Positions 1 through 64,000 of a DNA stretch of 64,000 nucleotides are shown here, one piece after another (position 1 is the first letter of the stretch; every line of letters begins with the position of its first letter). Source of the stretch: a virus; the IMG/VR virus record IMGVR_UViG_3300028654_000015, positions 1 to 64,000 of that record, one strand, 5' to 3'. The translations under genes and the position numbers were made by a program. The notes under the pieces are model-generated. The model saw only the letters and a program-made list of their open reading frames with translations. It did not search any database and was not told the DNA's origin.

Positions 1-107
1 TAGGTCTTATTGTAATGTTGTCTTTCATAGTGATCATTACACTGCTTGCAGTAGCACCAATAGCATTAACGATTGCATTTTTGATTCATTTTCTACCATA
101 ATGTGAT

Positions 108-374
108 ATGAAACATAACTATGAGATTAGAATACTACCTAATGAAATTCTAATACAATATAGAGAAGTTGATGATATACTAAACCCATTGAAATTTCGA
201 CCTATTCAGGAATGGTTATTGACTCATTTTTCTACTTTAAAAGATATTTTATATCAAGTATTAGAATTTGAAGATGGTGTGTTCAACCACGACATGATAG
301 AAGTAATAACGGTCAATAATACTAGATATGCACTTAAGCAATATATTAGAAATCATGGTAATAGTTGGTTATGA
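108..374 (+). CDS. YGNxW-family paralog 1 (unknown function)
   Basis: TLKDILY helix motif and C-terminal YIRNHGNSW shared with 10 neighbouring ORFs. Confidence 0.8.
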   Translation: MKHNYEIRILPNEILIQYREVDDILNPLKFRPIQEWLLTHFSTLKDILYQVLEFEDGVFNHDMIEVITVNNTRYALKQYIRNHGNSWL

Positions 375-652
375 GTGATATTATAATATATCTAAATGCT
401 AATGTGTTTCCTGGAAGACTAGATATTCTAGATATTACTGTAAAGTATGGTAATAATATAGATGAATTAACATATCTGACCGAATGGCCAGAAGAACTAC
501 CAACCACACCAAAAGATCTTTTGTATCATTTATATAATACTATTCCTGGGTTTAATGTTGATGACATCAAACTTCATTGGACACACAGTCATATCATAGT
601 AACAATGAAACAGCATATACAATTACATGGTAATAAATGGATTGTACTATGA
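371..652 (+). CDS. YGNxW-family paralog 2
   Basis: TPKDLLY ... HIQLHGNKW; start placed at the ATGA overlap (track start 365 is TTG). Confidence 0.8.
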   Translation: MSDIIIYLNANVFPGRLDILDITVKYGNNIDELTYLTEWPEELPTTPKDLLYHLYNTIPGFNVDDIKLHWTHSHIIVTMKQHIQLHGNKWIVL

Positions 653-849
653 TCAATCAAAAGGTACGATTGTATTGTGTACAATGTGATAAGAAAAAAC
701 TATGTCGTGTTTTAGATGATCCTGCTAGATTTCATGCTGGATATGTTTTTGTGAAAATTGAATGTGAGTCATGTGGAATACGAGGTAAAATAACTACAGA
801 ACAATTAGAAGAAAAAGAAGAACACTGGAACCAAATACAATCGATATAG
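637..849 (+). CDS. small Zn-ribbon-like protein
   Basis: CVQC ... CESC pairs; start could be 649. Confidence 0.6.
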   Translation: MDCTMINQKVRLYCVQCDKKKLCRVLDDPARFHAGYVFVKIECESCGIRGKITTEQLEEKEEHWNQIQSI

Positions 850-851
850 TT

Positions 852-1130
852 ATGGATTTTATTATTGAAATATTTCACCACAAAACTCCTGTCCCAGGGA
901 GATCAGAAATTGAGATATTTGTATTGCAAAAAGAAGAGCATGATAACGACTATCATACTATTACAACTATAGATAGTGAAAAAATAACTCTTATGGAATT
1001 ATTATATCAAATTAGAGATACTTACAATGAACGATTTGTATTAGAGAATATTATTATGAACTTAAGATACCAAAGCATTAAATTATCTTTAGTTGAATAT
1101 GTTAGATTATATGGCAATAAGTGGATATGA
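852..1130 (+). CDS. YGNxW-family paralog 3
   Basis: TLMELLY ... YVRLYGNKW. Confidence 0.8.
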   Translation: MDFIIEIFHHKTPVPGRSEIEIFVLQKEEHDNDYHTITTIDSEKITLMELLYQIRDTYNERFVLENIIMNLRYQSIKLSLVEYVRLYGNKWI

Positions 1131-1393
1131 AATTTTCTATCAGAATACAACGAACACAAATAGAAGTGGTGTGGTGTATCAACAAGGTTCCTATGCATTC
1201 TTTTTTCCTAAGAAATTCTACATTAAAAGAGATTTTATATAGAATGAAAGATAAAATTAGAAACGATTATGACTTTAAAGATTTTGTGATACTTGTTGAA
1301 AATTGGGAAATACAACACAAAATTTCAACATCTTCAATAGCAGTAGTCCCATTAGATGATTACATAAAACAATTTGGAAATACATGGGTTTAA
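1127..1393 (+). CDS. YGNxW-family paralog 4
   Basis: TLKEILY ... YIKQFGNTW; ATGA overlap start. Confidence 0.8.
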   Translation: MKFSIRIQRTQIEVVWCINKVPMHSFFLRNSTLKEILYRMKDKIRNDYDFKDFVILVENWEIQHKISTSSIAVVPLDDYIKQFGNTWV

Positions 1394-1461
1394 CAGTTAT
1401 ACATTTATCTCGATATATGCTATTATATAGATAGCAGATTTTATTAATTTATGGATATTTT

Positions 1462-1596
1462 ATGACACACGATTTACTTATTATAGTTATTTTTGGAGTA
1501 CTTAGTTATATTTGGAGCAGGTCACTTATTGAATTTTTTGGATACTTTTTTGTTTTGAATTTACTCTTATATCTTGTTGAAAGAGTTATTCTTTAA
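1462..1596 (+). CDS. 44-aa hydrophobic membrane peptide (not in ORF track)
   Basis: Own translation MTHDLLIIVIFGVLSYIWSRSLIEFFGYFFVLNLLLYLVERVIL; fills the gap. Confidence 0.5.
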   Translation: MTHDLLIIVIFGVLSYIWSRSLIEFFGYFFVLNLLLYLVERVIL

Positions 1597-1620
1597 TATA
1601 GAAAATTCTCATTATATATT

Positions 1621-1908
1621 ATGCCTCAATATATTATGAATCGATATAGTATCGAAATAATTATATTCGATGATCACGTTTTAAATATTAGTGACGCAAC
1701 TATACGAGCATATGATAATTTTTGTACACATAAGATATTAGAAGTTGATCGGTATAGACATACTCTTAAAGATATATTATATGCATTAAGATTTCAATGT
1801 CCCTCATTTGAGGTAAATAATATTTTTGTACAAGTGCCAGAAAAGGGACAATTTGCACTACGTGAATATATTAGATTATATGGAAACGAGTGGCCTATAA
1901 TTATATAA
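1621..1908 (+). CDS. YGNxW-family paralog 5
   Basis: TLKDILY ... YIRLYGNEW. Confidence 0.8.
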   Translation: MPQYIMNRYSIEIIIFDDHVLNISDATIRAYDNFCTHKILEVDRYRHTLKDILYALRFQCPSFEVNNIFVQVPEKGQFALREYIRLYGNEWPIII

Positions 1909-2189
1909 TAAAAATACATCATACTATTGAAGATGTTGAAATTGGCATGACTTATCTTGGTGGAACATATGGTGATGTCTATGAATGTATTTCTGTTATA
2001 AGTAGAAAAGATATTACATTTAAAAATTTACTATACCATATCAAAGATATATTTAAAAAAGATATACCCAATTTTAAAATAGAACCAGAAGCATGGCAAG
2101 TTTATATAATAGAATTTGGTGCAACCACACCTTCAGCAGTATTTACATTAACACAATATGTAAAAAAGTATGGTAATCAGTGGATATAA
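1890..2189 (+). CDS. YGNxW-family paralog 6
   Basis: TFKNLLY ... YVKKYGNQW; GTG start overlaps the Trp codon of paralog 5. Confidence 0.8.
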   Translation: MAYNYIIKIHHTIEDVEIGMTYLGGTYGDVYECISVISRKDITFKNLLYHIKDIFKKDIPNFKIEPEAWQVYIIEFGATTPSAVFTLTQYVKKYGNQWI

Positions 2190-2366
2190 TCATACCCCTC
2201 GTACAAATAAAATGTAATAAACTACATAAAACCAACCAAAGAATCCATTTATTATCATCCAAAGAATATCATGATATGCTTGCCATGATATAAATCCTGC
2301 AACTAAGTTGCCTATCCCTATTGCGCCCAAACCAGTATTAAAATAAGTATTCATAAAAGTATCCAT
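2190..2366 (-). CDS. 58-aa membrane protein (not in ORF track)
   Basis: Own translation MDTFMNTYFNTGLGAIGIGNLVAGFISWQAYHDILWMIINGFFGWFYVVYYILFVRGV; last gene of the minus-strand cassette. Confidence 0.65.
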   Translation of the reverse strand: MDTFMNTYFNTGLGAIGIGNLVAGFISWQAYHDILWMIINGFFGWFYVVYYILFVRGV

Positions 2367-2383
2367 TATATTAAAGTTATTAT

Positions 2384-2620
2384 TTACGCGTGACTTTCTT
2401 CAAACATTTTTTCAGACCTAACTATATCATGTGCTTGTTGGTAAATATCATGACCTAAAGTAGCACCCAAAAATATTCTAAGCATAGAACTGGTGTAGTA
2501 AATAGCATCTGTGCTATTTGTTCTAAATGCTTCTAATATATTAGATTCGATGCATACCAATTGTTTTTGAGTCAATGATATGCCTTCCGGAAATTCTATT
2601 AGACCATATTCTGTTTTCAT
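2384..2620 (-). CDS. hypothetical protein
   Basis: ORF tiled in the minus-strand cassette. Confidence 0.6.
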   Translation of the reverse strand: MKTEYGLIEFPEGISLTQKQLVCIESNILEAFRTNSTDAIYYTSSMLRIFLGATLGHDIYQQAHDIVRSEKMFEESHA

Positions 2621-2621
2621 T

Positions 2622-2834
2622 TTATACCTTTTTTGCTACAATTCTTTTAATTTTATAATCTCTACCATCTTTCATCAGAAAAGATATAGCATTAATTCTA
2701 TTGGAATCACAATCGAAAAAATTTTGTTTTTCATGAAAATGTCCAAGTTGGGTATTAAGATCATTCATAATTGAAATATTGCCGTACTTATCGTGCAATA
2801 TGTTTAGTTTTTCTATTAGTGTGGAAATATTCAT
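2622..2834 (-). CDS. hypothetical protein
   Basis: ORF with AAGGA RBS, tiled in the cassette. Confidence 0.6.
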   Translation of the reverse strand: MNISTLIEKLNILHDKYGNISIMNDLNTQLGHFHEKQNFFDCDSNRINAISFLMKDGRDYKIKRIVAKKV

Positions 2835-2844
2835 TTTATTCCTT

Positions 2845-3033
2845 TTAAATTAAGTTATATGTTAGATTCTGTGTCAGTTCTTCTAAGAAATCTTTTGTGT
2901 ATGTGATATGATTTCTAACATATACCAGATCTTCAAAGTTTAAATTTGTATTGTTTCCAAGATTGAGAGAATCTATAGTCGATTCTACTGAATCAAGTTC
3001 GTCCATTAGTTGTCTTAGTTCTTTCGATATCAT
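2845..3033 (-). CDS. hypothetical helical protein
   Basis: TAAGGA RBS upstream; first gene of the minus-strand cassette. Confidence 0.6.
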   Translation of the reverse strand: MISKELRQLMDELDSVESTIDSLNLGNNTNLNFEDLVYVRNHITYTKDFLEELTQNLTYNLI

Positions 3034-3193
3034 AATTGTTCCTTATGTTTATAAAATATACATATATCATAACACTACTATATTTCCATGACATGACTAC
3101 AATCATGAAACACTAGATAGTGTTATTAATACCTTGATATTATTGATTATAATAGATAAGAAATATTCTTAGAGGATCTACTATGGTTAGTAA

Positions 3194-3222
3194 TTGACGA
3201 TAGTTTTTTGATTTGTTACACT
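3194..3222 (+). promoter_or_regulatory. sigma70-type promoter with extended -10
   Basis: TTGACG-N17-TACACT with TG upstream of -10, in the divergent intergenic gap. Confidence 0.6.
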
Positions 3223-3252
3223 TATACATTGTATATTTTGAATTATTAATGT

Positions 3253-3564
3253 ATGCCACTACCAATACATGTAGAAGTTATCATCAATGAATTATTAGAT
3301 TCGTTCAGAAAAACAGATATCATCACAGAAAGAACTGCAACAAATTGTATTAAATTATATTTCGAAAAAAGTAAATATCTAGATGATGGAAAATTATTAA
3401 ATAAATTGATGAAACTTATAGAAATAATAGAAAACAAATATCATTTAAAAAATGAAAATTTGCATGTGAGTTTAAATGGACCTTCTGTATTTTACAATAT
3501 GACAAAATATCAAAATTTGTTTGCTAAATCAAACTATCATGAAATAGAACTAAGTATTATATGA
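3253..3564 (+). CDS. hypothetical protein
   Basis: 103-aa ORF downstream of promoter, ATGA-coupled to next gene. Confidence 0.6.
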   Translation: MPLPIHVEVIINELLDSFRKTDIITERTATNCIKLYFEKSKYLDDGKLLNKLMKLIEIIENKYHLKNENLHVSLNGPSVFYNMTKYQNLFAKSNYHEIELSII

Positions 3565-3818
3565 CCTTTATAGATCAAAATAAATATACTATATGTCTTT
3601 CAATGGACCGAATAATATTTGTTACACATCACAGACCGCCAGCAGAGATGTTCTATAAATCAGACATATCTTTGAGGGATTTATTATATGGTCATAAAAG
3701 AAGATTAAAAACTACAATAGTACCAGATAACTGGAAAGTCATTATAGAAGATACAACAATAACAGTAGAACTAACATTACGAGAATATGTTCAAAGATAT
3801 GGCAATAGATGGATTTAA
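3561..3818 (+). CDS. YGNxW-family paralog 7
   Basis: SLRDLLY ... YVQRYGNRW. Confidence 0.8.
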   Translation: MTFIDQNKYTICLSMDRIIFVTHHRPPAEMFYKSDISLRDLLYGHKRRLKTTIVPDNWKVIIEDTTITVELTLREYVQRYGNRWI

Positions 3819-4144
3819 AAAATCTGATGACCTTTTCAAATATAATAAATCACAATCAAACTCTAGAAACAACAACTTTTCGATTAACTAGAAAAAGAGA
3901 CGATTGGATTGTTAAACTAGAATATTATGATGAAGCATTACAAGAATATAAAGAACTATTAGATATTTCAATAAACTCTATAACACTGAAAGATGCTCTG
4001 AAAAAGATTAAATATGTGTTTGAGTTGCCCCAGATACATCCAATGAATTGGATTATGGTATATCCATCTAAATTGGACGAAGAATGTGATGACGAGTTAG
4101 AATTACAATACTATGTAAAAAGATTTGGTAATACCTGGCAATGA
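3809..4144 (+). CDS. YGNxW-family paralog 8
   Basis: TLKDALK ... YVKRFGNTW. Confidence 0.8.
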   Translation: MDLKNLMTFSNIINHNQTLETTTFRLTRKRDDWIVKLEYYDEALQEYKELLDISINSITLKDALKKIKYVFELPQIHPMNWIMVYPSKLDEECDDELELQYYVKRFGNTWQ

Positions 4145-4413
4145 ATGTCATATTAATAGCACAACGAAAAACTTCAGTAAATGTATTCATTTGGATACCG
4201 TCAGCCGATCCTGCTCTTGAACCAGAGAAAGGTTATTGGACAAATCTATATACTCTGTTAGATAAAAATATAACATTAAAAGAAGTTCTTTATATGATAT
4301 ATAAAAATCCTGAAGTAAAATTTTTTGATATTACATCCATTACAGTAGGAGATGGACTGTCACAACTTAAATTAAAAGATTATATACAAATATATGGCAA
4401 TTCATGGCGTTAA
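4141..4413 (+). CDS. YGNxW-family paralog 9
   Basis: TLKEVLY ... YIQIYGNSW. Confidence 0.8.
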   Translation: MNVILIAQRKTSVNVFIWIPSADPALEPEKGYWTNLYTLLDKNITLKEVLYMIYKNPEVKFFDITSITVGDGLSQLKLKDYIQIYGNSWR

Positions 4414-4652
4414 CTAATTACATATACTCAATACATATTAAAGATTCTTATATACTAGTCGATCATATCGTTGATATCTATTATACAACTCTATGGCAAG
4501 AATCAAAATTGGTTAGTCTTAAAGATACCTTGTATAGAATAAAAAATCATAATCTAAATTACTTTAATTGGGAAACAATTTATCTAGTTAAAGACAAGAA
4601 TACATGGAATCTAAAAAGATATATCAAAGAATTCGGAAATACTTGGATATAA
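4404..4652 (+). CDS. YGNxW-family paralog 10
   Basis: SLKDTLY ... YIKEFGNTW. Confidence 0.8.
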   Translation: MALTNYIYSIHIKDSYILVDHIVDIYYTTLWQESKLVSLKDTLYRIKNHNLNYFNWETIYLVKDKNTWNLKRYIKEFGNTWI

Positions 4653-4703
4653 TTATACTTATTTGTTGAAAAGTATATATTACTATGATAAAGTATTAAA
4701 TTC

Positions 4704-5012
4704 ATGCGTAAACTCAAAGCAGAAATAGACCCGAAACAAACAAACTTCGAAATTTTTGTGAATACGTGGACTAATATAGGCGAAGTATATGCATCTTATT
4801 GTAACGTGGTACCAATATTTGAATTTGACACATCAGAGTGTGATTTAAAAACAGTTTTATATAATATAAAACAGAAAAATCAAGGATATATTCCTGTAGA
4901 TACCATTGTTTTACATATTGGTAATAATATGAATAGTAATAGATATCGAGTGAAAGATTATATAAAAAATTGGGGAAATATCTGGACCAGATTTCAAACA
5001 TATGGAAAATAA
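4704..5012 (+). CDS. YGNxW-family paralog 11
   Basis: DLKTVLY ... YIKNWGNIW. Confidence 0.8.
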   Translation: MRKLKAEIDPKQTNFEIFVNTWTNIGEVYASYCNVVPIFEFDTSECDLKTVLYNIKQKNQGYIPVDTIVLHIGNNMNSNRYRVKDYIKNWGNIWTRFQTYGK

Positions 5013-5211
5013 AAAGACAGAACTTACTTCTATTGATAAAAAAGATTTGGAATTACTTCTAGCAATACAAGAATGGGCAACAGAAGCAATGAATATTTTA
5101 AGTTTGAATTTGAATGAATTTTCAGAGAAAGAATTGCAGAATGTAATTGAATATCAAACTGTCAATAAACTTTTAAAAATTTACGAAAAATATAATAAAA
5201 ATGTCAGTTAA
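5002..5211 (+). CDS. hypothetical protein
   Basis: tiled ORF. Confidence 0.55.
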   Translation: MENKKTELTSIDKKDLELLLAIQEWATEAMNILSLNLNEFSEKELQNVIEYQTVNKLLKIYEKYNKNVS

Positions 5212-5704
5212 TCCAGATCCATTTAAAACAGATATTTCCATTGATCCAGACTTAAAAGAAATAGCAGAAAAAGTTAGATCAAAATTATTTGCATCGAATA
5301 AAACTTCTATAAAACCTTATATGGAATCTGCAATTCATACCGGCGGATTTAACAAAATAGAAAAAGTATATCATTCTCCTAGTGGCGAAACGAAAGAACA
5401 TGGAGGATATAATTCTGTAGAGTTTGTGTTTTTAATAGATGAAAATCTTGATACTCATGTGATGGAAGACAAATTACGTATATTGTCAAACTTTCTTCTA
5501 AATTTATATGGAAGACAAGGTATTAATTTAACTTTTGATGTAACACCTAGGAACAAATCGTATACAAAAGATGTCATTTATGTTATACGATGTATAATAA
5601 CAGATAAAACTAGAGTAATATTACCACCTAGTATAGTGAGTAGTATCAGAACAATATTCAAAAAAATCTACGAATATTTCGTACCAAAGAAAAATATCAC
5701 TTGA
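5201..5704 (+). CDS. hypothetical protein
   Basis: 167-aa tiled ORF. Confidence 0.65.
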   Translation: MSVNPDPFKTDISIDPDLKEIAEKVRSKLFASNKTSIKPYMESAIHTGGFNKIEKVYHSPSGETKEHGGYNSVEFVFLIDENLDTHVMEDKLRILSNFLLNLYGRQGINLTFDVTPRNKSYTKDVIYVIRCIITDKTRVILPPSIVSSIRTIFKKIYEYFVPKKNIT

Positions 5705-5729
5705 TGATTTCTATCCATAATGTTATAGT
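5701..5729 (+). promoter_or_regulatory. sigma70-type promoter, probably leaderless transcript
   Basis: TTGATG-N17-TATAGT with TG extension; ATG 6 nt after -10. Confidence 0.55.
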
Positions 5730-5735
5730 GTAATA

Positions 5736-6332
5736 ATGACTACCTGGTTTACAGCAGATACGCATTTTAATCATAACAATATTCGCTTCTATTGCGGCAG
5801 ACCCTTTGAAACAGTAGAACAAATGAATAATACTATGATTACCAACTGGAACGCAGTTATACAACCAAGGGATGTTGTATATCATATTGGTGATTTTGGG
5901 TTTGGTAATGTTCACTATTTAAATGGACTTGCACAAAAATTACATGGTACTATCAATATAATTCTTGGTAATCACGATAAAGAAGTAAAAAAAGATCCAC
6001 TATGTAATAGATTTGGTTTCATTAAAGATATGCATATTTTGAAAACCAAACATGATAATAAAACATATGAATTGTTCTTGTTTCATTATGCATGTAGAAC
6101 TTGGTATAAATCAAATCACGGATGTATTCATCTATTCGGACACTCTCATGGTAAAATGCCTCCATATGGACTTTCAATGGATGTTGGTGTTGATACTAAT
6201 AATTTCTTTCCATATTCATTAGAACAAATTTTACAAAAGATGAACACGTTTTCTCCAAAACTTGATTATGATCCTAACTATAATGGAAAAACATACCAAG
6301 AAATACCACAAGTAAAAGAAGAAGATGCTTAG
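5736..6332 (+). CDS. calcineurin-like metallophosphoesterase
   Basis: ADTHF, HIGDF, GNHD, GHSH motifs. Confidence 0.9.
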   Translation: MTTWFTADTHFNHNNIRFYCGRPFETVEQMNNTMITNWNAVIQPRDVVYHIGDFGFGNVHYLNGLAQKLHGTINIILGNHDKEVKKDPLCNRFGFIKDMHILKTKHDNKTYELFLFHYACRTWYKSNHGCIHLFGHSHGKMPPYGLSMDVGVDTNNFFPYSLEQILQKMNTFSPKLDYDPNYNGKTYQEIPQVKEEDA

Positions 6333-6906
6333 TATAATACCGAACAACAGATTTCATTTTAAACTACCAACTTTTCAATATTCGAATTGTTGGATTGCAG
6401 GAGGATGTCTTCGTTCTTCTTTGCTGAACGAAACCCCAAATGATATTGATATATTTGGACCTGATGAAAATTCAATTCAAAATTTTATTGATTTAAATTT
6501 AAATAATGCAAAACTGATACACAAATCTAAAGTACTAGAATCATATATTCTAAATGGGCTCAAAATACAAGTAGTGAAAAGAAAATATTATAATAGTATT
6601 GAAGAGTGTTTAACTGGTTTTGATTATACTATATGTCAATTTGCATTTGATGGTGTTACTTATTTCTCAACACCAGAAGCGGTCATAGATACATATGCTC
6701 ATAAATTGGTTATCAATAAATTAGATAAAGATTTTGTAATAGATTCATTAAGAAGAATGACCAAATATATAAAATATGGGTTTACTATCTGTGATGGTGG
6801 ACTAAAAAATATAGTAGAATCAATTAGATCATTAAAAGATGAAGAAGTTAAAAATCAAATAGAATTCTATCCAAATGGGGGACCTAGAATTAATAGGTTC
6901 GATTAA
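6325..6906 (+). CDS. nucleotidyltransferase (CCA-adding/poly(A) polymerase head-like)
   Basis: IAGGCLRS...PNDIDIF and FDYTICQFAFD motifs. Confidence 0.75.
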   Translation: MLSIIPNNRFHFKLPTFQYSNCWIAGGCLRSSLLNETPNDIDIFGPDENSIQNFIDLNLNNAKLIHKSKVLESYILNGLKIQVVKRKYYNSIEECLTGFDYTICQFAFDGVTYFSTPEAVIDTYAHKLVINKLDKDFVIDSLRRMTKYIKYGFTICDGGLKNIVESIRSLKDEEVKNQIEFYPNGGPRINRFD

Positions 6907-7275
6907 ATGCAAACCAAAGATTATAGATTTTTTAATCTTGCAAAAAAGATATCATATAAAAGTACTCATGATCAGCATAGATTAGGAGCAGTAATAGTAA
7001 AGAAAAATAAAATTATTTCTGTAGGATTTAATCAAGCGAAAACTCACACAAAGTCAAAACACCCAATGAGAACTATACATGCAGAATTTGATGCAATCTT
7101 AAATGTACCTAGAAATGAACTACAAAACGCACATGTCTATGTTTATAGAGAAACAAAAGATGGTAAACTTGCCGCATCTAAACCTTGCAAATTCTGTCAT
7201 CAAATGTTAAAAAGTCTTGGTATACAAAAAGTTTATTATACTTCTATTAATGGATATCATTCTTACGAATTATGA
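6907..7275 (+). CDS. cytidine/dCMP deaminase-family Zn enzyme
   Basis: HAE ... PCKFC motifs. Confidence 0.85.
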   Translation: MQTKDYRFFNLAKKISYKSTHDQHRLGAVIVKKNKIISVGFNQAKTHTKSKHPMRTIHAEFDAILNVPRNELQNAHVYVYRETKDGKLAASKPCKFCHQMLKSLGIQKVYYTSINGYHSYEL

Positions 7276-7484
7276 AAGAAAATAAAAAATTTCCAGTAAC
7301 TATTACATTAAATTTTCAGAATGAAGACGAAAAAGAAGACTTTCTTTCTGGTCTTTCTGATGGATGGGGAGAGAACTATTGTGATTTAGACCATACAAAT
7401 AAAAGAAAACATCATTACAAAAATATAGATTTTAATGTTAAGTATGTCTATAATCCTGAAAGAGATGAAGAAATATTCTCATAA
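7272..7484 (+). CDS. hypothetical protein
   Basis: tiled ORF, ATGA-coupled. Confidence 0.55.
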   Translation: MKENKKFPVTITLNFQNEDEKEDFLSGLSDGWGENYCDLDHTNKRKHHYKNIDFNVKYVYNPERDEEIFS

Positions 7485-7830
7485 TTTCATTAGAGATGTA
7501 ATTTGGTATTTGTCTATAAGACATCTTTATGATTTTCCAGGTAGAATAATAGAAGTAATATCTGACAATTCTGGTATTGATGGATTGCGAGCATTTCATA
7601 TTTTTGATAGTCAAGGGAAAAACGTGCCAACAAGACATCCTAAGTTATTGAAATCATTGCTCACCACAAAATCATGTGTAAATTTGCACATAAAAACCTT
7701 TGCAGAAGACCGAGCAAGTGGTATACTACCTAGAGAAGAGTTTCTTTCATATAGTCATCTAATAAATGCCCCAGATTGGTTTATAAATGCAGTTGAGAAT
7801 CAAAAAGTAAAATATTATGGGAATGTTTGA
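7465..7830 (+). CDS. hypothetical protein
   Basis: tiled ORF; start moved to internal Met (MKKYSHN) to reduce overlap. Confidence 0.55.
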   Translation: MKKYSHNFIRDVIWYLSIRHLYDFPGRIIEVISDNSGIDGLRAFHIFDSQGKNVPTRHPKLLKSLLTTKSCVNLHIKTFAEDRASGILPREEFLSYSHLINAPDWFINAVENQKVKYYGNV

Positions 7831-8062
7831 TTATATAAATTATACAACAAAATGTCCTTCGTGCGGAGAAGAATTAAAAGGATTTCAATCCAAAGATGGA
7901 CCTTGTACTCTTTCGACACTTGAACCATATGACGTTAAAAATTTTTATACATCTTGTAGTAACTGTCATACCTGGGTAGAAGCATCAGTAGATGCAGAAG
8001 TTGAAAAAATTGTTAAGAAATGCGAGATAACTTTTATTACTGATCAACAGAAATTTAAATAA
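7817..8062 (+). CDS. Zn-ribbon phage protein
   Basis: MGMFDY..CPSC..FQSKD..CSNC. Confidence 0.65.
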   Translation: MGMFDYINYTTKCPSCGEELKGFQSKDGPCTLSTLEPYDVKNFYTSCSNCHTWVEASVDAEVEKIVKKCEITFITDQQKFK

Positions 8063-8063
8063 T

Positions 8064-8300
8064 ATGTTAAAAAAACTAGGATTACTATTCTGTCCAAAAT
8101 ACAGGGTACAATGGTACCATGATCAATTAAAAGAATGGAAGACTTATGATGATTTTTTTCGTTTTTCATCTGCGGTTCATTGTATATCTAAAATGATTAT
8201 TGATAGAGATACCGTAGATAAATGGCGAATCATTAATATTCGTAAAAAACCATATAAAGTAATACATTCTTGTATGAGAAATAGAAAAGCATTTAGATAA
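8064..8300 (+). CDS. hypothetical protein
   Basis: tiled ORF. Confidence 0.55.
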   Translation: MLKKLGLLFCPKYRVQWYHDQLKEWKTYDDFFRFSSAVHCISKMIIDRDTVDKWRIINIRKKPYKVIHSCMRNRKAFR

Positions 8301-8530
8301 TGACAAATAGATTCGCCCCAACAGTAAAATTCGTCAAACATTCAGACCCAAAGATAGGAACTTTCTGGGAACTTCACTATTTAAATCATGAAGAAAAACC
8401 AAGATTGATTCTACTAGATAAAAGTAATATAAAAGACTACGAAAAATTAGCAGAATCTAAGCATATAGACATAATTCCATATTCGGATTGTGAAAATTTT
8501 AGTTTTAAACTCACATTAGATGAAGAATAA
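8300..8530 (+). CDS. hypothetical protein
   Basis: tiled ORF. Confidence 0.55.
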   Translation: MTNRFAPTVKFVKHSDPKIGTFWELHYLNHEEKPRLILLDKSNIKDYEKLAESKHIDIIPYSDCENFSFKLTLDEE

Positions 8531-8531
8531 C

Positions 8532-8558
8532 TCAAGTTTTTATAAAAACTGTCGATAT
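8532..8558 (+). promoter_or_regulatory. sigma28 (FliA/SigD)-like promoter
   Basis: TCAAGTTT-N11-GTCGATAT versus consensus TAAAGTTT-N11-GCCGATAA, filling the intergenic gap. Confidence 0.5.
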
Positions 8559-8565
8559 TATTAGT

Positions 8566-8844
8566 ATGAGAGTCTTAATTGGGGACGAAATAGTAGTAAA
8601 GAACGCGAAAGTGACTAAAATTTTGCAAAAAAATTCACTAGTTACAGAGCATAAAGGCAATCCTATTGATTTTTTTCTAGAAGACCCGATTCATGGTAAG
8701 ATTCTATGCAGTTGTAAGCAAAATTGGGTAAATTCTATAAAAGTAAATGATATTTTTCATGGAATTCTGATTGTACAGAAGCGAGGATTTGATATTCTGG
8801 TTGCAAAAAAGATTAAATCACATAAAATAGATAAAACTATATGA
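8566..8844 (+). CDS. hypothetical protein (OB-fold-like beta pattern)
   Basis: 92-aa ORF after promoter; fold guess only. Confidence 0.55.
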   Translation: MRVLIGDEIVVKNAKVTKILQKNSLVTEHKGNPIDFFLEDPIHGKILCSCKQNWVNSIKVNDIFHGILIVQKRGFDILVAKKIKSHKIDKTI

Positions 8845-9149
8845 AACATATAGAAATTTGGTACGAAGTAAACCAATATAATCTAAATCAATGGGGAGAG
8901 TACTTCAGAGATGGTACTCCATTCGAAATGGGCTGGTATCATTGTGAAACTGAACATAATGATATCGAAGAAGAACCTATTGGACCTTTTCATTCATGCA
9001 AAGAAGCAATATCAGATGCGATAAAACAACATGGTGTTAAAGAAGAAGAAATAAAAATTATAGAAGACTACCAAATAGGACCTATAGAAATTATTATAAA
9101 GGAATTGACTAATGGACAACAACAAGACCCCGGAACCACAAATTCTTAA
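8841..9149 (+). CDS. hypothetical protein
   Basis: GWY...PIGPFxSxxEA motif common in small phage proteins. Confidence 0.6.
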   Translation: MKHIEIWYEVNQYNLNQWGEYFRDGTPFEMGWYHCETEHNDIEEEPIGPFHSCKEAISDAIKQHGVKEEEIKIIEDYQIGPIEIIIKELTNGQQQDPGTTNS

Positions 9150-9375
9150 TGTAACTGGTATTCATTCACAAGAAAGTGTGCATGAAACCCCTGCACAACA
9201 GCCACAACTCTTACCAGTGAATCGTGTTTTGCTATTAGAATTGACTAGACTTGAACATCAACTAAGAAAGAGAAAAACAGGTAATATTAAGAGAAAGAGT
9301 AATATACTAAGACGAATTAACAAACTACGAGTATCTCTTTCTATGCAACAATTAACTTTAAAAGACTTTATTTAA
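9112..9375 (+). CDS. hypothetical basic helical protein
   Basis: AAGGA RBS; tiled ORF. Confidence 0.55.
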   Translation: MDNNKTPEPQILNVTGIHSQESVHETPAQQPQLLPVNRVLLLELTRLEHQLRKRKTGNIKRKSNILRRINKLRVSLSMQQLTLKDFI

Positions 9376-9376
9376 T

Positions 9377-9568
9377 ATGACAACATTTGAAACTAAGAAA
9401 TTTGCGAAAGAATCTCTTGGATCTATTGTGGAACTTAAAAATGGAAAAAGAGTACTTCATATAGAAAATGATTTACCAATCATACGAGTATTTGATTTTT
9501 CATCTCATAAGATACTTTGTATTAATATTAAAGATGTAAAAAAGATTATTAATAAAATAGTAGAATGA
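9377..9568 (+). CDS. hypothetical protein
   Basis: tiled ORF. Confidence 0.5.
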   Translation: MTTFETKKFAKESLGSIVELKNGKRVLHIENDLPIIRVFDFSSHKILCINIKDVKKIINKIVE

Positions 9569-9768
9569 ACGAAGTCGCTCACAAAATTCCTATTTGTCCT
9601 AAATGCAATATAGGAACAAAAAGAATCTTTCTTAGATCAGAAAAAACATGCATTGGTTGGCTTCCATGCTACAATGAGAACGGATATCTTATGAATAACG
9701 ACCCAAATGTTACTACAGATGTCTATTATTGTGGGAAATGTGAAACTGAATTCGAGGTGAAACACTAG
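9565..9768 (+). CDS. Zn-ribbon protein
   Basis: CPKC ... CGKC. Confidence 0.6.
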   Translation: MNEVAHKIPICPKCNIGTKRIFLRSEKTCIGWLPCYNENGYLMNNDPNVTTDVYYCGKCETEFEVKH

Positions 9769-9769
9769 T

Positions 9770-9943
9770 ATGACAACTACAGGATGGATTTGCAAATGTC
9801 CTAAGTGTGGATGGATAGGAATGTCTACCGATGATAATTCTGATTGTTTCTTTACTGGTTCTGATTATGACGACCCACATTGTGTTTCTTGTTTTAATAA
9901 TGGAGAAGGTATAGTAGTAACCCTAATAGATCTAGAAGAGTAA
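9770..9943 (+). CDS. 57-aa Zn-ribbon protein (not in ORF track)
   Basis: Own translation MTTTGWICKCPKCGW...HCVSCF...; fills the gap exactly. Confidence 0.6.
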   Translation: MTTTGWICKCPKCGWIGMSTDDNSDCFFTGSDYDDPHCVSCFNNGEGIVVTLIDLEE

Positions 9944-9944
9944 T

Positions 9945-10178
9945 ATGAATTGGAAAGTTTTATATAGAGCCGCTACTGAAGAACCTATTAGTGAATTTGT
10001 TGTAAAATTTCGGATATGGTTAGGATTAAAAATTTTTCCAAAACCTATAAGAGATTTAGCGGTCCCGTTGTTGGAAACTACTACAAATCTCTTACATAAA
10101 GCAATGAAAGAAAATAAAAATGGTAATTTTATTATCGATGTAGTATTACACGATTCAAATGAAAAAGACTCTAAATAA
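9945..10178 (+). CDS. hypothetical protein
   Basis: tiled ORF. Confidence 0.55.
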   Translation: MNWKVLYRAATEEPISEFVVKFRIWLGLKIFPKPIRDLAVPLLETTTNLLHKAMKENKNGNFIIDVVLHDSNEKDSK

Positions 10179-10186
10179 AATTAGAG

Positions 10187-10387
10187 ATGAATACCATAGA
10201 AGAATGTCAAAATATTATAGATCATTACAAGAGAAGTCTGCGTAACTATCGTAATCTATTAGATAATACTAAAGATAGAGATCTAATACGAAGTCTTGAA
10301 TCTTCTATCGATGCTTGTTTATTGAGTATCGAACGTGCTCAATCAAAATATGATTCTATTTTGTTCTCTGAATCGTTTCAACACTAG
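10187..10387 (+). CDS. hypothetical helical protein
   Basis: tiled ORF. Confidence 0.5.
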   Translation: MNTIEECQNIIDHYKRSLRNYRNLLDNTKDRDLIRSLESSIDACLLSIERAQSKYDSILFSESFQH

Positions 10388-10773
10388 ATTTTAATACCCT
10401 GTGCTTTGAAGAATTCATAACCAGCCTCATTCCAAGGTGCAATTGAATTTCTAGACATAATTCTTTTGAGTCTATTCTTTGCTTTTTTGTACAATAAAGT
10501 ACCGAGACCTTTTCTTCGGTGTGTTCTTCTAGTATATACCCACAATTCTGTTCTGTTTGAGATTGTAAATGTTGCTGGTGCAATAGCAGACCAACCTACA
10601 AGTTTATCATTCATATAGCACAAAAATACTTCTGCACTTGCATATCTTTGTGGTTCTTTAGATATCTTGGAAAGTAATTGTCTCATTCCATATCTACAAT
10701 TTATGGTAAGATTCATCAACTCTCTTCGTTGCTTAGAATTCAGAGCAATTAGAAACTTTCTTTGGATTTTCAT
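10384..10773 (-). CDS. GNAT-family acetyltransferase
   Basis: VYTRRTHRRKGLGTLL (acetyl-CoA motif A) and N..GYEFFKAQG. Confidence 0.8.
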   Translation of the reverse strand: MKIQRKFLIALNSKQRRELMNLTINCRYGMRQLLSKISKEPQRYASAEVFLCYMNDKLVGWSAIAPATFTISNRTELWVYTRRTHRRKGLGTLLYKKAKNRLKRIMSRNSIAPWNEAGYEFFKAQGIKI

Positions 10774-10865
10774 ATGATTGTTTGTCTATTATTTATCCGG
10801 GCATCAAAAACATTGAATTTTGTTGGGGTTTATGCTATTTTTACCTTTTATATTAAAATAAATTC

Positions 10866-11249
10866 ATGGGATTATTCCAAACATATTTGACCAAAGTATA
10901 TAATTCTTGGTCTACTAATTTGCCCCAAGATCCTAAAAGCGGAACACACTATCAATATAGTTCATTTATCCAATATAAATTGGATCATACTATAACGATG
11001 ATGCGTAATAAAATACAAGGATTTGAAGATCCTTCTATGAAGAAATTGAGTGCCGCTGAGACTTTAGAGGTAATTCTATATTTAAATGATACCATTAATT
11101 TCTATAGAAGATTATTTGAAGAAGCAAATGAACAATTTGAAACAAGTGTGTTAGATTTAAAAGCACAGATTTCATTACTAAGAAGCGAAGTTAGTATATT
11201 AAACAATCATGTAACTGAGATAAAACAATCAAAAAATGACCATAAATAA
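10866..11249 (+). CDS. hypothetical coiled-coil protein
   Basis: C-terminal heptad pattern. Confidence 0.6.
   Translation: MGLFQTYLTKVYNSWSTNLPQDPKSGTHYQYSSFIQYKLDHTITMMRNKIQGFEDPSMKKLSAAETLEVILYLNDTINFYRRLFEEANEQFETSVLDLKAQISLLRSEVSILNNHVTEIKQSKNDHK
11241..11248 (+). promoter_or_regulatory. T4-type late promoter variant
   Basis: CATAAATA 27 nt upstream of gp5. Confidence 0.55.
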
Positions 11250-11275
11250 ATCTATAATATTTTATCTTATAGATT

Positions 11276-13201
11276 ATGGATTTTTTAGGGAAGCAGGGAT
11301 TTTACAATTGGATTGGTGTAGTCGAGGACAGACACGATCCCCTAAAACTTGGGCGTGTAAGAGTAAGAATTGTTGGGTATCATACAAAAGATAAACAACA
11401 GATGCCCACAAATGAATTACCTTGGGCGCAAGTTCTTTTCCCTGCTGATACAGGAAGAAACGTAGTTGGTCTAAAAGAAAGAGATTGGGTAGGTGGTTTC
11501 TTTTTAGATGATGATAGAGCGCAAGAACCTGTAGTGCTAGGTAAATTTGCGGGGATACCAGAAGAAATTTCAAATCCTACAATAGGGTATATGGATCCTA
11601 CTCCCGATCCAGATTTAACTCCTCAGAAACAACCAAGACCACCAGAGATGTCACCTATACCTGCTGATGTATCTGGTTCAGATAATAGTGGTAGTAGTTT
11701 ATTTTCAAATGCATCTTCTTTACCTGGTGATAATACTGCTTTTGGACAATTATCGAGTCAATTCAGTACAAGCAATTATAAATTCGATGTTAATAATGAT
11801 GGTGTATATAATGCAATAGACGCAAAAACATTATCACAAAGTATTCAGGCAAGTAATAAATTACCATCTTCATCGTCTTCTATTTCTAATAACAATTCAT
11901 CTGGCCCTATAAGTAGATATCCATTAGATACACTATTAAAAGAACCTGATAGTAGCAGATTAGCAAGAGCAGAAAAATTATCATTAACTATTGTTGCAAA
12001 AAAATTAGCGAATCTTGTAAATTCTGGTACAGCAACACATCCTGGTAGTGGGGTTGGTACTGATGCTCCACATATTACAGAACCATTTTCTGAACCACCT
12101 ACACCATATGATGCGAAGTATCCATTCAATCATGTATATGATAGTGAATCTGGACATGTACATGAAATAGATGACACACCACAAAAAGAAAGATTGCATC
12201 AATATCATTGATCTGGTTCTTTTGTAGAAGTACATCCAAATGGAACAAAAGTAACAAAAGTAGTAAAAAAGAATTTCGAATTAGTAACAGACAATCATTT
12301 TTTCAATACAGCAAAAAATGCAACAATAACTGCTAATAAAGACATGTATTTAAAAAGTAAAGAATACATGAACATAGAATCAGACATTGATATGAATCAT
12401 GATGTTGGTCGTGATTCTAATTCATCTATAGCAAGAAATGTAAACACTAGGGTAAATAATGATGTATTCATTGTAATCGGTAAAGATGGAAAAATAGTTA
12501 TAAAAGGAAATCTAGATTTATCAGTTACAGGTGATATCAAAATAAAAGCGGGTGGCAATTTCTTGGTAGATGCTGCTAATATTCGAACTACTGCTGCTAT
12601 CGAAAATGTTGTTGCAGCCGGTATAGCCACAATTACAGATGCGCCTATTACTTCTTTAGGTGGAGAACTTGCTGGTGATATTAGAGCAGTATCAGCATTA
12701 AGTATTGGTGCAGGTCCTCTTCCACCAATACCATCTACCGTAACCGAAAGTAATGATGCAGATGATATTAGTAGTACTATTCAAGCATTCATCACACCAA
12801 AACCAGGATTTATTCTTTCTGGTCCTGCTGGTGATATCTATAAACCAATATCTGATAGTGATGGTAAATTAGTTACAATTAGTAATCAAGCATCTGCATC
12901 TCATGAATTATATGAAGCATTACCAACTGGTGCATTACAAACATTAAATGTACAATTTAAAAATGCAGATAATTCTATCACTACATGGAATGTAGTAAGA
13001 CCTGTACACACATTGGGCAGATTCATAGAAAGTGGTAGATTTTCTTCCAATCCTGGAGAAGAAATGCAGATCTATAGATTCTCTCAACCAGGTTCTTCTT
13101 ATCCAAAACAGATGTTTTTAAAAATGGGTACTAAACAATATCTGATATTAGATTCTAGTGTAAGACATGCTTCTTTTGGAGGGCCGTTGCTTGGTTACTA
13201 A
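11276..13201 (+). CDS. gp5: baseplate hub/central spike gp5 (no lysozyme domain), interrupted by one in-frame TGA at 12209-12211
   Basis: GVVEDRHDPLKLGRVRVR OB-fold and YPFNHVYDSESGHVHEIDDTP. The frame continues after TGA (SGSFVEVHPNGTKV...) in frame into ORF 12344..13201 with beta-helix repeats. Confidence 0.85.
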
Positions 13202-13532
13202 AAGCGCAATAAAACTATTAATCGTATATCAAGTCTTAGATGCTTTGCTTACTTATTGGGGTATTAAGACATTAGGGCATGGTATAAACATTGAGGGAAA
13301 CCCTTTAATCAGACAACTAATGTCTCATATTGGGGTAATCATGACCTTAGTTCTGGTTAAAAGCATAGTAATTCTATATTTGTCTAGTTTTCTACGGATT
13401 GATAAGCATCCAATCGTATCAAAACTCTTAATTTTTATTATTTGTGCTTTCTATACCTTTGTTGTTGGAACTTGGTTACTTCTATTTGTTACTCATATAT
13501 TAGGGATTTCTTCTTCTATATTTGCGCTATAA
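13167..13532 (+). CDS. membrane protein (DUF5658-like)
   Basis: LDALLTYWGI..EGNPL..K pattern, three hydrophobic helices; start uncertain. Confidence 0.6.
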   Translation: MLLLEGRCLVTKSAIKLLIVYQVLDALLTYWGIKTLGHGINIEGNPLIRQLMSHIGVIMTLVLVKSIVILYLSSFLRIDKHPIVSKLLIFIICAFYTFVVGTWLLLFVTHILGISSSIFAL

Positions 13533-13535
13533 ATA
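13528..13535 (+). promoter_or_regulatory. T4-type late promoter
   Basis: TATAAATA upstream of gp25. Confidence 0.7.
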
Positions 13536-13571
13536 TCTTAGTCAATTGGAAATACTAATATTAAGATATAA

Positions 13572-13964
13572 ATGCCTGCTGTTTCTAAACTTTATAGTGA
13601 TCTAGACCTCGACTTTTTACCTCATCCCGTTAATGGTGATGTGAATACACTAACTGATAGCGACTCAGTAAAAAGAGCAGTCCGAAATCTAGTATTAACT
13701 AATATATGGGAACGACCTTTTCAGCCAAATTTAGGTTCTGGTATTGTTCAATACCTATTTGAAAATATAAGTCCTTTGACCAAAGTATCAATAGAATCAG
13801 CAGTCAAGGACGTATTACGTGCATATGAACCTAGAATCACAGTAATAAGTGTGGTTGCTAATGTGAATAATGATCAAAATGGATATGATTGCACAATAAC
13901 ATTTGCAGTTGATAATCAAAGTGAAATTGTTTCTATCGATCTATTTTTAGAGAGAATCCGATAA
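13572..13964 (+). CDS. gp25: baseplate wedge subunit gp25
   Basis: YSDLDLDF..HPVNGD, ERPFQPNLGS, YEPRI. Confidence 0.95.
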   Translation: MPAVSKLYSDLDLDFLPHPVNGDVNTLTDSDSVKRAVRNLVLTNIWERPFQPNLGSGIVQYLFENISPLTKVSIESAVKDVLRAYEPRITVISVVANVNNDQNGYDCTITFAVDNQSEIVSIDLFLERIR

Positions 13965-13965
13965 A

Positions 13966-15771
13966 ATGGCACTACCATCAAATTCTAGAATAACAGAACT
14001 TGATTTTTTACAAATCAAACAGAACTTAATTACATATCTACAAGGCCAGCAACAATTCAAAGATTATAATTTTTCTGGATCTTCTATTAATATTCTATTA
14101 GATATTCTAGCATTGAATACTGCATATCAAGCATTCTATCTTAACATGGTAGGATCAGAAATGTTCTTAGATTCTGCACAATTAAGAAATAGTGTTGTCT
14201 CTCGTGCTAAACAATTAGGCTATACTACTAGATCAGTTCAATCAGCAAGAGCAACTGTTAATGTTACAATAGATCCTACTCAAGGTCCATTAACATCTAC
14301 TCCTTCTACTATTTTAATACCAACTTCTCAAGAATTTTCAACAGTGGTAGATTCTAAAACTTATTTCTTTACTCCTGTTCAGTCTGTATTAATTACACCT
14401 ACACTTGGTGTATATTCAGCACAAAATATTGAACTAATAGAAGGTCAAAGATTGTCGTTTAGTTGGACTGTCGATAATACATTACCAATCAAACAAAGAT
14501 TTATTATACCAAATGCAAATATTGATACTTCTGTATTAGTAGTAAAAGTACAAGAGTCAGTAACAAATTCTTCTATAGAAATATTCACACTTAATGATGA
14601 TATTAATGTAGCAAGTCCTACTTCTAAAGTTTACTTTCTACAAGAAGCAAACGACGGAGAATATGAAATATATTTTGGTGATGGTAATATTGGAGTATCA
14701 CCTCAAAACGGAAACATTGTAATTGCTGAATATGTAGTTAGCAGTGGTGATGCAGTTCTTGGTGCAACGTCTTTTGCAGCAGTAAATAAATTGGCAGGAT
14801 ATAATTCATATACTATAAACACTGTTGTTGCAGCGGAAAATTATTTTGATCAAGAATCGATAGATTCTATTAAACTATTAGCACCCTTAAATTATGAAGC
14901 ACAAAATAGAGCAGTAACAAAGAGTGACTATGAAACATTAATAAAAAAAGATATACCTAGTATTCAATATGTAAGAGTGTGGGGTGGAGAAGATAACGTA
15001 CCACCTGAATATGGTAAAGTATTTGTTGCTCTAAAACCTAGTACTGGTCTTTCTTTATCTGAAGATCAGAAAGCAGATATAATCAATACTTATATCAAAC
15101 CTAGAAATATTATTTCTATTGAAGTAGATATAGTAGAACCAGATTATCTCTTTATAGAAGTAGATGCAATTGTAAATTTCAATTCAAAGATAACCACATT
15201 AGATTCTTCAGATATTAGTAATTTAGTAACTTCTGCTATCGAATCATTTGCTACTTCAACATTAAATGGGTTTGATAGCAATTTTAGATATTCAAAATTA
15301 ATTCAAGCAATAGATAATGCAGACGAATCTATTGTAGGAAATTTAACTGATATTAAAATAAAATATAGAATATTTCCACCTTTTAATGTGCCCAAAAATT
15401 TCACCATTATTACAAATAATGCATTTAGTACTGGCGACTCATTGAATAATATATCTTCGATCAATTCAAGTGGGTTTTATTATAAAGGAATACTCACTTA
15501 TATAAGTGATGATGGTAGGGGCAATCTTTACTTATATCGTATAGTAAATAATCAAAAAATATTGATAGAATCAAATGTAGGAACCGTAAACTACGTTGCT
15601 GGTAGTATTCAATTAAACGGACTTATTGTTCAAAATATACCAAATAGTTTGGATTATATTGACTTTATTATAACCCCATCAAAAGATGATATTATATCTT
15701 TGCGAGAACAAATTTTATTATTAGATAGTTCTGATATTTCTGTAACTGTAAATGATGTTAATATAAGTTAA
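13966..15771 (+). CDS. gp6: baseplate wedge subunit gp6
   Basis: ELDFLQIKQNL..FKDYNFSGS, FLDSAQLRNSVVS, AQNRAVT..DY. Confidence 0.95.
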   Translation: MALPSNSRITELDFLQIKQNLITYLQGQQQFKDYNFSGSSINILLDILALNTAYQAFYLNMVGSEMFLDSAQLRNSVVSRAKQLGYTTRSVQSARATVNVTIDPTQGPLTSTPSTILIPTSQEFSTVVDSKTYFFTPVQSVLITPTLGVYSAQNIELIEGQRLSFSWTVDNTLPIKQRFIIPNANIDTSVLVVKVQESVTNSSIEIFTLNDDINVASPTSKVYFLQEANDGEYEIYFGDGNIGVSPQNGNIVIAEYVVSSGDAVLGATSFAAVNKLAGYNSYTINTVVAAENYFDQESIDSIKLLAPLNYEAQNRAVTKSDYETLIKKDIPSIQYVRVWGGEDNVPPEYGKVFVALKPSTGLSLSEDQKADIINTYIKPRNIISIEVDIVEPDYLFIEVDAIVNFNSKITTLDSSDISNLVTSAIESFATSTLNGFDSNFRYSKLIQAIDNADESIVGNLTDIKIKYRIFPPFNVPKNFTIITNNAFSTGDSLNNISSINSSGFYYKGILTYISDDGRGNLYLYRIVNNQKILIESNVGTVNYVAGSIQLNGLIVQNIPNSLDYIDFIITPSKDDIISLREQILLLDSSDISVTVNDVNIS

Positions 15772-17429
15772 TGGACCAAACAATATTTCCCATAGGAATA
15801 ATTTCTCCTTTCACTCCCATTGGAAGTTGTATATTATTGCCTGGTCCTATCACAAGAAATATACAATCTATAGTAACATCTGAAGCATTTGGATATCCGA
15901 GTGTTGGTAATATTACTTTAACTGGATATTCAATACCTTCACAAGAAGCATTTGGTCCAAAAATTGTAGTTAATGCCCAAGTTAGATTTCCTGTAGTAAG
16001 CCCTGTATTACAAGACGAATTTCCTGCTTTTGTAGCAGAAGATCATCCATTATTTTTGCAATTTATGGGGGCATATTATGAATGGATGGAAAATGCTGGA
16101 CAAGCAATATATCAAACAAAAAATCTATTAAACATACAAGATATAGATACTACAGTTGATGATTTTATTGATTTTTTCAATAGTGAATTCCTAGTAAATT
16201 TTCCAAAGAAAATCACAGCAAACACGCCTTTAGTATTAAAAAATATAAAACAATATTATAGAGCAAGAGGAACCGAAAAATCTTTTGAATTCTTTTTTAA
16301 TGTATTGTTTGGTGAAAAGGTTTCGTTTTATTATCCTAGAACAGATATATTAAAAGTATCAGATGGTAAATGGGTACAACCAAAAACATTAAGAGTATCT
16401 TCTATTCAAGGAGACCCATTTCAACTCTTAGGTAGAAAAATCCACGGGAAAACTAATAATGCTACTGCATTTGTTGAGCAGGTATATAGTGTACAAGAAG
16501 GTTTCATAACAATCTATGAACTATATTTGAATATATCAAGTATTACTGGGGAATTTGACGCGGCAGAAATTTTAGATACATTAGACAATAGCGGAATAGT
16601 TTGTCAAATATCATCTCTCCCTGTTGCGATTACTATTATAAATGGTGGAGCAGGATATCAAGTAGAACAAGAAGTTATTATAATGGGAAGTGGAGATGGT
16701 GCTACAGCAAAAATAACTTCGGTTGATACATTAGGTGCTATTCAAAATGTTGAAATTACAAATTATGGGGCTGCATATGTTGGTGTAACTAATGTGATAT
16801 TTCCTATCTATCCAGGAGTAACTAGTCAAGCACATGGTTCAGTGGTAATTGGTGCTTTAACAAACTATACAGGATATTATCTAAATGAAGATGGACAACT
16901 ATCAACTACAAAGTTTCTGCAAGATGGATATTATTATCAGCAATTTTCCTATGTAGTGCAATTATCTGAATCATTAGTTAGTTATGCTGATGCATTAAAA
17001 AAAGAATTACATCCTGCTGGTTTTATATTCTTTGGTAATTTCTTATCTGAAAGTGAAGTCAATGCACAAGTAAAAATTCCAGAGGGTGCTGAAGAAGATT
17101 TAGAATTATTAGAAGAACCATCAAATATTGTGAAATGTGAATACACAGTAGATAGCGAAACATTGCTATTGGATGCATTTCAACAAGATGAAAATTCATA
17201 TCATCTTGGACCATCATATCGTAGTATTGAAAGAGACAAATTCAAATACAAACCATATCAAGCATATAATGCTGCACCTGATGTGGCTGTAGGAGCCAAT
17301 TCGACATATTGGGACACCTATGCAAACTATCAAATAAAACACTTCAAAGATTATATCGTTGGAGATTTTAAAAATAAGCCATGGAAACAAACAAAAATAC
17401 AACCGGAACCAGGGTTTAGAACCGAGTAG
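15771..17429 (+). CDS. gp7: baseplate wedge protein gp7-like, with N-terminal SxEAFG repeats
   Basis: FPAFVAEDHPLF..YYEW, YRARGTEKS, LQDGYYYQQFSYV, HPAG; lies between gp6 and gp8. Confidence 0.8.
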   Translation: MDQTIFPIGIISPFTPIGSCILLPGPITRNIQSIVTSEAFGYPSVGNITLTGYSIPSQEAFGPKIVVNAQVRFPVVSPVLQDEFPAFVAEDHPLFLQFMGAYYEWMENAGQAIYQTKNLLNIQDIDTTVDDFIDFFNSEFLVNFPKKITANTPLVLKNIKQYYRARGTEKSFEFFFNVLFGEKVSFYYPRTDILKVSDGKWVQPKTLRVSSIQGDPFQLLGRKIHGKTNNATAFVEQVYSVQEGFITIYELYLNISSITGEFDAAEILDTLDNSGIVCQISSLPVAITIINGGAGYQVEQEVIIMGSGDGATAKITSVDTLGAIQNVEITNYGAAYVGVTNVIFPIYPGVTSQAHGSVVIGALTNYTGYYLNEDGQLSTTKFLQDGYYYQQFSYVVQLSESLVSYADALKKELHPAGFIFFGNFLSESEVNAQVKIPEGAEEDLELLEEPSNIVKCEYTVDSETLLLDAFQQDENSYHLGPSYRSIERDKFKYKPYQAYNAAPDVAVGANSTYWDTYANYQIKHFKDYIVGDFKNKPWKQTKIQPEPGFRTE

Positions 17430-17467
17430 ATAATCCAAATAGATGAAAATAACTTTTAAATTTTACA

Positions 17468-17475
17468 CATAAATA
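17468..17475 (+). promoter_or_regulatory. T4-type late promoter variant
   Basis: CATAAATA upstream of gp8. Confidence 0.55.
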
Positions 17476-17487
17476 AAAAATAGAAAT

Positions 17488-19146
17488 ATGGTTGCGATAA
17501 TTACAGAACAATTTAGACTAAATCAAGCAAAAGATTTTCTAGATAATTTTACTGATGTTAGTAAAAATCTATACTTCTTTATTGCTAGATCTAGACCCTG
17601 GCCTACAGATATAGTCAATCATATCAATGAAAATTCACCACCTGCACCACAAGATGATGTAAGTGAATTATATGGCATTTGGGACAATATACTTGGATTA
17701 AAAAAGATAGATTCGAGTGATACTACCCTAGTAATTCCAAGATTCAACTGGGATAGTACTGGTAATACAATCTATAAACCATATGATGATCAAGACGCAG
17801 ATCTATTCAATCACCCAACACAAAGTGAAGTATCAGCAGCAAATTTAGGTGGATATACAGCAGGTTCTTTTTTCATCATAACTGATGAATTGAACATTTT
17901 TAAATGCCTTAATAATAACAATGGTGCTAAGAGTACAGTAAAACCAACACTCCCATTAAGTTCTCCTTGGATCGTGTCAACATCTGATGGTTATCAATGG
18001 AAGTTTATGGCTTCTGTTTCACCTGCAAATTCGAATAAATTCTTGTCTGATTTGTGGGTACCTGTTCATACATTAGGTAATGTTCCTACTGATGGTAGCA
18101 CACAATGGTCTGTTGAACAAAGTGCAGTCGATGGGGCAATCGATAATTTTATTATTAATAATGTTGGTTCTGGTTATGCATATGTATTAACTGGTACTTT
18201 AATTGGTGCTGGTTCGAATACTGCATCTTTGCCAGCAGGAGCATCTAGTATTACTGGAGCATATGTTGGGTGTCAGATCTTTATTACAGGAGGAACTGGT
18301 TTTCCTTCTTCTCCTAGAACAATTACTGCATATAATGGTTCCACCAAAATTGCAACACTAGATTCTTCATGGTCTGCTGATAATACTACAACATTTGAAA
18401 TTTGGCCCGGCGTTGTTGTTTCAGGAAATGGAACTGGTGCCACTGCAAAATTGATTATTAACACATCAGGACCGAATGTAGGAAAAATTAAACAAGTATT
18501 GGTAACAAATGCTGGTTCGAATTATACATACGCTACTGCTTCAATAAATGGTGGTGGAGGTGCAGGAGCATCTATCAGACCTGTAGTTTCTCCAAAAGGG
18601 GGAAATGGCAAAGACATCGAAAAAGAACTTGGGGCATTTTTTAATATGTATGATGTCAGACTTCCTTATGATGATGGTTCTGGGGATATTCCACTTTATA
18701 ATGATTATCGTATTATAGGAATAGTTATAGATGTTTTGAATAGTAATTCTACATTAGCAAGCGCATCAACTAGAATTGGAGTGAAATCTCTTAATATTAT
18801 TGGTGAAACTGCTGGTATTGGTGGAGACTTTCAACCAGACGAACTATTAACAGGAGTACTAGGACCAAACACTGCACAAGCAGCAGCAGTTGAATATATT
18901 TCAAGTGGTATAGGAACTGGTTCTTTACGTTTTTGGCAAGATTCTATTACTGGATACAATTCATTTCTAGATGGTATGGTAGTCACTGGTTCTATTAGTG
19001 GTGCAACTGGTACTATTGCTGTATCTGGTGTTGTTGACCGAGAAGTTCTAAAAAATAGTGGAGAAATAATTTATATAGAATATAAAAGACCAATCGTTAG
19101 AGATGCAGGTCAAACAGAAATTCATAAGTGCATCATAGAATTTTAA
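17488..19146 (+). CDS. gp8: baseplate wedge subunit gp8
   Basis: AIITEQFR, FKCLNN, DGYQWKFM, SGEIIYIE..PI.R...QTE..K..IEF. Confidence 0.9.
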   Translation: MVAIITEQFRLNQAKDFLDNFTDVSKNLYFFIARSRPWPTDIVNHINENSPPAPQDDVSELYGIWDNILGLKKIDSSDTTLVIPRFNWDSTGNTIYKPYDDQDADLFNHPTQSEVSAANLGGYTAGSFFIITDELNIFKCLNNNNGAKSTVKPTLPLSSPWIVSTSDGYQWKFMASVSPANSNKFLSDLWVPVHTLGNVPTDGSTQWSVEQSAVDGAIDNFIINNVGSGYAYVLTGTLIGAGSNTASLPAGASSITGAYVGCQIFITGGTGFPSSPRTITAYNGSTKIATLDSSWSADNTTTFEIWPGVVVSGNGTGATAKLIINTSGPNVGKIKQVLVTNAGSNYTYATASINGGGGAGASIRPVVSPKGGNGKDIEKELGAFFNMYDVRLPYDDGSGDIPLYNDYRIIGIVIDVLNSNSTLASASTRIGVKSLNIIGETAGIGGDFQPDELLTGVLGPNTAQAAAVEYISSGIGTGSLRFWQDSITGYNSFLDGMVVTGSISGATGTIAVSGVVDREVLKNSGEIIYIEYKRPIVRDAGQTEIHKCIIEF

Positions 19147-19158
19147 TAAGAAAATAAC

Positions 19159-22100
19159 ATGGCAATTGATCTTTCCCAGCCACCATATAATGACGATTTC
19201 GATGAAACTAAAAAGTTTTATCGAATTCTATTTCGTCCTAGTCGAGCAGTACAAGTACGTGAACTGAATCAACTTCAGTCAATGATTCAAAAACAAATTG
19301 AAAGAATGGGAAATCATATCTTTCAAAATGGAGCACAAGTTCTTCCTGGTAGTGAACAAGGTGTAAAATACATTAACAATAATGGGTGGATCAAAATCCC
19401 AAGAACTGCGAATGCAGATAATGCAACACAACTGCAAACATACTGGATGGGAAAAACAATTAAAAGTACAAGTGGTGCTAGTAATATTACTGCTACTGTA
19501 ATTGGATTTCGTGAACCAGATTCTATAGATGAAGCCAGATTATATATTACATATCTGAGTGCAGATACAATTGACGGTCAAAGTTCTACTTTTTCTGATG
19601 GACAAAACATAACAACTGTAGAAATAACACCAATCACTGCAACCTTAGTTGCTTCTGGTTCGAATGGCTTTATTTCTTCTGTCGTAGTAGAACAAGGTGT
19701 ATATTTCTTCAACGGTGATTTTGTTTTAGTTGATCAACAAACCGTATTTTTAATTCCAGATAATACAGAAGATCAAGCATCTTGGACAAATCAACCTACT
19801 GCATTAGTTGGGTTAGAAATATCAGAAGTAATTATTACAGCACAAGATGATTCTAGTTTGTTTGATAATGCAACTGGTACTCCTAACTTTTCTGCTCCTG
19901 GTGCTGATAGATTAAACATAGATGCAACCTTAATTCAAGCATCATTAAATACTATTGATCCAAATTTTATTGAACTAGTAAAAGTAGTAAATGGTACTGT
20001 ACAACTTCGTGTAAGTGATACAGAATATTCTGTTATTGCAGATACATTAGCAAGAAGAACTTTCGATCAATCAGGTGATTATACTGTTTTACCATTTCAA
20101 GCACAAGTTAAAGATTTCTTAAATGAAAATGGCAATGGTGGGGCTCATATTGAAAAAGAATTTTACTATCCCACTCAAGCAGCAGCACAGCAAGCATCTA
20201 TAGATATATTTGAAATTTCTTCTCCTGGCGAAGGATCTTTACATCCTACTGTTGCAGGTGCATGGATACCAGCAGCATCTTATGATGAATTTCTTGCAAA
20301 CTGTCGTGCAAAATTATCTATAGTAATTGATCCAGGTAAAGCATACGTAAAGGGTTATGAAATTTCAAAAATTGCTACTAATATAGTAGATATTGATAGA
20401 GCCCGTTCATTAAAGTTCAAAAATAATCAAACAATTTTTACACCACTTGGTACATTCATTTATACCGATGATATGTTTGGTACACCAGATCTATTAAATT
20501 ATGATCTTATTGAATTGCATTCAGATCCAGTTGTTACTAACGGTGTAAGTCCTAATGCAAAGATTGGTAGTGCAAGAATTCTTAGTGTACAATTTTTTAA
20601 TGGATTAAATGGGACCGCATCTGGCATTTATCAACTGTTTCTATTTGATATTGAAATGGATTCTACGCATGATTTCTCTGCTGTAAAAGGAATATATGCA
20701 GGGAGTCCTACATTTACTTGCAATCCAGTACTATCTACGTTTCAATTAACTGGTAGTGTTGCATCTGGTACAAATCAATTGGTTGGTACTGGTACTTCAT
20801 GGAGAAATGATCAAACACAAAGATTATCTCTTGGTGATTGGGTACAAGTTGGTCTTGGGGCAGCCTCAAAATATTATAAAGTAACACAAGACCCAGATAC
20901 AGATAATATTTTAAAAGTAAGTCCGAATCCAGCAACAGATAGTCACACATGGGTAGATGGTGCTGTAATATCGTATCTGTCTATATCATTACAAAGCAAT
21001 AGTCCCGATCCTTCTCTATTGTTCAAATTGCCAGACGAATATGTATATACTGTTCGTGGTAGTGATCAAGATATTGTTAACCCATCAGATATTGAAACTG
21101 TATATATTTCTAAGAGAGTTATTGCAGATGGTAATCCTCCAAATTCTACTTCTGATGGTGGAGGAGATCTTAATTTCACATTAACAGATCCTAATGAAGA
21201 ATTTCAAGCATTCTCTACAGAAGATTATGTTGTCATTAGAGAAGATACCGGAGACTGGATTGAATTACTACCATATGTTTCTGGTACACCGGGAGCAGGA
21301 CAAGCAGAAGTTAGACCTGTAGGAAACACACTTACAATTTATACAGGCGTACCTGGTGTAAATTTTTATGTTGTTGCATCTATTATCAGAGATGGCGGTT
21401 TTGCAGGAAAAGAAAAAGCAAAAACATTGATCAAAGGTTCTTTCGATAATACTGGTACCTACAATGGTTCATATGTAGAAACAGCAAGTTCAGATGTTAC
21501 CTTAATATCATTGGGAAAAGCAGATGTACTAAGAATCACTCGTGTTGTTATGTCGCCTGATTATACTACATCACCTAGCAACCAACTAACATTACCTTCT
21601 GGTCATGTTGATATTACTGGCGCATATACATTAGATAGTGGACAACGAGATTATTATTATGATATAGGTTCTGCTATTCTAAGACAAGGCAACACAAGAC
21701 CACAAGGAAAAATTAGAGTTGAATTTGATTATTTTCAGCATGGTAATACTGGAAATTATTTCTCTGTAGATTCATATCCATTTCAAGGTGGTGGGGCAAA
21801 TATGAACTATGAAGAAATTCCTGTATTTTCTTCATCAAATGGTATTCAATATCCATTAGCAAGTTGTATTGATTTTCGTCCAAGAGTAAATGAACCAGGA
21901 GGAATACAAAGTGGATTTTCTACATACTTAGAACCACCACGAGATAATTTCAGAGCAGATTATCATTTCTATCAAGCAAGAATTGATAAATTATATTTGG
22001 ACAAAACTGGTGTATTTGCTACGAATAAAGGAACACCAGATCAAAATCCTCAAACTCCTACAGAACCAGCAACAGGAATGACAACTCATATTTTAACATT

Positions 22101-25100
22101 GAGTCCATATACTGCTTCCCCTGCTGCATGTAATATTTCTCTGGTGAATAATAGACGTTATACAATGAGAGATATTGGTAAGTTAGAAAATAGAATTTCT
22201 AATTTAGAATTCTATACTTCTTTATCTTTACTAGAAAAGAATACAAATGATCTTTTCATACCAAATGCACTTGGACAAAATAAAACAAAACAAGGGTTTC
22301 TTGTTGATAACTTTAGTACATTTGATGTTGCTGATCTGACTAATCCAGATTATCATGCAGCAATAGATACAACTAATAAAGAAATGAGACCAATGATCTA
22401 TCAATCAAATGTAGAATTGATTGAAAAGAATTCTTTGATTTCTAATCCTTTATCATTAATAACTGCAAGAACAAGTTCACATTATCAAGCAACAGGTGAA
22501 ATTTTTACTTTACCATATACACAAGTTGTAATGGCAGAGCAAGTATTGGCAAGTAAAGTTTCTAACATTAATCCGTATGATGTATTTACATATTCTGGAT
22601 CCATTAAATTAGATCCATGGAGTGATGAATGGATTGATACCACACAATTACTACCAGTGAATGTTCAAGATTCTGGTGCATATGATGCAATCGCTGGAAG
22701 TTTTGGTCCAACTGGAACCATGATTAACTACAGTGCCACATTAAATAATTTCGTTGGTCTTGATACAACAAGTACACCAGTAGGACAGACTTCAGTACTT
22801 CAAGCAGGTGGAAAAATAGTAGGTCAAGCAAGACAGAATGGACAAAATTACACAAAAACTGCATCTGGTTTAGTAGTATCAGTTCCACCTGGCTATGCTA
22901 ATTCTGGTTCTTTAGTAAGTGTTGGTGCTAATACTATTACTAGCCAACAGATTCAAACAACTGTAACTGCTAATGTACAGCAAACATCTATAGGTTTACA
23001 ACAATCAATACAAGATTTAGGGTTTACAAATCCAGTAGATTTAGGCGATAAAGTTATTGATACTTCAGTAGCAGCATTTATTCGTTCTAGGGATGTTAAT
23101 TTCACAGGCCAAGCATTAATACCAAATGGTAGAGTATATCCTTTCTTTGATAATGTTGATGTTAGTGCTTATTGTAAGCCAACTGGTGGTAGTTATGGAG
23201 ATCCATTAGTATGTGATAATTTCGGAACTGTATCTGGAATATTTACAATACCAAATGATATCAATACTGGTGTTCGTTTTAAAACTGGTACTAGAACTTT
23301 TAGATTAACAACATCTTCTACAAATCAACAGCAACCTGCACCTGCATCCTGGGCAGATGCACAATATGTTGCACAAGGAACAGTTCAGACAAAACAAGAT
23401 ACAACATATTCTACTAGAGCATATACAATTGATAGTAAGATTGTAACTCAAACTGGAAATACTGTTGCATTATCTTCTAGTTCCATTACTGGTACTCAAA
23501 CTTCCACACAAGATCCTATTGCAGAAAGTTTCTTCGTTTATGATGATGGTGGTTGTTTTATAACTGATATTGATATATTCTTTTATAAGAGACCGACAGA
23601 CACAAACAAACCAAGACCACCAGTAAAACTACAACTTCGATCTTTAGATGATGGTGGAAATCCATCTATTAATATTCTTCCTTTTGGTGAAGTTATTAAA
23701 CAAGCATATGAGGTAGTAACAAACGTAATAGATCTCACTCAAGGTACATTAACGATTGCTGGTAATGCAGTAAATGGTACTGTTGGTGTCGATGCTGGTC
23801 CATGGACGTCTTCAACTTCTGTTAAAGATTCAGATGGAAAAGAAATATCTGTTCATAATGCATCTGATAGAACTATTACAGAAAATACACCATTATCATT
23901 AAGTACAACACCTACTGATGATATGATACCCACAAGATTCACATTCGATGCTCCCATATATCTAGAACAAAATACAAGTTATTGTTTTGTATTAATTTCT
24001 GATAGCAGTGATTACAATGTATGGGTAGCACAATCTGGTCCAGATGTTACTGGTAGAGATGGAGTAGATACATTTAGAGATGCTGGTGCAGTTAATACTA
24101 ATATAGGTACAAATAATCCTATAACAAAAGATCCATATATTGCTGGTGTATATTTCAAATCTCAAAATTCAATCTCATGGACAGCAGATCAAACAATAGA
24201 TATTAAATTTGCAATACATAAAGCAGCATTTGATACCTCTATTAATGGAGAAATTGATTTTATAAATGAAGTTCTACCAACAAGAACTTTAACATTAGAC
24301 CCTCTACAAACATTGAGTGGTTCTTCTTTAGTTCGTGTTTATCATCCTTCACATGGTATGGTTGTTAGTACACCTCCTACTATGGTAGTATTCTCTGGTA
24401 TAACTGGTGGGAACGGAATAACTTTAGGTAATTTGAATAGTACTTCTGGTTTACCAATCGTAGCGGCAGAAATGGATTACTATGTCGTGAATGCTGGTGC
24501 TAATGCATCATCTTCTGGTCATACTGGTGGTAATGCAGTAACAGCAACAGAAAACAAAAGATTCGAAGAATTTATATTTTTAACAACACCATTAGTATTA
24601 CCAAATACAAATGTAGGATGGAATACACAATTAACTGAAAGTGCTGGTGTTAATGATGACTTTAATACTCCATATGTGGTAGAACAAAGAGTAAATACTG
24701 TACCAAATACAAAAATCATTCTTAGTAAACCTGCACAAGTATCTTCCTCAATTAATGAACAAAGACCCACAGATATTCCTACAGGACCATCTCAAGTAAC
24801 ATCTGTTGGACTTGGTGATAATCGTTCTCTTCAATTAAGAGCAGTATTATCTAGTTCTAATGTAAACCTATCACCAGTAATTGATACATCTAGATTTAGT
24901 ATGGTATTAACAGATAATCGATTGGACAATCCTGGTGGATTATCTAGCGATTCGCACAATATTAATTCTACGTTTGATATTTTTGCATGTCTACCTAGTA
25001 CAGATGCACCATCAGTTATAGCAAGTTATCTCGCAAGCAAAATATTTTTCAGCACATCTACTGGAATATTAACTGGCACTGCATTTTCAAATTCTAGTAC

Positions 25101-25962
25101 AACTGTCACTGGTGTTGGTAGTAGATTCTTGGCGGAATTAAATGTTGGTGATACTATTAAAGATCCTATCACAGGAGAAGAAAGAACAGTTGTAGAAGTT
25201 ATAAGCAATACGTCTTTAACAACTGATATCGCATTTAGTTCACTAGCATCTAGTACATTATTGGTAAATCCTCCACCATTAAAAATCAAAACAGCAGATT
25301 CTAATATTGCTATTCATTTGAGTAAATTAAATGTTGGTAAACTTGCAACATTAACTGGTGCAACTGGTGATAGAAACTTTACAGATGTTGTTATATTAGA
25401 TGTATCATATACACCATCTAATACAACACCAGATTCAGATCTACCATCATCTAATCCATCTTTATGTTCTATTACTTTTGATTATCGTCCGACTCATGCA
25501 GCAGGACTAGATACTTCTACCTCTATGGCCCTAACTCAGAAAGATCATTTCATTGATGAAATCTCACCTATAGGTGGAAGTTGTTCTGCAAAATATATAG
25601 CACAACCAATTATACTTGCTAGTCCAGCAAATTCTTTGAAAGTATTATTTGATGCTAATAGAGATGTTACAAATGAAATTGATGTATATTACAAATTAGT
25701 ACCACCAAATAGTAATGCAGCATCTATTACAAATTCAAATTGGACTCTTGCACAGTATAATTTAGATCCTGATGGTTCTGGTAATTTGCAAGATTTTACT
25801 CCTTCTCCAAATGCAAATTATTCTGATTTTAGTTCATATGAAGTGAATGTTTTGAATTTACCTAGTTTCATTGGTGCACAAATAAAAATTGTATTGAGAG
25901 GTGGAAACCCTGCAACTCCTCCAAGAATAAAGAACTTCCAATTAATTACATTGGAGGAATAA
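19159..25962 (+). CDS. large virion structural protein (VrlC/DUF4815-like)
   Basis: PYNDDFD..KKFYRILFRP..VQ.RELNQLQS, NRRYTMRDIGKLENRI, QDPIAESF; typical position after gp8. Confidence 0.85.
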   Translation: MAIDLSQPPYNDDFDETKKFYRILFRPSRAVQVRELNQLQSMIQKQIERMGNHIFQNGAQVLPGSEQGVKYINNNGWIKIPRTANADNATQLQTYWMGKTIKSTSGASNITATVIGFREPDSIDEARLYITYLSADTIDGQSSTFSDGQNITTVEITPITATLVASGSNGFISSVVVEQGVYFFNGDFVLVDQQTVFLIPDNTEDQASWTNQPTALVGLEISEVIITAQDDSSLFDNATGTPNFSAPGADRLNIDATLIQASLNTIDPNFIELVKVVNGTVQLRVSDTEYSVIADTLARRTFDQSGDYTVLPFQAQVKDFLNENGNGGAHIEKEFYYPTQAAAQQASIDIFEISSPGEGSLHPTVAGAWIPAASYDEFLANCRAKLSIVIDPGKAYVKGYEISKIATNIVDIDRARSLKFKNNQTIFTPLGTFIYTDDMFGTPDLLNYDLIELHSDPVVTNGVSPNAKIGSARILSVQFFNGLNGTASGIYQLFLFDIEMDSTHDFSAVKGIYAGSPTFTCNPVLSTFQLTGSVASGTNQLVGTGTSWRNDQTQRLSLGDWVQVGLGAASKYYKVTQDPDTDNILKVSPNPATDSHTWVDGAVISYLSISLQSNSPDPSLLFKLPDEYVYTVRGSDQDIVNPSDIETVYISKRVIADGNPPNSTSDGGGDLNFTLTDPNEEFQAFSTEDYVVIREDTGDWIELLPYVSGTPGAGQAEVRPVGNTLTIYTGVPGVNFYVVASIIRDGGFAGKEKAKTLIKGSFDNTGTYNGSYVETASSDVTLISLGKADVLRITRVVMSPDYTTSPSNQLTLPSGHVDITGAYTLDSGQRDYYYDIGSAILRQGNTRPQGKIRVEFDYFQHGNTGNYFSVDSYPFQGGGANMNYEEIPVFSSSNGIQYPLASCIDFRPRVNEPGGIQSGFSTYLEPPRDNFRADYHFYQARIDKLYLDKTGVFATNKGTPDQNPQTPTEPATGMTTHILTLSPYTASPAACNISLVNNRRYTMRDIGKLENRISNLEFYTSLSLLEKNTNDLFIPNALGQNKTKQGFLVDNFSTFDVADLTNPDYHAAIDTTNKEMRPMIYQSNVELIEKNSLISNPLSLITARTSSHYQATGEIFTLPYTQVVMAEQVLASKVSNINPYDVFTYSGSIKLDPWSDEWIDTTQLLPVNVQDSGAYDAIAGSFGPTGTMINYSATLNNFVGLDTTSTPVGQTSVLQAGGKIVGQARQNGQNYTKTASGLVVSVPPGYANSGSLVSVGANTITSQQIQTTVTANVQQTSIGLQQSIQDLGFTNPVDLGDKVIDTSVAAFIRSRDVNFTGQALIPNGRVYPFFDNVDVSAYCKPTGGSYGDPLVCDNFGTVSGIFTIPNDINTGVRFKTGTRTFRLTTSSTNQQQPAPASWADAQYVAQGTVQTKQDTTYSTRAYTIDSKIVTQTGNTVALSSSSITGTQTSTQDPIAESFFVYDDGGCFITDIDIFFYKRPTDTNKPRPPVKLQLRSLDDGGNPSINILPFGEVIKQAYEVVTNVIDLTQGTLTIAGNAVNGTVGVDAGPWTSSTSVKDSDGKEISVHNASDRTITENTPLSLSTTPTDDMIPTRFTFDAPIYLEQNTSYCFVLISDSSDYNVWVAQSGPDVTGRDGVDTFRDAGAVNTNIGTNNPITKDPYIAGVYFKSQNSISWTADQTIDIKFAIHKAAFDTSINGEIDFINEVLPTRTLTLDPLQTLSGSSLVRVYHPSHGMVVSTPPTMVVFSGITGGNGITLGNLNSTSGLPIVAAEMDYYVVNAGANASSSGHTGGNAVTATENKRFEEFIFLTTPLVLPNTNVGWNTQLTESAGVNDDFNTPYVVEQRVNTVPNTKIILSKPAQVSSSINEQRPTDIPTGPSQVTSVGLGDNRSLQLRAVLSSSNVNLSPVIDTSRFSMVLTDNRLDNPGGLSSDSHNINSTFDIFACLPSTDAPSVIASYLASKIFFSTSTGILTGTAFSNSSTTVTGVGSRFLAELNVGDTIKDPITGEERTVVEVISNTSLTTDIAFSSLASSTLLVNPPPLKIKTADSNIAIHLSKLNVGKLATLTGATGDRNFTDVVILDVSYTPSNTTPDSDLPSSNPSLCSITFDYRPTHAAGLDTSTSMALTQKDHFIDEISPIGGSCSAKYIAQPIILASPANSLKVLFDANRDVTNEIDVYYKLVPPNSNAASITNSNWTLAQYNLDPDGSGNLQDFTPSPNANYSDFSSYEVNVLNLPSFIGAQIKIVLRGGNPATPPRIKNFQLITLEE

Positions 25963-26207
25963 TGAAAAAATTTATTCCTGTAGAAAATCATACTGGATTG
26001 TTTAGAGATTCTAAAAGCAAAGCCATCATCAATTTCAATGAAGAGAAAAAGGCAATAAAAGATAAAGTTAAAACTTTAACTAGACTAAAACTAGAAGCAG
26101 AAAAGGTCAAAAATGACCGAATAAATACAATAGACGAACGAGTATCCAATTTAGAAGATAAGATAGATAAAATTTTAGAAATATTAACAAAAAATGTCAC
26201 TGATTAA
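25962..26207 (+). CDS. small coiled-coil protein conserved after VrlC-like genes
   Basis: VE.H.GLFRD..SKAIIN motif plus coiled coil. Confidence 0.65.
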   Translation: MKKFIPVENHTGLFRDSKSKAIINFNEEKKAIKDKVKTLTRLKLEAEKVKNDRINTIDERVSNLEDKIDKILEILTKNVTD

Positions 26208-26394
26208 CGTACCAGACACATATAGTTTTGATTTATGGAGATTGGCAGAGAATCTAATTGCTCAATATGAAGGCGATTTGACTTTACTTAATACTGTTAT
26301 TAAAACAGATCTAGTATCTGCAATTAATGAAGTAAATGGTAATGTATCGAATCTAGGAAAAAGTGTTCTCGTATTAGCAATAGCAATGGCTTAA
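26194..26394 (+). CDS. short fibre-anchor-like structural protein
   Basis: V..T.SFD.WR N-terminus and TDLVSAINEV motif. Confidence 0.55.
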   Translation: MSLINVPDTYSFDLWRLAENLIAQYEGDLTLLNTVIKTDLVSAINEVNGNVSNLGKSVLVLAIAMA

Positions 26395-26407
26395 AGGATA
26401 GAAAGAT

Positions 26408-26746
26408 ATGGCAAATGTTTTTAAAAATGCAATAGTACCAAACGTAGGAAATACTTGGACAGCAGCATATACTGCTCCCGCAGGCAAAGCATCATACATG
26501 ATACAATTAGATATTGCATGTACTGGTAATACTGGTGTTCAGGTTTCTGTTCGTGTATTTGATTTTTCTACTTCACAATATGCATATATTGTAAGATATG
26601 CACCAGTACCAGAAGGAAGTTCAATTCAAATAATTGATGGACAAAAGATTGTATTAGAAGCACAAGATTCTGTTGAAATTATGTGTGAAAGTGCTGGACA
26701 ATTTGTTGATGCAGTTGGAAGTTTAATTGAAGATATAAATTCATAA
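26408..26746 (+). CDS. virion structural/fibre-associated protein
   Basis: MANVFKN..YTAPAG..KIVLEAQD family pattern. Confidence 0.6.
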   Translation: MANVFKNAIVPNVGNTWTAAYTAPAGKASYMIQLDIACTGNTGVQVSVRVFDFSTSQYAYIVRYAPVPEGSSIQIIDGQKIVLEAQDSVEIMCESAGQFVDAVGSLIEDINS

Positions 26747-26757
26747 AGAGATAATTC

Positions 26758-29277
26758 ATGGCGTACCTTGGCAACGCAGTTACACAACTTATTTACGCCG
26801 CGAATCATCGTGACGATATAACACCAGATGGTGTATCGTCTTCTTTTTCTCTTTCTCAACAAGTACCTGGTGGTTATGAAGAAAATGTAACAGTTTTTAG
26901 ACGTAGATATTTAAAAGATATTTTAGTTGAAAATTCAAATCAACTTTCTATTAATGGATCTCTTTCTCAATTAAGTTGTTCTAATGCATCAATAGCAGCA
27001 GCCCTATCAATTGTACAACCTCCTATAACTGGTGTGCAACCAGCAGACAATATCATATTATCTGGATGTACAAATTCTGGTAATAATTCTGTATTTCCTA
27101 TTCTTGCGAATGGTGTTGTATATAATGGTTCTACTATAACTATATCATTAGATGGTGCCTTAATTACTGAGAGTGGTGGGTCAATAACAGTAACGAGAGG
27201 ATATCTAGGCTTTTGGGAAGTTTTAAATCCAGGTATTGAATATACAATTGGTGGTGCAATAAACACTGCAAATTATAATAAAATAATTACATTATCAGAA
27301 GTACCACAAATAGATGATGAGTTATATGTAATTCATCGTGCAGATGCTACATATAATTTCGTACCAACTGCAAAAAGTGTTGGGCCTGATCAACTACAAG
27401 ACAATTTACGAAATTTTAATTGTGATCGTTTTACTGGAAATGGTTCTACTGTTACATATACTTTGTCTGAAGATGCAGTTTCTTCTAAAGCATTAATGGT
27501 GACTGTAAATGGAGTCCAGAGTGACGGTGATGATACGGATGCATCATTCGTTGGAGATTGGCAATTAAATAATGACAATATTTCTATTACATTTCATTCT
27601 GCTCCAGCAAATCTTGCAAAAATTCGTGTATTAAATCTTGGCTTTTCTACAATTAGTAGACGTGCAACACTATCACCAGGTCAAGTTGGTTCTATTGCCC
27701 CGCATTCTATTACTTCACTACAACTTGCAAGCAATTGCGTTCTTGCTGCAAATTTAAATCCTAGTTCTGTAACTAATAATGCACTAGGACCAAATTCTGT
27801 TTCTGGTTCCAAAATTCTTCTTAATAATAACGAAGGATTGAATTGGTTACAATTAGACAATAGTACAGTACAACCAGTATTACAATTAACAAATTCAAAT
27901 AATACATATTTGTATAGTCCTGGTTATATTAGACTATACGGAATAGGTAGCATCAATCTTGCGTTGGGTGGTGGTGATGTTTTAGTTCTTCAATCGAATC
28001 AATTGAGTCCTTCAGTTCCCAATGTAATAGATTTGGGTGCTACTTCTCATGAATTTAAAGATCTACATCTAACAGGACAAGTAAATGCAAATACACTCAA
28101 TACTATAAGTGATGCATCAGTTGGAGGAAATTTAAGTGTAACTGGTACAATCAATAGTGTTAATATTTCAAATTTAAATACACAAGTGCAGCAACTCTTA
28201 CCAGCAGGATCCATTGTTATGACTGGTGCTTCTTCTGCTCCTACTGGTTGGTTATTGTGTGATGCTGGTGTATATGCTCAAGCAACATATCCTGCATTAT
28301 ATACTGCAATAGGTTCAACCTATAATATAGGCGGGGAAGGTGCTGGTAATTTTAGGGTGCCTGATTTTAGACAAAGATTTGCATTAGGTAAAGCAAGTTC
28401 TGGTACTGGTAGCACACTTGGTCAAGTAGGTGGCGCAATAGATCATACACATACATCTGCCGCACATACACATGATTTATCAAATCATTTTCATAATTTA
28501 CCTGCTCACTATCATGGTATGGGTTCTGGCGCAGATTTAAATATTATAAGTTCTGGTACGCATAATACAAATATAGATATTTCACACGGTCATACTGCTG
28601 GTAGTGGTACCAATACTACTAGTACATCGAGTACTGGTTTGCATGGTGGTATAAGTGGAAATGTAAAAACAGACTTTGTAACAACTACTATGACAGATCC
28701 TAGTCATGCTCATACCGTAGGCGATACAGGACATGCTCACGGAGTGAACGATAGTGGACATGCACACGGAATATTAGGAAGAGATAGTGGATCAACTGCT
28801 TCAACTGCTAGATTTAATCATTCAGTTTCTAGTTCTTCTGCTAGTGATAATACAATTCTATCGAATGGTTCTACTACTGGGATTAGTATACAATCTAGTA
28901 CTACTGGAGTGACAGTACAAAGTCATACTACCGGAATTACACTATCAAGTAGCGATCAATTGAATTTAGATCCTGCCCAAGGGCCTGCCGCCTCTGTACA
29001 ACATAGACATACAATTAATATGACAGATCCTGGACATTTTCATCCAGTATTCGTTGATGCTTTAGGTTCTACTATAAAAACTGATACAAGTGGAGTGCAT
29101 TTACATTCTTCTGGTAGTTTCTCTGGTAGTATTGGCAATGTAAGTTCTGGTAATGACGGAAATTCTACAATATTATCTGGCACCCCATCAACTAATTCAA
29201 CAGGTAGTGGAGGTGCAGCCGCAACCACTTCAAATAATCCTCCATTTTTGGTTGTCAATTATATAATAAAGACATAA
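26758..29277 (+). CDS. tail fibre with tail-collar domain and His-x-His needle (gp12-like)
   Basis: PAGSIVM..APTGWLLCD..YPALYTAIG..FRVPDFRQRF; 11 HxH motifs; NPPFLVVNYIIKT end. Confidence 0.85.
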   Translation: MAYLGNAVTQLIYAANHRDDITPDGVSSSFSLSQQVPGGYEENVTVFRRRYLKDILVENSNQLSINGSLSQLSCSNASIAAALSIVQPPITGVQPADNIILSGCTNSGNNSVFPILANGVVYNGSTITISLDGALITESGGSITVTRGYLGFWEVLNPGIEYTIGGAINTANYNKIITLSEVPQIDDELYVIHRADATYNFVPTAKSVGPDQLQDNLRNFNCDRFTGNGSTVTYTLSEDAVSSKALMVTVNGVQSDGDDTDASFVGDWQLNNDNISITFHSAPANLAKIRVLNLGFSTISRRATLSPGQVGSIAPHSITSLQLASNCVLAANLNPSSVTNNALGPNSVSGSKILLNNNEGLNWLQLDNSTVQPVLQLTNSNNTYLYSPGYIRLYGIGSINLALGGGDVLVLQSNQLSPSVPNVIDLGATSHEFKDLHLTGQVNANTLNTISDASVGGNLSVTGTINSVNISNLNTQVQQLLPAGSIVMTGASSAPTGWLLCDAGVYAQATYPALYTAIGSTYNIGGEGAGNFRVPDFRQRFALGKASSGTGSTLGQVGGAIDHTHTSAAHTHDLSNHFHNLPAHYHGMGSGADLNIISSGTHNTNIDISHGHTAGSGTNTTSTSSTGLHGGISGNVKTDFVTTTMTDPSHAHTVGDTGHAHGVNDSGHAHGILGRDSGSTASTARFNHSVSSSSASDNTILSNGSTTGISIQSSTTGVTVQSHTTGITLSSSDQLNLDPAQGPAASVQHRHTINMTDPGHFHPVFVDALGSTIKTDTSGVHLHSSGSFSGSIGNVSSGNDGNSTILSGTPSTNSTGSGGAAATTSNNPPFLVVNYIIKT

Positions 29278-29290
29278 GTAGGTTTTTGTC

Positions 29291-29797
29291 ATGGGCAGAT
29301 ATATTGGGACATCACCTACATACGGAGCATTCGAAAAACAATTATTAATTCCTGATGGAGTTACAAATACTTTTCTATTGACATATCAAGTAGGAAGTGA
29401 AGGTTCACTTCTTGTTGTATATGGTGGTGTTGTACAAGAACCACAAGATTCATATTCTCTTGCTGGTGGTGGTACACACATTGAATTCTCATTTATACCA
29501 GATGTAGGGCAAGATCTATTCATTGTATATCTTGGTAAAGAACTACAAGTAGCACCTTCTGTTGGTGGAGGGGTAAATTTTGTAGATGAAGAACTTCCAA
29601 CAGGCGCAATTAATGGAATTAATATGGTATATACTACTGCCAACAATTTCATTACTACATCAGTAAAGATTTACTATAATGGATTAAGAATAAGTGCTCT
29701 TTTAAGTGATTTTACTATTACAGGTTCTAATCAGTTTACATTAAGTTTTGCTCCTCAAGTTGGAGATATCTTAGTAGTAGATTATAGAATCTCATAA
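29291..29797 (+). CDS. fibre adaptor with two beta-sandwich modules
   Basis: YIGTSP N-terminus; DGVTNTF.L..LLVVYGGVVQEP; E.PTGAINGIN. Confidence 0.65.
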   Translation: MGRYIGTSPTYGAFEKQLLIPDGVTNTFLLTYQVGSEGSLLVVYGGVVQEPQDSYSLAGGGTHIEFSFIPDVGQDLFIVYLGKELQVAPSVGGGVNFVDEELPTGAINGINMVYTTANNFITTSVKIYYNGLRISALLSDFTITGSNQFTLSFAPQVGDILVVDYRIS

Positions 29798-29889
29798 TTG
29801 ATTGGAAATAGTCTTATAATAAATACTCGTGAATAATAAAAAAATGATTAAAGTTGAAAAATGATAACTTTAAATAAGGGTTACTTTAC

Positions 29890-31212
29890 ATGTCAATAAT
29901 TCAAATTCGTGGTTCTCAGATTAAATCTGGTACCATTACTGATACACAAATATCTGCATCCGCTGCAATTGCCACAAGCAAATTAGCAGATGGTGCGATT
30001 TTCATCAAATCTGATGGATCTGTTGCATTTACAGCCGATCAGTCGATGGGTGGTAACAAACTAACAAATCTTGCTGCACCTATAAGTGCAAATGATGCTG
30101 CACGTCTTACAGACGTTCAAGCAGCCATTAATGGTCTTGATGTCAAACAATCAGTGAGAGTAAAAAGTACAGGTTCTAATATTGTATTAGCATCTGCTCT
30201 TATAAATGGTGCAACATTAGATGGTGTTACTCTTGCTACTGGTGATCGTGTTCTTTTAACAGATCAAACAACTGCAAGTGAAAATGGTATCTATATCGTT
30301 GCTGCTTCTGGTGCTGCATCTCGTTCTACTGATGCAAACGTAAGTTCAGAAGTTACTGCAAACATGTTTACATGGGTAGAAGAAGGTTCTGTATATTCTG
30401 ATACTGGTTGGGTTCTTATTACAAATAACCCTATCACATTAGGAACTACTGCTCTTTCATTCACACAGTTTTCTGGTTCAAGTGCGGTAACTGGTGCTGC
30501 TAACGTCGGAGCATCTGGTGTTGGTGTATATGATGGAATGGCTGGATCTACTTTAGATTTCAGAAAAATTCATTCGGCAAGTGGAAAAGTAACAGTAACA
30601 CTAAACAGTCAAATGATTGATCTTGATATTGGTGCTGGAACAATTGTCAATGTTGATATTTCTTCATCTGCTGCAATTGCTAGAAGCAAACTTGCTTCTG
30701 GTACTGCAAATTATGTTGTTATCAATGACGGTTCTGGTGTAATGTCAGAAGAACAACATCTTGCAATTAGTCGTGGTGGTACAAATAGCGGAACTGCTCT
30801 TAACAATAACAGAGTGATGATATCATCTTCTGGTGCTATTGTTGAACAGTCTGCAATTACAGCAAATCGTGCATTAGCATCCGATAGTAACGGATTACCT
30901 GTTGCATCAACTACTACTGATACTGAACTTGGATACGTACATGGTGTAACCAGTGCAATTCAAACACAACTTAATACCAAACTTGCCGCGAGCAATTTTG
31001 TAGTAAGAGAAGTACCAAGTGGTTCAATAAATGGTTCTAATACATCATTTACACTTGCTAATACTCCAACTTCTGGTACCGAAATGGTATTCTTGAATGG
31101 TCTACTTCAAGAATCTGGTGCTGGTAATGATTATACAATTTCAGGTGGAACAATAACATATTTGGCTGCACCTTCAACTGGTGACAGTTTGCTAGTGTCA
31201 TACATGAAATAA
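29890..31212 (+). CDS. tail fibre protein
   Basis: GLDVKQSVR..LDGVTLATGDRVLLTDQT..ENGIY fibre module; C-terminal EVPSGSINGSN module. Confidence 0.8.
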   Translation: MSIIQIRGSQIKSGTITDTQISASAAIATSKLADGAIFIKSDGSVAFTADQSMGGNKLTNLAAPISANDAARLTDVQAAINGLDVKQSVRVKSTGSNIVLASALINGATLDGVTLATGDRVLLTDQTTASENGIYIVAASGAASRSTDANVSSEVTANMFTWVEEGSVYSDTGWVLITNNPITLGTTALSFTQFSGSSAVTGAANVGASGVGVYDGMAGSTLDFRKIHSASGKVTVTLNSQMIDLDIGAGTIVNVDISSSAAIARSKLASGTANYVVINDGSGVMSEEQHLAISRGGTNSGTALNNNRVMISSSGAIVEQSAITANRALASDSNGLPVASTTTDTELGYVHGVTSAIQTQLNTKLAASNFVVREVPSGSINGSNTSFTLANTPTSGTEMVFLNGLLQESGAGNDYTISGGTITYLAAPSTGDSLLVSYMK

Positions 31213-31222
31213 ATAATTTCAT

Positions 31223-31253
31223 AACAGAGAGTGGAGAAATCCACTCTCTGTTT
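31223..31253 (+). terminator. stem-loop, probable intrinsic terminator
   Basis: AACAGAGAGTGGA-GAAA-TCCACTCTCTGTT perfect 13-bp stem, GNRA loop. Confidence 0.75.
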
Positions 31254-31289
31254 ATATCATGAACATAGTGTCTTTGACTTGGAATATAA

Positions 31290-34200
31290 ATGACGCAAAC
31301 TACAGTTACCGGCAAACAAATCAAAGACGATACCGTATATCGTGAAGATCTTAATACAGATCTTACCGGACATGCTCTCATAACAAAAGTAATTGCTGGA
31401 ACTGGAATCTCAATAACATATACTGGCGTCGATGCTGGTACTGGTGATGTTACTATAAATGCAACAGGAACTTCTGGTGTTACTACTATTGGGACCATAG
31501 ATTCCCAAACCAAAAGTGCTAACGGATTAGTTATATCTGGTGTTAATCTTTATGCACAATCAGCAGATGCTTCAAATCCTGGATTAATTACTATTTCTGC
31601 TCAAACTATTGCTGGAAATAAAACATTTACTGGTAATATAATTCTAACTAATAACGTAGCATTACAGATTAAAGATTCTGGTGGCACTGCTCAAACAATA
31701 TTAAATTATGATGGATCTAATGTTGTATCATTAAATAATGCAACATCTAGTGCAAAAATTCAGATTAAAGTTTCTAGTGGAGGAAGCACTGAATTTCTAT
31801 TAGCAGGTAATAGACAATGGTATATTGATTCTAGTGGTCAATTACAAATTGATGCTTCGAATCCTGGTGGTAATTTAGTATTGAATACTGCTACTAGAGG
31901 TATTGTTATTGGTAATAGTACTGCTTCATCTTTTGGTACAAATACAGCAACAACTATTTTCAGAGATCCTTCAAGTGGTACTCATATTGGACTTGGTAAC
32001 TTTGGTGTTCATGCACAACCAGCATCTTTGAAAGTTATTAAAGATAGAAGTTCTTCTTGGGCAGGTGGTACTGCATCACTTGCAAATGATGAAATATTTA
32101 GAATTGATACACGTGGATGTGATAATAATGCAACCTATAGAGAAGCAGCAAGAATTGCATTTTTTGCAGATGCTAATGCTTTAACTTCATCAGTTCCAGG
32201 AAGAATTGAATTGTATACTACATCATCTAGTGGAGGAAATCCAGTTAGAAGATGGTATGTTGATTCATCTGGTATATTGCAACAAGATAGTTCAAATGGT
32301 GGAGATATTGCTTTTAATAAATCTGGTGGCGCATTAATAAATTTTACGACTACTGCATTATCGGGAACAGGTACAACACAATCTGGTGCAACTGCCCTAG
32401 CATATGGATTCGATGAAATTACTACAATAACTGGTGGTAGTGCTGAAGCATTTGTATTACCAACTGCGGTTGCTGGTAAAGAAGTAAGAGTCTGGAATAG
32501 ACATGCTACTGCTACTGCAAAAATATTTCCTGCATCGGGTGCTGCAATTGATGGTTTAGGATCAAATGCAGTATATTCTTTGGGACCAAATAATTGTGTA
32601 TCTTTCAATGCAAAATCTTCTACACAATGGTATACATTCGGACTTGAAGCATCTGTTGGTGGTATGGTATCTGGTATAGGTACTATTGATACTCAAACAA
32701 AAAGTTCTGATGGTTTAGTAATCTCTGGTGTAAATTTATACGCACAAACTGCTGATGCAACACATCCAGGGATGGTTAGTACTGTAGCACAAACATTTAC
32801 TGGAGGAAAAACAGTAGTAGGAGTTGCTACTGGTACTCAAGATCTTTTTATTGGTAAATCTTTCGCAGACAATGCTGGTGATGCACCTTGTCATACTTTG
32901 ACAACTGGAGGAGGAACAGTATTAGCAAGATTTGGGGGACAAAATTCAAACACCCCAACTGCATTCGTTACTTCTGCTGTAGGTTTAGGACTTATCGCTG
33001 GTAATGCTGCGGTTCCTTCGACTAGTAGTTCTTCGCAAATATATATTACAAGTAGTAATATAGCATTTCAAACAAATGTTTCTGCTAATGGTACCTTTAC
33101 ATTTGCGAATGCAGTCAATCTACAATGGAAAACATCCGGAGGAACTGCAACTAATATACTAAGTCTAGATGGTTCGAATAATGTATTTTTGAATGCACCA
33201 ACTGGACAAGAAATAGATTTCAAAATTGCTACAAACAGAGTTTGGTATATTGATTCATCTGGTAATAAAATACAAGATGGAACCAATGGTGGCGCATTAA
33301 TATTCAATAAGTCTAGCGGAATCATTCGACAGGGTACTGCTTCTAGTGCAGATAACAATTATATCTCTTTGAATGGTGGTGGTGCTGATAGTGATAATAC
33401 TAGAGGGGCATTCGTATTAGCATACGGTAATAATAACGGAAATACTGGATCATTATTACTACAAACTGGAAATGCAAGTGGAGCAGCACTTAGATTATAT
33501 GCAAATGCATCAGCCGGCCAAATATTCTTCTATACTGGTGGAGGAACATTAAGATGGCGCATAAATGATGCAGGCCAAATATTTCAAGATAGTTCTAATG
33601 GTGGTGATGTTGTATTTAATATTTCCAATGGAATTATTAGACAAGGCACATCATCTAGTTCAGATACAAATACAATTTATATCTACCCTTCAGGCCAAGG
33701 TGGAGGAGGTAATACTTCAAGAGCACCTTATATCTATCTAGCAGGAAATCAAGGAACAGATACAGGACAATTACAATTATGGGCAGGAAATGTTTCTGGT
33801 AGCAAAGCCATATTAGGAACTGTTGGTAGTCAAAATGTAGAATTATGGACGAACAATGCACGTAGATGGTTTGTTGATAGTTCTGGAAATTTTGTTATAA
33901 ATTCTAATTCTGGTGCCAATATTGGTACTGCTTCACTTCATGTAAATGATATATTTGCTTATAACATTGGAGTTGGAGCAAGTGATTCTACTTCTCTAGG
34001 TTTTTATACTAATGGAGTAACTAGATGGAATATTAACTCTAGTGGAAATCTACTACCATCATCAAATAGTTCTTATAATATTGGTAGTGCAACATTGCAT
34101 GTAAATGATATATTTGCTTATAACATTGGAGTTGGAGCAAGTGATTCTACTTCTCTAGGTTTTTATACTAATGGTTTAAATAGATGGAGCGTAGATACAT

Positions 34201-35174
34201 CTGGAAATCTCACCCAAGATGGTTCACATGGTGCAGATTTTGTATTAAATAAATCTGCTGGAATAATAAGACAAGGTACCTCTTCTGGTTCTGATAATGC
34301 TGTTAATCAATTTACTGGTGGCGGGGCAGCAAATGATAATACTCGTGGAGGTTTCATAAATCTCTATGGACACAATCACGCGACACATCCTGGACAAGTA
34401 GATATATCAACAAGTAATAGTGCATCTGCTGCAATAAACTTACTAGCCCCAGGAACTAGTGGCAGTATAACATTCAGTATTAATGGTACACAAAAATGGC
34501 AAGTTAGTTCTGGTGGTTCATTTACACCAATATCAAATAATAGCGTAAACTTTGGTACTTCTTCTATACATACTCAAAATATGTATACTTATGCAGTAGG
34601 AACAGGAGATAGTACTGCTCTGAATCTCATAACAAATAATACAACAAGATGGACTCTAGATACTGCTGGGAAAGTAATTACAAGGGCAGGTCTTGCTTCT
34701 TCTATGCAAGGAAGAGGAATGAGTATTATTAATCATAATACGACTGAAACTGGTAATACTGCTGCAACAGAAACAACCCTATTTACTTTCAGTGTACCAG
34801 CGAACACTTTAGGAACTGACGGAGATTCTTTAAGATTTATGGTAGCAGGAACTTTTGCTACAAGTGTTAGTACAAATAAAGATATAAAAGTTAAATTTGG
34901 TAGTACCACAATTTTAGATACTGGTTCATTGGCTATAACTTCTGCTGCAAATTGGATCATAGAAGGAAGAATTATTAGAACTGGTGGAACAGGACAAAAA
35001 TGTATAGTTAGAATTTCGACTTCTTCTAGTGTTTTAGTAGGTACTGTTAGTTATACTTTATCATCAGAAACATTATCTGGAGCATTATCTCTTGCTGTAA
35101 CTGGTAATGGGACAAATGCTAATGATGTATTAGGTGAAATGTATCAACTTGAATGGTTAGGTTCATCGACATAA
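31290..35174 (+). CDS. long tail fibre/receptor-binding protein with internal repeats
   Basis: Gly/Ser/Thr-rich; repeated RW(Y/F)(I/V)DSSG modules; AQTIAGNKTF fibre motif. Confidence 0.8.
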   Translation: MTQTTVTGKQIKDDTVYREDLNTDLTGHALITKVIAGTGISITYTGVDAGTGDVTINATGTSGVTTIGTIDSQTKSANGLVISGVNLYAQSADASNPGLITISAQTIAGNKTFTGNIILTNNVALQIKDSGGTAQTILNYDGSNVVSLNNATSSAKIQIKVSSGGSTEFLLAGNRQWYIDSSGQLQIDASNPGGNLVLNTATRGIVIGNSTASSFGTNTATTIFRDPSSGTHIGLGNFGVHAQPASLKVIKDRSSSWAGGTASLANDEIFRIDTRGCDNNATYREAARIAFFADANALTSSVPGRIELYTTSSSGGNPVRRWYVDSSGILQQDSSNGGDIAFNKSGGALINFTTTALSGTGTTQSGATALAYGFDEITTITGGSAEAFVLPTAVAGKEVRVWNRHATATAKIFPASGAAIDGLGSNAVYSLGPNNCVSFNAKSSTQWYTFGLEASVGGMVSGIGTIDTQTKSSDGLVISGVNLYAQTADATHPGMVSTVAQTFTGGKTVVGVATGTQDLFIGKSFADNAGDAPCHTLTTGGGTVLARFGGQNSNTPTAFVTSAVGLGLIAGNAAVPSTSSSSQIYITSSNIAFQTNVSANGTFTFANAVNLQWKTSGGTATNILSLDGSNNVFLNAPTGQEIDFKIATNRVWYIDSSGNKIQDGTNGGALIFNKSSGIIRQGTASSADNNYISLNGGGADSDNTRGAFVLAYGNNNGNTGSLLLQTGNASGAALRLYANASAGQIFFYTGGGTLRWRINDAGQIFQDSSNGGDVVFNISNGIIRQGTSSSSDTNTIYIYPSGQGGGGNTSRAPYIYLAGNQGTDTGQLQLWAGNVSGSKAILGTVGSQNVELWTNNARRWFVDSSGNFVINSNSGANIGTASLHVNDIFAYNIGVGASDSTSLGFYTNGVTRWNINSSGNLLPSSNSSYNIGSATLHVNDIFAYNIGVGASDSTSLGFYTNGLNRWSVDTSGNLTQDGSHGADFVLNKSAGIIRQGTSSGSDNAVNQFTGGGAANDNTRGGFINLYGHNHATHPGQVDISTSNSASAAINLLAPGTSGSITFSINGTQKWQVSSGGSFTPISNNSVNFGTSSIHTQNMYTYAVGTGDSTALNLITNNTTRWTLDTAGKVITRAGLASSMQGRGMSIINHNTTETGNTAATETTLFTFSVPANTLGTDGDSLRFMVAGTFATSVSTNKDIKVKFGSTTILDTGSLAITSAANWIIEGRIIRTGGTGQKCIVRISTSSSVLVGTVSYTLSSETLSGALSLAVTGNGTNANDVLGEMYQLEWLGSST
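33939..34174 (+). repeat. 77-nt exact direct repeat (33939-34015 and 34098-34174)
   Basis: catgtaaatgatatatttgc...tttttatactaatgg occurs twice, offset 159 nt. Confidence 0.9.
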
Positions 35175-35196
35175 AATATAATAAATATAGGAATAT

Positions 35197-35418
35197 ATGA
35201 CACAAATAACAATTCCACTAAAAGATGATGCTCTACAAACAGAAATAGAAGCAGCATTTGCAGATTCATATTCCAATCCTGATTCTTTATCTGCTTCTGA
35301 TTTAGTAGCATTAAATATTTCAAATTATGTTCGCCAAATATTAAACAACTATAGACAAAAAGTAGCAGTCCAAAGTGCTCTAAATGGTGTGGTTGTAGCA
35401 GATTCATTGACTGAATAA
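35197..35418 (+). CDS. small fibre-associated protein
   Basis: follows fibre gene; AATAAATA and AGGA upstream. Confidence 0.55.
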   Translation: MTQITIPLKDDALQTEIEAAFADSYSNPDSLSASDLVALNISNYVRQILNNYRQKVAVQSALNGVVVADSLTE

Positions 35419-35477
35419 TAAAGACCTCAAAAGCCAAGTTAATAAATAATCTTGAAAGAATAATTTGAGGTAATAAT

Positions 35478-35723
35478 ATGCCTGTTTCAACTGCAAGATT
35501 ATCATATGCGATACCAAGTTTTAGCGATTCTGTAGATCTAACACAGCATGTTCTTGGCATTTATGTTGGAACTGGTGGAAATCTAAAAGTGACATTACTA
35601 AAAGATGTCGATGGGACATCAGTTTTGTTAAAAAACATACCAAATGGTACCTTTTTAGATATTGGGGTTAAGCGTATCTGGTTGACAGGTAGTACTGCTT
35701 CTGACGTGGTTGGCTTTTTATAA
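35478..35723 (+). CDS. head-spike base protein-like (RcGTA Rcc01079 family)
   Basis: SDSVDL..IYVGTGGNLKV..NIPNGTFL.I.VKRIW.TG.TA pattern. Confidence 0.7.
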   Translation: MPVSTARLSYAIPSFSDSVDLTQHVLGIYVGTGGNLKVTLLKDVDGTSVLLKNIPNGTFLDIGVKRIWLTGSTASDVVGFL

Positions 35724-35732
35724 TTCTTATAT

Positions 35733-36206
35733 TTGTTTATGTTCAGTAAACTTTTAGGATTACTAAATCGCGCACGAGAGGTATTCGAATTGCAAGATAT
35801 TAAAGCACTATTATTGAAACTATCAATTTTACTTTTAGGTATCTTTGCGCCTTTGCATCAAATATTAATAAGTCTTTTATTTCTTGTTCTATTAGATTTT
35901 ATAACTGGTATTCTTGCTGCAATTAAAAAGAAACAGAAAATAACAAGTTCTAGACTTTCAAGAACTATTTCAAAATTATTAGTATATTGTACGACTGTTG
36001 GTGCAGTACATATAACAAATTCAATGTTGTTATTTGGTGAGAATTTTTTACCACTAGAATCTTTTGTTGTAGGTTTTATAGCAGTTACAGAATTGAAATC
36101 TATATTTGAAAATCTTAATAGAATTAGTAGACAACCATTTCTATCTGATTTGATCGGTAAATTATCAAATGAAGGTAGAAAAAAGAAAAAAGATAGGAAA
36201 AGATAA
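35733..36206 (+). CDS. phage holin (holin family 4-like)
   Basis: LDFITGILAA.K..ITSSRL.RT..K, E..SIFENL; TM helices and basic tail. Confidence 0.8.
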   Translation: MFMFSKLLGLLNRAREVFELQDIKALLLKLSILLLGIFAPLHQILISLLFLVLLDFITGILAAIKKKQKITSSRLSRTISKLLVYCTTVGAVHITNSMLLFGENFLPLESFVVGFIAVTELKSIFENLNRISRQPFLSDLIGKLSNEGRKKKKDRKR

Positions 36207-37199
36207 ATGTCAGGTCTTCCTCAAACTAGAGATGATTTAATTAATTGGTGTCTAAGAGAATTAGGTGCACCAGTTCTGCAAATTAATATTGACGATCAAC
36301 AAATTCAAGATCGTATCGATGAAGGTTTATCTTATTTCCATGATTATCATTTTGATGGTGTAGAACACATATACGTTCCACATAAATTAACTGCATCTAC
36401 TTTAACATTTGCAGCCGCATTACCAGCAGTACCGAATTCATTTAAAACTGGTGAAATAATAGTAGGACAAACTTCTGGTGCAACTGGTACATTTTATGAT
36501 CAACCAGTAGCAGGTGCAAATATGTATATTCGCTTTCGATATGCATTAAACTCTGTACAATTTCAAGATGGTGAAACTATAGTAGGAATGACAAGTACAT
36601 TTAGTGCTGTATTAGCAGCAACTAATTCTATAGTATTAGGTGATCTTGATAATGAGTATATTACTATGCCAAGTAATGTTATATCACTTTTCAATTTAGT
36701 TTCTTTTAATACTAGTCCATCTAATAGTTCTGGTATGTTTGATGTAAGATATCAATTTGCATTGAATGATATGTATAATCTTCTTCAAACAGATGTGATT
36801 TCATATGTAATGTTCAAAGAAAGTATTTCTCTTTGGCAATTCATTTTTAATGGTGAAAAAAATATTAGATATAATAGAATTAGTAATAAAGTACGTCTAG
36901 ATGTAGATTGGCAAAATGCAATGTCACCAGATATGTATATTCTATTTGAAGGATGGGGAACTATAGATCCTGAAGCATATCCTGGTGTATATAAGAATCT
37001 TTTTGTTCGTAAATATTGTACTGCACTATTAAAAAGACAATGGGGAACTAATCTTAAGAAACTTGCAAATGTACCATTACTAAATGGTATATTGTTAAAT
37101 GGTCAAAAAATATATGATGAAGCAAATCAAGAAATAGAAACATTAGAAAAAAGAATTGATCGTGAATGGCAGTTGCCTCCAACTATGTTGGTAATGTAG
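36207..37199 (+). CDS. gp13: neck protein gp13
   Basis: CLRELGAPVLQINIDDQQ, YHFDGVE, KRQWGTNL.K, LNGQKIYDEA. Confidence 0.95.
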   Translation: MSGLPQTRDDLINWCLRELGAPVLQINIDDQQIQDRIDEGLSYFHDYHFDGVEHIYVPHKLTASTLTFAAALPAVPNSFKTGEIIVGQTSGATGTFYDQPVAGANMYIRFRYALNSVQFQDGETIVGMTSTFSAVLAATNSIVLGDLDNEYITMPSNVISLFNLVSFNTSPSNSSGMFDVRYQFALNDMYNLLQTDVISYVMFKESISLWQFIFNGEKNIRYNRISNKVRLDVDWQNAMSPDMYILFEGWGTIDPEAYPGVYKNLFVRKYCTALLKRQWGTNLKKLANVPLLNGILLNGQKIYDEANQEIETLEKRIDREWQLPPTMLVM

Positions 37200-37277
37200 G
37201 GCAATCTCCATTATTTTATTATGTTTCCAACCCTACCTAAATATGTATAAGGTAGTAAAATCTTAGGAACAATATAA

Positions 37278-38144
37278 GTGACCACAAATCGATATCTAAA
37301 CTTATATCAGCAAACATCAGAACAAAATCTAGTAGAAGATATTTTGATTGAATCCATAAAAATGTGGGGAATCGATACCTATTATCTTCCAAGAGCACTT
37401 CAAAAAGAAGACCTTATATATGGCGAAGATGTTGTTTCTAAATTTAAAGATTATTTTACTATAGAAGTTTATATTAAAAATGTTGATGGATTTCAAGGTA
37501 AAGGAGATCTCTTCAGAAAATTTGGTCTAGAAATTCAAGATCAAGCGACATTAATAATTTCTAGAAGAAGATTTAATGAAGAGTGTGCACAAGACATTGA
37601 TCCTCCTCGTCCTAGAGAAGGAGACTTAATGTTTTTTCCATTGAACGGTGCTTTAATGGAAATCAAATTTGTTAGTAATGAAAAAATGGCATTCTATCCA
37701 TTAGGTGAGTGGTATACATATCAAATTGATATACAACAATTTAACTATTCGCACGAAGATATAGTTACTGGTATACCAGAAATAGATCAAGTACAGCCAG
37801 ATTATACATATCAAATTGATTTGACTTTAGGTGTTGGTTCTGGTGTGTATCAAGTAAACGAAGAGATATATCAAGGTACTTCTCTTGGTGCTGCTACTGC
37901 AAAAGCAATTGTTATAAACCACGACACTCTTTCTAATAAACTTAGAATTAGAGATATAGTAGGCTCTTTTGCAGATGCTATTAATGTTATAGGTAATACT
38001 AGTGCTGCATCTTACGCAATTAGTGTAGTAGATCCTACAGATATATTAGCAGATGCTAGTGCTACAAATAAACCAGCAGAAGTTGAAGCATTAACTATCT
38101 TAGATACTAGTGAATATAACCCATTTTCAAATTCAAACGAGTAA
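37278..38144 (+). CDS. gp14: neck protein gp14
   Basis: EQNLVEDILIESIK..G...YYLPR, KFGLEIQD, RPREGDL. Confidence 0.95.
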   Translation: MTTNRYLNLYQQTSEQNLVEDILIESIKMWGIDTYYLPRALQKEDLIYGEDVVSKFKDYFTIEVYIKNVDGFQGKGDLFRKFGLEIQDQATLIISRRRFNEECAQDIDPPRPREGDLMFFPLNGALMEIKFVSNEKMAFYPLGEWYTYQIDIQQFNYSHEDIVTGIPEIDQVQPDYTYQIDLTLGVGSGVYQVNEEIYQGTSLGAATAKAIVINHDTLSNKLRIRDIVGSFADAINVIGNTSAASYAISVVDPTDILADASATNKPAEVEALTILDTSEYNPFSNSNE

Positions 38145-38147
38145 GTT

Positions 38148-38978
38148 ATGTTTGGTGTGCCATTTGATAATAAAACTCTGAGAACAATAGTTGTTGCATT
38201 TGAAAATATGTTTTCAAACATAATTATTTTGCGTACTGATTCTGGCGGAAATGAAATAAAAAGATTAGCAGTTCCAATTACTCATGGTCCTAGAGATAGA
38301 TATTTGGTTAGATTAAAAGATGACCCTACTTTACAAAGACCTATTGATTTGGTTTTACCAAGAATGTCATATCAAGTAGAAAGTATTGAATATGATGGCA
38401 AAAGAAAACTCAATACTATGGGTAAAAATTTCAAATCAATCTCTGGTGATAATTCACAACTACTAAGAGAATATAATCCAGTACCATATAATATAAATTT
38501 TTCGTTATCTATTATTTCAAAAACAGAAGAAGATGGAAATCAAATATTAGGACAAATATTACCATTTTTTACTCCAGATTATACTATAACTATAATGAGC
38601 ATTCCTCAGGTAGGGCTGAAAGATGATATTCCATATGTGTTAAAAGGTGTAGCACTATCTGATAATTTTGATGATGAATGGCAAACAAGAAGAGATATTA
38701 TCTGGACTCTTGCATTCACTGCTAAAGCATATTTCTATGGTCCAGTTAGTAAAGATCCAGTCATTACAAAAACTCAGGAAGATTATCTTGCAACTGGTGG
38801 TGATATAAATGATCCAGCAGTTAGAGCAAAAACTCCCAGAGTGTTTAGAATTACTACAGAACCAAATCCATTGGATGCTGCACCAGATAGTGATTATACT
38901 ATTACAGAAACAAAACAAGCCTTTGATGATGGCAAAAAATTCAATCCAGAAACCCTGGAAGATGAAGATATTACATAA
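38148..38978 (+). CDS. gp15: tail sheath terminator gp15
   Basis: VPITHGPR, LPRMSY, PVPYNINF.L, QILPFFTP. Confidence 0.95.
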   Translation: MFGVPFDNKTLRTIVVAFENMFSNIIILRTDSGGNEIKRLAVPITHGPRDRYLVRLKDDPTLQRPIDLVLPRMSYQVESIEYDGKRKLNTMGKNFKSISGDNSQLLREYNPVPYNINFSLSIISKTEEDGNQILGQILPFFTPDYTITIMSIPQVGLKDDIPYVLKGVALSDNFDDEWQTRRDIIWTLAFTAKAYFYGPVSKDPVITKTQEDYLATGGDINDPAVRAKTPRVFRITTEPNPLDAAPDSDYTITETKQAFDDGKKFNPETLEDEDIT

Positions 38979-38990
38979 TAGTGAAATTAT

Positions 38991-39479
38991 ATGAATGATA
39001 TTATAAAAAAGATTGAAGAAAGTAATCCCCTAATTGCAACAGAGAGTGATTTTCGTACTGTTGGCGTTTCTGTACAAAGAATTACAGATCAACCAAAAGT
39101 GTCAGCAAAAGTTGAAAGTAATTTGCCAGCAGTTGCGCCAAAAAAAGAAACAATTGCTGATGAGAGACAAATAGATTTTGAACAAATTAGAGATAATTTA
39201 TATGCAAATATGAAAATCTCGAAAGAAGCATTGGAACATCTTCTTCAAATTGCTCAAAGTAGTCAACATCCAAGAGCATATGAAGTATTAGCATTGTTAT
39301 TAAAAACTAGTACAGATCTTAATAGAGATTTGATGAAAATACATAGTGAAAAGCATGGAATTGAAAACAACAAACACAATAAAAATACACCACAAGGACC
39401 AGTAACAAATAATAATTTATTTGTTGGTACTGCTGATCAATTGGATGAATTTCTTGCTCAAATAATTAAAAAAGACTAA
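38991..39479 (+). CDS. gp16: terminase small subunit
   Basis: HPRAYEV, TNNNLFVGT. Confidence 0.9.
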   Translation: MNDIIKKIEESNPLIATESDFRTVGVSVQRITDQPKVSAKVESNLPAVAPKKETIADERQIDFEQIRDNLYANMKISKEALEHLLQIAQSSQHPRAYEVLALLLKTSTDLNRDLMKIHSEKHGIENNKHNKNTPQGPVTNNNLFVGTADQLDEFLAQIIKKD

Positions 39480-41246
39480 ATGGCTACATATTCCGATATT
39501 AATAAAGGTCAAAATCAATACATTCTAGCCAATGGCTCGGAAATGAAATACTATGACAATAATCCCAATCTAAAAGCAGCATATGTTCAATTACAATTCA
39601 CCCAACACCAAATAGAAGAAAGAATTAAATGTGCTAAAGACCCTATCTATTTTATTGAAAATTATGTAAAAATCATGACATTAGATGGTGGTATTGAACC
39701 ATTTAAAATGTGGCCTTTTCAAAAGAAACTAGTTGATGCTATACATAACAATAGATTCGTTATTTCGAAAGTTGCAAGACGTGCTGGTAAAACTACTACA
39801 GTAGTTTCTTATATTCTTTGGATGGTTCTTTTTCATCCATCTCAAACTGTTGCAATATTAGCAAATAAAGCATCAACTGCAAAAGAAATCTTAAGTATAT
39901 TACAAAGATCATACGAACGTATACCTCTCTGGATGCAACAAGGTGTAAAAGTATGGAATAAAGGTAATATTGATTTAGAGAATTCATCAAGAATTCTAAC
40001 TGCACCGACATCATCAGATGCTCTTAGAGGTTATGGTGTTAATTTTCTACTATTAGATGAATTTGCTCTAGTACCAAACAATATTGCTGAAGAATTCATG
40101 ACTTCTGTATATCCCACAATATCTTCCGGTACTAAATCTAAGATTGCAATTATTTCTACACCATTAGGGATGAATTTATTTTATCGTATGTGGACGGATG
40201 CAATCCATAAAAGAAATCTATATTTTCCTATAGAATTCCACTGGGCAGAAGTACCAGGTAGAGATGAAAAATGGAAAGAAGATCAAATCAAACAGATGGG
40301 GCAACAAAAGTTTGATCAAGAATATGAAACTAAATTTTTAGGTTCTTCTAATACATTAATAAGTGGTATAAAATTATCAGAACTAACTTGGTTTCCTCCT
40401 CTCCAACAAATTGGTTGTTTAGATGTATATGAAAGACCAATAAATGATCATGTATATTTTACTATTGTAGATTGTGCGAGAGGTCAAAATTTAGACTATT
40501 CTGCATTTACAGTAATAGATGCTACTCAATCACCATATAAAATGGTTGCAAAATATAGAAATAAAGAAATAGATCCTTATATGTTTCCAGAAGTGATACA
40601 TAATGTATCAAAAACTTACAATGAAGCATATGCACTGGTTGAATCGAATGATATTGGAAAACAAGTTGTAGATATATTACATACTGAACTAGAATATGAA
40701 AACGTATTCTCAGTTATGAATATGGGTAGGGCAGGTCAAAAATTATCTGCTGGTTATAGAAAGGGTGCAAAACTTGGAGTCGCTACTAGTGTGGCAATAA
40801 AAAGAATTGGGTGTGCCAATCTCAAGGCCCTAATAGAATCTGACCAACTATTGATTAATGACTTTAATATCTATGAAGAATTGACAACATTTGTGGCAAG
40901 TAAAGACTCATTTGCTGCTGAAGAAGGTAGTAATGATGATTTAACTATGACATTGGTTTTATTTGGATGGCTAACTTCACAACAACTATTCAAAGAACTT
41001 ACTAATGGTGATATTAGAAAAAGAATGGCAGAAGAGAAATCCAAGATTGACCAAGAGAAATTAATGCCTTTTGGAATACTACCACAAGATACCCATAATC
41101 GAGTAGAAATGGACGTACACGGTACTAGATGGGTAGAGGTAGCACCCAGGGACTTAAAAGATCAATTTAGATTTTTTAACGATATAGACTTTACTGTTGG
41201 GTCTAATGACGATGACGATGATGGATACGGTGGAAACAGTCTATAA
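39480..41246 (+). CDS. gp17: terminase large subunit
   Basis: ARRAGKTT Walker A, LLDEFA Walker B, ISTPLG, NDDL.M. Confidence 0.97.
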   Translation: MATYSDINKGQNQYILANGSEMKYYDNNPNLKAAYVQLQFTQHQIEERIKCAKDPIYFIENYVKIMTLDGGIEPFKMWPFQKKLVDAIHNNRFVISKVARRAGKTTTVVSYILWMVLFHPSQTVAILANKASTAKEILSILQRSYERIPLWMQQGVKVWNKGNIDLENSSRILTAPTSSDALRGYGVNFLLLDEFALVPNNIAEEFMTSVYPTISSGTKSKIAIISTPLGMNLFYRMWTDAIHKRNLYFPIEFHWAEVPGRDEKWKEDQIKQMGQQKFDQEYETKFLGSSNTLISGIKLSELTWFPPLQQIGCLDVYERPINDHVYFTIVDCARGQNLDYSAFTVIDATQSPYKMVAKYRNKEIDPYMFPEVIHNVSKTYNEAYALVESNDIGKQVVDILHTELEYENVFSVMNMGRAGQKLSAGYRKGAKLGVATSVAIKRIGCANLKALIESDQLLINDFNIYEELTTFVASKDSFAAEEGSNDDLTMTLVLFGWLTSQQLFKELTNGDIRKRMAEEKSKIDQEKLMPFGILPQDTHNRVEMDVHGTRWVEVAPRDLKDQFRFFNDIDFTVGSNDDDDDGYGGNSL

Positions 41247-41257
41247 AAGACCAAAAA

Positions 41258-41265
41258 TATAAATA
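41258..41265 (+). promoter_or_regulatory. T4-type late promoter
   Basis: TATAAATA upstream of gp18. Confidence 0.75.
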
Positions 41266-41316
41266 TTTGAAGTTAGTATAGTTGCTAGTTTTGCCAACTT
41301 AAGGAGACACAATTCA

Positions 41317-43446
41317 ATGGCTTTTCAAATTTCTCCCGGTGTAAATTGGACCGAAATCGATCAGAGCACAATAGTACCATCTGTACCTACTACAAACGGT
41401 GGATTTGTAGGAGTATTTCAATGGGGACCACTAGATAAGATTGTTCTAGTAGGAAGCGAACTTAATTTAGTAAGTAATTTTGGCAAACCAAATGAAGAAG
41501 TCGCATCTTCATTTTATGCAGCATCAAATTTTCTTGCCTACTCAAATAGTCTTCAAGTAGTTAGAGTTGCGAGTGAAGCATTTGCTGATGTTTCTTTCAC
41601 TGTTAGTACTATAGGTACTGCAATGACCGGCGTTGGTTTCATAAACGGAACAATACCTCTTCGTGAAGGTTGTACTATCACTCATAATTCTGATATTAGA
41701 ATTGTTGTTTCTATTACATCTGATACTGCTGCTGTTCTTAATTCAGCATTCCCATCAGATTTAGTTTCTGCTAACGTAGATGCACATATTTACGTTGGTG
41801 CATTGAATGCAACAGCAGAAGATGGAACTGGTTCTGGAAATCCTGGGATTGGTGCTCTTATTAAAAATGAAGATGACTATAATGCAAACTATTCAAATGG
41901 TTCTGCAAATGTTGGTCTTTGGGCAGCAAGATGTGCTGGTAAATTAGGAAATTCATTAGAAGTTTCAATTTGTCCAAGTGCTAATGCATTTAATCAAACC
42001 CTTGTTGGTACAGTATCAAGTTCTAGTAATGTATTAACAGGAATTGGAACATCATTTCTTAGTCGTGTTACTCGTGGTTCTATCATTATAGATTCTGTTT
42101 CTGGTCAGCAAAGAAAAGTTATTGGTGTATCGAGTGATACCCAATTAAGTGTTGATTCCGCATTTTCACCAGCACTATCTGGTGCTACTGTAGTAGCAAG
42201 ATGGGAATTTGCCGATGCTATTGGTATTGCACCTGGTACTTCAAGTTATGCAGTATCTAGAGGCGGTCTCAATGATGAACTACACGTAGTTGTAGTCGAT
42301 AGTAATGGTCTATGGTCAGGTATACAAGGAACCGTTCTAGAAAGACATTCATTCTTATCAAAAGGATCTGATGCTAAAGCAGAAGATGGTAGTAACATTT
42401 ATTATCCTTCAAACATAAATGGTGAATCATCTTATGTTTGGTGGACAGATCATCTTCCAGCAGGATTAAACTGGGGAAGTGCTGTAAGTGGTGTAACATT
42501 CACTGCAATCAATCAGCCAATCAGATCTGAACTTTCTGGTGGAAGAGATGTAAATACTGGTGCTGATATCGACGGTGCAAAATTAAATGGTTGGGATTTA
42601 TTTGCAAATGCTGATTCAGTAGATGTAGAACTTCTTATCACTGGTGATGCTTCTGCAACTGTAGCAAGTTATGTAATAGATAATATCTGCGAAGAAAGAT
42701 TAGATTGTGTTGCTTTTATTTCTCCTCCTATGTCTGCTGTTGTAAATAACAACGGCAATGAAGTTGATGATTCTATTTCTTTTAGAAATTCACTACCATC
42801 TACTTCATATGCAGTAATGGATAGCGGATGGAAACTTCAATACGACAAATACAACGACACAAATCGTTGGGTACCACTAAACGGTGATATTGCTGGCTTG
42901 TGTGCAAGAACTGATCAGGTTTCTGATCCTTGGTTCTCACCTGCTGGTATCAATCGTGGTAATATTAAAAATGTTATTAAACTAGCCTATAGTCCATATA
43001 AAGCACAGAGAGATATGTTGTATCTTTCAAGCATTAACCCTGTTATTAATTTACCAGGACAAGGCACTGTTCTTTATGGTGATAAAACTTTACTTGGAAA
43101 ACCAAGTGCATTTGACAGAATCAATGTTCGTAGATTGTTTATCGTACTAGAAAAATCAATTTCTCGTGCATCACAATCTTCATTATTCGAACTTAACGAT
43201 ACATTCACTCGTGCTAACTTCAGAGGATTGGTTGAACCATTCCTTCAGAATGTGCAGTCTAGACGTGGTATATATGCATTCAAAGTTGTATGTGATACTA
43301 CAAATAATACCCCAGACGTTATCGATGCTAATGAGTTTGTTGGTGACATTTATATTCAACCAGCAAAAAGCATCAATTTCATTCAGTTGAATTTTATTGC
43401 AACTAGAACTGGCGTAGACTTTTCTGAATCAGTTGGTTCGGCTTAA
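41317..43446 (+). CDS. gp18: tail sheath protein
   Basis: MAFQISPGV, FQWGP, PWFSPAG.NRG, FDRINVRRLF. Confidence 0.97.
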   Translation: MAFQISPGVNWTEIDQSTIVPSVPTTNGGFVGVFQWGPLDKIVLVGSELNLVSNFGKPNEEVASSFYAASNFLAYSNSLQVVRVASEAFADVSFTVSTIGTAMTGVGFINGTIPLREGCTITHNSDIRIVVSITSDTAAVLNSAFPSDLVSANVDAHIYVGALNATAEDGTGSGNPGIGALIKNEDDYNANYSNGSANVGLWAARCAGKLGNSLEVSICPSANAFNQTLVGTVSSSSNVLTGIGTSFLSRVTRGSIIIDSVSGQQRKVIGVSSDTQLSVDSAFSPALSGATVVARWEFADAIGIAPGTSSYAVSRGGLNDELHVVVVDSNGLWSGIQGTVLERHSFLSKGSDAKAEDGSNIYYPSNINGESSYVWWTDHLPAGLNWGSAVSGVTFTAINQPIRSELSGGRDVNTGADIDGAKLNGWDLFANADSVDVELLITGDASATVASYVIDNICEERLDCVAFISPPMSAVVNNNGNEVDDSISFRNSLPSTSYAVMDSGWKLQYDKYNDTNRWVPLNGDIAGLCARTDQVSDPWFSPAGINRGNIKNVIKLAYSPYKAQRDMLYLSSINPVINLPGQGTVLYGDKTLLGKPSAFDRINVRRLFIVLEKSISRASQSSLFELNDTFTRANFRGLVEPFLQNVQSRRGIYAFKVVCDTTNNTPDVIDANEFVGDIYIQPAKSINFIQLNFIATRTGVDFSESVGSA

Positions 43447-43461
43447 TAGGAGTAATTACAA

Positions 43462-44022
43462 ATGGCATTTTCAATAGATGATATCAAGGCCAAATTAGAG
43501 TTTGACGGAACACGTCCTTCGCTATTTAATATAGCATTGACATTACCAGATTCTCTTCAATATGGCAATAAGGGACTTTTTAATTCTAAATTAGAATTCC
43601 TATGTCATGCTGCATCAATACCAGTAACAACTGTTGCTGCTATCGAGGTTCCATATTTCGGTCGCAAAATAAAGATTGCAGGAAATAGAACATATCCAGA
43701 ATGGACAATTACAATTTTCAATGATGAAGATTTTGCCCTTCGTGATGCATTTGAAGCGTGGTTGAATGCAATAAATGATGCTCGTGGAAACATTAGAAAT
43801 AGTGGTGTAGATTCTAGACCAGGTACTTATAAAACAAACGCATTAGTAAGAGCATTACCAAAAGATGATGCATCTGAAAGAATCAGACGTTATAAATTCG
43901 AAGGTATGTTTCCAACTGAAGTATCTCCAATTGAATTGAACTGGGCGACAGAAAATGAGATTGCCTCATTCACTGTAAACCTAGCATATGACATTTGGAC
44001 CATTGATACTGCTCAAGAATAA
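43462..44022 (+). CDS. gp19: tail tube protein
   Basis: RPSLF, VPYFGRKIKIAGNRTY.EW..T..NDEDF. Confidence 0.95.
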   Translation: MAFSIDDIKAKLEFDGTRPSLFNIALTLPDSLQYGNKGLFNSKLEFLCHAASIPVTTVAAIEVPYFGRKIKIAGNRTYPEWTITIFNDEDFALRDAFEAWLNAINDARGNIRNSGVDSRPGTYKTNALVRALPKDDASERIRRYKFEGMFPTEVSPIELNWATENEIASFTVNLAYDIWTIDTAQE

Positions 44023-44106
44023 GTCTTTTACTCGAACCTAAATAATTGAGACAAACCTTTTAGTGTCCAAGTTGATGCTAAATTGTATTATAATGTTAGG
44101 AAATCA

Positions 44107-45753
44107 ATGGCTTTCAACTTGTTTGGATTTTCAATCCAAAAGACTAAAGAAGAAAAAGAAAAGAAAGCGGCCGAGAGTTTCGTAGCCCAAACCAATACAG
44201 ACGGTGCTTTAACCGTTGAAGGTGCTGGTGCATATGGTACCTATATTGATCTCGATGGTACTGTAAAAGATGAATTCGAACTTATAACTCGATATAGAGA
44301 AATGTCTTTATATCCAGAGTGTGATTATGCAATTGATGATATAGTAAATGAAGCAATAGTACTAGATGGACAATCAGAAGCGATACAACTAGATCTAAGT
44401 GAACTAGATTTAGATGATAATATCAAAGATAAAATCCTCCAAAAATTTGTAAAAGTTAAAAAACTTATACATTGGAAAAATGATGCGTATGAAGTTTTTA
44501 GAAAATGGTATGTAGATGGTCGTTTATATTATCATGTAATATTACCAGATGATAAAACAGATACTAGTGGTAAACTAGTCAAAAATGTAAAGGATGGTAT
44601 ATTAGAAGTTCGGTATATAGATCCTAGACAAATCAGAAAAATAAGGGTCGCGCAAAGAATTAGAAATCCTAAAGGTATTGAAATTCTTGAAGTAATAGAA
44701 GAATATTTTATATACAATCAAAGAGGTATTAAGTACCAAGGTTCTTCTACGATTACACCAATGCAAGCACAAACGGTTGAAGGTGTTAAAATTTCTCCAG
44801 ATTCGGTAATCTATGTACATTCTGGTATTGTTGATAAGTTCTCTTCTACAATACTTTCAAATTTACACAAAGCAATCAAACCATGTAATCAATTAAAAAT
44901 GATGGAAGATGCTTTAGTGATCTATCGTATTGTTAGAGCACCAGAACGAAGAATCTTCTATATTGACATTGGTAATTTGCCAAAAAGTAAAGGTGAAGAT
45001 TATCTCAGAACTGTAGCAGAAAGATATCGTCAAAGACAATTATATGATATTAATACTGGTGAAGCGAGAGATGATAGAAGATTTCTAACAATGATGGAAG
45101 ACTATTGGCTTCCAGTTAAAGATGGTGCATCTAATACAAAAATAGACACTCTACCAGGTGGAGAAAATCTTGACCAAATGGCAGACGTTGAATATTTTGA
45201 AAAGAAATTATACAAATCATTGAACGTCCCTATTTCTAGAATGGATAGTAGTTCTGGTTTTATATTAGGAAGATCTCAAGAAATTACTAGGGACGAAATC
45301 AAATTTGCAAAATTAATTCATAGATTAAGAAACAGATTTGCCCAACTATTTCTAAAATTACTAGAAATGGAATTGGTCCTTACTAATATAATGACCACGG
45401 ATGAATGGGAAGAATATAAAGATAACATCAAATTCAAATATGCTAATGATAACCATTATGCTGAAGTAGTAGAAAATGAGGTATTAAAAGGTAGATTGGA
45501 ATTATTATCTAAAGTAGATCCAGATGCTACAGTATATTCGAAAAAATATGTCTCTGTAGAATGGATTAGAAAACATATTCTAAAACAAACAGAAGATGAA
45601 CAAAAACTCTTAGATAAAGAAATTGCGAAAGAAAAAGGAAAATATGATGATCTTTTACCAGAACTAGAAGAACCAAAAAGTAACAATTTTGATGATTTTC
45701 ATGGATTGAATGACAAAAAACCAAAGCCAACTCCCGCTAAAAAGAAACAATAA
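44107..45753 (+). CDS. gp20: portal protein
   Basis: LFGFSI, WYVDGR, RAPERRIFYID.GNLPK, EITRDEIKF; start moved to MAFNLFG. Confidence 0.97.
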   Translation: MAFNLFGFSIQKTKEEKEKKAAESFVAQTNTDGALTVEGAGAYGTYIDLDGTVKDEFELITRYREMSLYPECDYAIDDIVNEAIVLDGQSEAIQLDLSELDLDDNIKDKILQKFVKVKKLIHWKNDAYEVFRKWYVDGRLYYHVILPDDKTDTSGKLVKNVKDGILEVRYIDPRQIRKIRVAQRIRNPKGIEILEVIEEYFIYNQRGIKYQGSSTITPMQAQTVEGVKISPDSVIYVHSGIVDKFSSTILSNLHKAIKPCNQLKMMEDALVIYRIVRAPERRIFYIDIGNLPKSKGEDYLRTVAERYRQRQLYDINTGEARDDRRFLTMMEDYWLPVKDGASNTKIDTLPGGENLDQMADVEYFEKKLYKSLNVPISRMDSSSGFILGRSQEITRDEIKFAKLIHRLRNRFAQLFLKLLEMELVLTNIMTTDEWEEYKDNIKFKYANDNHYAEVVENEVLKGRLELLSKVDPDATVYSKKYVSVEWIRKHILKQTEDEQKLLDKEIAKEKGKYDDLLPELEEPKSNNFDDFHGLNDKKPKPTPAKKKQ

Positions 45754-45786
45754 ATACTAATATAGAGAATAAAAGGGGTCATTTAT

Positions 45787-45960
45787 ATGTCAAAATCCAA
45801 TAAAAATCTATTGAAGAAGTTAATCGATTCTATCAGTAAGGGTAAAGGTAGTTCTGCTAAATCTTTAGTTTCTGAACTATTAGCATCAAAAATTCATTCA
45901 AAACTGAATGAAAAAGAAAAAGATTTGTCAAAGACTATTTTCAAAAAAGAATCTAAGTAA
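45787..45960 (+). CDS. small prohead core protein (gp67-like position; not in ORF track)
   Basis: 57-aa MSKSNKNLLKKLIDSI..LLASKI..L.EKEK.LSKTIF between gp20 and gp21; AATAAATA at 45749. Confidence 0.6.
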   Translation: MSKSNKNLLKKLIDSISKGKGSSAKSLVSELLASKIHSKLNEKEKDLSKTIFKKESK

Positions 45961-45963
45961 AAA

Positions 45964-46617
45964 ATGAAACTAATAGTAGAAAAAATAGAAAATGTTGAAT
46001 TTCTAACTGAAGCCACAAAGGATGGTAAAAAGAACCATTTCATTAAGGGTGTCTTCATGCAAGCAGGCATTAAAAATAGAAATGGAAGAATTTATCCTAT
46101 TCATATTCTACAAAAAGAAGTTTCCAGATATCAAAAAGAAGCAATAGAACAAGGTAGAGCAGTTGGTGAGTTGAATCACCCAGATAGTCCACAAATTAAT
46201 CTTGATAGAGTATCCCATAAAATTATTTCATTAGAACAAAGTGGGAATGATTTTATTGGAAAAGCAAAAATTCTTGATACACCAAATGGTCAAATTGTTA
46301 AAAATCTATTAGATGAAGGAATTTCATTAGGTGTTTCTTCTCGTGGTATGGGTTCTCTAAAACAGATAGATATGAACACAATGGAAGTACAAGAAGATTT
46401 CTATCTAGCAACTGCTGCTGATATTGTAGCAGATCCATCTGCCCCAAGTGCTTTTGTAGAAGGTATTCTTGAAGGAAAAGAATGGGTAAGAGTTGGCAAC
46501 GAAATTGTTGAAAAACATATTCATAGAATGCAAGAAACAATCAAAGCAGCACCTAAAAGTAAAAGAACAGACGTAGCAATCAAAGAATTTGATTCATTTT
46601 TAAAAAATCTAAAATAA
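45964..46617 (+). CDS. gp21: prohead protease
   Basis: KNRNGRIY, GELNHP, GVSSRGMGS, DIVADPSAP. Confidence 0.97.
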   Translation: MKLIVEKIENVEFLTEATKDGKKNHFIKGVFMQAGIKNRNGRIYPIHILQKEVSRYQKEAIEQGRAVGELNHPDSPQINLDRVSHKIISLEQSGNDFIGKAKILDTPNGQIVKNLLDEGISLGVSSRGMGSLKQIDMNTMEVQEDFYLATAADIVADPSAPSAFVEGILEGKEWVRVGNEIVEKHIHRMQETIKAAPKSKRTDVAIKEFDSFLKNLK

Positions 46618-46633
46618 AAATGGACTCGTTTCT

Positions 46634-46972
46634 ATGTCTAGCATATCAAATGAACAAGTTACCAATCAAAATGGATATAATTTTTGTGTAACTTTCGATT
46701 ACACTAGTGACTCATCCACGGTTTATAGTGGAATCCAAGCAGAATATTTAAATTATTTTGATCAATTAGGTTGGATTAGTATTGATCTACTAATAAATCC
46801 TATAAATGATTCCCTCTTATCATTTAGAATTACCAAAAATTTTAAATGTGGACAATGTAATGGAGGCATGCCTACTAATGCTTTTTTAATAGCATCTATA
46901 CAAATAGATTTAGATACTATTATTAGTAATTATGAAGCAGAAATCGCACAACAAAATAATGAAGGGCAATAA
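46634..46972 (+). CDS. hypothetical protein, first gene of inserted cassette
   Basis: 112-aa ORF with CGQC; coupled to next gene. Confidence 0.55.
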   Translation: MSSISNEQVTNQNGYNFCVTFDYTSDSSTVYSGIQAEYLNYFDQLGWISIDLLINPINDSLLSFRITKNFKCGQCNGGMPTNAFLIASIQIDLDTIISNYEAEIAQQNNEGQ

Positions 46973-49422
46973 TGACTACCTCATGGATTTCTAAAGCAAC
47001 AGGAAATTGGTCTTCTTCATCTACTTGGGGGAAAGTAGATTCTACTTCTATAAATGATACAGAAGCAGCAACATCAAATACTACTACTGCTTTTGTATAT
47101 TCTGCAACATTTACTCCTGGAGCAATTACGATAGACGGAATCGCATTAAAATTTTCGAAGGGGCAAGGCACCCCAACTGGCACAGTCACTTTAGAATTGT
47201 ATAATAATACAGATAGTGTAGTAGTACAAGATGTAACTGTAAACGTATCAGACTTTCCTAATGTTGGTAATCCTATAGGTTGGCACTTTTTCAAATTTTC
47301 TTCGAGCGCCACTTTAATTGCAGGGAAAGCATATAAAGTTGGTATCAAAACTTCTACTAATAATCAATTAGCAGTATTTAGAACTGCAACTGCTGGTGAT
47401 TGGGCCAGAATGCTACGCACAACAACTACAGGCAATCCGGCAGCAGGAGATAATATTCATATTATAGGCGAACATACTGGTGCAGGGACACAAAATACAT
47501 TCACTGTTACTATGGATAGCACTGCTACTACCATATATGGCAACACTACCTCACCATCTGCACTTACTATAGGACAAAATGCAACTCTTAGTTATGGCAC
47601 TTCTGCATCTACAAATTATTATTTAAAATATTCTGGCACATTTAATGTTTATGCTGGTGGAACTTTTAATATAGGAACATCTGGTACGCCCATACCAAGT
47701 ACTTCTTCAGCGGTACTTGAAATGGCATCTGCGACAAATGTTGACACAGGATTACAAATTTTACATGCTAGTACTTTTAATAGTTATGGGGCAACAAAAA
47801 CAACATTATCTACTTTTTTAACTGCTGATGCTGCGGCAAGTGCAACATCTTTGACAGTTGGTTCTACATCTGGATGGGCATCTAATGATCAAATAGTTAT
47901 AGCATCAACATCAAATTTAGGTTCAGATAGTGAACTAAGAACAGTTTCTACAGTTCCAACAGGTACTACATTAACTGTGCCTGCTCTAACTTATGCACAT
48001 TCTGGAACTTCTCCTACACAAGCAGAAGTTGGTAATTTAACAAGAAATGTAAAAATTCGAGGTATTTCTACTTCATTACAAGGCTATTTGTATTTTGAAA
48101 TAAATGCAACTGCTACATTACAATATACAGAAATATATCAGATGGGTTCTTCTACTGCTGGTTCTAGAGGTATTAATATCAATACCACTACTGGTTCTTT
48201 TTCTATGCAGTATTGTAGTATGTATAATTTTGAAGTTGCATCTTCATATGGATGGTACATTTCTGGTACAACTACAAATAATATAACAATTTCAAACAAT
48301 ATTTCTTATAATATATACACTTCACATTTATATTTTGCTACAACTTCTGGTACTAATATTACCGTAAATAATAATTTAATGATTTATAGTCCTAGTGCAA
48401 CATATCTAGTTCAATTATTGACTCTAAATTTTACGATGAATAATAATACAATTGTTGGTGCAACTGGAACGGCCGCAGTATTTTTTAACCAAAATAACGC
48501 ATCGTTAGGTTCCTTCTCTGGTAATACTATACATTCAAATAATAGTATTGGATTAAGTATATCACCTTATAATGTAAGTGGAACTATACAAAATTTAACT
48601 GTTTGGAGAAGCAGTTCATATGGTTTACAAATTTCTGGAGTATCTGACTTAGTATTCGATACTCTTGTTGCATTTGGCAATGGAACAGCAAACATTTATA
48701 CCTCTTCTGTTAGTGCAAATGCAGGAACAATACAAATCAATAATTCTACTATTGATGCTGGTACTGATGCATGTCCAATAGGAATTCTATTTGATGCTCC
48801 TACAGGTATGATGTCAATGATTAATACAACATTTGGAAAAACTACTACACATTCTACTGGTGATTTCAAAATTCTAAATGCAGCATCATCATTATTTTTA
48901 ACTATGAATAATTGTTTATTAAATTCCGCGAATCAACTAGTGAACCAAACAAATTTAAGTGGATCTTCTTATATAAGATCATCTAAAAATAATCAAACTG
49001 TAGGTAGTCATAAACAATATAAAATGGCAGGTACAATTTCTATTGATACTGTTATCTATGATGTTTTGCCATCAGAAAGATTAACTCCAAATAATGCATC
49101 AACAAAACTACAAAGTTCTGTAGTAAAAATACCAGTGGCAAATGGTGGAACACTATCTGTAAATGTAAAAGTAAGACAGTCAGTTGTTGGTGATGGTACT
49201 GCTTACAACGGAAATTTTGCTAGGTTGGTTGTTAAACAAAATGTTGCAGCAGGAATTGCAAATGATACAGTATTAGCAACAGCAACCTCTGGCGCAAACG
49301 GTTCATTTCAAACTCTTTCTGGTACTACAATTTCTGTAACAGATGATGCAGTTCTTTCTTTTTATGTCGATTGTGATGGTACTACTGGTTGGGTAAATCT
49401 TGATACTTGGAGCACTAGTTAA
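46972..49422 (+). CDS. G8/fibrocystin-like parallel beta-helix adhesin or depolymerase
   Basis: GNWSSSSTW start, P.AGD.IHI, AEVGNLTRNVKIRG motif, Asn-ladder repeats. Confidence 0.7.
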   Translation: MTTSWISKATGNWSSSSTWGKVDSTSINDTEAATSNTTTAFVYSATFTPGAITIDGIALKFSKGQGTPTGTVTLELYNNTDSVVVQDVTVNVSDFPNVGNPIGWHFFKFSSSATLIAGKAYKVGIKTSTNNQLAVFRTATAGDWARMLRTTTTGNPAAGDNIHIIGEHTGAGTQNTFTVTMDSTATTIYGNTTSPSALTIGQNATLSYGTSASTNYYLKYSGTFNVYAGGTFNIGTSGTPIPSTSSAVLEMASATNVDTGLQILHASTFNSYGATKTTLSTFLTADAAASATSLTVGSTSGWASNDQIVIASTSNLGSDSELRTVSTVPTGTTLTVPALTYAHSGTSPTQAEVGNLTRNVKIRGISTSLQGYLYFEINATATLQYTEIYQMGSSTAGSRGININTTTGSFSMQYCSMYNFEVASSYGWYISGTTTNNITISNNISYNIYTSHLYFATTSGTNITVNNNLMIYSPSATYLVQLLTLNFTMNNNTIVGATGTAAVFFNQNNASLGSFSGNTIHSNNSIGLSISPYNVSGTIQNLTVWRSSSYGLQISGVSDLVFDTLVAFGNGTANIYTSSVSANAGTIQINNSTIDAGTDACPIGILFDAPTGMMSMINTTFGKTTTHSTGDFKILNAASSLFLTMNNCLLNSANQLVNQTNLSGSSYIRSSKNNQTVGSHKQYKMAGTISIDTVIYDVLPSERLTPNNASTKLQSSVVKIPVANGGTLSVNVKVRQSVVGDGTAYNGNFARLVVKQNVAAGIANDTVLATATSGANGSFQTLSGTTISVTDDAVLSFYVDCDGTTGWVNLDTWSTS

Positions 49423-49425
49423 TCC

Positions 49426-50952
49426 GTGGCATTTCAAAAAAGTGGTACATTGAAATATTGGTCTGATGGACAACCCTTCGTTGGTGTCAGAAGCAAAACT
49501 ATTACATGTCAAGGTGTAAAATATTGGTCAAATGGTCAACCAGGAGAGCCAGTATTTGACGTAGACCAATTCATAACTTGCACTGGTATTGCATCTGCTC
49601 AAGCATTTGGTACCGCATTAATTAATAGATATGTAAATGTTTCTGGTCATAGTATTTCCTCATCTCAAGCATTTGGTAGTGATACTATTGTTTTATATCT
49701 AAATGTTTCTGGTCATAGCATTACAAGTTCAGAAGCATTCGGGACTGCTTTAATTAATAGAAATATATTATGTACTGGTATTGCTTCATCCCAAACATTC
49801 GGGACTGCTTTAATTAATAGAAATATATTATGTACTGGTATTGCTTCATCCCAAGCATTCGGTAGTGATATTATAGTACTATATGAAAAGCCTATAGGTA
49901 TTATTTCTCAAGAAGCATTCGGTACTGCTTTAATTAATAGAAATATATTATGTACTGGTATTGCTTCATCCCAAGCATTCGGTACTGCTTTAGTTACTGA
50001 ATATATAAATGTTTCTGGTCATAGCATTGCAAGTTCAGAAGTATTCGGTACTGCGTTAATTAATAGAAATATTATATGTACGGGTATTGCATCTGCTCAA
50101 GCATTCGGTACTGCTTTAGTTACTGAGTATATAGTACCATCTGGTATTGCATCTGCTCAAGCACTTGGTACCGATTTAATTATTCTATATGAAAAACCAA
50201 CATCTATAGCAAGTGCGGAAGCATTTGGTACTGCTTTAATTGTAGAATATTTAAATGTATCTGGACACAGTATAGCCTCTGGTCAAGCACTTGGTATACC
50301 TTCAGTTTCAGAATCAGTAACAGTTTTTGCAATACCATCTCAAGAAGCATTTGGTACTGCTTTAATTAATAGAAATATTTTTTGTACTTCAATAAATTCA
50401 TCTGAACAGTTTGGTAGTACAACTATAGTTTTATATTTAAAACCAACTACGATAAGTACACAAGAAATAGTATATTCACCAGATGTCTATCAAATTATAC
50501 AAACTGCTGGTATTATATCACAAGAACATATTGGTGATGATTTAATCATTCTATATGAAATACCCAATACAATACCTTCGCAAGAAGCATTTGGTACCTC
50601 TATAATAGTATTATACTTAGTACCAACAACTATATCATCAGAAGAAATTGTATCACCCGCTATTATATTTGCAGAAGATATTACTGATACATCTATACCC
50701 TCTGCTGAAGCATTCGGACTTTCACAACTAAATCTTACTCTATTTGCTACTGATATTATATCATTAGAAGCATTTGAAATTCCAATCATAACAAGAATAT
50801 TGGGTATGACTGGAGTTAGTATTCCAAGTGAAGAAGCATTCGGTCCCAAAATTTGGGTGGTCAATTGTGGCAAACCTGGTGATAAGAGATCACAAATCTA
50901 CTCAAATCGTGGAAGAAACACATTTCCAAAATCTTATAGATATACTACATAA
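49426..50952 (+). CDS. repeat scaffold protein with about 21 copies of a 20-22-aa I.S.EAFG repeat
   Basis: CTGIASSQAFGTALINRNIL-type units; near-identical 60-nt DNA units. Confidence 0.8.
   Translation: MAFQKSGTLKYWSDGQPFVGVRSKTITCQGVKYWSNGQPGEPVFDVDQFITCTGIASAQAFGTALINRYVNVSGHSISSSQAFGSDTIVLYLNVSGHSITSSEAFGTALINRNILCTGIASSQTFGTALINRNILCTGIASSQAFGSDIIVLYEKPIGIISQEAFGTALINRNILCTGIASSQAFGTALVTEYINVSGHSIASSEVFGTALINRNIICTGIASAQAFGTALVTEYIVPSGIASAQALGTDLIILYEKPTSIASAEAFGTALIVEYLNVSGHSIASGQALGIPSVSESVTVFAIPSQEAFGTALINRNIFCTSINSSEQFGSTTIVLYLKPTTISTQEIVYSPDVYQIIQTAGIISQEHIGDDLIILYEIPNTIPSQEAFGTSIIVLYLVPTTISSEEIVSPAIIFAEDITDTSIPSAEAFGLSQLNLTLFATDIISLEAFEIPIITRILGMTGVSIPSEEAFGPKIWVVNCGKPGDKRSQIYSNRGRNTFPKSYRYTT
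49741..49980 (+). repeat. 60-nt near-perfect coding tandem repeats
   Basis: Units at 49741, 49801 and 49921 differ by 1-2 nt. Confidence 0.9.
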
Positions 50953-50960
50953 TATAAATA
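50953..50960 (+). promoter_or_regulatory. T4-type late promoter
   Basis: TATAAATA upstream of the 135-aa subunit gene. Confidence 0.75.
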
Positions 50961-50994
50961 CTAAAGAGATATATTCTTATAAAGGAACATCACA

Positions 50995-51402
50995 ATGGCC
51001 AATGCACTTTATGATCTTGGACGACAAGCATTCCTCGAAGGCTCAATTGCTTGGTTGACTGATTCTATCAAAGCAGTTCTCGTAGATACTACACTCTATA
51101 CTGTAAACCTTGCTACCCATCAATTTTTGAGTAGCATTGCTTCAGGTGCTCGTGTTTCTACTTCTGGTAACTTTACAACCAAAACATCGTCTGCTGGTGT
51201 TGCTGATGCTGATGACGTTACTTTTTCTCTTGTAACTGGTGCACAGGTAGAAGCAATAGTAATCTATAAAGATACTGGTTCTCCTGCTACTTCACCACTT
51301 ATTGCATACATTGATACTGCTACAGGACTTCCTGTAACACCCAATGGTGGTAATATTACAGTTCAATGGGATAATGGTTCAAACAGAATCTTTAAACTCT
51401 AA
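50995..51402 (+). CDS. small virion fibre subunit
   Basis: MANALYD.G..AFL.G..W.TD.IK.VLVD ... DADDVTF ... LP.TPNGG.I.V.W pattern recalled from phage structural proteins; own promoter and AAGGA RBS. Confidence 0.7.
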   Translation: MANALYDLGRQAFLEGSIAWLTDSIKAVLVDTTLYTVNLATHQFLSSIASGARVSTSGNFTTKTSSAGVADADDVTFSLVTGAQVEAIVIYKDTGSPATSPLIAYIDTATGLPVTPNGGNITVQWDNGSNRIFKL

Positions 51403-51428
51403 TTGATACTCAAAATATACGGAATTAA

Positions 51429-51779
51429 ATGTCCATAGATGTCCGTAAATTTCTTATTAAAATGCCATATGACGAATTCGATTTAGATTTCGATTTCGGT
51501 GGCCCTTTAACTGAACTTCCACCAGGCACTACTCACATAGTATCTAATACTCTATCTGCAATTAAGTGGCCTAGAACACAGCCAACTAATGCATCAGATG
51601 CAACCAGTGAGATTCTGTTTTCCAATATAGGTGTTATTCTCTCACCAGAGAACACTTCATTAAGAATTCGTATCCAAGGTGGCACAGATGGATATGACTA
51701 TAAGATAACAATAAGAGTAGTATTCGATGACGCATCAAGATTGGAAAATGAGTTCTATATAAGAGTGCGTCAGGAATAA
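51429..51779 (+). CDS. fibre adaptor-like protein
   Basis: K.P.D..D..FDF ... I.GG.DG..Y.IT ... E..F.I.V pattern recalled from phage fibre-adaptor proteins. Confidence 0.65.
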   Translation: MSIDVRKFLIKMPYDEFDLDFDFGGPLTELPPGTTHIVSNTLSAIKWPRTQPTNASDATSEILFSNIGVILSPENTSLRIRIQGGTDGYDYKITIRVVFDDASRLENEFYIRVRQE

Positions 51780-51796
51780 GAGAAAAACACAAATAA

Positions 51797-51804
51797 TATA
51801 AATA
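51797..51804 (+). promoter_or_regulatory. T4-type late promoter
   Basis: TATAAATA upstream of gp22. Confidence 0.75.
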
Positions 51805-51838
51805 TTCGTAGTCAAATATTTGATCAGGAGATTATCCA

Positions 51839-53188
51839 ATGTCAAGCAAGAGAAAGACACTTAAAGAACTGCGTGAAGGTCATGAAGAGAATCTTCCTAC
51901 TCATGCTTCAGATGCAGGAAAAGAGGTTCCAGATTCCCTAAAAGGAAAACTTGGAAAGCGTCCCGCAAAAGCAGAACTTGATGGTATCGCTGTAGCAAAT
52001 GCATCAGCAAAACACGGCAATGCACAAGGTGCACAATTGCCTTCAGAAGAAGATCTAGAAAAAGAAAGAGAAGCAATCCCACATGCTGAATTAGTAAAGA
52101 CTGATGCTAAAAGAGGCAAATCTCCTATTCATGAAGCAGAATATCTTGATCGTGATAAAGATCTTTTGTTCAAGGAAAATGAAGATAATCCAGATATGGC
52201 TGACACAGGAAAACTTCATAGTGAAGCACCACATCATGATGCAAATTTACCAACTCATGCTAGTGCTGCGAGTTCAGAAGTTCCAGATTCTATGAAAGGA
52301 AAACTTGGTGATCGTAAACCTGCTCTTGAGCATGATATGAGCGATATGGATGATAAAAAAGATGAGATGAACGAAGGAATGGATTCCGAAAAAGAAGAAA
52401 TGGAAGACGAAAAAGATAGTGAAAAGAAAGAGAAAGAAGTAGATAAAAAAGAGATGAATGAACATCTTGCTGCTCTTACTCGTGGAGAAATTCTTCCTGA
52501 AGAATTCAAAACAAAAGCACAAACTCTTTTCGAGGCAGCAGTTCATGCTTCAGTAAAACGAAGAAGTGATGTTCAAAAGAAAAAGTTAAATGATAAGTAC
52601 AAGAAAGCAGTTGCTTCTAAAAATAAAGAAATAACTGAAGCACTTGTAGAAAAAGTTGATGCATACCTCGACTACATTGTAGAAGAGTGGATGGAAGAAA
52701 ATAAAGTTGCAGTTGAGTCTGGTTTAAAAACAGAAATTGTTGAGAAATTCATTGGTGGTCTAAAAGGACTATTTGAATCTCATTATATTGAAATTCCAGA
52801 AACAAAAGAAGATCTTCTTGAAGTAGAACTAAAAAAGAGTGCAGAACTAGAAAAATCACTCAATGAAGAAATTGAAAGAGGAATTGCTTCAAAGAAGAAA
52901 ATCGATTCTTTTGAAAAGAATGCAGTTGTGCGTTCTATTTCTGAAGATTTGAGTGATGTCCAAGTATCAAAGTTACAAAAACTTTGTGAAGGAATCTCTT
53001 TTGAAAGTGCTGAACATTTTGCTCAGAAGGCAAAAACCATTAAAAATCATTATTTCCCTAAACCAACAACCAAGAATGCAGAGGCAACTAATTCTGGATT
53101 GGTAGAAGGATCTGATGTTGGAAATGAAGCAAGTGCGCCAGAGATGGTTGCGTTGGCTGAAGCAATGTCAAAAATCGTGAAAAGATAA
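51839..53188 (+). CDS. gp22: prohead core scaffold protein with long N-terminal extension
   Basis: EEFKTKA.TLFEAAV, KVDAYLDYIVEEWMEENK.AVE.G.KTEI. Confidence 0.92.
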   Translation: MSSKRKTLKELREGHEENLPTHASDAGKEVPDSLKGKLGKRPAKAELDGIAVANASAKHGNAQGAQLPSEEDLEKEREAIPHAELVKTDAKRGKSPIHEAEYLDRDKDLLFKENEDNPDMADTGKLHSEAPHHDANLPTHASAASSEVPDSMKGKLGDRKPALEHDMSDMDDKKDEMNEGMDSEKEEMEDEKDSEKKEKEVDKKEMNEHLAALTRGEILPEEFKTKAQTLFEAAVHASVKRRSDVQKKKLNDKYKKAVASKNKEITEALVEKVDAYLDYIVEEWMEENKVAVESGLKTEIVEKFIGGLKGLFESHYIEIPETKEDLLEVELKKSAELEKSLNEEIERGIASKKKIDSFEKNAVVRSISEDLSDVQVSKLQKLCEGISFESAEHFAQKAKTIKNHYFPKPTTKNAEATNSGLVEGSDVGNEASAPEMVALAEAMSKIVKR

Positions 53189-53193
53189 GTAAA

Positions 53194-53201
53194 TATAAAT
53201 A
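53194..53201 (+). promoter_or_regulatory. T4-type late promoter
   Basis: TATAAATA upstream of gp23. Confidence 0.8.
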
Positions 53202-53234
53202 ATTTAGTTAGTTTAATTACTAAGGAGTCAAACA

Positions 53235-54542
53235 ATGTATCTTTCTGAAGACCTTCAAAAGAAATGGGAATCGGTGCTAGAGCATCAGGATCTTCCCAAA
53301 TTAAATTCACATAAGAAAGCAGTTCTTTCGGTTCTTCTTGAGAACCAAGAAAGAGAAACTCGCAACGATGGAACAACCCGTTCTGGACTTCTCCAAGAAA
53401 GTTCGCCAGCAAATGCTAGTGCAGGGTTTCCAAATAACAACGCAAATCTAAAAGGTTATGATCCAGTTTTGATCTCTTTGATCAGACGTGCTCTTCCTAA
53501 CCTAATCGCATTTGACGTGTGTGGCGTTCAGCCAATGAAGGCTCCCACGGGATTGATTTTTGCAATGAAGTCACGTTATACCTCACAAGGTGGAAACGAA
53601 GCATTATTCTTCGAAGCAGACAGTTCTTTCTCTGGTAATCTTCAAGATGCTAACTCATCTCCTCTTGATCCATTTGGTCCTCCTACACCAGGTCGTCCTC
53701 TCACCACATCTGATGGTGAAGCATTGGGTGACGGTACTGCAACCTCTACCAAGCCTGCTCAATTCCCAGAAATGGCGTTCAGCATTGACAAGGTAACAGT
53801 TGAAGCAAAGACTCGTGCTCTTAAAGCAGAGTACACAATGGAAATCGCGCAAGATCTTAAAGCAGTACACGGACTTGATGCTGAAGCAGAACTTGCGAAT
53901 ATTCTTTCAGCAGAAATTCTTGCTGAAATCAACCGAGAAATTATCCGTACTATTTACAACAACGCAGTACTTGGTGCACAGAATGATGTTGCAACCCCTG
54001 GTACTTTTGACCTTGATGTAGATTCAAACGGACGTTGGTCAGTTGAAAAGTACAAAGGTTTGATGGTTCAGATCGAAAGAGATGCTAACGCAATTGCGAA
54101 AGCAACTCGTAGAGGTCGTGGTAACTTCCTGATTTGCGATTCTGATACTGCTTCTGCTCTTTCAGTTGCAGGTCTTCTCGACATCGGAAGTGCTCTCAAA
54201 GATAATCTAAATGTTGATGATACTGGTAACACTTTTGTCGGTGTTCTTAACGGACGTTTCAAAGTGTTTATCGATCCATATGCAGTACTTGGTAGCAACT
54301 TCTATGTTTGCGGATTCAAGGGTGCAAATCAATACGATGCTGGTCTCTTTTACTGCCCTTACGTACCTCTTCAGATGGTTCGTGCTGTTGGTGAAGAAAC
54401 TTTCCAACCTAAAATTGGATTCAAGACTCGTTATGGTATCGTAACTAACCCATTTGGTAATGCAAATGGTAACTCAGACGGTTCTCTTGCACAAAGAGCA
54501 AACGTCTATTATCGTGCCGTGAAAGTACTTCATTTACTTTAG
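53235..54542 (+). CDS. gp23: major capsid protein
   Basis: DPVLISLIRRALPNLIAFDVCGVQPM, HGLDAEAELANIL, FQPKIGFKTRYG. Confidence 0.98.
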   Translation: MYLSEDLQKKWESVLEHQDLPKLNSHKKAVLSVLLENQERETRNDGTTRSGLLQESSPANASAGFPNNNANLKGYDPVLISLIRRALPNLIAFDVCGVQPMKAPTGLIFAMKSRYTSQGGNEALFFEADSSFSGNLQDANSSPLDPFGPPTPGRPLTTSDGEALGDGTATSTKPAQFPEMAFSIDKVTVEAKTRALKAEYTMEIAQDLKAVHGLDAEAELANILSAEILAEINREIIRTIYNNAVLGAQNDVATPGTFDLDVDSNGRWSVEKYKGLMVQIERDANAIAKATRRGRGNFLICDSDTASALSVAGLLDIGSALKDNLNVDDTGNTFVGVLNGRFKVFIDPYAVLGSNFYVCGFKGANQYDAGLFYCPYVPLQMVRAVGEETFQPKIGFKTRYGIVTNPFGNANGNSDGSLAQRANVYYRAVKVLHLL

Positions 54543-54573
54543 AAGTAATTTCAATAACTTAGAAATAAGTTTT

Positions 54574-54601
54574 AAAAATGGGTCCTTCGGGACCCATTTT
54601 T
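54574..54601 (+). terminator. intrinsic terminator with cUUCGg tetraloop
   Basis: AAAAATGGGTCC-TTCG-GGACCCATTTTT after gp23. Confidence 0.9.
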
Positions 54602-54611
54602 ATTGGTTCTA

Positions 54612-54640
54612 TTGACGGAAAGAAAAACTTGTGTTATTCT
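54612..54640 (+). promoter_or_regulatory. sigma70-type promoter, probably leaderless
   Basis: TTGACG-N17-TATTCT with TG extension; ATG at 54647. Confidence 0.6.
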
Positions 54641-54646
54641 AATAAC

Positions 54647-56002
54647 ATGAGAAAACCCAAACAATATTATAATTCTATCACTAAAAAGATGATAGAAAAT
54701 GATGTGGAAAATAATCTATCTCAATATGAGATTGCCAATAAGTATGGCATTACTAGACAATTTGTTAGAGATTTGTTTCATAAATTTGGAATTACAATAT
54801 CAAATAGAAGAACACAACCACCAATAGATAAAGATATTCTAATAAAAGAAAATCATAAAAATCTATTAACCTTAAAACAAATTTCAGCAAAATATAATAG
54901 AACATATAAATCTATAAAGGATATGTTTAAGAAATATAACATATCACCCAAGAATAATGTAATTCATAAAAATATTATAAAAAGAGAAGAAATATTAAAT
55001 TCGATAGAACTAAATCAATTATATGGAAAATTAACAAAAATAGAAGTACAAAAACAATTAAATATTGGACAAAAATATTTGGATGAAGCACTAAAAGAAA
55101 AAAATATAGAGAGGAAATTCTTTAATAGATCTTCACAAGAAAAAGAACTTGAGGCACATTTGAAAGCAGTAATGCCAAATGAAACTATATTATCAAATGT
55201 TAAAAACATAATTTCAAAAGAAATAGATATATTTGTTCCTAATAAAAATGTTGGTATAGAATTGCATGGGTTATATTGGCATAATCCTATAGTAAAAAAT
55301 ATTGGTAAGAAATATCATTACGATAAAGCCACAGAAGCACACCATAAAGATATACTATTGCTTCAGTTCTTTGAAGACGAATGGATATTAAAGAAAGAAA
55401 TATGCAAATCTATTATATTAACAAATCTTGGAATATACCAAAAATTGTATGCGAGAAAATGTAGTATTAAAATAATCACAAACCAAGAAACGAAAGAATT
55501 TTGTGAACATAACCATCTTCAAGGTCACACAAATGCTAGTGTTTGTCTTGGATTATATTATAATACAACCTTAGTTTCTATAATGTCTTTTGGACGACCA
55601 AGATTTCATAAATCGGCACCAAAAGATCAATGGGAATTATTGCGATTTTGTTCTATATTGAACACCAAAGTTATTGGTGGTGCATCTAAATTATTTTCTT
55701 ATTTTATTAATAATTTTAAACCGAAGCATATATATTCATATTCAGATAGAAGAATATCAAAAGGAGATTTATATACGAAACTAAATTTCAAATTAGAAAA
55801 GATAACAGAACCGAATTATAGTTATATTGTAGGCAAACAAAGATCAAATAGAATGAATTGGCAAAAAAACAAATTGAAAACTAAATTAAAAATATTCGAT
55901 CCAAACTTAACAGAAATCGAAAATATGGTTCTTAACAAGTACTTTCCAATATACGATGCAGGAAATATATTATGGTCATGGTCAAATGAAAATAAATCTT
56001 AA
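54647..56002 (+). mobile_element. free-standing Hef-like homing endonuclease with N-terminal HTH repeats
   Basis: EIANKYGIT/QISAKYN HTHs; EIDIFVP..GIELHGLYWH..FEDEW nuclease; YARKC..NHLQG..GGASKL..YSDRR..YDAG; true start downstream of the terminator. Confidence 0.8.
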
Positions 56003-57074
56003 TACACTAGACCCTCTAAACTTTCGAATAACTAAACATATAATTGCTAATGAAGAGTGTACATTTGTTACTCCTCTATCCATAATGGCCGACTGGACTG
56101 CCCACAACTTACATCTAAGATCTTCTATCTGGAATTCACAAGGTGAATTAATTTCTGCGAGTTACCCAAAGTTTTTTAATCTAGAAGAAAAACCAAATAT
56201 TACACCATTTGACGGAAATTTAACTAATTGTTCTATCGTAGACAAAGTAGATGGATCTGCCCTAATATTTTCTAGATACAAGGGGCAACAAATACTTCGC
56301 ACTAGAGGTAATATCGATGCATATAATATGCCCAATGGTGATGATTTAATATATTTTGAACAATATATTTTACCCAAAATTCCAAAAGATGATACACTAA
56401 ATGCTTCTTATATTTTTGAATGGACCTCTCCAAGAAATAGAATTGTGGTAGATTATGGCAATCAACCAAGATTTCAATTGACTAATATAATATCTCATAC
56501 AGACTATTCACTAACATCACAGAATGAATTGGATACATTAGCATTCGAAAGAAAATACGATAGACCAATGAGAATTAGATTCGAATGTAATAGTATAGAA
56601 TTGTTAATTAACGATATTAAAGGATGGAAAAATAGTGAAGGTATTTGTTTATATTACAATAATGATCAAAATATAAGAAAAATCAAATCAACATGGTATT
56701 TAAAATGTCATGCAATGAAATCTCAATGTAATATGAAAACCATGCTAGAATTATATGATGTATATGAAAGACCAGATAAGAAAACATTCCATGAAAGATT
56801 TGATAAAGAGTTTGATTTTGAAATCTCTACTATAGCAAAACCTTTGATTAATCAACTATATGAAGCAGAGACAAAAACCAAAGAATCGAGAAATGAAGTA
56901 ATTCAGTTTACTATAGAAAATTCTAGTTTAAACGATAAAGACTTTGCTATGTTGGTGAATAAGAAATACCAACTAGAAAACTATACAAAGCCATTAGCAT
57001 TCGCATTAAGAAAAAAGAAATCAATAGATCTTATTGTACTAAACATGATGAAACATGAATTATCTACAATATAA
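55986..57074 (+). CDS. rnlA: RNA ligase 1 (T4 RnlA-like)
   Basis: KFFNLEE, DKVDGS adenylation motif, FEW, EG, KIKS.WY. Confidence 0.8.
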   Translation: MKINLNTLDPLNFRITKHIIANEECTFVTPLSIMADWTAHNLHLRSSIWNSQGELISASYPKFFNLEEKPNITPFDGNLTNCSIVDKVDGSALIFSRYKGQQILRTRGNIDAYNMPNGDDLIYFEQYILPKIPKDDTLNASYIFEWTSPRNRIVVDYGNQPRFQLTNIISHTDYSLTSQNELDTLAFERKYDRPMRIRFECNSIELLINDIKGWKNSEGICLYYNNDQNIRKIKSTWYLKCHAMKSQCNMKTMLELYDVYERPDKKTFHERFDKEFDFEISTIAKPLINQLYEAETKTKESRNEVIQFTIENSSLNDKDFAMLVNKKYQLENYTKPLAFALRKKKSIDLIVLNMMKHELSTI

Positions 57075-57309
57075 AGAAGATAATAAAAACATAAATTTAC
57101 TAACCAATGAAGTTAAGAGTCTTTTAAAACTTTATAGACCAGATCTAGATTCTGGCCAAATAGTATGGCATTTAATATCTGGACTTATAACTGGTTATAT
57201 AGTCAATGATGAATATATCGTATTTACTAGAATCTCTAAAGATCTAGGGTTTAGTAATGTAGAACACTTAAAGAGAGCCCTACAGCCAAATTTTACTTGG
57301 AAACCATAA
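57055..57309 (+). CDS. hypothetical protein
   Basis: tiled ORF. Confidence 0.55.
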   Translation: MNYLQYKEDNKNINLLTNEVKSLLKLYRPDLDSGQIVWHLISGLITGYIVNDEYIVFTRISKDLGFSNVEHLKRALQPNFTWKP

Positions 57310-57312
57310 ATA
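57305..57312 (+). promoter_or_regulatory. T4-type late promoter variant
   Basis: CATAAATA upstream of gp3. Confidence 0.55.
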
Positions 57313-57318
57313 CTATGC

Positions 57319-57873
57319 ATGGTAGATATAAGAGCATTTTCTTCACCTTTAAAGTATCAAGTTTCGATTACAAGATGTCCAAATACGACATTTTTCGTAC
57401 AATCGGTGACTCTGCCCGGTCTCACAATAGGTACTGCAACGGCTGGCACCCCCTTCAGTAAACTATTCTTTCAAGGAGACCACTTAACCTGGGGTACCTT
57501 CGATCTAACCTTCAAATTAGATGCAGAATGGAGTAATTGGTATGAAATTCAAAATTGGATAATAGGTCAAGGGTTTCCACGTAATTTTGGTGAATACCAA
57601 GCATTGAAGTCCGGAACCGATAAAAATCTTGATAATGGACCATTAGTACCGCCTAAAAAACAACAATTGAAAAGAAAAGATGGCGATATTTACTCTCAAA
57701 TTATATTAGAGATATTAACAAGTAAGAACAATCCAATTGTTGAATTCCAATTTAAAGATGCATTTCCAGTTGCGCTAAGTCCCTTGGAACTAGATTCTAC
57801 TAAAGAAGATGTTGAATTTTTAACTGCTTCTGTTACATTTAAGTATACGTACTACACAGTTATACGTCCTTAA
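57319..57873 (+). CDS. gp3: tail tube terminator / tail completion protein
   Basis: PNTTFFVQSVTLPG, NWYEIQNWI, FKDAFPVALS, ASVTFKY. Confidence 0.9.
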   Translation: MVDIRAFSSPLKYQVSITRCPNTTFFVQSVTLPGLTIGTATAGTPFSKLFFQGDHLTWGTFDLTFKLDAEWSNWYEIQNWIIGQGFPRNFGEYQALKSGTDKNLDNGPLVPPKKQQLKRKDGDIYSQIILEILTSKNNPIVEFQFKDAFPVALSPLELDSTKEDVEFLTASVTFKYTYYTVIRP

Positions 57874-57886
57874 TAGTAATTTCATT

Positions 57887-58066
57887 ATGAATGAATACGA
57901 ATATAGAGACCAGCATCATCCGTGGTGCAATAAACAAACGGGACCTATTGAAGAATGTCATTTTTGTTCGAAAAAAGGTAAAGACTTCTTTGGAAAATAT
58001 CCATTAGAAGAAGATGGTGATATAGATGTTCACAAATATTTTACTGATGTAATAGAACGTAAATAA
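57887..58066 (+). CDS. 59-aa Cys/His protein (not in ORF track)
   Basis: Own translation MNEYEYRDQHHPWCN...CHFC...; fills the gap. Confidence 0.55.
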   Translation: MNEYEYRDQHHPWCNKQTGPIEECHFCSKKGKDFFGKYPLEEDGDIDVHKYFTDVIERK

Positions 58067-58068
58067 CT

Positions 58069-58407
58069 ATGGCAAAGAAAATAATTAGACCTAAGAAAAT
58101 AAAAATCAATGAAAGCGAATACAAGATAGTATCTCGTTCTAAATCTTGGGAACGCAAACATAAAGCACTTGGTCAAATTCATTATGATAAGCATCTCATA
58201 GAACTATTCAAAAATCAACCATCAGATGAACTAATTGATAGCACCATACATGAAATCATGCATGGTATTATCAAAGAACATGAAGTCAAATTAGATGGTA
58301 GAAAAGAAGAAGCATTAGTAACAGGTCTAGCAAATGGGCTTACACAAGTTTTTAGAGACAATCCAAATCTTCTTATTTGGTTCTATAACAAGATTCAAAA
58401 GCCATAA
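58069..58407 (+). CDS. minimal zincin-like HExxH protein
   Basis: TIHEIMHGI..EEALV..LANGL..VFRDNP. Confidence 0.75.
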   Translation: MAKKIIRPKKIKINESEYKIVSRSKSWERKHKALGQIHYDKHLIELFKNQPSDELIDSTIHEIMHGIIKEHEVKLDGRKEEALVTGLANGLTQVFRDNPNLLIWFYNKIQKP

Positions 58408-58410
58408 GAT

Positions 58411-58647
58411 ATGAAGGTTCCAAATTGGTTAATGACCATCAAAGAAGGTGATGAGTTAATTTTGTATTTTCCCTATACAGGGGATCTAGTTAATGCTAAA
58501 GTATTAACCAAACAAGATCACATGAATGGATTTTGTGCGAAATATAAAATAAAAGACTTAAATTTTAGTAAATGGTTGTTCTATGCAGATTATGCAAATG
58601 ATGATGCAAATTCTATGAAGTGGTTAGCATATGAAGTCTCAAAATGA
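58411..58647 (+). CDS. hypothetical protein
   Basis: tiled ORF. Confidence 0.55.
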   Translation: MKVPNWLMTIKEGDELILYFPYTGDLVNAKVLTKQDHMNGFCAKYKIKDLNFSKWLFYADYANDDANSMKWLAYEVSK

Positions 58648-58828
58648 AAAAATGATTGCATGGAATCCTAAAACTGTCATAGGAATGGGAGATAAATGTA
58701 GAGTGCTAGATGGTACATTTACTGGCATTCTTAATGATCGTTTAATAGTTTTTGTTGACCCATATACACTTAGAGATGAAACTATAGAAGAATCTAGAAA
58801 AAGATTGGTAAATCATAATGAAGATTAA
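58631..58828 (+). CDS. hypothetical protein
   Basis: tiled ORF. Confidence 0.5.
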   Translation: MKSQNEKMIAWNPKTVIGMGDKCRVLDGTFTGILNDRLIVFVDPYTLRDETIEESRKRLVNHNED

Positions 58829-58830
58829 AC

Positions 58831-59211
58831 ATGAAGTTAATAATAGCAGGTTCTAGAAATTATAATAATTATAATTTCATCAAAGAATCAGTTCAAAATA
58901 TAATGAGAGAGTCTTATAATTCTGGTATTGCATTACAGATCGAAAGTATAGTTTCTGGTGGTGCTAATGGTGTTGATAAATTAGGAGAACAGTTTGCTAA
59001 AGAATTCAATATACCATGTATTGTATTTCCTGCTAATTGGTCAAAACATGGTAAAGCGGCAGGACCAATAAGAAACAAAGAAATGGCAGAATTTGCAGAT
59101 ACATTGATAGCATTTCCAGATATGAAAAGTATTGGAACTATTAATATGATTACAACCATGAAAAATTTAAACAAAAAAGTATATGTAGTGGAAATTAAAG
59201 ATGTTAAATGA
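58831..59211 (+). CDS. SLOG/DUF2493 (YspA-like) nucleotide-binding protein
   Basis: IIAGSR, VSGGA.GVD, W..HGKAAGPIRN.EMA. Confidence 0.85.
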   Translation: MKLIIAGSRNYNNYNFIKESVQNIMRESYNSGIALQIESIVSGGANGVDKLGEQFAKEFNIPCIVFPANWSKHGKAAGPIRNKEMAEFADTLIAFPDMKSIGTINMITTMKNLNKKVYVVEIKDVK

Positions 59212-59365
59212 CCTTGACGAGGAATTGATAAAATATTTGCTTCCAGATATGGAAATAAGAGAATATGCTATAAAACTAGCAAAAGAAGTTCTAGAAGAAA
59301 TACGACTAGATTCTATAAGAATAGAATCAAAGAAAGCATGGCAACAACATGAAAATGGAGATTGA
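59201..59365 (+). CDS. 54-aa mini-protein A ending WQQHENGD (not in ORF track)
   Basis: Own translation MLNDLDEELIKYLLPDMEIREYAIKLAKEVLEEIRLDSIRIESKKAWQQHENGD; fills the gap. Confidence 0.65.
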   Translation: MLNDLDEELIKYLLPDMEIREYAIKLAKEVLEEIRLDSIRIESKKAWQQHENGD

Positions 59366-59570
59366 ATCATATCAAGAACTACAAGCAATTCATGGATTAG
59401 ATGCACAAAATGAATTGGTGAAAATTCTTTCGGATGAAATTCTTGCAGAAATTAATAGAGAAGTAATTAGAACAATATATAATGAAGAAAGACATGAATA
59501 CTATTATGAATTTCAAAAACAAAAACGTAATGATATAATAATATGGTGTGATCATGAGAATGGAGAATGA
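59349..59570 (+). CDS. mini-protein B containing a gp23 spine-helix copy, ending WCDHENGE
   Basis: 28/37 aa identical to residues 206-242 of this genome's gp23. Confidence 0.8.
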   Translation: MKMEIESYQELQAIHGLDAQNELVKILSDEILAEINREVIRTIYNEERHEYYYEFQKQKRNDIIIWCDHENGE

Positions 59571-59758
59571 GAATCCATAAAATTATAGACTATATAATGA
59601 GAAGGGCAAATGAAGCATCTTGTTTGGGACAAGAATTTAATAAAGATTTATTATTAGATATAGAATTGAGTAGATTTGATGAATATGCAAATGAATTATT
59701 AAATATATTATATGAAGAAATATCATACAATTGGTATACAAATCATATTGGAGAATAA
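59567..59758 (+). CDS. mini-protein C ending WYTNHIGE
   Basis: ANELLNILYEEI weakly echoes AELANILSAEI; shared C-terminal motif. Confidence 0.65.
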   Translation: MRIHKIIDYIMRRANEASCLGQEFNKDLLLDIELSRFDEYANELLNILYEEISYNWYTNHIGE

Positions 59759-59760
59759 TA

Positions 59761-60198
59761 ATGGCTACCTTAGAAGAACTAGAAAATGAATGGTCTAAAG
59801 ATTGTAAGATAGATAGAACAAATCTAGATGGCGAATCTTTAAAAATACCGGAACTTCACAATAAGTACTACAAACTCTATATAAGAGAACGTGTACAATT
59901 CAAACAAGATGAATTCACTTTAGATGAATTCCTAAAAACAAAAACTCAGTATTACCAAGGTAAACTAGATAAACAAACTCTAGATGAAAATAAGTGGGAA
60001 CCATTTGATTTGATACTAATAAAACAAGATTTAGATCTATATCTAGATGCAGATAAAGATATAATCAAAAGAAAATTGAAAATGCATCTTCAAAAAGAAA
60101 AAGTAGAATTTCTTGAGAGTATAATCAAAACAATCAATAATAGATCCTTTATTATTCGTGATGCTCTCGAATTTATTAAGTTTTCTAGTGGCAAATAA
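59761..60198 (+). CDS. uvsY: recombination mediator UvsY
   Basis: W.KD.KID...LD.ESLKIP.LHNKY, YLDAD, I..R.F.I; upstream of uvsW. Confidence 0.9.
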   Translation: MATLEELENEWSKDCKIDRTNLDGESLKIPELHNKYYKLYIRERVQFKQDEFTLDEFLKTKTQYYQGKLDKQTLDENKWEPFDLILIKQDLDLYLDADKDIIKRKLKMHLQKEKVEFLESIIKTINNRSFIIRDALEFIKFSSGK

Positions 60199-60242
60199 CA
60201 TCATTTCCAATCTTCTAAATATTGTTGTAGATATATTACAAC

Positions 60243-61742
60243 ATGAAAGAAGAATTGACAGAAGAAATAATTTGGATTCGTAAAAAGAACGAAGTTTATC
60301 TACAGGTAGATGCATCTCCTGGTATTCTTAGAGAGATGCAAGATCATTTCAAATTTAGAGTACCTGGATATCAATTTCATCCAGCATATAAACGTAGACA
60401 ATGGGATGGGTTTCTACGTATCTTTAATACATATGATGGTACTTTATTTCTTGGTTTGATAAATCGACTAGAAGAGTTTTGTAAAACTAGAAATTATAAA
60501 GTAATAATTGAAAAAGAAGTTACAGATAGAGTACTAGCATTTACTCAAGAAGATGCAAAAAACTATTCTTTAACTTTAAAGTTGCCATTCGAACTAAGAG
60601 AAGATCAATTAAAAATCATACATCATTGTATAGTAAATAATAGAGCATTAATTTTATCACCAACTTCATCTGGTAAATCAGCATTAATATATTCACTTGC
60701 AAGATGGTATCATGAAAAAACATTAATTATAGTACCAACATTAGATCTAATATCTCAGACATATGACATGTTTAAAACTTATTCAAAAGATAATAAATTT
60801 GATGTAGAAAAAAATATGCATACTATTTTCTCTGGTCAAGATAAAGATAGTAAAAAACAAATTTTCTTAAGTACCTGGCAAAGTATTCATAAAATGTCAA
60901 AGAAATGGTTTGACCAATTCAATCTTGTTATATTCGATGAAGCACATACAGCACAAGCAAATTGTATTAAAGATATAATGATAAAATTAGAAAATTGCAA
61001 ATATAGATTTGGTCTTACTGGTACATTAGATGGTAGTAAATGTCATGAAATGGTATTATCTGGTTTATTTGGTGAAATATTCTCTGGTTCTACTTCTAGT
61101 GAATTAATGAAGAAAAAGGTTATATCAGATCTACAAATAAATTGTTTAATACTTGAATATTCAGAAGCAGAAAGAAAACAAGTTAAAGAATTAAAATATC
61201 ATGAAGAAATAAAGTTTTTAACACTACATTCAAAAAGAAATAAGTTTATAAAAAACTTAGCAATAAGTATGAAAAATAATACTCTCGTTCTTTTTCAATA
61301 TATCGAACATGGTAAGACATTATTTGAATTAATAAAAGAAGAATTAAAGAAAACAGACCCAAAAAGAAGAGTTTTCTTCATTGCAGGTGAAATTGAAAAA
61401 GATGTTAGAGAAAAGGTAAGACTTCTAACAGAAAAAGAAAAGAATGCTATTATAGTTGCAAGTGTTGCAATATACAGTACTGGTATTAATATTAGAAATT
61501 TAAAAACTCTTATATTTGCATCTCCTACAAAATCTCGAATTAGAACACTACAATCTATAGGTAGAACGCTAAGAATAGGGGATGAATCATCAGAAGCAAT
61601 TATGTACGATATAGTAGATGATCTTACATATAAATCTCACCAAAATTTTGCAACAACTCATTTCTTAGCAAGAGCAAAAATATATAAAAGTGAGAAATAT
61701 CCATTCAAAATCAAAAAAATAATACTAACAAAAGACAAATAA
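60243..61742 (+). CDS. uvsW: DNA helicase UvsW
   Basis: SPTSSGKS, STWQSI, DEAH, GLTGT, LQSIGR.LR. Confidence 0.95.
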   Translation: MKEELTEEIIWIRKKNEVYLQVDASPGILREMQDHFKFRVPGYQFHPAYKRRQWDGFLRIFNTYDGTLFLGLINRLEEFCKTRNYKVIIEKEVTDRVLAFTQEDAKNYSLTLKLPFELREDQLKIIHHCIVNNRALILSPTSSGKSALIYSLARWYHEKTLIIVPTLDLISQTYDMFKTYSKDNKFDVEKNMHTIFSGQDKDSKKQIFLSTWQSIHKMSKKWFDQFNLVIFDEAHTAQANCIKDIMIKLENCKYRFGLTGTLDGSKCHEMVLSGLFGEIFSGSTSSELMKKKVISDLQINCLILEYSEAERKQVKELKYHEEIKFLTLHSKRNKFIKNLAISMKNNTLVLFQYIEHGKTLFELIKEELKKTDPKRRVFFIAGEIEKDVREKVRLLTEKEKNAIIVASVAIYSTGINIRNLKTLIFASPTKSRIRTLQSIGRTLRIGDESSEAIMYDIVDDLTYKSHQNFATTHFLARAKIYKSEKYPFKIKKIILTKDK

Positions 61743-61763
61743 ATATTAATATAAGGGTACATC

Positions 61764-62174
61764 ATGGCAGATATTAAAGTTATTAAACTATGTTCTGGTG
61801 AAGAAATAATTGGAGTAATAGAATTAAACAGTGAAAATCATGAGGAAACTCTTGTAAGAAATTCCATGAAAATTGTTTATGAATATGACGATAAAAAGAG
61901 GCCACATGTTTTTCTATATGATTGGATACCAGCAGCAGTAGATGAAGTATATCCAATCAAAAATGTATCTATGATGACTGCTCCGTTATCTCCACATGGC
62001 GATTTAGAAGATCTTTATGTTAAAATTTCCATAGAAAGAACTATAGAACATAACGAATTCGATAATACTGAATTAGATTCTATAGAAGATTTAGATGATG
62101 TGAGTAAATCCACAGAGGACCTCATTAAAAAGTTAATGAAAGATGATTTCGAAGATGATGACGATCTACAGTAG
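61764..62174 (+). CDS. conserved T4-like protein (Sm-like N-terminus) downstream of uvsW
   Basis: IKL.SGEEII pattern, acidic tail; AATAAATA at 61738. Confidence 0.65.
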   Translation: MADIKVIKLCSGEEIIGVIELNSENHEETLVRNSMKIVYEYDDKKRPHVFLYDWIPAAVDEVYPIKNVSMMTAPLSPHGDLEDLYVKISIERTIEHNEFDNTELDSIEDLDDVSKSTEDLIKKLMKDDFEDDDDLQ

Positions 62175-62639
62175 AAATTCATCAAATTAATGCATTATAA
62201 AATCAATATGTTATAAACATATATTTCATAATTATTATAGTATCTGAACCTGGTATCATATTCTATATAAAACATACAAACCAAGCCAAATGAGGTAAAT
62301 GACAATTATTTTGATTGGAAGAAACTTTTTTCTAGAATATGCATTCTACTACCTGCCAATTTACTATTTCGAAGGGATAGATAGGATCTGAGAGTCCCTA
62401 ACAAACTCCTAACTGACTGTTATCCAGAACCTAATAGACAGTCTACAACTGTTCCAGAAAACATCCTAACGAAAACAAAAAACGGACTTAGTTCCGATCC
62501 TTAAAGTCAATCCAAACCATCCTCCTTCCTGTTTGTGATCTTGTGCGGTTGAGGGAAAACCATTTATTTTTTATGAATATATAAGAGGTATAATCCATTT
62601 GTTGTTATTATGTATATTTTATACTAGAATGATCGTTCT

Positions 62640-63197
62640 ATGAGTGAAGAAAAAGCGAAAAAAGTCCCCAAAGAAGAGAAACCTCATTACGTGGACAATA
62701 AAGAGTTTCTAAAGCATATGAAATTGCATATAAAAGCAGTTAGACATGCAAAAAAGAATAAACTTCCAATACCACCTATATCAGAGTACATAGGTACATG
62801 TATATTCAAGATAGCCCATAAAATAGCCAATAGACATAATTTTTCTAAGTATCCATTTAGAGAAGAAATGATTTCAGATGGTATAGAAAATACACTTCAA
62901 TATATTAATAATTTTAATCCAAGAAAATCTACAAATCCATATGGCTATGTGACACAAATTATATGGTTTGCTTTTGTAAGACGAATTCAAAAAGAAAAGA
63001 AATATCTTTATACAAAATTTAAGTTATTTGAAAGTAATGCTATAAATCAAATAACAGAAGTTGATATTGGAAAAGCAAATAACAAATATGGCAATGAATA
63101 TTCAGATTCAGTTATGAGAGATTTCGTAGAAAACTTTGAAAAAAGTAAATCCAACAAAGTAAGAACAAAAGAAAAAGATAAAAAGAAATCCAAATAA
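62640..63197 (+). CDS. gp55: late-transcription sigma factor
   Basis: HYVDNKEF, EMISDGIEN.L.Y..NF.P.KS.NP..Y.TQI...AF.RRI.KEKK. Confidence 0.95.
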   Translation: MSEEKAKKVPKEEKPHYVDNKEFLKHMKLHIKAVRHAKKNKLPIPPISEYIGTCIFKIAHKIANRHNFSKYPFREEMISDGIENTLQYINNFNPRKSTNPYGYVTQIIWFAFVRRIQKEKKYLYTKFKLFESNAINQITEVDIGKANNKYGNEYSDSVMRDFVENFEKSKSNKVRTKEKDKKKSK

Positions 63198-63206
63198 TAT
63201 ATACAT

Positions 63207-63234
63207 TTGACTTTATAATGATAACCATTATACT
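63207..63234 (+). promoter_or_regulatory. sigma70-type promoter, probably leaderless
   Basis: TTGACT-N16-TATACT; ATG 6 nt after -10. Confidence 0.5.
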
Positions 63235-63240
63235 ACCTAA

Positions 63241-63951
63241 ATGTCTAGATTTCATTATTATAGTAAAAGACCTTTCCGTATGCTCTCTGATATAGAGAGA
63301 TTTATTGCATATAGAACTTACGATAAGTACCATATAGTTAATACTGGTTTAGAACCATCATATTATGATATCAGTGAAAGACTTCTACACGCTAATTTCT
63401 CTTTATTAAAAGACTTTGTTGAATGCGAACTTGCAGGATTGCAACTTGCATTTGGTAATGATAAGAAAAAAATACCGATATCTTTTAAAATTAGAAGAAA
63501 GATGCCTGCTCTTATTGAGCGATTATTTTTACCAGAATTTAGATCTAGTTCTCTAGGCATTGATTATATCAATGCTCAAATAAAAATGTATAGCAAACCA
63601 ATAAAATATACAAGTAAAGATTGGAGAAATTCACATCTTAGAGTATGGAATGAAGTTTTTCTTCTTTATTTTTGGTGGGATTTTCGTCTAAATCAGAGAA
63701 AAGAACCAGAAGAACTTTCAGGTTTACATAAACTTTCAGAAAAAATAAGGGAAAAGTATGGTAAAGTTTATGAATTCAAAAAAGTGGAAGGTTCTACTAG
63801 TAGTGAAATGATTTTCGTTGGTGATAAAAAAGAAAGAAAACAATATGATCTATTAATTAGAAAATCTTGGAAAATTGAAGGTGAACAAAGAAAAGAAGAC
63901 GAAGATATGTTGGTTCGTTTAGTTAAAATTAGAGAATATCTCTGGACCTAA
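63241..63951 (+). CDS. conserved phage hypothetical protein
   Basis: LL.ANF.LL.DFVE.E ... LY.WW ... ML.RLVKIR..LWT pattern. Confidence 0.7.
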   Translation: MSRFHYYSKRPFRMLSDIERFIAYRTYDKYHIVNTGLEPSYYDISERLLHANFSLLKDFVECELAGLQLAFGNDKKKIPISFKIRRKMPALIERLFLPEFRSSSLGIDYINAQIKMYSKPIKYTSKDWRNSHLRVWNEVFLLYFWWDFRLNQRKEPEELSGLHKLSEKIREKYGKVYEFKKVEGSTSSEMIFVGDKKERKQYDLLIRKSWKIEGEQRKEDEDMLVRLVKIREYLWT

Positions 63952-64000
63952 TATTATGTATGTTTGGGTTTATTTTTAATAAAAATACTATAATGGATCC

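Follow-up and report, generated by a model that had tools for sequence, protein, structure and literature searches.

The left end of the 64,000-nucleotide stretch of viral DNA analysed here (the window) carries a run of small, weakly similar open reading frames that converge on a GNxW sequence near the C-terminus, raising the question of whether they constitute a genuine gene family and, if so, what a phage might gain by keeping so many copies of it. The 11 plus-strand ORFs of 82-111 aa listed in an earlier note exist as claimed, with starts at 108, 371, 852, 1127, 1621, 1890 (GTG), 3561, 3809, 4141, 4404 and 4704 confirmed both by the sequence and by independent public gene calls, which yield the same proteins (P0001-P0010 and P0023); the public call for ORF 3809 begins 6 codons further downstream. 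In leave-one-out comparisons, each of the 11 ORFs scored 23-48 bits against a hidden Markov model (HMM) of the other ten, and the non-family frames of at least 40 aa in the window all scored 7 bits or less with the full 11-copy HMM. These profile scores indicate that the window ORFs are true homologues, beyond motif matching.

The first gene (108..374; 88 aa, ending in HGNSWL; leave-one-out score 40.7 bits) shares an ATGA overlap with the second (371..652; 93 aa, HGNKWIVL; 28.2 bits), and the same arrangement joins the third (852..1130; 92 aa, YGNKWI; 47.9 bits) to the fourth (1127..1393; 88 aa, FGNTWV; 38.8 bits). The fifth gene (1621..1908; 95 aa, YGNEWPIII; 43.9 bits) contains, across its Trp codon, the GTG start of the sixth (1890..2189; 99 aa, YGNQWI; 44.6 bits). 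The array is then interrupted between 2190 and 3564 by non-family sequence scoring at most 3.3 bits with the family HMM and lacking a firm Pfam or PHROG match. Four small ORFs on the minus strand (2190-3033) come first, followed by 220 nt of intergenic sequence and a plus-strand ORF of 103 aa (3253-3564). The array resumes with a seventh gene (3561..3818; 85 aa, YGNRWI; 37.7 bits), whose Trp codon is spanned by the ATG of the eighth (3809..4144; 111 aa, FGNTWQ; a start at the ATG at 3827 would give 105 aa), the most divergent of the 11 (23.1 bits). The eighth gene shares an ATGA overlap with the ninth (4141..4413; 90 aa, YGNSWR; 35.7 bits), the ATG of the tenth (4404..4652; 82 aa, FGNTWI; 37.8 bits) again spans the Trp codon of its predecessor, and the last member (4704..5012; 102 aa, 44.1 bits) ends in WGNIW followed by an 8-residue tail. 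Many of the family genes are translationally coupled in these two ways, by an ATGA overlap or by a start codon that spans the conserved Trp codon of the gene before, so that whole sub-arrays are probably made together.

The array does not stop at the edge of the window. Directly upstream, a 6.6-kb metagenome contig (Ga0265322_10001903, hereafter L015) carries 14 further members at L015:2297-6266, recovered at 22-50 bits by an HMM trained on the 11 window copies only. Plus-strand positions 1..29 of the window match L015 6571-6599 at 100% identity, and one 113,894-bp public contig carries proteins of both L015 and the window, which places the two halves of the array on a contiguous sequence. The family thus totals at least 25 intact plus-strand genes, encoding proteins of 78-126 aa, over a span of 9,286 nt; taking at least three homologous small genes lying head to tail on one strand as the definition of such an array, the locus holds 25.

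The earlier note did not recognise the family, and HMM searches agree in matching it to no characterised family in Pfam, PHROGs or PDB sequences. Pfam and PHROG hits for all 25 members fell below cut-offs, with no family matched by more than one member, and the best match in the PDB-sequence profile search (E = 0.0076) was to an unrelated kinetochore protein. When the 11-copy profile was run against 1.84 billion protein representatives, all 19 matches came from this phage lineage, and word-based searches of 5.8 billion proteins, longer proteins included, returned the same lineage or nothing. Motif scans of IMG/VR identified no family member beyond the lineage, and tblastn against INPHARED identified none, Listeria matches at E = 0.3 being treated as chance. 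Whole-record searches of ten related viral records with the family profile detected no member, and the neighbourhoods in three of these ten held no comparable paralog array. The sole match among GTDB genomes was rejected as a 13-residue chance match without the Trp, located within a HAD-hydrolase gene of a bacterium, on the opposite strand. At a database-wide E of 0.001 the 11-sequence profile failed to recover 6 of the 14 members on L015, and it may equally have overlooked distant relatives in other phages.

The phage itself, a T4-like myophage, is uncultured and deep-branching, and its genome is estimated at about 180 kb (78,367 bases at 44% CheckV completeness). The nearest relatives of its large terminase are 45-53% identical, with 53% the maximum, which means that truly close relatives are absent from collections. 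The lineage is known from what is essentially a single sampling. As judged by the searches run, the array is a lineage-specific tandem multigene family without detectable relatives or known fold.

Divergence within the family is extensive. Pairwise identity among the 25 copies averages 25% (range 15-43%) and is unrelated to distance along the array (permutation p = 0.41). Twelve alignment columns are at least 70% conserved across the 25 copies (M1, I5, L33, K34, L37, Y38, F52, L68, Y71, G76, N77 and W79); nine of these positions are hydrophobic and located in predicted strands and helices, and 11 additional columns are at least 80% hydrophobic, spaced i/i+2 in strands and i/i+3/i+4/i+7 in helices. 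All other columns carry about 3 bits of entropy, close to random, and members differ widely in loop length, pI (5.0-9.4) and net charge (-5 to +5). The proposal of a fixed core with hypervariable surfaces is thereby borne out, in that a conserved, mostly hydrophobic core is set among near-random positions. The motifs proposed for the family hold less strictly. Among the 11 window sequences one L and the G, N and W never vary, and two Tyr positions reach at least 90% conservation, as had been claimed for GNxW and, in part, for a helix motif ending in L-Y; once all 25 copies are considered, the Trp alone is strictly invariant, with one FRNSW and one YGKKW, and three members lack the Tyr after the Leu. 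Each copy nonetheless finishes with [GR][NK]xW and 1-8 further residues. The 25 sequences show no obvious signal peptide or membrane-spanning stretch, and the family is read as one of small, soluble alpha/beta proteins.

A divergent, orphan array might simply consist of neutral leftovers of a past gene amplification, functionless today, and a family without assigned function that is confined to this lineage in the searches run is compatible with such an origin. The state of the genes makes this very improbable. None of the 25 frames is decayed, despite a stop-codon probability of 0.086 per codon at local composition, at which an open frame of 78 codons would arise by chance with a probability of about 0.001; core residues are kept with synonymous codon variation; near-identical recent duplicates are lacking among the 25 copies; and the strain variants seen differ by just 1-4 residues. 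The sequence record indicates that the copies are old and maintained.

The notion that GNxW is a by-product of the ribosome site or start codon of the next gene was also considered and rejected: the motif is kept in copies with no gene directly downstream, and its Gly codon varies synonymously across the 25 copies (GGC 9, GGA 7, GGT 7, GGG 1), which also contradicts this reading and shows that GNxW is conserved at the level of protein, not of DNA.

What the conserved residues do at that level is suggested by structure prediction. Two AlphaFold models, with pLDDT of 79 (m0b7ecf8f99ac, the 108..374 product, 78.8) and 83, have a common beta-beta-beta-alpha-beta-beta-alpha order, in line with the expectation that members share a fold. 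Neither outcome named in the earlier note as refuting it, models of differing fold or an HMM match to a characterised family, was thus observed. In these models GNxW is placed directly after the last helix, with a mean pLDDT of 84 over the last block. Helices are commonly capped by a Gly-Asn pair with an aromatic residue beyond it, and the simpler reading of the models is that Gly-Asn forms a helix C-cap, after which the Trp packs on the core. The conserved residues would then build the fold, with T/S-L-K-D as a helix N-cap box, L/Y/I as the buried face of helix 1, L/Y/I/aromatic residues as that of helix 2, and G-N as the C-cap turn from which the Trp folds back.

This bears directly on the earlier suggestion that the copies dock on a single common partner through GNxW. 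Confidently modelled after the last helix and belonging to a mostly hydrophobic conserved set, GNxW looks like a fold element and not a docking tag, and the suggestion is not upheld. In its broader form, the copies would be adaptors whose conserved patch (the K of TLKD with the N and W of GNxW) docks one host or phage protein while variable faces recruit cargos or substrates. K34 (88% conserved), N77 (96%) and W79 (100%) are indeed the most conserved residues that do not look like core, and if the two helices pack antiparallel, the start of helix 1 would, to judge from the models, neighbour the end of helix 2. The motif is, however, folded and no free tail, it has the appearance of the cap just described, two copies with an altered G or N are still intact, and no conserved candidate partner gene lies beside the array. 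We thus consider common-partner adaptors unlikely. What counts against a purely structural reading is that capping accounts only in part for the conserved polar residues K34 and N77, which might together make up a shared site.

Structural comparisons returned no clear relative. Foldseek searches of both models against the PDB, and a further search against BFVD, gave background-level matches only; VIA-align against 48,161 chains gave no convincing match for either model (Z at most 4.8); and a feature search of the ESM Atlas gave no usable match. The top weak matches, common to both AlphaFold models and an ESM Atlas model, were RNase H-like/ASKHA half-domains (RuvC, RuvX, the glucokinase N-lobe and the HIV RT connection domain), at Foldseek E values of 0.05-0.3, VIA Z scores of at most 4.8 and an ESM Atlas TM of about 0.5. 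The likeness lies in the beta-beta-beta-alpha start, whereas family strands 4 and 5 form a hairpin without the joining helix of RNase H-like folds. Nor is there any conserved D/E column of the kind expected for the acidic catalytic residues that RNase H-like nucleases (RuvC, RuvX, integrase) carry on strand 1, on strand 4 and on the helix after it, the best being D35, at 48%, in the helix-1 cap.

A second likeness is to the ubiquitin-like beta-grasp. UBX, PB1 and SUMO domains can be aligned with residues 10-80 of model 2, the alignments covering 57-68 residues (Z 3.5-4.3, not above background; rmsd 2.8-3.6 A), with a similar order of hairpin, helix and strands, but the family has an extra N-terminal strand and ends in a helix instead of a C-terminal strand. 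The C-terminal Gly-Gly of conjugatable ubiquitin-like proteins occurs in none of the 25 copies, which end in GNxW and its short extension. This resemblance, together with the fixed-ratio co-production that translational coupling would allow, would suit paralogs that self-associate through a conserved face into PB1- or ubiquitin-like homo- or hetero-oligomers, acting as mixed assemblies instead of singly. With the scores within the chance range for small alpha/beta folds and no sequence feature demanding oligomers, we rate self-association as quite improbable.

Genomic context provides some indication of when the proteins are made. Downstream of the array lie phosphoesterase, nucleotidyltransferase and dCMP deaminase genes, and no known anti-defence gene was identified among its neighbours. 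An embedded Zn-ribbon ORF gave a weak Lar-like PHROG match (E = 0.004) without Pfam confirmation, and scans of L015 identified neither a tRNA nor an Rfam family. The best sigma-70-like site on this contig (11/12 matches) ends 7 nt upstream of the first family gene, but promoter and terminator scans performed no better than on shuffled sequence. The T4-type late promoter TATAAATA occurs at five plus-strand sites between 13528 and 53194 of the window, each preceding late genes, and at none in the array. The earlier description of an early region stands insofar as this is a small-ORF region beside nucleotide-metabolism genes that is probably non-late; early timing itself is suggested mainly by the missing late promoters, since promoter-like sites are no commoner than in shuffles.

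The same promoter distribution weighs against a virion role. In T4-type phages the internal-protein loci are hypervariable and act against restriction, and small proteins so diverse in charge could conceivably form an equivalent polymorphic set, packaged in the head, delivered with the DNA and blocking restriction-type defences. The internal proteins of T4 (IPI, IPII and IPIII), however, start with a conserved capsid-targeting peptide that terminates in a prohead-protease site, and no conserved Glu-containing cleavage or targeting motif is found in the first 12 alignment columns of the family, which conserve only M1, a hydrophobic residue at position 3, I5 and I/L7, with more than 3 bits of entropy at polar positions. 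No PHROG virion family was consistently matched either. Packaged, injected proteins of this type are distinctly unlikely.

Together, these results favour a lineage-specific family in which the conserved core would fix the fold and the variable surfaces would carry the function; the copies would be produced before the late genes, each most likely binding a different host target in host takeover or counter-defence. Of the readings considered it is the one towards which we lean, at close to but short of even confidence. The copies are probably a set of host-targeting proteins, and a binder or anti-defence role is plausible. A bolder version, possible but doubtful, holds that the array is a repertoire built on one new small fold, in which each of the at least 25 copies neutralises a different host defence or housekeeping protein, as a scaffold-based inhibitor library that, if real, might underpin a broad or shifting host range. 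In a size-limited phage genome, the 7 kb of coding sequence given over to one orphan family (about 5% of the estimated genome) implies strong and varied selection, most plausibly from the host. Should the copies be target-specific binders, they would supply 25 naturally occurring versions of a single small scaffold with which to look for new host targets or inhibitors.

They would also offer a T4-type example of the multigene-family strategy of large eukaryotic DNA viruses, whose families the array resembles in organisation. The MGF110, MGF360 and MGF505 families of African swine fever virus (ASFV) and the host-range families of poxviruses consist of old, diverged but intact paralogs in tandem within variable regions, and are thought to diversify interactions with host defences. 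By analogy, the phage array is composed of tandem, old, diverged and intact paralogs in a variable genome region; unlike those families, to which it has no sequence or fold relation, it serves a virus of a bacterial host, its proteins are much smaller and their role is a proposed one. Among T4-like phages, a parallel is offered by hyperplastic regions, which PMC4122927 describes as variable regions of small genes between conserved core modules. Like these, the array consists of small, same-strand, tightly packed, lineage-specific ORFs between core modules. Hyperplastic regions as described are made up of many unrelated ORFans, whereas the present array consists of one family that has grown to at least 25 copies.

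All 11 ORFs that the earlier note described at window 108-5012 were found at the reported starts on the plus strand, and leave-one-out HMMs, each built from the other ten copies, assigned every one of them 23-48 bits, in agreement with their description as a single family. The full 11-copy HMM, applied to every window frame of at least 40 aa, gave no non-family frame more than 7 bits. When 1.84 billion representative proteins were searched with a profile of the 11 copies, only 19 matched: the window's own 11 proteins and 8 others, every one of which is listed for a 113,894-bp public contig on which the window's proteins also occur. Scanning metagenomes turned up a contig of 6,599 bp (Ga0265322_10001903, hereafter L015) that ends in 29 bases identical to window 1-29. 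This contig holds 14 further family ORFs at L015:2297-6266, immediately upstream of the window (22-50 bits each against an HMM of the 11 window copies only), among them variants ending in FRNSW and YGKKW and a 126-aa copy whose N-terminus bears a long extension. Window and contig combined, the array comprises 25 intact genes that account for 7,041 coding nt of a 9,286-nt span; it is more than twice the size first reported, and the window edge cuts through it.

The anatomy of the family was derived from an alignment of the 25 sequences, with columns numbered after the copy at L015:4023-4262. Conservation reaches 70% or more in twelve columns (M1, I5, L33, K34, L37, Y38, F52, L68, Y71, G76, N77 and W79), and 11 additional columns are at least 80% hydrophobic, with i/i+2 spacing in the predicted strands and i/i+3/i+4/i+7 spacing in the two helices. 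Nearly all remaining columns have an entropy of about 3 bits, as anticipated by the proposal of a fixed core with variable surfaces, and loops differ in length by up to about 25 residues among copies. The reported invariance of the near-C-terminal GNxW motif stands in part: L, G, N and W are invariant in the 11-copy alignment, but only the Trp is strictly so across all 25, with one FRNSW copy and one YGKKW copy as the exceptions to Gly-Asn. The motif Gly is encoded by a mixture of codons (GGC 9, GGA 7, GGT 7, GGG 1), so constraint acts at the protein level. The copies span pI values of 5.0-9.4 and net charges of -5 to +5, ruling out both acidic DNA mimics and basic nucleic-acid binders as a class.

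Pairwise identity averages 25% (range 15-43%), bears no relation to distance along the array (permutation p = 0.41) and does not differ between the two array halves. All copies are old, with neither recent duplicates nor pseudogenes among them, and the chance probability of a 78-codon open frame is about 0.001 at the array's base composition; that the genes are neutral relics is highly improbable. Self-association of the paralogs is also an unlikely reading.

AlphaFold2 models of window 108-371 (11-sequence alignment, pLDDT 78.8) and of L015:4023-4262 (25-sequence alignment, pLDDT 83.0) agree in the order of their secondary-structure elements, as expected of a shared fold: three strands come first, then a long helix, a two-strand hairpin and a short C-terminal helix, with GNxW after it. 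Mean pLDDT over the final block, where the motif lies, is 84, and this block is predicted to be folded rather than a free tail. The T/S-L-K-D motif at the start of helix 1 would take the form of an N-cap box and the Gly-Asn right after helix 2 that of a C-cap turn, while the Trp is probably positioned to pack back onto the core. The earlier note had taken GNxW as a docking motif through which all copies bind one common partner. With the motif block modelled as folded, its conservation can be explained without such a partner, and we consider this model doubtful. Should the copies share a functional site, K34 and N77 would be its likeliest residues.

Family genes are closely joined. ATGA overlaps occur at nine junctions, eight between family genes and one from ORF 3253 into gene 3561, and at another eight the next start codon overlaps the conserved Trp codon of the preceding family gene, either as ATG from nnA-TGG (ATG-G) or as GTG from GAG-TGG (GTG-G); these eight lie at window 3800-3811, 4395-4406, 1888-1892 and 635-639 and on L015. 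Together, the two arrangements suggest translational coupling, and they mark which unit was duplicated. Several elements that fall outside the family by HMM interrupt the array: a plus-strand Zn-ribbon-like ORF of 70 aa with two CxxC pairs (window 637-849), two small membrane-like ORFs, and a minus-strand cassette of four small ORFs (window 2190-3033). Small hydrophobic, membrane-like ORFs occur between sub-arrays at window 1-107, L015:6251-6502 and window 1462-1596, and gave no family matches. The Zn-ribbon ORF has a weak PHROG match, not borne out by Pfam, to a Lar-like restriction alleviation protein (E = 0.0042), and for cassette ORF 2622-2834 (minus strand) Pfam gives a match to TscT toxin that stays below threshold (E = 0.0029). 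Beyond the cassette, a 220-nt intergenic stretch (window 3034-3252) contains promoter-like sites in both directions.

The T4-type late promoter word TATAAATA was found by word scan at five plus-strand sites, each preceding late or structural genes (window 13528, 41258, 50953, 51797 and 53194), and nowhere within the array or on L015; that the array encodes packaged internal proteins seems improbable. Over the whole record the word is strongly under-represented (five on the plus strand and none on the minus, where base composition predicts about 18 on each). The genes downstream of the array encode a phosphoesterase, a nucleotidyltransferase and a dCMP deaminase. On L015, the best sigma-70-like site (TTGACC, 18 nt, TATAAT) stops 7 nt short of the first family gene, although such sites show no enrichment over shuffled sequence. 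It terminates the 218-nt intergenic leader of that gene (L015:2079-2296, plus strand), whose folding barely beats shuffles (z = -1.9). Also upstream of the array are a strong terminator-like hairpin (L015:873-908, plus strand; a 14-bp stem, then a T-run) between two 58-aa ORFs, and a 650-nt stretch (L015:1100-1753) with no plus-strand ORF of at least 50 aa, no tRNA, no Rfam match and a raised G+C content (0.39-0.43 versus about 0.28 in the array).

The IMG/VR virus record, of which the window covers 1-64000, is 78,367 bp long with an estimated completeness of 44%, and the phage has a G+C content of about 30%. Among its genes are those for T4-type baseplate wedge proteins, a tail sheath and a large terminase. 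No cultured phage has a terminase more than 53% identical to this one; the closest are those of the Pelagibacter myophages Mosig and HTVC008M, then cyanomyophages. Against IMG/VR contigs, terminase identity reaches at most 53% in a partial match and 49% over near-full-length matches. The gene set and this divergence mark the phage as an uncultured, deep-branching T4-like myophage, close relatives of which are absent from the collections searched. No family member was found in INPHARED, in IMG/VR beyond this lineage's own records, or in ten whole related viral records (the same method recovers 11/11 in the window's own record), and no comparable paralog array lies around the phosphoesterase homologue in any of the three contigs that were closest among nine viral contigs retrieved. 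GTDB genomes yielded no true member, their single match being a chance one within a bacterial gene. Because 6 of the 14 L015 copies scored below the database-wide threshold in the 1.84-billion-protein search with the 11-copy profile, the absence of remote relatives elsewhere is suggestive, not proven.

The evidence supports a multigene family that is ancient, maintained and specific to this lineage, its scaffold held fixed and its surfaces left free, in a region that is probably non-late. As the best functional reading, which we hold tentatively and at somewhat short of even odds, the copies would be made together as small proteins, each binding its own host target, with host takeover or counter-defence as the outcome.

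The family had not been recognised in the earlier note, and in Pfam and PHROG every match fell under the cut-offs, with none common to more than one member. A profile search of PDB sequences gave nothing meaningful, Foldseek found no match at E <=0.001 in PDB or BFVD, and the best Z of an exhaustive VIA-align search (4.7-4.8) lies under the typical best score for models without a true match. The weak fold matches are of two kinds: RNase H-like or ASKHA half-domains (residues 1-78), a theme repeated among ESM Atlas structural neighbours, and ubiquitin-like domains (UBX, PB1, SUMO; residues 10-80). The family can be assigned to neither. It has no conserved acidic catalytic residues and no C-terminal Gly-Gly. 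The protein family is new to every library searched, whereas the kind of object to which it belongs is already known, variable small-gene regions being described as a feature of T4-type genomes (PMC4122927).

Follow-up and report, generated by a model that had tools for sequence, protein, structure and literature searches.

A small open reading frame carrying a gp23 (major capsid protein) excerpt within a variable gene array of a T4-type phage

The vertex protein gp24 of phage T4 is a full-length paralogue of gp23, the major capsid protein, that possesses the complete HK97 fold and is encoded downstream of gp23. The Gol peptide of T4 gp23 is read by the Lit protease; Gol lies within the N-terminal conserved part of gp23, outside the helix that is copied in the locus described here. 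Another host defense, CapRel-SJ46, senses the capsid protein (PMC13728456). In the hyperplastic regions of T4-type genomes, the small, non-essential ORFs known as PeSL cassettes are shuffled as modules; they reside among core genes, have a short repeated motif at their borders and vary in content among close relatives (PMC2839356, PMC4122927). The portions of these two reports available to us present the motif as a sigma-70-like early promoter with a stem-loop terminator and the cassettes without core-gene excerpts inside. In the literature searched, we found no description of a phage-encoded capsid decoy or of gp23 excerpts in small ORFs.

The subject of the present work is a 73-aa ORF (hereinafter mini-ORF) which, like gp24, adds to a T4-type genome another gene derived from gp23; gp24 is full-length, whereas the mini-ORF carries a 41-residue excerpt. 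The array of small ORFs in which it resides is similar to PeSL cassettes in its placement between core genes, in its bounding by a repeated short motif and in its variable content but differs in that the repeat is a coding gene junction, namely a copy of the start of the UvsY gene, rather than a promoter and stem-loop, and in that the array region contains no terminator-like sites. Promoter-like sites are not enriched (25 compared to 21.3 expected), and the late-promoter sequence TATAAATA is not found near the array.

The analyzed DNA (hereinafter the window) comprises 64,000 nucleotides, positions 1 to 64,000 of the 78,367-bp IMG/VR record IMGVR_UViG_3300028654_000015, the completeness of which is about 44% according to CheckV. 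The phage is a T4-type myophage with AT-rich DNA, and the sequencing runs that contain the window sequence are rhizosphere metagenomes. Its clade is poorly sampled: the nearest gp23 among the viral-contig loci examined is 76% identical. Among cultured phages, a 1.5-kb DNA query found its best match, via the gp23 helix, in Pelagibacter phage HTVC008M, with cyanomyophages next. The major capsid gene gp23 (53235-54542, plus strand, 435 aa) is directly followed by a homing/HNH-endonuclease-like gene with a Mom-like domain (54578-56002), an RNA ligase gene (55956-57074) and gp3 (57319-57873), the left neighbor of the cassette array. The right neighbor is UvsY (59761..60198, plus strand; Pfam PF11056), followed by UvsW. 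The gap between gp3 and UvsY holds seven small ORFs, in order 112, 78, 65, 126 (YspA/SLOG family), 54, 73 and 63 aa long. In the viral-contig relatives examined, gp23, gp3 and UvsY are often found near one another. A gp23 search of the 78-kb record yielded no other full-length gp23-like gene.

The mini-ORF (P0001; 59349..59570, plus strand) begins with ATG, contains a second in-frame ATG at 59355 and ends with TGA; its start overlaps the stop of the 54-aa ORF, and its own stop in turn shares the sequence ATGA with the start of the 63-aa ORF. Neither of the two mini-ORF ATG codons is preceded by a Shine-Dalgarno sequence, which is uninformative given that 46 of the 62 long genes of this phage lack one as well. 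Residues 5-45 (59361..59483, plus strand) correspond to residues 202-242 of the phage's own gp23 (53838-53960) and to residues of about 272-312 in T4 gp23. In the BLASTP alignment, 29 of these 41 residues are identical (E 4e-18), which contains the 28 identities over 37 residues that were noted in a preliminary description of this DNA. The Pfam model Gp23 (PF07068) recognizes residues 5-46 with 50 bits, compared to the curated cut-off of 24.4 (E 4e-13), through model positions 156-197 of 376, with the other 32 residues of the mini-ORF being unrelated. When a clade-specific gp23 HMM built from 50 relatives was used to scan the 2,023 six-frame ORFs of the whole record, the mini-ORF was detected with an E-value of 3e-17. 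The C-terminal tail (residues 46-73; 59484..59570, plus strand) shows no gp23 similarity, as originally proposed.

Mini-ORF residues 4-43 align to residues 271-310 of T4 gp23. In T4, residues 292, 306 and 307 are located in the spine helix, and both the head-length mutations A275T, D285V and D287V/N and the gp31-bypass changes G292S, V306I and V307I fall within the stretch covered by the excerpt (PMC9546572). By T4 numbering, the excerpt comprises the short P-domain helix region together with the spine helix, which supports the initial identification of the copied segment as the backbone helix. Two of the three T4 head-length sites (A275, D285, D287) coincide with rare residues of the mini-ORF (Y at A275 and Q at D287); with a hand-computed hypergeometric P of ~0.12, this coincidence is a lead only.

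Compared to T4 gp23 (PF07068; PDB 5vf3, 6uzc, 7vs5), the mini-ORF shares only about 41 of the 376 Pfam model positions, lacks the A-domain, the P-domain sheet, the I-domain and the N-terminal parts, and possesses an unrelated tail. Because those domains are missing, it cannot form a capsomer, and the near full-length, capsomer-forming HK97-type fold by which a capsid protein is recognized is absent. Judging from these alignments, the mini-ORF is a homologous excerpt of gp23 and not a capsid protein. A single-sequence AlphaFold2 prediction of the mini-protein yielded one long helix with a wide spread among the five models and is uninformative; prediction of a complex between gp23 (41-row alignment) and the mini-protein, with a score of 0.01, is evidence neither way.

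Many short gp23-like proteins in sequence collections are frameshifted or chimeric calls, and an artefact of assembly or gene calling therefore has to be considered here as well. Such an origin is extremely improbable: a contig from a second run spans positions 58456-59610 with zero differences from the window, pieces from two further runs agree, so that the ORF and its neighbors are identical in contigs of three further runs, and the exact mini-protein is recorded on two contigs, one of which is 113,894 bp long. Given the identity of the independent second-run contig and the agreement of the two additional runs, the mini-ORF is not an assembly chimera. No polymorphism in the mini-ORF was seen across the contigs of the four runs.

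At the DNA level, the excerpt and the phage's own gp23 agree at 67.5% of 123 nt, with 13 of the 41 codons identical; among the 28 same-residue codons in the 37-codon alignment, 16 differ (hand count). Under the NG86 method, pS is 0.77, that is, saturated, and pN is 0.20. These values bear out the earlier observations that most synonymous positions differ and that the mini-ORF is not a fresh duplicate of the phage's own gp23. Compared to all 54 sampled gp23 segments, pS is 0.6-0.8, again at saturation, and pN is 0.16-0.24. The best DNA identity of the 41-codon excerpt to any sampled gp23 is 73% (HTVC008M), or 78.5% over a 107-nt BLAST stretch. At the peptide level, none of 204 distinct gp23 helix peptides matches at more than 30/41 residues, and among 1.84 billion representative proteins identity reaches ~72% for stretches covering most of the helix and 76% for shorter ones. 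The GC3 of the excerpt is 0.07, compared to 0.24 in the own gp23 segment, which implies that the copy has adopted local codon usage.

These comparisons bear on the possibility that the role of the locus is played at the DNA level, with the excerpt serving as a cleavage-site decoy or as a spare repair template for gp23 and the reading frame being incidental. The homing/HNH-endonuclease-like gene next to gp23 (PHROG matches with E-values of 5e-96 and 2e-86), the homologues of which occupy the same position relative to gp23 in the relatives L016, L024 and L004, would suit such a role. Nevertheless, we consider it very improbable, given that 67.5% identity to the phage's own gp23 DNA is too low for homologous repair, that the concentration of differences at synonymous sites points to a constraint on the protein rather than on the DNA, and that a similar excerpt in another phage (locus L184, see below) is accompanied by neither gp23 nor an endonuclease on the 5.7 kb available.

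When unconstrained drift was simulated from the own gp23 segment, 16.8 identical residues were retained on average and 25 at most in 5,000 runs, compared to the 29 observed; starting from the closest sampled gp23 segment, the maximum was 27. Because both maxima fall below the observed value, unconstrained drift from the sampled gp23 segments is rejected. The preliminary description had concluded that the peptide rather than the DNA is conserved; the peptide is indeed better kept than unconstrained drift would allow, but conservation does not follow from the comparison with gp23 alone, as the divergence may predate the capture. Most of the synonymous divergence could have arisen between gp23 lineages before that event, and the signal of purifying selection could likewise be older than the capture, provided that an AT-rich gp23 outside the sampled set served as donor. 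The indirect evidence on selection for the mini-protein is mixed.

The distribution of the changes is uneven. Seven to nine residues of the excerpt depart from gp23 positions that are 88-100% conserved, and the nine gp23-rare residues are all located in 5-29, with none in 30-45 (hand-computed combinatorial P of ~0.006 in a post hoc test). Such departures would be expected under relaxed constraint and thus speak for a functionless by-product, in which a gp23 piece, probably derived from an unsampled AT-rich co-infecting relative, was template-switched into an existing cassette ORF, with the frame being open only because both parts had recently been coding, and is now drifting toward decay. We regard this as the main rival reading and a serious possibility, if not a probable one. 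The confinement of the rare changes to the first part of the excerpt, with residues 30-45 free of them, does not favor it, nor does the failure to find a donor among the sampled gp23 sequences: under neutral drift, the ~9 post-capture changes predict a donor that is about 90% identical.

The hydrophobic stripe of the helix is wholly retained, while conserved polar gp23 positions (the equivalents of D10, K12, E20 and N25) are changed. This pattern would be compatible with a maintained small protein the capsid ancestry of which is irrelevant, the gp23 helix having been recruited as a ready-made amphipathic helix, for instance for self-association or for an unrelated host or phage target, as with other ORFans of T4-type variable regions. 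Such small ORFans can target the host, T4 55.2 being an example (PMC4396842), and the 54-aa and 63-aa neighbors of the mini-ORF are helical-looking paralogues without significant gp23 likeness. Irrelevance of the ancestry is nevertheless unlikely, given that the most gp23-specific motif, E-I-N-R-E, is kept unaltered together with its surroundings, that a second, non-helical gp23 piece is present in the same array and that capsid excerpts recur elsewhere (P0077 and P0156, see below).

The preliminary description treated the mini-ORF as a stand-alone mini-protein, a view that has to be revised because it is one of four cassette ORFs with a common tail. The tail motif H-x(1,2)-[GE]-[DE]-stop occurs in 4 of the 1033 ORFs of the record, namely those of 65, 54, 73 and 63 aa, all at 58628-59755. 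The 65-aa ORF (58631..58828, plus strand) ends in N-H-N-E-D, the 54-aa ORF (P0007; 59201..59365, plus strand) in H-E-N-G-D and the 63-aa ORF (P0006; 59567..59758, plus strand) in N-H-I-G-E; the last 8 residues of the mini-ORF tail (W-C-D-H-E-N-G-E) are common to the 54-aa ORF. The coding signal of the mini-ORF tail is indistinguishable from a stop-free null (P 0.11) and the chance probability of its 28 open codons is 0.078, both in keeping with a functionless by-product.

The common tail can be traced to a gene junction. Where the 65-aa ORF ends lies a 24-nt junction copy, J1 (AAATCATAATGAAGATTAAACATG; 58810..58833, plus strand; repeat family D4), that matches the junction at the UvsY start in two relatives, L011 and L014 (AATCATAATGAAGATTGA); the last copy, J4 (59740..59763, plus strand), precedes the real UvsY start (GGAG, 7 nt, ATG at 59761). 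In both relatives, the ORFs that immediately precede UvsY are unrelated ones that terminate in N-H-N-E-D and overlap the UvsY start ATGAAGATTGA, with which the window junction copy at 58812 agrees throughout a stretch of 16 nt. Since unrelated ORFs upstream of UvsY in these relatives end alike, repeated copies of the relatives' UvsY start junction account for the shared tail, which, on this sequence comparison, need not be a functional tag.

The mini-ORF itself is flanked by 18-nt direct repeats (family D7), CATGAAAATGGAGATTGA at its start (59348..59365, plus strand) and CATGAGAATGGAGAATGA at its stop (59553..59570, plus strand), which are identical at 16 of 18 positions and, under the by-product explanation, represent a scar of recombination or replication. 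The 24-nt copies at the end of the 65-aa ORF and before UvsY are related to these repeats. The opening codons of the mini-ORF (M-K-M-E-I-E) are similar to those of UvsY in L011 and L014 (M-K-I-E-E), and the gp23 likeness begins at a match between ATTGAA in the mini-ORF and ATGGAA in gp23. Together, these two features would fit a crossover at microhomology.

A second gp23 piece probably, if not certainly, resides in the 65-aa ORF. Residues 28-48 of this ORF (58712-58774, plus strand) correspond to residues 332-351 of the own gp23. The piece matches positions 345-365 of the clade gp23 HMM with residues 29-49 (E 4.5e-4 over 2,023 ORFs) as well as the 41-row gp23 alignment (hhalign probability 89%, E 2.2e-6), and it stands up to a shuffle test (P <= 0.0017); we refrain from a firmer assignment because the general Pfam Gp23 model yields an E-value of only 0.24. 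The order of the two pieces is not colinear with gp23, and the conserved YspA-type gene lies between them. The same gp23 HMM detected no extra gp23 pieces in 181 other T4-type loci (1.5 Mb in total), and the occurrence of two such pieces within 700 nt is therefore unusual rather than background, which does not sit well with a functionless by-product. The same can be said of the three adjacent cassettes which, heavily diverged as they are, still tile as open, coupled ORFs in a region where stop trinucleotides make up 8.7%.

The 54-aa and 63-aa ORFs are paralogues, with 39% identical positions across 36 residues (E 0.007; P 0.003 in a shuffle test); no relatives of the 63-aa ORF were found in IMG/VR. 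We considered a spine-helix core common to all three tandem ORFs, which could not be established: the likeness of the 54-aa and 63-aa ORFs to the spine helix is only marginal, in that their best profile matches are on the helix, with E-values of 0.058 and 0.028, but shuffles against the whole gp23 are non-significant. Derivation of the 3' end of the 63-aa ORF by duplication of the 3' end of the 78-aa ORF was not supported by BLASTP either, as the two have only a 14-nt repeat in common.

The array is absent in L016, the closest relative, and the content between gp3 and UvsY differs in L016, L011, L012, L014, L010 and L015. Given that the array is missing in L016 and that other content is found in L011, L012 and L014, the gp3-UvsY gap is, by gene content, a variable hot spot.

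The preliminary description proposed a tBLASTn search for short gp23-helix ORFs in other phages. Among 50,697 phage records, tblastn found no ortholog bearing the tail, and none was found in a 5.8-billion protein collection, in IMG/VR, in metagenome contigs or among the 1.84 billion representatives. All other matches in these searches cover only mini-ORF residues ~4-48 and are gp23 genes or broken or frameshifted gp23 calls. The exact peptide of the second half, converted to a degenerate DNA pattern, has no match in IMG/VR. The orphan status of the mini-ORF in all collections searched, along with the many broken gp23 pieces in metagenomic protein collections, most of them frameshifted gene calls, adds to the case for a by-product.

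Three short matches in the search of the 1.84 billion representatives (P0143/P0156, P0077 and P0113) are not simple broken gp23 calls. The P0143/P0156 family consists of 78-aa proteins, with 22 member sequences in two 90% clusters; added up over the cluster members listed, the contig counts exceed 50, with 33 for a single member, and the longest of the contigs has 180,843 bp. P0156 matches the Pfam Gp23 model (2.8e-14) in the same gp23 region as the mini-ORF, with the strand and both helices included. In L184, the gene of this family is the last of a glycosyltransferase operon and has 24-nt direct repeats on both sides (23 of 24 positions identical), and the ORF that follows begins with the same peptide. 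A search of genome contigs for P0156 gave no match. P0077 is homologous to the ORF next after gp23 in L101-L103 and contains a 50-residue insert of the gp23 helix; it is known from a single 1,092-bp contig and may be a chimera. In P0113 (98 aa, on a 161,886-bp contig), the same gp23 helix is fused to a Tat-like N-terminus. The excerpts of the mini-ORF, P0156 and P0077 all terminate at HMM positions 254-256. The recurrence of this particular segment is in part a matter of ascertainment because the helix was the search query. Still, a 78-aa excerpt of similar build that is intact on many contigs of another phage is not what would be expected if such pieces were functionless and decaying.

Taken together, the best explanation of these observations appears to be that the mini-ORF is a genuine chimeric gene, specific to its lineage, with a capsid excerpt in front and a short tail behind, and that this cassette-born gene is kept as a soluble mimic of a gp23 segment; we put forward both parts of this reading tentatively, with slightly less than even confidence. 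Copies of the UvsY start junction of relatives occur four times in the gp3-UvsY hot spot and bound four small ORFs. Judging from the anatomy of the locus, a piece of gp23 would have been copied into one of these cassettes by template switching or illegitimate recombination at the short match of ATTGAA to ATGGAA, an event that would have left the 18-nt direct repeats on either side of the mini-ORF, and a second piece would have entered a neighboring cassette. At present, the mini-ORF would be translated by coupling to its neighbors, with selection keeping a small helical protein. As for the role of this protein, we can only speculate that it could mimic, in soluble form, the gp23 segment that harbors the T4 head-length and gp31-bypass sites and might thereby bind the normal readers of that segment, either capsid protein in the course of folding or assembly, whether from this phage or from a competitor, or else a factor of the host. 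The roles of a decoy and of a dominant-negative inhibitor, suggested in the preliminary description, would both fall within the soluble-mimic reading and are equally speculative. The reading of a short capsid stretch by Lit and of the capsid protein by CapRel-SJ46 supplies the logic behind a decoy, by analogy only.

In a broader perspective, T4-type phages might repeatedly make and keep capsid excerpts, through templated insertion between short direct repeats that releases one conserved contact segment as a free peptide. Such peptides could act as mimics while capsids fold or assemble, in conflicts between co-infecting phages or against host capsid sensors, and the array in the window would be a small, young example of a gene class that has not been described before. 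We consider this generalization possible but rather doubtful. If the gp23 pieces are only scars, the locus would still show, along with the flanking repeats in two unrelated phages, how core genes, through template switching, give rise to new ORFs in T4-type variable regions. If they are kept for a function, capsid excerpts would represent a novel type of accessory gene in phages, in which pieces of an essential structural protein are reused as free peptides, and the 41-residue excerpt would provide an experimental handle on what reads the spine-helix region in folding, head-size control and immune sensing.

In the window, the major capsid protein gp23 carries I-I (residues 236-238, nt 53940-53948) at the positions equivalent to V306 and V307 of T4 gp23, where the V306I and V307I substitutions belong to a triple change that abolishes the requirement for the gp31 co-chaperonin (PMC9546572). 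The gp23 gene of another viral contig (L118:6519-7662) is broken into two ORFs that cover positions 5-265 and 359-447, respectively, of the clade-specific gp23 HMM, with approximately 90 HMM positions absent between them.

Immediately 3' of gp23, the window encodes an endonuclease-like protein of 474 aa (54578-56002, plus strand) that matches homing/HNH endonuclease PHROGs at 5e-96 and 2e-86 and contains a weak HTH in its N-terminal part and a Mom-like domain at its C-terminal end (Pfam, 2.8e-6). Homologues of this gene also adjoin gp23 in the contig loci L016 (on the opposite strand), L024, and L004/L089/L092, an arrangement reminiscent of T4 segD, located between genes 23 and 24. The 3' end of the endonuclease-like gene overlaps by 47 nt an RNA ligase gene (55956-57074, plus strand; Pfam RNA_lig_T4_1, PHROG 562), for which no counterpart was detected in any of the 181 other loci searched. 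Further downstream, the array of small cassette ORFs includes a YspA/SLOG family gene (58831-59211, plus strand; Pfam YAcAr, 4.8e-13), homologues of which are found in the corresponding interval of L011, L014 and the short fragment L013, and at different places in L026, L027, L037 and L039.

Excerpts of gp23 are also found in other contigs and proteins. At the locus L184, a glycosyltransferase operon ends with a conserved 78-aa gp23 excerpt (the P0156 family) followed by a 91-aa ORF (L184:4986-5497); the two share the N-terminal peptide D-F-K-F-G-R-D-N, and 24-nt direct repeats start the list of shared features at positions 4988 and 5233, a further, incomplete copy occurring at 5201. Among variants of a small ORF found 3' of gp23 in marine T4-type contigs (L102:5712-6110), one, P0077, known as a protein only, contains a 50-residue in-frame insert derived from the gp23 helix region. 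The same helix stretch is fused to a twin-arginine-like N-terminus in P0113 (98 aa), likewise known only as a protein, from a JGI contig of 161,886 bp. Given that a cultured-phage PHROG family of unknown function, phrog_14392 (47 residues), aligns with P0156 in the spine-helix region (E 4.7e-6), unannotated small helix-only relatives may already be present in isolate genomes.
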